Source of the DNA: a virus | Lineage: Duplodnaviria > Heunggongvirae > Uroviricota > Caudoviricetes | IMG/VR virus record: IMGVR_UViG_3300030618_000005 | DNA length: 17,935 nt | Strand: one strand, 5' to 3' | Part shown: positions 1-17,935 of the stretch, one piece after another | How positions within the stretch are numbered: the stretch's first letter is position 1 | How the letters are laid out: each line of letters opens with the position of its first letter | Position numbers and translations under genes: made by a program | Notes under the pieces: model-generated | Databases searched by the model: none | The model's input: only the letters and a program-made list of their open reading frames with translations | Told to the model about the DNA's origin: nothing

Positions 1-2
1 TA

Positions 3-2024
3 GTTGCTGGTACCGCTAATCAGCTTGCCTTCTACACTTCAGATGGTTTGAGTGTTCAGGGCGGAGCTAACAGTAGTGCGCCAACTTTCAACAATGCTAA
101 CCAATCCGACCAGTATGATTCCTTCTGGGCCGGAACACTTTCCATTGGCTTCCCGTTCCAACACCCAGTAACGCTCCCTTCGAGCACTTTCTATCCGAAC
201 ATAAGCGACTACAACTACTTCCAGAACTGGAACGTGCTGTCGCTGAATGGGACTATTCAGGGTTCTGGTTTCTCCCTCGGCAACGAGGGGGGATGGACTG
301 TAGGTAAGGGCTTCGTCACCCAGTTCAACTCGGGCGTGCGAGGAATCCACCAGAGCATATCGCACATCATCCATAAGCACGCAACCGGTGACACAGCGGC
401 CACGTATGGCTATGTGTTCACGGACGGCGGTGTGTCAGCGGCGTCAGACGAAGGCGTAACTGGTACGCAGTCAGAGTTGAATGAGAACTTCGGCTATTAC
501 CACGGTACGGTTGTCTCCTCAACAGGAGTGAACGACCGCGCCCCTGTGTGGAGCGCAGCAACGTCCGGCAACAACTGGACGACTGACGGCGCGTTCATGC
601 TGAACATCAGCCGACCGATCTGTACGACTCGCTGTGCAGGCTCTACTACCGATGTGGTGTTTACGATCAACGGCACTCCAACCAGCACGTATTTTTTCCA
701 AATGCCGACGACTACGGGAACACTTCCTGTATCGACTGCTATCGGGTATCAGTTTGTCCCGAACTGGAGCAGCGCCGAGACGTACACTAACCGAGAGATT
801 GTGTTATTCACTGATGGTCACGTTTACCAGTCCACAGGAAATGGAAACCTCGATAACACTCCTGCTATCGGCGGTACTGCCTTCTGGCAAGATGCAGGTC
901 TTGAGAGTGCGAACAACTGGCTTGGTATTCCTAATCAGCAGTGTACGACGGACTCACCGGTGCCTTGCACATTCAGTGTTGCCCTTGTAACCTTCAACGG
1001 GAACACCAATGGCTTTAGTGTAGGTGACCACATCTCAGTAGCAGGTAGCAACTATCCAGAACAGTCAGTGGTGACAGCCGTGACTACGACTGGCAGTGGA
1101 ACCAATATCACTCAGCGTGTAACGTGCTTGCTGCGTAATCCTAACTTCTTGGTTACGTTATTCAAGGGCGGAGTTGCTGGTGGGTACATTAGTTCGGCAG
1201 CTAACCTTGCTTTCTCTGGAATGCGTTCGAGCTACTACGCGTTCGGTTCTTTGGACGGCGTGAATCTCATCTACGGCCTTCAGGTCGGCGGTGGTATTCA
1301 GTTCAACCACTTGCCCCAAGCTGGCAGCGAACAGTGGGCATTCGACGGCTCTGCGGAAGCTGAGTTCACCGTTTACCCCGGCGCAGAGATTGTCAGCAAC
1401 CCGGACTACTACAACCCAGCCGGTCATATTGAGCAGAACAACGTTCCGTGGACAGCAGGAGACCTAGTAGAGAATCCGCACTACCCTGTATTTGGAGGTA
1501 CCGCAGCTTGGTTTACCAAACAGCAGACAACGCCTTCAAACTCTAGTCACGGTAGTTCCGGCATACAACTCACCGTTGGCGGTGGTGGATGGGCCGGTGG
1601 GAATACAGCCCACATCAACCTCATCAACGAGAACCCCGTATCGTACTACCAAAACGGTGGAGTAGCCGCTAACACTTTGTTCGCACCGGCTTGCCTACAG
1701 ATGCAAGGCCCGTACAGTCAAGGTGTGTATTTCAGTAATGCACCTCAACCCCTTGGGCAAGCCACTGCTGTCATATACGTTGCTAATCCATTCGTAGCGG
1801 GCAACCCTACTCCTGAGGACGTTACTGTCATCCGCGTGGCTTACGCTGGGCAACTGGACTTGTCACCGTCACTAGGCCGCTGGTCAGTCGATGGCGACTT
1901 CCAATGCAACACGTATTGGACAAACGTAGGAGGCACTATCTACGAAGGCGCAAGTGGCACGTTCGTTAGTCAGGACAGTAAGACAGTGACCGTACACAAC
2001 GGACTTATAACAGGCATCGTGTAA
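3..2024 (+). CDS. Tail fibre / tail spike protein (5'-truncated at window edge) with an internal CBM5/12-like module
   Basis: The frame is open from position 3 (VAGTANQLAFYTSDGLSVQG...), so the track's TTG start at 48 is not the real start. G/S/T/N-rich beta-type composition. A W-x5-Y...V...G-x-x-Y...P...W motif lies at 765-887. The C-terminus SGTFVSQDSKTVTVHNGLITGIV resembles a common phage spike/fibre C-terminal motif. It lies directly upstream of an ejection-protein-like cassette. Confidence 0.7.
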   Translation, partial: VAGTANQLAFYTSDGLSVQGGANSSAPTFNNANQSDQYDSFWAGTLSIGFPFQHPVTLPSSTFYPNISDYNYFQNWNVLSLNGTIQGSGFSLGNEGGWTVGKGFVTQFNSGVRGIHQSISHIIHKHATGDTAATYGYVFTDGGVSAASDEGVTGTQSELNENFGYYHGTVVSSTGVNDRAPVWSAATSGNNWTTDGAFMLNISRPICTTRCAGSTTDVVFTINGTPTSTYFFQMPTTTGTLPVSTAIGYQFVPNWSSAETYTNREIVLFTDGHVYQSTGNGNLDNTPAIGGTAFWQDAGLESANNWLGIPNQQCTTDSPVPCTFSVALVTFNGNTNGFSVGDHISVAGSNYPEQSVVTAVTTTGSGTNITQRVTCLLRNPNFLVTLFKGGVAGGYISSAANLAFSGMRSSYYAFGSLDGVNLIYGLQVGGGIQFNHLPQAGSEQWAFDGSAEAEFTVYPGAEIVSNPDYYNPAGHIEQNNVPWTAGDLVENPHYPVFGGTAAWFTKQQTTPSNSSHGSSGIQLTVGGGGWAGGNTAHINLINENPVSYYQNGGVAANTLFAPACLQMQGPYSQGVYFSNAPQPLGQATAVIYVANPFVAGNPTPEDVTVIRVAYAGQLDLSPSLGRWSVDGDFQCNTYWTNVGGTIYEGASGTFVSQDSKTVTVHNGLITGIV

Positions 2025-2032
2025 CAAACCAA

Positions 2033-2058
2033 GGGGCAGAACATCGCCCCGCAATTTT
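2033..2058 (+). terminator. Weak hairpin (GGGGC...GCCCC) followed by AATTTT; possible leaky terminator or mRNA-processing stem
   Basis: GGGGC 2033-2037 pairs with GCCCC 2046-2050 in the intergenic gap after the tail fibre stop. The U-tract is short and displaced. Confidence 0.3.
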
Positions 2059-2069
2059 AGAAAGGCATC

Positions 2070-2453
2070 ATGGTAACGGACAGACTGTTAGAGGAGAGCG
2101 ATCTTTCCTTGCTAGAGCTGAGCTTGTCTCAGGATGAGTATCATAGCGAGACAGGACCAGAGTTCTTCATTGAACCCGGCACAGCCACAAAAGTCTACGA
2201 AGACGAGAGCGGGCCAATTCTTTTCGTCAAAGGAACCCCGGCGCTCAGGATCGACATTCAGTTCCTAGACAACAATGATGCACGAAGAAACATCAAGTGC
2301 ATGACAGAGGGCTTCCCGCCACTCGCTGCGAAGGCGCGAGAGAACGGGTTCAAGGAAGTCATCTTCAACACGAGCAACCCACTGCTCAAAGCTTTCTGCA
2401 TCAAACGCTTCGGTTTTGTCGAGAGCGAAGGCGAACTAAGGAAGTTCATCTAA
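2070..2453 (+). CDS. GNAT-fold acetyltransferase-like virion assembly protein (positional analogue of T7 gp13 / P22 gp14)
   Basis: 127 aa with RBS AGAAAGG. The C-terminal A-x-x-x-GF-x-x-V-x-F-x-T-x-N-x-x-L-x-x-F-x-x-KR-x-GF pattern is typical of the GNAT C-terminal motif. It sits immediately before three internal-virion-like genes. Confidence 0.55.
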   Translation: MVTDRLLEESDLSLLELSLSQDEYHSETGPEFFIEPGTATKVYEDESGPILFVKGTPALRIDIQFLDNNDARRNIKCMTEGFPPLAAKARENGFKEVIFNTSNPLLKAFCIKRFGFVESEGELRKFI

Positions 2454-3319
2454 TGAAAATTTACACACGACTTGACTACATCTGGGACGGACACCAGTAC
2501 AAGCTTGACACCTTCGACGCTTTCGAGTACACTGGAACAGTCGAACTCCTTTGTGGGGCTACCTCGGCACAGAACAATGTGCAGGCACAGCAGGCGACCG
2601 CTTACCAGCAGATGACACAGCAGGCCAGCCAAGTCTTCGGCAACGCCTCCAGCGTCTTCAACCAACTTCAGAGCACCTTCGCTCCGACTGTGGCCGCAGG
2701 GCCAAGTCAGCAGGGCTTCAGCGCGGGCGAGGTATCAGACCTCAACTCTCAGGCCATCACCCAGAACGGTCGAGCTTATACGAACGCCAAGGAAGCGGCA
2801 GGCGAGGCAGAGGCAGCGCAGGGCGGCGGTAACAACGCGGCTCTCCAGAGTGGAACTAACGCAGGAGTCAACGCGAACATCGCGGTCTCCAGCGCAAACA
2901 ATACGGCCAACGAACTCGGACAGATCACAGAGAACAACTATGCGACTGGCCGACAGAACTACCAAGCAGCGGTCCAAGGACTAGCGGGCGCTGACCAAGC
3001 GTTCAACCCGGCGACTTCGGCGGGCAGCGCGGCGACGGGTGCGGGTGCGGCGAGTGCTAGTACTGCCAACCAGATTGCAACGCAGAACAACTCGTGGATG
3101 CAGGCGGTCAGTGGTGCTCTCGGCGGTGTAGCAGGCAGCCTTGTAAGCGGCGGTCTAGGTAGTCTTATGGGCAGCGGCGGCAGCAGCCCAGCCTCGGGTG
3201 GGTTTACCGGTGAAGGTGTAGCCGACTCCCTGTCGGGTGGCAACTGGATGACAGCGGGCAGCGCGGCGGCACCGTCAGTGAACGTATCCAGCATGGGTAG
3301 CTCCGTGCCGACATTCTAA
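2453..3319 (+). CDS. Internal virion / DNA ejection protein 1 (288 aa) with a distinct 35-aa N-terminal leader-like segment
   Basis: A TAATG stop/start overlap at 2451-2455 supports the ATG at 2453 rather than the track's 2297. The body is Q/A/G/S/N-rich with a glycine-rich hydrophobic segment (WMQAVSGALGGVAGSLVSGGLGSLMG). First of three large genes after the GNAT-like gene. Confidence 0.65.
   Translation: MKIYTRLDYIWDGHQYKLDTFDAFEYTGTVELLCGATSAQNNVQAQQATAYQQMTQQASQVFGNASSVFNQLQSTFAPTVAAGPSQQGFSAGEVSDLNSQAITQNGRAYTNAKEAAGEAEAAQGGGNNAALQSGTNAGVNANIAVSSANNTANELGQITENNYATGRQNYQAAVQGLAGADQAFNPATSAGSAATGAGAASASTANQIATQNNSWMQAVSGALGGVAGSLVSGGLGSLMGSGGSSPASGGFTGEGVADSLSGGNWMTAGSAAAPSVNVSSMGSSVPTF
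2505..2533 (+). promoter_or_regulatory. Sigma70-type promoter, intragenic (TTGACA-N17-TACACT)
   Basis: TTGACA at 2505-2510, exact 17-nt spacer, TACACT at 2528-2533. Both hexamers are identical to those at 9781-9809. Confidence 0.45.
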
Positions 3320-3329
3320 GAAAGGTATC

Positions 3330-5786
3330 ATGAGCCAGCCTAACGGACAGAACGACCAGCAGCAGCCTATCCCAGCTCCTAACCAGAACTGGACAGGTGA
3401 CAACACACAGGCCCCGGCACCCAATCAGGCAGCTACCCTCCCTGACGCCGGGGACGCAACCTCAGTAAACGCCTCAGGCGCGTCCGATACCCCCGGAACA
3501 CCCAACCCTACCTCCCAGACCCCTCAGGGGCAAGGAAGTGGCAATGCGGGCCAGCAACCGGCATCTCAGGATCAGGGTGGACCCCAAGTGGGACCGAACA
3601 CCCCTCCTGCGGATAAATCCGGTTCCTCTCAGGGCCTTCCGGCCAACGATCCGAACAACCCAGCTACCCACCCCCTAGTCAAGGCAGGCGGGATCATCCA
3701 CTCGATTGCTCAGGCACTCGGCGGCGGTCCGCGTATCCAGACGACGTTTGACCCGAACACCGGAAAGCGTATCGATACGCCAGTCCAGATGTCGAACGGC
3801 CAGATCGGGAAAGCCATCGCTATCGCGGCTCTTACCGGCGCACTCAGCGGCCTAGGCGAAAAGGGACCGGGTGCAGAGGGTCGCGCAGCGGCGGGCGGTG
3901 CTCAGCAGGTCATGGCACAGCGTCAGCAGCAGGATGCCCAGCAGCAGGCTCAGGCAGCTCAGGATCAGGCACGTCAGGCTCAGGTCACCCAGACCAACTT
4001 CCAGACACATCAGAACGCACTACGCACGTCGGTCATGGAGCAGCAGTATCATCAGCAGCTCTCGGATGTCGCCAAGCCAATCCTTGAAAATGTAAATGCA
4101 GTCGGCGCGGCACTAGAATCCGGCGTTCACGAAAGTGACCTTCTGTCCAAGTACCATGTGACGAAGGATATGGCGATCCCTGACGGTGTGGTTCAGGTAG
4201 GCAAGAACCCAGACGGCAGTGACCACTACGAGAATACTTACACCGTCATCGATCCTCAAAAGAAGATCGAGCTTCCACAGCAGACGGCCAAGCTTCTCGC
4301 GGATATGCGTATCCCCGGCTACTTCACTCTGGACGACAAGGGCAACGCAGTGCCGAAGAACTTCACGGGCAGCGCCGGTATCAAGGCGGGTCTCGTTGTT
4401 GGCGGTATGGCGATTGCTCAGGGCTACCAGATCACAGAGAATCAGATCAACAAGCAGTTCGCACAGTTGAAGGGCGGGGACGCTGAGGCAACTCAGTTCG
4501 ATGCAAACCTTCGCCAGTCACTCGCATCAGGTGATATCACTCCTACCGGATTGAAGATCATCGGCCAGTACTCGAACGTCCCGTTCGACAAGGCTGTGGA
4601 CATGATGGAGAAGAACAAGGTTGATCCTAACGTCATCGCACAGTACCGCAACCTTATCCCGCAGGATGCCTTCAAGCAATCCGCTGATAAGACGGCGGCA
4701 GATGAGGCAGTCCGTAAGGCTCAAGCAGCGGTAACCGAGAAGGCAGCAGTCCTTCCTCTTGAGGAAGCTTCGAAGCGTCGTGAAGAGCAGACCGCAGCGT
4801 ACATCAAGTCAGCTTCCGTCTACAAGGACGAGGCAAGCCGTACGCAGGCATCTATTGACACGAATGTCAAGAACGGGATTCCTGCAAAGGGTAAGGCTTC
4901 GGGTTCGGATGCTATCGACAACCTGACCCACCCAGAGCTTGCATCGACGATCACTGATGCGAACTACAAGAACCCTGATGGTGTAAACCATGCGTTCTTG
5001 GATGCGTTGGCGAAAATCGATCCAGAGCGTGCGAAGTACATTCAGGCGATTGCATCTGGTAAGGACATCCAGAGCTTGTATGCCGGTGCGAAGAAGTTCG
5101 GCGGAAGTATCAACGCCGATGTTCACGCATACGATCCAAGCTTCAACATGACCGACATGAACTCTTACGCCAAGACCGCACAGGAGTACGCGGGCGTCGG
5201 CAAGGGAGCAAAGACTAGCGCAGCAGCCTCGACGTACCTTGAGCACTTGGGACGTACGTGGGACGCATACCACGCTAACCCACTTGCAGCCGTCAACGGC
5301 TACAGCGGTGCTTACAACACGATGGCGAACAAGGCCGGTGAAGAGTCAGCCTCTTTCTACGCGAACGGTAACAAACCGGGCGAGGCAGAACTTGCGCACT
5401 CCCATCACGACTTCTTCCCAGTTGGCGACGACGGTAAGACTCAGAGTGCTACGAAGGCATTGCTCACCGTGCCGGACAGCATGAAGACCTCAGCCCGCGC
5501 AGCACTGGATAAGATCGAAGAGAACTACCGTCAGTACGACGGCTCTTTGCCAAAGATGATCGAGCGTAAGAAGCCAGTCTCAGTCGATGCCGCTCAGCAG
5601 TACAAGCGTGTGACGGGTGAAGACATACCGGACTACCTCGTCGATCACAAGACGTTCTCTCGTGGCGGCTATGGGCAGAACTCAGGCCAGCCAGCACGCC
5701 AGCTACCTGATGGCGCTAAGGCTATCCGCGATGCGCAGAAGAACGTCGTGGGCTATCAGCTCAACGGCGCGAACACGCTCTTCTAA
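3330..5786 (+). CDS. Internal virion / DNA ejection protein 2 (818 aa)
   Basis: RBS AGAAAGG. It has a P/Q/N-rich disordered N-terminus, a glycine-rich hydrophobic segment (IAIAALTGALSGLG), a Q-rich coiled coil and a largely helical body. Position in the cassette fits. Confidence 0.6.
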   Translation: MSQPNGQNDQQQPIPAPNQNWTGDNTQAPAPNQAATLPDAGDATSVNASGASDTPGTPNPTSQTPQGQGSGNAGQQPASQDQGGPQVGPNTPPADKSGSSQGLPANDPNNPATHPLVKAGGIIHSIAQALGGGPRIQTTFDPNTGKRIDTPVQMSNGQIGKAIAIAALTGALSGLGEKGPGAEGRAAAGGAQQVMAQRQQQDAQQQAQAAQDQARQAQVTQTNFQTHQNALRTSVMEQQYHQQLSDVAKPILENVNAVGAALESGVHESDLLSKYHVTKDMAIPDGVVQVGKNPDGSDHYENTYTVIDPQKKIELPQQTAKLLADMRIPGYFTLDDKGNAVPKNFTGSAGIKAGLVVGGMAIAQGYQITENQINKQFAQLKGGDAEATQFDANLRQSLASGDITPTGLKIIGQYSNVPFDKAVDMMEKNKVDPNVIAQYRNLIPQDAFKQSADKTAADEAVRKAQAAVTEKAAVLPLEEASKRREEQTAAYIKSASVYKDEASRTQASIDTNVKNGIPAKGKASGSDAIDNLTHPELASTITDANYKNPDGVNHAFLDALAKIDPERAKYIQAIASGKDIQSLYAGAKKFGGSINADVHAYDPSFNMTDMNSYAKTAQEYAGVGKGAKTSAAASTYLEHLGRTWDAYHANPLAAVNGYSGAYNTMANKAGEESASFYANGNKPGEAELAHSHHDFFPVGDDGKTQSATKALLTVPDSMKTSARAALDKIEENYRQYDGSLPKMIERKKPVSVDAAQQYKRVTGEDIPDYLVDHKTFSRGGYGQNSGQPARQLPDGAKAIRDAQKNVVGYQLNGANTLF

Positions 5787-5799
5787 GGAAAGGTAATAC

Positions 5800-8667
5800 A
5801 TGAGTCAGCCAAACGGCCAGCAGCTTCCTGCTGGATACACAGTCGATGACTCCCCGGCACCGGCCTCTTCACAGGGGTCGGCTTTGCCACAGGGATATAC
5901 AGTTGACGACGCACCACATGACGCACAGCAGGCCCCGGCTATCCACGTAGGTGGAATCGATCCTAACGCGCCTTGGTATGACCGCATCGGTCAGGGTGTG
6001 CAGGACTTGACTAGCCGCGCAGAAGCAGTTGGCAACGGCATGGGCCAAGGACTCACGAGCACCCTTCAGGGCGCAGCATCAATCGCCAATAAGGTTGGAC
6101 AGCATACTGTCGGTCACGATATTGTGCCGAAGACTGTTACAGATTCATTGAACGAGGGACAGCAGCGCCTTCAGGAGCAGAACCGCGAGAACCCCGGTCT
6201 CAACGAGATGGGCTATGGCGGAGAAACCCTCATGGAGTTCCTTGGCGGCGAAGCAGCCTTCAAGGGCCTAGCGATGGGCGACAAGCTCCAGAAGATGTCG
6301 CAGGTCTTCAAAGTCATCGAGCAGTCACCCCGACTAATGAACGCTCTCAAACTGGGCACCGCAGGCATGAAGGCAGCAGCAGAGCTTTCTCCTGAGGAAG
6401 CACAGCTCGTTCAGCAGTACCCCAAAATAGCAAAGCTCATCGGCATTGGTTCTGAGGCGTTACGCGCAGGCACAGTGCAGGGAGCGCAGACGTTCGACCG
6501 AACTGGGGGAGACCTTGGAGCAGCCGCGAAGTCTGGTGCAGAGATGGCCGGTACCGCAGGCGTACTCGGTACGGTGGGTGCAGGACTGGGAGCAGGGGCG
6601 AAGGCAGTCGGAAAAGCTATTGGCAAGGTTGGTGAAACCGCAGGAGACCTCGCGGACGCAACCAACGCAGCGCCGGACAGCCTCACAGTAGGCCAGCGCA
6701 TTCAGGGTGCATTGCAGAATGCGAAGGACAAGCTCCACGCGAACTACGAGACTGGTATTCAGGACTTGCAAGGGCGACTAGGAGACGCAACAGCTCCCGC
6801 CGACGAGACCTCGCCAATCGCGCAGAAGGCCAAAGAACTTCTTCAAGACCCGGACCCAGAGGATCACCCTCTGACCACGGGCGCTAAGGAAGTCTCAGGC
6901 GAGAAGCTTTCACCTAAGACTCGCGCTCTACTTGAGATGGCAGCCAGCGGTAAGGCACCCGTCACGGAAGAGGCTGAAGAGGCCGCCGCAGAAGCGAATA
7001 AGAACAAGCCGACTATCCTAGGTGCGGACGGTAAGGCCGTCGAGCAGCCGGATGTAGAGCCAAAGCAGGAAGACCTGCCGGATTGGAACATTGAGAACCT
7101 AGTGCGCTTCCGCCAGACTGTTGGCAAAGCCGCACGTGACTCGGTTCCGGGCAGCCCTGACCAGCGTGCGTTGAATGCCCTCCTATGGGATGGCTCAGCG
7201 AACGGCGGTGCAGGCGGTTCCGCAATCGACGACACGATCCAGAACATCGCGGAGAACTCGGACCATCCAGAGGCCGCGCAAGCTCTTGATGATTATCAGG
7301 CTCTCCGCAATAACTACCGCCAGCAGATCGGGCGCTACGATAACCCAATCATCAAGCGACTGATGGAGGGTAAGTCAGACGAAGCAGCCAGTGCGTTCCT
7401 TCGCTACAAAAGCGCCTCGGGCGCACCGAAGGGCGGTGCAAAGGACTTCAACCTAGACAACCTCCAGCAGATCATTGGACCTGAGGCTAGTCGTAACTTC
7501 GCCAAGGATGTGTTCAGCAACCTGCTACAGAAGACCTCGGACAACGGCCAATTCAACGCGGCCAAGTTCACCGGTCTATGGAACAAGCTCACTGATGAGA
7601 CCAAGGAGAACTTCTTCGGAGCTAACGCACCGACGATTGGACCCAAGGACTACATGGAGAGTTTGGCAGGCGATGCTAAGACCGTGAAGAACCTTCAGCT
7701 ACTCAACCGTGCCGGACTCATCGGCGGAGTTGGTGCAGCGGCGGGTACGATCTCACCGGTCGCGGGCGCGGGCCTCTCCACACTTCTGGCATTCGTTGCA
7801 GGGCATGAGGGCGGCGTAGGTGGCATCCAGCACGGTCGAGAACTCATAGACTTCGTTGCGAATCATCCTAAGACGTGGGCAGGATTCCGTGCAGCAGGTA
7901 AGCTTGCTGAGAAGGGTGATCTTGGTACAGCCGGTCCCGGCGCATTCGTGCGTGACGCGGGCACAGGTGCTAAGAACATCATCAAAGCGGGCGCTAACGC
8001 TGCAATAGCTCCGGGCGCACAGCAGCCTACTCTCAACGAACCGGTCCCTAGTGACAACAACGACTCAGCGCCGACGTACGGTGACCCTAAGGGGGCAACC
8101 CTACCACCGGCCCTAGAGAACGTGCAGCACGCCGTACAGCCCACCATAGTACAAGGTCAGGGCGGCACAGCGGTTGACGGTCGCGGTTCAGTCGCAGAAG
8201 TAGATCAGGGCGCTGGCAACAACACCATCCGCATCAACAACCAGCAGGCGTACGACGACAACAAGGCGTCTACGACCGCGCATGAACTAACGCACGTGTG
8301 GCAGAACAACCTCCCGCCTAGCATTCAGGCGAAGATTCCTGCCGATCCTCAGAACGGTTCCGCGTTCGATATCTCTGACGTTGACAGCCTGCGCAAGCAG
8401 GGCAAGACGATGACCGATATCCCACGTGAGAAGCAGGCTACGATTGTCCAGAAGTACACGCAGGGTGATGCCAAAACAAAGGCCCGCCTACAGCCGTGGC
8501 TCGACGACATCGAGAAGACACCTCTCTCCAGCAACAAGATGGAGACAGATGCCAAGGGCAACCTGAAGATCACGCCACGAGCACCCGGACTTCCACCTTC
8601 GTCGGTGGCCGGTATGCGCGGACTTGGCACGGACGACAAACCCAAGCCAAAGAAAAAGAGTAGCTAA
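5800..8667 (+). CDS. Internal virion / DNA ejection protein 3 (955 aa) with C-terminal zincin (HExxH) metallopeptidase-like domain
   Basis: RBS GGAAAGG. N-terminal LPxGYTVDD occurs twice; a glycine-rich hydrophobic segment lies near 7710-7800. TTAHELTHVWQ (HELTH at 8281-8295) is followed by REKQATIVQKY (Glu at 8428-8430), matching a zincin HExxH...E arrangement. Confidence 0.65.
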   Translation: MSQPNGQQLPAGYTVDDSPAPASSQGSALPQGYTVDDAPHDAQQAPAIHVGGIDPNAPWYDRIGQGVQDLTSRAEAVGNGMGQGLTSTLQGAASIANKVGQHTVGHDIVPKTVTDSLNEGQQRLQEQNRENPGLNEMGYGGETLMEFLGGEAAFKGLAMGDKLQKMSQVFKVIEQSPRLMNALKLGTAGMKAAAELSPEEAQLVQQYPKIAKLIGIGSEALRAGTVQGAQTFDRTGGDLGAAAKSGAEMAGTAGVLGTVGAGLGAGAKAVGKAIGKVGETAGDLADATNAAPDSLTVGQRIQGALQNAKDKLHANYETGIQDLQGRLGDATAPADETSPIAQKAKELLQDPDPEDHPLTTGAKEVSGEKLSPKTRALLEMAASGKAPVTEEAEEAAAEANKNKPTILGADGKAVEQPDVEPKQEDLPDWNIENLVRFRQTVGKAARDSVPGSPDQRALNALLWDGSANGGAGGSAIDDTIQNIAENSDHPEAAQALDDYQALRNNYRQQIGRYDNPIIKRLMEGKSDEAASAFLRYKSASGAPKGGAKDFNLDNLQQIIGPEASRNFAKDVFSNLLQKTSDNGQFNAAKFTGLWNKLTDETKENFFGANAPTIGPKDYMESLAGDAKTVKNLQLLNRAGLIGGVGAAAGTISPVAGAGLSTLLAFVAGHEGGVGGIQHGRELIDFVANHPKTWAGFRAAGKLAEKGDLGTAGPGAFVRDAGTGAKNIIKAGANAAIAPGAQQPTLNEPVPSDNNDSAPTYGDPKGATLPPALENVQHAVQPTIVQGQGGTAVDGRGSVAEVDQGAGNNTIRINNQQAYDDNKASTTAHELTHVWQNNLPPSIQAKIPADPQNGSAFDISDVDSLRKQGKTMTDIPREKQATIVQKYTQGDAKTKARLQPWLDDIEKTPLSSNKMETDAKGNLKITPRAPGLPPSSVAGMRGLGTDDKPKPKKKSS

Positions 8668-9080
8668 TGCTTAGACAAGACGATTACCTGAAGGGCCAGC
8701 TCGTATATCAGGGCTGGCTCTACGGTAAAGAATACGGCGGCCATCAGGTCTCGTGCATGATTATGTCGTGCTTGATGAACCGTGTGAAGTCCGGCTGGGG
8801 CAACATCCTCGACGTGATCGAGACCATGCCCAAGTACCTTGCAGATGCAGGGGACGCTGGCCGACCACTAGAGAAGCCACAAATCTGGGAACCGGGGTTC
8901 ATCCATCTGCTTCACGATGTAGAAGCGATCTTCGATCAAACGATGGATCACGCAAAAGGCGCTATGTACTGGGCTGACCTTCGCCGCGTGAACACGCCGT
9001 TCTTCCTGAATAAGATTCTGGCAGACAAGGAGAGCCACCCTCGCGTATGCGAGAGCAATTCCTTCGCCTGCTTCAAGTGA
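8667..9080 (+). CDS. Divergent SleB/Hydrolase_2-like cell wall hydrolase homologue
   Basis: TAATG overlap. IMSCLMNRVKSGWGNILDVI resembles the SleB 'VILNRV...T+..V+' motif and KGAMYW resembles 'GALYF'. It is followed by two membrane-protein genes. The usual catalytic 'EARGE' motif is not conserved. Confidence 0.5.
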   Translation: MLRQDDYLKGQLVYQGWLYGKEYGGHQVSCMIMSCLMNRVKSGWGNILDVIETMPKYLADAGDAGRPLEKPQIWEPGFIHLLHDVEAIFDQTMDHAKGAMYWADLRRVNTPFFLNKILADKESHPRVCESNSFACFK

Positions 9081-9086
9081 GGACGT

Positions 9087-9386
9087 ATGGCTTTCAAATT
9101 CATTCCATCCCTAGTGGGGAAGCTGGAGAAGTACGAAAAGTACTTGCCGCCTCCTCTACGCGAGGTTCTGTCTGAACCCGATGGGTCCGGCTCCTATAGC
9201 CGTACATCCGGGTTTCTCATCATCGTTGCCGTCATCCTCTGGGGCAGCTATCTCGTCATCCATAACCACGCTATGCCCGATCTTGCGGGCGCAGCAGCAC
9301 TAGTGGGCAGCGCGCAGGCCGCTTACGGTGTCAACAAGGTAATGAACAAGAAGAACGACGGAGGCCCAGATGCAACTACCCCTTGA
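9087..9386 (+). CDS. Holin-like membrane protein (two hydrophobic segments)
   Basis: RBS GAGGA. Hydrophobic segments GFLIIVAVILWGSYLVI and LAGAAALVGSAQAAYGV are followed by a charged tail (NKKNDGG). Adjacent to the hydrolase-like gene. Confidence 0.55.
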   Translation: MAFKFIPSLVGKLEKYEKYLPPPLREVLSEPDGSGSYSRTSGFLIIVAVILWGSYLVIHNHAMPDLAGAAALVGSAQAAYGVNKVMNKKNDGGPDATTP

Positions 9387-9801
9387 CTCCCATAACGTCA
9401 GCAACGCGATTCAATTCGTGAACTGGCTGGCAACTGAATGGAAGTCTATTGCGTTCGTCGTAGCTGTCATCATCACGACCTATAAAGGATTCGACTGGGT
9501 GAAGCAAATACGAACGAAAGACCTAGCAGAGTTGCACACAAGTGTGGGATACGTCAACAGCGGTATCACATCCCTCGGAGCAAAAATCGACAACCTAAGT
9601 GAGAAGCTGGAGACAAAGCTCGACTCACAGACATCAGCGGTAGTCTCGGAGCTAAAGGAAATGCGAGGGGACTTCCGAACCTTCTACATTTCACCAGTGG
9701 CCCAGATGATGCCAGCCCGCTCCAAGCCAGCACGCAAAGTCACTAAGCGACCTGTCAAAAAGAAGATCACCAAGGTGGACTTGACACTGGACGCGGAATA
9801 G
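9370..9801 (+). CDS. Single-TM coiled-coil membrane protein with basic C-terminal tail (lysis-accessory candidate)
   Basis: RBS GGAGG. TM segment SIAFVVAVIITTY, then the heptad-like LGAKIDNLSEKLETKLDSQTSAVVSELKEM, then a K/R-rich tail. Confidence 0.55.
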   Translation: MQLPLDSHNVSNAIQFVNWLATEWKSIAFVVAVIITTYKGFDWVKQIRTKDLAELHTSVGYVNSGITSLGAKIDNLSEKLETKLDSQTSAVVSELKEMRGDFRTFYISPVAQMMPARSKPARKVTKRPVKKKITKVDLTLDAE

Positions 9802-9809
9802 GGTACACT
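9781..9809 (+). promoter_or_regulatory. Sigma70-type promoter (TTGACA-N17-TACACT)
   Basis: Perfect -35 at 9781-9786, 17-nt spacer, TACACT at 9804-9809. It sits at the boundary between the structural/lysis block and the accessory block. Confidence 0.8.
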
Positions 9810-9816
9810 ATTCACA

Positions 9817-9855
9817 ATGGCTAAGCAAGACAAATCTACCACAGGAGGAAGATGA
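9817..9855 (+). CDS. Putative leaderless 12-aa uORF (MAKQDKSTTGGR) overlapping the next start (ATGA)
   Basis: The ATG at 9817 lies 7-8 nt after the -10 box, i.e. at the predicted transcription start. Its stop TGA (9853-9855) overlaps ATG 9852-9854. Confidence 0.3.
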   Translation: MAKQDKSTTGGR

Positions 9856-11219
9856 CCGGAGCACAGAAGGACATTACAAGAGACCTAAAGCGAGTGGCCG
9901 CAGCGCATGGCGGGGCAAGCAGATCGGTCTACCTCGAACACGGACAATACAGCGAACGTCAAATTCGAAATGTGTTTGGATCGTACGGGGCAGCATTACA
10001 GGCGGCTGGCGTATTGGTTACGCCTTCCGGCCCGAAGCCAAAGGAGAGCAAGGGTGATTCGAATCAACCACAAGATAAGAGTCAGTTAGTCGAGAGCGTA
10101 GAGTACGCCGACGACAAGATGAAGATCGTCAAGAAGTCCGAGAAGAACATTCGAACCCTCGAAGAGCTTCTGGATGTCTGTAATGTCGATCTGGACATCT
10201 GGGAAGTGGAACGCTGGAAGTGCAACCAGTGGGCGATGGCCGGGTTCCCCAAGACCGTAGGCTCTAGCCGACACTGGCACCGCGAGTCCACGGCCCCCAT
10301 CATCACCCCCGTCTGGCAAGTACAGGCGACCTTCAAGCCAAAGAAGAACGGCAAAGAGGTACGCGAAGAGATTGAGGAGCTGAAGGCTGAGCTGAAAAGC
10401 AGAGCCAGCTTCGTACCGCGCTACACCAAGCAGCGCGTACACGGTACAGGCAACATTCTCGAACTGCTTATCCCCGACCTCCATGCAGGCAAGCTTGCGT
10501 GGTCGAAGGAGACTGGGTACGCGGACTACGACCTGAACATCTCCATCGAGACCTACCGTCGCGCACTGGACTCGCTCCTAGCGCAGGCGTCACTGTACAG
10601 CTTTGACAAGATCGTTCTGGGCGTCGGCAACGACCTGCTTCAGACCGACAACATTCAGGGCACCACATACAGCGGAACCAAGGTGGACACCGACAGCCGT
10701 TACCACAAGGTCTACAAGACTGTGCGTAAGATGCTGGTGGAGACAATCGAGAAGCTTCGTCGTATCGCGCCGGTCGAGGTAAAGCTCATCCCCGGCAACC
10801 ACGATACGTTGAGCACCTTCACGATGGGTGATTCGCTTGAGTGTCGCTTCTATGACTACGAGGACGTTATCGTAGACAACGAACCGACCAAGGCGAAGAC
10901 AGTCGAGTGGGGTGAGTGCTTCATCGTTCTCGTCCACGGGCACGAAGGTAAGCAGGCCGACTACGGCATGTGGCTTGCATCGAAGTGGCCTAAGGAGTTC
11001 GGTCGCACTAAGTTCCGCGAGATTCACGTGGGTCACAAGCACAAGACGGCATTGGATGAGAAGTTCGGCGTACGTGTACGCACCTTCTCCGCACTCTGCC
11101 CGCCTGACGCATGGCACTCTGACAACACCTTTACCGGCAACCTGCGAGTCGCAGAAGCCTTGGTCTGGAACAAAGACCGTGGTCTGGTGGCTCAATTTTA
11201 TCACACAGAGATCGACTGA
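9852..11219 (+). CDS. Calcineurin-like metallophosphoesterase fused to an N-terminal homing-endonuclease-associated repeat (HNH_repeat-like) domain
   Basis: N-terminal DITRDLKRVA...Y...GQYS...FGSYGAALQAAG. All five metallophosphoesterase motifs are visible: PDLH, GND, GNHD, HGH, GHKH. RBS AGGAGG. Confidence 0.85.
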   Translation: MTGAQKDITRDLKRVAAAHGGASRSVYLEHGQYSERQIRNVFGSYGAALQAAGVLVTPSGPKPKESKGDSNQPQDKSQLVESVEYADDKMKIVKKSEKNIRTLEELLDVCNVDLDIWEVERWKCNQWAMAGFPKTVGSSRHWHRESTAPIITPVWQVQATFKPKKNGKEVREEIEELKAELKSRASFVPRYTKQRVHGTGNILELLIPDLHAGKLAWSKETGYADYDLNISIETYRRALDSLLAQASLYSFDKIVLGVGNDLLQTDNIQGTTYSGTKVDTDSRYHKVYKTVRKMLVETIEKLRRIAPVEVKLIPGNHDTLSTFTMGDSLECRFYDYEDVIVDNEPTKAKTVEWGECFIVLVHGHEGKQADYGMWLASKWPKEFGRTKFREIHVGHKHKTALDEKFGVRVRTFSALCPPDAWHSDNTFTGNLRVAEALVWNKDRGLVAQFYHTEID

Positions 11220-11407
11220 TGGGAATCTTCAGGAGACTATTTCGCAAACCTAGGTACACGTTCTCTTCTGTCCAAAGCTTCAAGATGCTGACACAGGCAC
11301 AGATGCTAATCAATAATGGTAGGGAGAGCGAGGCGCGATTGGTAATTCTTAGTGGACAGGAAAAGTTCCCTAAGGATGCGATCTGGTTCACGTGGAAAAA
11401 CCTTTGA
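11219..11407 (+). CDS. Small hypothetical protein (62 aa), basic amphipathic N-terminus and single TPR-like helix pair
   Basis: TGATG overlap with the upstream stop. MGIFRRLFRK is followed by LTQAQMLINNGRESEARLVILSGQEKFP. Confidence 0.55.
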   Translation: MGIFRRLFRKPRYTFSSVQSFKMLTQAQMLINNGRESEARLVILSGQEKFPKDAIWFTWKNL

Positions 11408-11432
11408 CATCCACGGCCCTCTGGTGTACAGT
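11404..11432 (+). promoter_or_regulatory. Sigma70-type promoter (TTGACA-N17-TACAGT)
   Basis: TTGACA at 11404-11409, 17-nt spacer, TACAGT at 11427-11432. The predicted start near 11439 precedes the GAGGG RBS and ATG at 11449. Confidence 0.8.
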
Positions 11433-11448
11433 AACACTAGAGGGCACT

Positions 11449-11664
11449 ATGTCTGAACCTTTCGTGGTAGATGAAGAACTCGTACGGCAAGATCAGGTGG
11501 GAGACATCATCACCCACACAGACGGCACACGCTGGATAGTGACAAAGAGAACCGCCCGTAACATGGTGGTTGTCCAATATCACTGGTACAATGCGGCAGT
11601 CGATTGGATCGTTGGTAAGACCAAGGAGCTGTTCAGTGCCAAAGATAAAAATAGTAGAGCCTAG
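11449..11664 (+). CDS. Small hypothetical beta-barrel-like protein A (71 aa)
   Basis: ATG at 11449 with RBS GAGGG downstream of a promoter; the track's 11392 start lies upstream of that promoter. Similar to the next gene. Confidence 0.65.
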   Translation: MSEPFVVDEELVRQDQVGDIITHTDGTRWIVTKRTARNMVVVQYHWYNAAVDWIVGKTKELFSAKDKNSRA

Positions 11665-11929
11665 CTCAGTTCTTGCGAACTACGAGCTTGGAGACGTGTT
11701 CATGGTCGCGGGCGACAAGCGCCTGTGGCAGTTGATACACCGTGACCCGTGGAAAGCTTACGTGCAGAAGATCACGTTCTGGGACGAGCTGAAGCACTGG
11801 TTCAAGAAACGAAAAGCGAGGAGACGCTTTGCAAGCGAACAATCTAAGTCTGGTAGGAAGCTGCCTGCCCTACACGGCAGCACAATCGAAGGCTACAACG
11901 ACAAATCCGAAAGACCTTCAGGGCAGTAA
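11636..11929 (+). CDS. Small hypothetical protein B (97 aa), apparent paralogue of A
   Basis: In-frame GTG at 11636 with AAGGAG 7 nt upstream. It shares a GD-hydrophobic...R-W...R...V...W...W pattern with gene A. Confidence 0.6.
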   Translation: MPKIKIVEPSSVLANYELGDVFMVAGDKRLWQLIHRDPWKAYVQKITFWDELKHWFKKRKARRRFASEQSKSGRKLPALHGSTIEGYNDKSERPSGQ

Positions 11930-12392
11930 GAAAGTCCCGCTGGGCCAAGTGTGCCCGGTAGCGATGGCGCACGAAGCTTGTGCAATGCTCGACGGTGACC
12001 TGAAGTACGGGTACCGCAACTGGCGAGAGAAGAACGTAGTCGCCAATATCTACATCCACGCAGCTCTACGACACCTTCAGAGCTGGGCTGAAAAGCAAGA
12101 GGTAGCAGAAGACTCTGGTGTGCATCACCTCGGCCATGCCCGTGCGTGCCTCGGTATCCTATTGGACGCTCAGGCCAACGGCAACCTGATCGACGACCGC
12201 GCAGCCGGTGTGTTCCCTGAGGTGGCACACCAACTCGAAGACTGGGTGACTAAGCGCGTAGCGAAGCACACACTGGAGCAGGCGGCCAAGGCGCAAGCGG
12301 CGGCTCGTGACCAGTTCACCTTGCAGTCCGACACCTTGAATCAACAGGTCGGCATGGGCTATATCAACAACGCAGCACAGGGGAACAGCTAG
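11829..12392 (+). CDS. DUF5664-type dATP/dGTP diphosphohydrolase N-terminal-domain protein
   Basis: TTG start with GAGGAG RBS. NPKD...KVPL...A.A...G..KYG.RNWR......Y..A..RHL..W...E....DSG.HHL.HA.A...IL is the family signature. Confidence 0.85.
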   Translation: MQANNLSLVGSCLPYTAAQSKATTTNPKDLQGSKKVPLGQVCPVAMAHEACAMLDGDLKYGYRNWREKNVVANIYIHAALRHLQSWAEKQEVAEDSGVHHLGHARACLGILLDAQANGNLIDDRAAGVFPEVAHQLEDWVTKRVAKHTLEQAAKAQAAARDQFTLQSDTLNQQVGMGYINNAAQGNS

Positions 12393-12686
12393 ATGCCGAG
12401 AGACGAGAAGGGGCGCTTCGTGAATAGCGAAGACGGAGAAATCTACGGAACGTACATTGATGAGAAAGGATACCCGCGCATCAGCGCAGGCCCGCATCGG
12501 GGCGTACGTGTCCACACTCTTGTCGCAGAAGCAATGCTGGGCCGGAAGCTCAGGCAGGGCGAGGACGTACATCACAAGGACGAGAACAAGCTCGACTGTG
12601 CATGGACGAACCTAGAAGTAATCGACCACGTGGCGCATGGCAAAGTAAGCTCAGCCAGCTACCAGAAGTCGAGGGAGAAGTTCTAA
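12393..12686 (+). CDS. HNH endonuclease (HNH_3-like), small
   Basis: RVHTLVAEAMLG...DVHHKDENKLDCAWTNLEV...H motif, with a PRDEKGRF motif at the N-terminus. ATG directly follows the upstream stop. Confidence 0.85.
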   Translation: MPRDEKGRFVNSEDGEIYGTYIDEKGYPRISAGPHRGVRVHTLVAEAMLGRKLRQGEDVHHKDENKLDCAWTNLEVIDHVAHGKVSSASYQKSREKF

Positions 12687-12904
12687 TGGACTCAATGAAG
12701 CAGGGCAACAAAGGCGCAGACTGTAATGTCCTTCAGGAGTTCTTCGACGCCAAGCCAGCAGACGGAAAGTTCAACCCCGTCACCCCGGTCAGTCAATTCA
12801 ATCCCGTGACTGTCCCAAGCAAATTCAATCCCGTGAAGCCAGAGAGTCAATTCAACCCTCTCGCTCCGCCTAGCCGATTCAATCCCATCCCGAGTTGCGA
12901 GTGA
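12686..12904 (+). CDS. 72-aa microprotein ending in five tandem 9-aa [KQR]FNP repeats
   Basis: A TAATG overlap at 12684-12688 supports the ATG at 12686 rather than 12602. The repeats vary at synonymous positions but keep F-N-P. Confidence 0.75.
   Translation: MDSMKQGNKGADCNVLQEFFDAKPADGKFNPVTPVSQFNPVTVPSKFNPVKPESQFNPLAPPSRFNPIPSCE
12767..12901 (+). repeat. Five degenerate 27-bp tandem repeats encoding KFNPVTPVS / QFNPVTVPS / KFNPVKPES / QFNPLAPPS / RFNPIPSCE
   Basis: Units start at 12767, 12794, 12821, 12848 and 12875. The core TTCAA(C/T)CC recurs every 27 nt, and the last unit ends exactly at the stop codon. Confidence 0.9.
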
Positions 12905-12909
12905 GTCCA

Positions 12910-13098
12910 ATGAACTTCACACCACTCGGAGACCCGAACTTCAAGCCCGTACTTGTTGAGACGTTTCGTGGGCCAAGGGAGATGGAACAGCGTCTCAATA
13001 CGCTGGCCCTAGACCCAACCAATCGATATAGCCTTGAGGGATTCTCAATCTCCAACGGGTTGTACGTGGTGATCCTTATCTGGACACCAGAAGAATAG
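12910..13098 (+). CDS. Small hypothetical protein (62 aa; alternative GTG start at 12901), possibly DUF4177/DUF1737-like beta-alpha-beta fold
   Basis: The ORF abuts the upstream stop and ends just before a terminator. VLVETF...EMEQRLNTLA...YSLEGF...YVVIL pattern. Confidence 0.55.
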   Translation: MNFTPLGDPNFKPVLVETFRGPREMEQRLNTLALDPTNRYSLEGFSISNGLYVVILIWTPEE

Positions 13099-13113
13099 AC
13101 GACGACGCAGCTA

Positions 13114-13138
13114 CCCCTCCTTCGGGAGGGGCCTTTTT
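13114..13138 (+). terminator. Rho-independent terminator with C(UUCG)G tetraloop
   Basis: CCCCTCC-TTCG-GGAGGGG followed by CCTTTTT. Confidence 0.85.
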
Positions 13139-13154
13139 CCGTCTAGGAGGAGTG

Positions 13155-13643
13155 ATGCACAAAACCGCATTTATCGAAGGAGTGTACCGCTATTCCCTCA
13201 CACGTGAGTGGGATGCGTCTTTGCCTGTCTTATACTGGGTAATGCTCAATCCATCGACCGCCGATGCTATGAATGACGATGCCACCATCAAAAAGTGTAT
13301 TGGCTTCGCAAGGCTCAATGGTTACGGAGCTATTATGGTAGTCAACCTATTTGCCTACCGCGCTACCGACCCAATAGAATTGACCAGTACTCCATCGGAT
13401 GTGGTTGGGGCGCTCAACAATGGTGTCATCGAATCCATCCCCGTAGGTGCCGATGTGGTATGTGCGTGGGGTTCGTTTATTCACACCAAACCTTCCCTAC
13501 GGTATAGGGGCAGAGAGGTCATGCGAATTATCAAGGGTCGCAACCTTCTCTGTGTCCGTAGAACCGAAGACAGACCGTGGCACCCGCTCTATGTCAAGTA
13601 CGGAGCGTTCCTTGACTTCAATGATGTTTTGAAAGAGGAGTAA
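13155..13643 (+). CDS. DUF1643 family protein
   Basis: YRY.L.R.W......VMLNPSTAD...DD.TI.KC..FA...GYG...VVNLFAYRATDP...VVCAWG...HPLY signature. RBS AGGAGG; alternative GTG start at 13152. Confidence 0.85.
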   Translation: MHKTAFIEGVYRYSLTREWDASLPVLYWVMLNPSTADAMNDDATIKKCIGFARLNGYGAIMVVNLFAYRATDPIELTSTPSDVVGALNNGVIESIPVGADVVCAWGSFIHTKPSLRYRGREVMRIIKGRNLLCVRRTEDRPWHPLYVKYGAFLDFNDVLKEE

Positions 13644-13646
13644 TGT

Positions 13647-14432
13647 ATGTCAGCACCAACCCAAACGACAACCCCGGCTGCACCAGCAGTCCCGGTGGTC
13701 CCTGTGGCAACGACTGTTGCTACGACGAAGACGTGGCTTCAGAATCACGAACGCCTTATCCTCGTAGTCCTCGTGCTTTCCTTTCTCGTCTTCGGAGTGA
13801 GCAAGTACTTCGACCGCGAGGCCACCAAAGATCAGGCCGCCGCTAGTCTCGCGCAACAGCAACTCGCCGTTGCATCCGAGAACAGCAAAGCCCTCGCCGC
13901 TCAGGTAGCAGGCCAGACGGCGCAGTATCAGGCGCTTGTGATTCAACTCACACAGCAGAACGCTCAGCTAACTCAGCAGGTCAACACCCGCACGGTCGTG
14001 CTACAGCAGCAAGTAGCCACCGATAAGAATCTCCCCTTGCCGCTTCTTGGCAATCGATGGGCGACTCTTATTCAGGCAGCACCGGGCGACTTGACTGCCA
14101 CAACCGCAGGGGTCACCGTATCGCCTCAGGCGGCGTTGGCCACTGTTACCCAACTCGAATCTGTACCCGTGCTCTCGAAGAACCTAACTGACACGCAGAC
14201 AGAGAACACCAACTTGAACGCAGAGCTTACATCCTCTGACGATCTGACAACCGGCCTGAAGTCTCAGGTCACAGCTTTGAACACTCAACTGGGAGACCAG
14301 ACGAAAGCATGTAAGGCCGAAGTAGCCTCGGTAAAGGCTTCAGCTCGACGTGGAAAACTCAAGGCATTCCTGTTCGGAGCTGGCGTAGGAGTTGGCGTAA
14401 CCCTAGGGATCGTCGTCCACGCTTTGTTGTAA
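13647..14432 (+). CDS. Membrane-anchored coiled-coil protein with N- and C-terminal hydrophobic segments (spanin-like candidate)
   Basis: RBS GAGGAG. TM segment LILVVLVLSFLVFGV, a Q/A-rich coiled coil, a Pro-containing hinge, a second coiled coil, then RRGKLK and FLFGAGVGVGVTLGIVVHALL at the C-terminus. Confidence 0.6.
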   Translation: MSAPTQTTTPAAPAVPVVPVATTVATTKTWLQNHERLILVVLVLSFLVFGVSKYFDREATKDQAAASLAQQQLAVASENSKALAAQVAGQTAQYQALVIQLTQQNAQLTQQVNTRTVVLQQQVATDKNLPLPLLGNRWATLIQAAPGDLTATTAGVTVSPQAALATVTQLESVPVLSKNLTDTQTENTNLNAELTSSDDLTTGLKSQVTALNTQLGDQTKACKAEVASVKASARRGKLKAFLFGAGVGVGVTLGIVVHALL

Positions 14433-14442
14433 GGAGCAATAA

Positions 14443-16089
14443 TTGAATAGCGTAATGAATACGTTCCAACTGACGATCATGCTTCAGAAGTATGCTGAGA
14501 CAAAGATCGACGGTTCGAAGGAAACGTGGCCAGAGATAGCATACAGAGTCGCGTACCACGTGCTCAGCGCGGTCGGAGCATCTGAAGAGACCATCCGGCG
14601 CACAGCCCAACTCATCACTGAAATGAAGTTCATCCCCGGAGGCCGGTACCTCTACGCCTCGGGCAAGCCCTTCCATCAGACTCAAAACTGCCTGCTCATG
14701 CGCGTGCTCGATAGCCGCGAAGGGTGGGCAGATCATTTGCACAAGCACGCAATGGGCCTCAGTACCGGCGCGGGCCTAGGCACCAACTACTCACTCATCA
14801 GACCCGAAGGCTCTCCTATCGGGCGCACAGGCGGCGTGGCCAGCGGGCCATTAGCCCTGATGCAGATGACCAACGAATGCGGTCGCGGTCTCAAGCAGGG
14901 CGGCTCACGCCGTTCGGCGCTATGGGCCGGACTCAACTGGTCTCACAAGGACATCTTCAAGTTCATCGCCATGAAGGACTGGACGCCTGAGGTACGAGCG
15001 ATGAAGCTCAAGGACTTCAACTTCCCGGCGACGATGGATGGCACCAACATCTCCGTCTGTCTGGATGACGAGTTCTTCCTAGCTTACGCGGACGAGAATA
15101 ACGAATGCCACCTCTGGGCACAGGATGTGTACTGGCAGACGGTCGAACGTATGCTCCGTACCGCCGAACCCGGCTTCTCCGTTGACACTGGGAAGAACGC
15201 TGGCGAAGACCTACGCAACGCCTGTACCGAAGTCACCTCGGCTGACGATTCTGACATCTGCAACCTTGGCTCGATCAACATGGCCAACATCGCAAATGTC
15301 GGAGAGATGGTAGAGGTCACCCTCCTAGGAACCCATTTCTTGCTGGCTGGCAGCGTCTACAGCGACCTGCCGTACGATAAGGTGGGGGAAGTACGCTCCA
15401 AGAATCGTCGGCTCGGCCTAGGGCTTATGGGGCTTCACGAGTGGATGCTCAAGAAAGGACTACCGTATGGACCCTCAGTCGAACTCGAAGATTACCTGCG
15501 AGTCTACGCGCAGTCAACTGAAATGGCTGCGCGCCAAGCAGACATCTGGGGCATTAGCCGACCTGTCAAGACACGTGCGATTGCACCCACAGGAACCATT
15601 GGTATCCTTGCGGGAACTACGACTGGCATCGAGCCTCTGTTCTGTGCCGCGTACAAACGTCGATACGTCGATGCAAACGTCTGGAAGTATCAGTACGTCC
15701 TAGACCCTGTGGCGAAGCGACTCGTCGAATCCGGCGAGGTTGATCCCGACGCCATTGAGGACGCTTACACACTGGCTCAGGAACCGGAGCGCCGTATCGC
15801 CTTCCAAGCATGGCTCCAGCAGTATGTGGATCACGCCATCAGCTCAACCCTCAACCTCCCCGAGTGGGGAACTAAGTACAACAACGCCGACACGGTGAAG
15901 CCGTTCGGTGACATGCTCATGAAGCATCTGCCGTTCCTGAGGGGCATGACAGTCTACCCTGACGGCGCACGCGGCGGCCAGCCTCTCACAGCAGTCAAGT
16001 GGGCGACGGCCATGAAGCACAAGGACGAGATATTCGTGGAAGCTATGGATATCTGTGAGCTGGGTAAAGGAGGTACGTGTGGGTCATGA
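14443..16089 (+). CDS. nrdJ: Class II (adenosylcobalamin-dependent) ribonucleotide reductase, compact phage type
   Basis: TTG start 6 nt after AAGGAG (alternative ATG at 14455). KFIPGGR, QNC, GGSRRSA, RNACTE (N-x-C-x-E), CNLGSIN, RRLGLG, IAPTGT, GIEP, ISSTLNLP and TVYPDG.R motifs are present, plus a C-terminal Cys pair (ICELGKGGTCG). It lacks the class I YY pair and there is no adjacent beta subunit. Confidence 0.85.
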   Translation: MNSVMNTFQLTIMLQKYAETKIDGSKETWPEIAYRVAYHVLSAVGASEETIRRTAQLITEMKFIPGGRYLYASGKPFHQTQNCLLMRVLDSREGWADHLHKHAMGLSTGAGLGTNYSLIRPEGSPIGRTGGVASGPLALMQMTNECGRGLKQGGSRRSALWAGLNWSHKDIFKFIAMKDWTPEVRAMKLKDFNFPATMDGTNISVCLDDEFFLAYADENNECHLWAQDVYWQTVERMLRTAEPGFSVDTGKNAGEDLRNACTEVTSADDSDICNLGSINMANIANVGEMVEVTLLGTHFLLAGSVYSDLPYDKVGEVRSKNRRLGLGLMGLHEWMLKKGLPYGPSVELEDYLRVYAQSTEMAARQADIWGISRPVKTRAIAPTGTIGILAGTTTGIEPLFCAAYKRRYVDANVWKYQYVLDPVAKRLVESGEVDPDAIEDAYTLAQEPERRIAFQAWLQQYVDHAISSTLNLPEWGTKYNNADTVKPFGDMLMKHLPFLRGMTVYPDGARGGQPLTAVKWATAMKHKDEIFVEAMDICELGKGGTCGS

Positions 16090-16092
16090 TTT

Positions 16093-16101
16093 TGATATAG
16101 T
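16093..16101 (+). promoter_or_regulatory. Possible extended -10 promoter (TGaTATAGT)
   Basis: TG-N-TATAGT just after the nrdJ stop. No recognisable -35. Confidence 0.4.
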
Positions 16102-16122
16102 CCGAGACTAAGACAACCCAGC

Positions 16123-16160
16123 GGGCATCCTTCACGTCTTACTTGACAGGGAGGATGCCC
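16123..16160 (+). promoter_or_regulatory. RNA hairpin sequestering the Shine-Dalgarno of the downstream small ORF
   Basis: GGGCATCCT (16123-16131) is the exact reverse complement of AGGATGCCC (16152-16160), with an inner GTC/GAC stem. The GGGAGGA RBS lies in the 3' arm. Confidence 0.6.
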
Positions 16161-16161
16161 C

Positions 16162-16308
16162 ATGCTGAAGGACATCGCACTATCAGTAATTATGCTGGCT
16201 GGACAGCAGCACACACATCGTCATCAGCCAGATCACTTCCACGTAGCTCCGACTAGATACTGCCACCGCCCACCCACCAGACCAATCAACCTGTACAGAA
16301 GACTTTGA
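16162..16308 (+). CDS. 48-aa His-rich small protein with hydrophobic N-terminus (not in ORF track)
   Basis: MLKDIALSVIMLAGQQHTHRHQPDHFHVAPTRYCHRPPTRPINLYRRL. GGGAGGA RBS about 6 nt upstream; the stop is followed by a terminator. Confidence 0.5.
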   Translation: MLKDIALSVIMLAGQQHTHRHQPDHFHVAPTRYCHRPPTRPINLYRRL

Positions 16309-16317
16309 CACGAAGAA

Positions 16318-16355
16318 GCCCCCATCAGACTAATCATCTGGTGGGGGCCTTTTTT
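16318..16355 (+). terminator. Rho-independent terminator at the convergence of the + and - strand blocks
   Basis: GCCCCCATCAGA-CTAATCA-TCTGGTGGGGGC stem (one G-U pair) followed by CTTTTTT. Confidence 0.85.
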
Positions 16356-16548
16356 ATTTGATCTCCACCGGCTCTCGCTCGTTGTGGAAGTCATACTTGT
16401 GAACCTCGAAGTGGAGCTTGCCTACAACCACCAGCTTCAGGCGCTTGTAGAACTTGTGCCCTTGATTGGCCGGGATGCCAAAGCTCCAGAGCAGACGCCT
16501 AGCGATCCACTCCCGATTGGTCATCCTATCTGGTAATCCTAACGTCAT
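16354..16548 (-). CDS. Small hypothetical protein (64 aa; alternative start 16524)
   Basis: The ORF ends at the convergent terminator. GGAG lies upstream of ATG 16548 and there is a candidate promoter just upstream. Confidence 0.55.
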   Translation of the reverse strand: MTLGLPDRMTNREWIARRLLWSFGIPANQGHKFYKRLKLVVVGKLHFEVHKYDFHNEREPVEIK

Positions 16549-17002
16549 CTCGTTCTGTCTCCATTCCAAGGTACCACCGCCTCAGGTCTCTGTCAAGCTC
16601 TTCATCGGTGTAGGTGTTGTCGTAGACGTGCCGGGTTAGATCGACACGAGGGTAACGCCGGAAGAGCTGGTTGAAGGTCTCGGGCGTCAGGTGTACGAGA
16701 AAGTCCTCCGGGTAGAACTCGGCGTGCTTGGTCCACCAGCCGATCTCCTTCGTCCACCAGTCCCGGTTGGCCTTCCCATAGAAGAGACGCTGCGCCAATT
16801 CAAGCTCTAAAGGGTGGACGTAGAATACCTCCCCATGCGTCTCGAAGGCGTATAGGGCCTCCTGTGCGGTCGTTTTCGACATACAATCCGCCATCCACGG
16901 TGCTTTGACCTTGCGGGACGCGTGCTCCCCTAACGGCGAGGAGCACTTCTCCCACTCAAGGTAGATGTCGCAGGCGGCTAGGAACTTGGCGCTAAGCTTC
17001 AA
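16526..17002 (-). CDS. Hypothetical protein (158 aa, Trp/aromatic-rich)
   Basis: TTG start with GGAGAG RBS. Protein-like composition, packed between neighbouring ORFs. No family recognised. Confidence 0.65.
   Translation of the reverse strand: MKLSAKFLAACDIYLEWEKCSSPLGEHASRKVKAPWMADCMSKTTAQEALYAFETHGEVFYVHPLELELAQRLFYGKANRDWWTKEIGWWTKHAEFYPEDFLVHLTPETFNQLFRRYPRVDLTRHVYDNTYTDEELDRDLRRWYLGMETERDDVRITR
16568..16596 (-). promoter_or_regulatory. Possible sigma70-type promoter (TTGACA-N14-TGg-TACCTT)
   Basis: Perfect -35, 17-nt spacer ending in an extended-10 TG-N, and -10 TACCTT. It points at the last gene of the - strand block. Confidence 0.45.
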
Positions 17003-17159
17003 GCTGCTCTCCGCTCAGGGTGCCCCTCTGCGCAGCGGAGATGGTCTTGTAGCCCTCGCGGTAGTAGACACAGCTCCAGTTCTGGTAGTAACGCCGCGAC
17101 CAGTTCTTAGGGCCTTCCCGGTGGAAGACCCATCCTTCTTCGATTCGATACTCAGGCAC
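16992..17159 (-). CDS. 55-aa aromatic-rich hypothetical protein (not in ORF track)
   Basis: GTG start after GAAAGGT: MPEYRIEEGWVFHREGPKNWSRRYYQNWSCVYYREGYKTISAAQRGTLSGEQLEA. It tiles between its neighbours with short overlaps. Confidence 0.6.
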   Translation of the reverse strand: MPEYRIEEGWVFHREGPKNWSRRYYQNWSCVYYREGYKTISAAQRGTLSGEQLEA

Positions 17160-17298
17160 GGTGACCTTTCACGAGGTAGATGTGCGCTCCCTCGGCTATG
17201 ATGCAGGCTGCAACACAAATGACCACCGTCTGAGGACTCACGAGGAGTGCCGCCAGAACAATGGCCACAACGATACAGACTATGCGTGTGAATGACAT
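17152..17298 (-). CDS. 48-aa two-TM membrane protein, holin-like (not in ORF track)
   Basis: AAGAGG RBS: MSFTRIVCIVVAIVLAALLVSPQTVVICVAACIIAEGAHIYLVKGHRA. Two hydrophobic helices joined by an SPQ turn, with a basic tail. Confidence 0.65.
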   Translation of the reverse strand: MSFTRIVCIVVAIVLAALLVSPQTVVICVAACIIAEGAHIYLVKGHRA

Positions 17299-17307
17299 TT
17301 GAGCCTC

Positions 17308-17460
17308 TTAGAACCCGTAGGACTCTAGCTGCTCCGCTAGATCGGTGAGTGCTTCGCTAAGGACAGAAGCCACGGCCTCGAACTCTCGATGACCGTGGAA
17401 TAGGTTGACTTCAAATTGTCCGGTAGTTGTGTTGTACCGGATTGTGATCTCGTTCTCCAA
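17308..17460 (-). CDS. 50-aa protein with HicB-like beta-beta-beta-alpha pattern (not in ORF track)
   Basis: TTG start after AGGAGG: MENEITIRYNTTTGQFEVNLFHGHREFEAVASVLSEALTDLAEQLESYGF. It fills the gap after the lysozyme stop exactly. Confidence 0.65.
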   Translation of the reverse strand: MENEITIRYNTTTGQFEVNLFHGHREFEAVASVLSEALTDLAEQLESYGF

Positions 17461-17468
17461 TCGCCCTC

Positions 17469-17921
17469 CTAGGCGTTCGGGTTACCTTCAAACTCTTCTG
17501 ACTCAGCCTCGCGTCGGTTCTCAAGGCCACGGTTTACTTGTCCCTTCACGAACACCCAGCGTTTGAACTGGGCATCAGCCTCGACGTAATCCTTACGGTT
17601 CAGCGCCTTCAGCATCTCGGAAGTTCGAAAAGCAGTTACTCCTATGTTGTACACGAAATCGACCAGAGCGTCAAACTGTAATTGCGTAAGCGGTACGTTG
17701 ACGTAATCGTTGACTGCGTTCTGGGCCACTAGGGTATCGTGGTTGAGCCAGTTCTCCGCCTGTTCCTTCGTACAGACCTGACCGGGGTAGACATCCTGCC
17801 CAGTGTGTCCGTACCCAATGCTCCAGACCTTACCTTGGTCCTGATACGCTACGAGCTTCAGTGCCTCGCGTCGTTCTGTTGCGTACAACCCCTGAGGGTC
17901 GTAGGTCATTCTAATGTTCAT
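17469..17921 (-). CDS. GH24 (T4-lysozyme-like) muramidase / endolysin
   Basis: AAGGAG RBS. E-x8-D-x5-S then IGYGHT, QFDALVDFVYNIG, F..W and GL..RR..E motifs. No N-terminal SAR/TM segment. Confidence 0.92.
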   Translation of the reverse strand: MNIRMTYDPQGLYATERREALKLVAYQDQGKVWSIGYGHTGQDVYPGQVCTKEQAENWLNHDTLVAQNAVNDYVNVPLTQLQFDALVDFVYNIGVTAFRTSEMLKALNRKDYVEADAQFKRWVFVKGQVNRGLENRREAESEEFEGNPNA

Positions 17922-17935
17922 GATTCTCCTTTACT

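Follow-up and report, generated by a model that had tools for sequence, protein, structure and literature searches.

A phage microprotein with five tandem F-N-P nonapeptides and its family in soil metagenomes: a possible disordered linear-motif binder

What can a phage do with a protein of only 72 residues that ends in five copies of a nonapeptide built around F-N-P? This question is raised by a small gene (P0002) on the plus strand of the stretch of DNA analysed here, which is 17,935 nucleotides long and is called the window throughout. The window is the reverse complement of positions 44039-61973 of a virus record of 96,656 bp; the record has a G+C content of 54.5% and a terminal overlap of about 150 bp, and its completeness according to CheckV is 100%. 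The coding sequence of the microprotein extends from 12686 to 12904, stop codon included, and a Shine-Dalgarno (SD) sequence, GAGGGAG, lies on the same strand at 12672-12678, 7 nt 5' of the ATG at 12686. A unique N-terminus of 27 residues is followed by five units of nine residues each (residues 28-72, positions 12767-12901, plus strand) which run up to the stop codon, and F-N-P occurs in every unit, at residues 29, 38, 47, 56 and 65, with a constant step of nine. Re-translation thus gave the same 27 residues and exactly five 9-mers that the initial annotation of this locus had described, and its coordinates are correct. Residues 12-22, D-C-N-V-L-Q-E-F-F-D-A (12719-12751, plus strand), were delimited as a helix module from an AF2 helix and the family alignment. 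Cys71 adjoins the C-terminus, and 12 of the 72 residues are Pro. When the residues were shuffled, at least two F-N-P tripeptides were obtained in 835 of 200,000 cases, and five copies in register are far beyond that expectation. In the other ORFs of the window phage the motif S-[KRQ]-F-N-P was not found. A longer frame of 100 residues starting from the ATG at 12602 was also considered. It was rejected because it overlaps the HNH gene that lies upstream, and because the SD site, the starts of the homologues and the gene calls on 23 metagenome contigs favour the form of 72 residues.

It has to be asked at the outset whether this ORF encodes a protein at all, or whether it is a DNA-level minisatellite, a spurious ORF without protein function. 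A period of 27 nt is detected by TRF, and an antisense frame at 12692-12910 is likewise open, as would suit a minisatellite. However, TRF reports only 2.4 copies at 74%, and as DNA the five 27-nt units share pairwise just 48-67% identity although their peptide motif is invariant, which indicates that the repeat is old as DNA and is maintained as a peptide. It had been pointed out earlier that F-N-P stays the same while its codons vary (AAC/AAT, CCC/CCT, AGT/AGC), and this variation was reproduced. Codon usage varies across the family as well: in both conserved motifs the Ser, Asn, Pro and Leu codons differ between members, and Ser is encoded by TCG in some and by AGY in others, a change that requires two substitutions. 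A close comparison is possible with a homologue of 69 residues, which also has five repeats. It comes from a phage in which the gene next door shares 81% identity with that of the window phage (P0006, loci L008-L010). Over 70 codons the two genes differ by 18 synonymous and 4 non-synonymous changes; all four of the latter fall in spacers and none in F-N-P. A third position in the plus frame is read as a first position in the antisense frame, where the same changes would mostly alter the product, and this marks the plus frame as the coding one. In addition, homologues that are as little as 25-45% identical still have the synteny and the SD sites, SD-like sites preceding most of them. The SD site, the substitution pattern and the homologues together argue strongly that the 72-residue ORF is a genuine translated gene, and one that is under purifying selection, so that the earlier proposal of selection on the peptide is borne out. 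The initial annotation had named neutral, minisatellite-like variation as the finding that would speak against it. The family-wide variation of motif codons, the synonymous excess and the divergence of the DNA units refute that reading, and we regard it as hardly credible. The DNA encoding L-Q-E-F-F-D-A was separately considered as a conserved target of a homing endonuclease; this was rejected, as the codons differ across the family.

To build the family, 1.84 billion representatives were searched with a profile, and an alignment of eight sequences was then used in a word-index search; with P0002 alone, the word-index search gave one distant relative. The family comprises 34 distinct small homologues of 46-86 residues, all from soil or peat metagenomes, and additionally gp32 of the phage Tunturi_3. 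Long profile matches (P0010-13, 16, 17, 19, 22-24) were discarded as unrelated repetitive proteins. A canonical member is mildly basic at its N-terminus and continues with a helix motif (P-D-x-x-[VLI]-L-[QEM]-E-F-F-[DG]), a beta hairpin (S-V-T-[VI]-D-G-K-T-V) and S-[KR]-F-N-P in one or two copies; a Cys usually follows, and the end is short and charged. In the helix the positions D12 and L16 (window numbering) are nearly invariant. S-[KRQ]-F-N-P is sharply defined: among 66 instances Asn and Pro are present in 100%, Phe in 97%, Ser in 94% and R/K/Q in 92%. After F-N-P mostly V or A is found, and the further spacer positions are unconstrained. From one motif to the next the step is 9 or 10 residues across the family, and 11 also occurs within P0015. 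A Cys lies near the last motif in most members and is missing from P0027, P0030, P0037, P0043 and P0044. A syntenic protein of 51 residues on a 90-kb Logan contig (P0045) keeps the helix, N-V-L-Q-E-F-F-D-A-K-P, has a Lys-rich tail and lacks F-N-P; it may be a true variant without the motif, or the result of a frameshift.

Outside this family nothing comparable was encountered. The protein had not been recognised by the initial annotation, and this is confirmed by the absence of any match for P0002 in Pfam-A or PHROGs; when 28 members were compared with Pfam and PHROG, single chance-level matches were obtained (E at least 0.0016). The family profile gave 0 matches at E <= 10 among PDB sequences, and an ESM Atlas search with P0002 and P0032 gave no usable match. 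A known structural repeat family, which had been named in advance as a finding that would change the interpretation, was therefore not met with in Pfam, PHROG or PDB. By tblastn of P0002 against 50,697 phage records, matches had E values of at least 1; the top one was Tunturi_3, which was confirmed by synteny, and matches to mycobacteriophage tail fibres were set aside as compositional. A search for related loci in IMG/VR gave no match with P0002 and one contig with an alignment of the Tunturi clade; the same alignment found none in 185,579 species genomes. A pattern search for F-N-P arrays, as suggested with the initial annotation, gave no relatives: at the DNA level, three F-N-P at a period of nine were matched in IMG/VR by 27 loci, none of them related, whose sequences were collagen-like in antisense, rich in Gly or of the low-complexity kind of giant viruses. 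The family and its range of one to five copies came from the profile and word-index searches. Three copies of S-[KRQ]-F-N-P were matched in the 185,579 species genomes by two non-coding repeats, and no cellular protein with a comparable array was found there. In a literature search no known linear motif matching S-[KR]-F-N-P was found, nor anything relevant on phage linear motifs. The family is thus new to databases, while a small disordered linear-motif protein of a phage is, as a kind, not unprecedented in principle.

How typical is the window protein of its own family? One motif is carried by 12 members, two by 16, four by three and five by two. The series of copy numbers and the hairpin of the canonical members indicate that the hairpin-less form with five copies is a lineage-specific expansion and not the ground plan of the family. 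The best explanation of the sequences is an ancestral form with one or two motifs behind a small beta hairpin, from which the window lineage would have lost the hairpin and gained copies up to five. The description of the protein as a leader plus five nonapeptides is therefore true of the window lineage and does not hold for the family.

This bears directly on the earlier suggestion that the protein is a multi-core RiPP-like precursor, whose N-terminus would be a leader for a maturase and whose five nonapeptides would be released or cyclised. Multi-core RiPP precursors are known for cyanobactins and for triceptides (three-residue-cyclophane radical SAM enzymes), and apidaecin has a multi-copy proline-rich precursor. 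The window protein is like these in its leader-plus-cores appearance, i.e. a unique segment with repeated short units and an invariant core; an aromatic residue with invariant neighbours recalls the motifs of triceptide precursors, and a Cys is common near the end. Unlike them, its family has a single-motif basic state, and 28 of the 34 members carry only one or two motifs. Domains of radical SAM enzymes (PF04055), YcaO (PF02624) and 2OG-Fe(II) oxygenases (PF13640) were absent from the 100%-complete genome, with the controls positive, and the annotation of Tunturi_3, with its 147 genes, lists none either. The initial annotation had seen no maturase in the window, and for these three kinds of domain this observation is hereby extended to the whole genome, although a maturase encoded by the host is possible. 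No conserved cleavage site was found in the spacers, and no signal or export element in the protein.

A further objection comes from a sister lineage (P0015, P0047-P0050; loci L039-L042 and L048-L050), which is represented by several independent contigs from different samples. Here the order of the modules is reversed: two to five copies of S-R-F-N-P come first and P-D-C-N-[VE]-L-Q-E-[AF]-F-D-A-K-[GE] is C-terminal. In BLASTP, residues 12-23 of P0002 match 55-66 of P0048, and residues 36-71 of P0002 match 16-56 of P0048. The sister lineage has the same two modules as the window lineage, no hairpin, and a closely related phage backbone that includes a membrane protein of 272 residues; it differs in the reversed order, in a motif spacing of 9-11 residues (10 in P0048) and in the lack of the 60-aa neighbour. 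The D-C-N prefix and the missing hairpin are common to these two lineages only, and together with the closely similar neighbours of 261 and 272 residues they indicate that the two are close kin. The opposite orders of the modules point to two independent functional elements on a flexible chain. An interchangeable order would be hard to reconcile with a leader that directs the processing of cores downstream of it, as the supposed leader is C-terminal in the sisters. The RiPP-like reading is poorly supported for these reasons, and we consider it very unlikely. In L039 (1853-1957), and at the same place in L048, the 60-aa neighbour gives way to an ORF of 34 residues, which has a transmembrane helix and runs in another frame over the 3' end of the microprotein gene.

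A flexible chain is also what structure prediction suggests. For P0002, AF2 with an alignment of 28 rows gave a helix at residues 13-20 only (pLDDT 64, pTM 0.17); the model of a canonical member shows a beta hairpin and an extended tail besides the helix (pLDDT 62). Here pLDDT values of about 60 from a shallow alignment are compatible with folding on oligomerisation or with metal. The window protein is thus predicted to be mostly disordered, with no compact fold. Could it instead be a small protein of structural or oligomeric nature whose fold forms only on assembly, as polyproline-II or beta stacks joined by Cys or metal, for instance inside the virion? The content of 12 Pro in 72 residues would suit this, as would the Cys of most members and the period of nine residues, since three turns of a polyproline-II helix make nine residues; the gene also lies on the same strand as the arm of structural and ejection proteins. 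However, the spacing of 9 or 10 residues across the family, with 11 in P0015, leaves no fixed structural period, the number of copies falls to one, the Cys is lost in the five members named above, and no packing is seen in AF2. Moreover, lysis-like and nuclease genes separate the gene from the virion genes, and it apparently has its own promoter and terminator. We therefore hold an oligomeric structural protein to be unlikely. A strictly periodic structural repeat, such as a collagen-like one or a polyproline-II lattice, was rejected because a strict period is not kept: it is 9 in the window lineage only, 9-11 in P0015 and 10 in P0048. For the same reason the comparison with a YSPTSPS-like scaffold that was drawn earlier does not go beyond analogy, as the period is not fixed in the family.

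The surroundings of the gene are remarkably constant. In every locus examined (L001, L008-10, L038, L039-42, L043-46, L048-50, L053, the P0045 contig and Tunturi_3) the microprotein gene occupies a shared slot between a dGTP-diphosphohydrolase-like gene on one side and a membrane protein of about 260 residues and a class II ribonucleotide reductase (RNR) on the other. In the window it is the third gene of a block of four, all on the plus strand. The first encodes a dATP/dGTP diphosphohydrolase-like protein of 187 residues (11829-12392; PF18909, E 7.9e-22), which is the upstream neighbour at all related loci. The second encodes an HNH_3 homing endonuclease of 97 residues (12393-12686; PF13392, 2.3e-9, plus several HNH PHROGs), a mobile insertion whose stop codon overlaps the start codon of the microprotein and which is missing from the slot in Tunturi_3, L044, L045 and L046. 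The fourth, at 12910-13098, encodes an alpha/beta protein of 62 residues, the usual 3' neighbour in canonical (helix-first) loci. A sigma-70-like promoter candidate, TTGACA-17-TACAGT (11404-11432, plus strand), found as a pattern match only in a consensus scan, could start the block, and the transcription unit is ended by a strong intrinsic terminator with a G+C stem of 7 bp and a T run (13114-13141, plus strand); in L001, too, the pair of microprotein and 62-aa genes is followed by a hairpin of this kind and a T run. Upstream in the window lie genes for large ejection-type proteins, a lysis-like cassette and an Mre11/SbcD-type nuclease, and downstream those for DUF1643, a protein of 261 residues and the class II RNR.

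Some further observations were made on these neighbours. The PF18909 protein matches a PHROG labelled 'endolysin; inhibits RNA polymerase', and gp31 of Tunturi_3 is annotated likewise; the label looks like a propagated mislabel. As the gene is MazZ-like, a Z-genome context was considered as well, but no PurZ-like gene is present in the genome and hence there is no sign of a 2-aminoadenine pathway. Insertions accumulate just 5' of the microprotein gene, at a hot spot that holds HNH_3 in the window, L001, L008, L039, L043 and L048, with a GNAT gene in L039, a protein of 109 residues with HExxH in L048 and a tRNA-Tyr in L001 as extras; it is empty in Tunturi_3, L044 and L045. The 62-aa protein has a beta-alpha-beta-beta fold in an ESM Atlas model (pTM 0.55) whose nearest models are DUF4177-/DUF1737-like. 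Its homologues occur in all canonical loci, where the start overlaps or abuts the stop of the microprotein in most; the permuted lineage does without it, so that it is not an obligate partner. The initial annotation had noted two F-x-P-[LV] motifs at the beginning of this next gene. These are present only in the window phage and the 81% relative and not in distant homologues, so that the remark does not hold more widely. The DUF1643 gene (13152-13643; PF07799, E 4.5e-35) stands between the terminator and the 261-aa gene; it is missing there in L008, L045, L046 and Tunturi_3 and is thus probably another mobile or accessory insertion. In the 261-aa protein (13647-14432) a transmembrane helix at the N-terminus and a hydrophobic C-terminus rich in Gly frame a long coiled region rich in Q and A, and a block L-P-x-P-x-L-G-N-R-W is conserved. 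This protein is the most constant downstream neighbour of the microprotein in both architectures. The class II RNR (14443-16089, 548 residues) ends in a Cys-containing tail, C-E-L-G-K-G-G-T-C-G-S, which is conserved in gp35 of Tunturi_3.

Gene content and order place the window phage with a cultured relative. Tunturi_3 is a podovirus of Acidobacteriota with a genome of 97.6 kb, from Finnish tundra soil (PMC11924767; Microbiome 2025; PP885686). The class II RNR of the window is 68% identical to that of Tunturi_3, and the gene order is the same in both. The window phage is related to this Tunturiibacter phage and belongs with it to a group of soil podophages of about 90-100 kb. The microprotein gene is 100% identical across six contigs of the same phage, which are population variants. 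Two variants, L004 and L005, carry an extra Endonuclease_7 gene (132 residues) before the RNR gene and after the 261-aa gene, and in them another small gene replaces the 62-residue ORF after the nuclease.

What kind of protein would be conserved in this way? An invariant core of five residues, free spacers, variable spacing and copy number, modules that do not depend on order and the lack of a fold together suggest a non-catalytic binder. The features by which linear-motif proteins are recognised are found here: no stable fold is predicted around the motifs, and the core stays constant, in contrast to spacers, spacing and copy number. We propose that the microprotein is a disordered multivalent linear-motif binder, a reading to which we give an even chance and in which both the binding and the partner are inferred. 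It could serve as a scaffold, an adaptor or an inhibitor. All copies of S-[KR]-F-N-P would fit one and the same pocket, on a single molecule of the partner protein or on several, and the number of motifs would set valency and avidity. The amphipathic helix, D-x-N-V/L-L-Q-E-F-F-D-A, may provide a second, independent contact. The common Cys near the last motif is left unexplained by this model. The initial annotation had offered a multivalent short-linear-motif decoy as one of its readings; its motif-protein part is the best fit to the data, and the targets that it named (a defence sensor or a protease adaptor) are pure guesswork.

Ser is found two residues before Phe in 94% of the 66 motif instances, and the annotation of Tunturi_3 includes a kinase and a dual-specificity phosphatase. 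It could be possible, then, that the motif is the recognition site of a protease, a kinase or another modifying enzyme which the protein titrates as a decoy or substrate, and multiple copies would make an efficient competitive substrate. Such a titrating substrate is, however, a special case of the binder model, from which sequence alone cannot separate it, and as an explanation in its own right we find it distinctly unlikely.

For the binder, the partner could come from either side of the infection. A host protein is slightly favoured over a phage protein, e.g. an enzyme of the surrounding nucleotide-metabolism cluster. The gene keeps the same slot inside that cluster in all relatives examined, and for this reason a phage partner, with the microprotein serving for instance as an enzyme scaffold, is about as likely as a host target. 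The constant slot looks like that of a core gene, and it suits a role in the metabolism of the phage itself at least as well as a role in an arms race. A more specific possibility, which we put forward tentatively and with clearly less than even weight, is that of a phage sponge tunable by copy number, in which a conserved protein of the acidobacterial host, for instance a replication/repair hub or a defence sensor, would be sequestered or clustered by the arrays. On this reading the arrays, of 1 to 5 copies, would have expanded independently in two lineages, tethered to a helical motif that works in either order.

Phage 'dark matter' consists mostly of small proteins of unknown function, and to our knowledge very few small phage proteins act via repeated linear motifs. 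The present family offers a natural series of copy numbers (1, 2, 4 and 5), a permutation that separates the modules, and a sharply defined motif of five residues. Acidobacteriota are a dominant and poorly studied phylum of soil, and knowledge of the microprotein's partner would lead to a hub protein, of host or phage, that is important in their infection.

Comparable arrangements are known from eukaryotes and their viruses, where N-P-F arrays bind EH domains and the FFAT motif, E-F-F-D-A-x-E, binds VAP. By analogy the microprotein is like the N-P-F arrays in that a tripeptide core of an aromatic residue, Asn and Pro is repeated in a predicted disordered, proline-rich region in variable copies; unlike them, it has the order F-N-P. 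Membership of FFAT was considered for the E-F-F-D-A of the window protein and rejected. This segment is replaced in homologues (L-M-T-D-L-V, L-M-E-Y-I-E, L-Q-E-R-I-H), where T-D-L-V-C, E-Y-I-E-K, E-R-I-H-E and E-A-F-D-A are found, and its flanks are not acidic. We know of no EH or MSP domain partner in Acidobacteriota. The sole named true relative is gp32 of Tunturi_3 (XOB77213.1), an unstudied 'hypothetical protein' which is 46% identical to P0002 over 48 residues (E 2e-8, pairwise BLASTP). It lies in the same slot as in the window, with the dGTP-diphosphohydrolase-like gene 5' and the small alpha/beta protein, a membrane protein of 255 residues and the class II RNR 3'. Like P0002 it has the helix motif (V-L-E-E-F-F), S-R-F-N-P and a Cys near the end; unlike P0002 it has 60 residues, only two motifs and the beta hairpin S-V-T-V-D-G-K-T-V. 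As gp32 belongs to a cultured phage of Acidobacteriota, the partner could be found by direct experiment. If the sponge proposal were true, the tandem-motif mimicry of eukaryotic viruses would be extended to phages, with Tunturi_3 and Tunturiibacter psychrotolerans as the cultured system.
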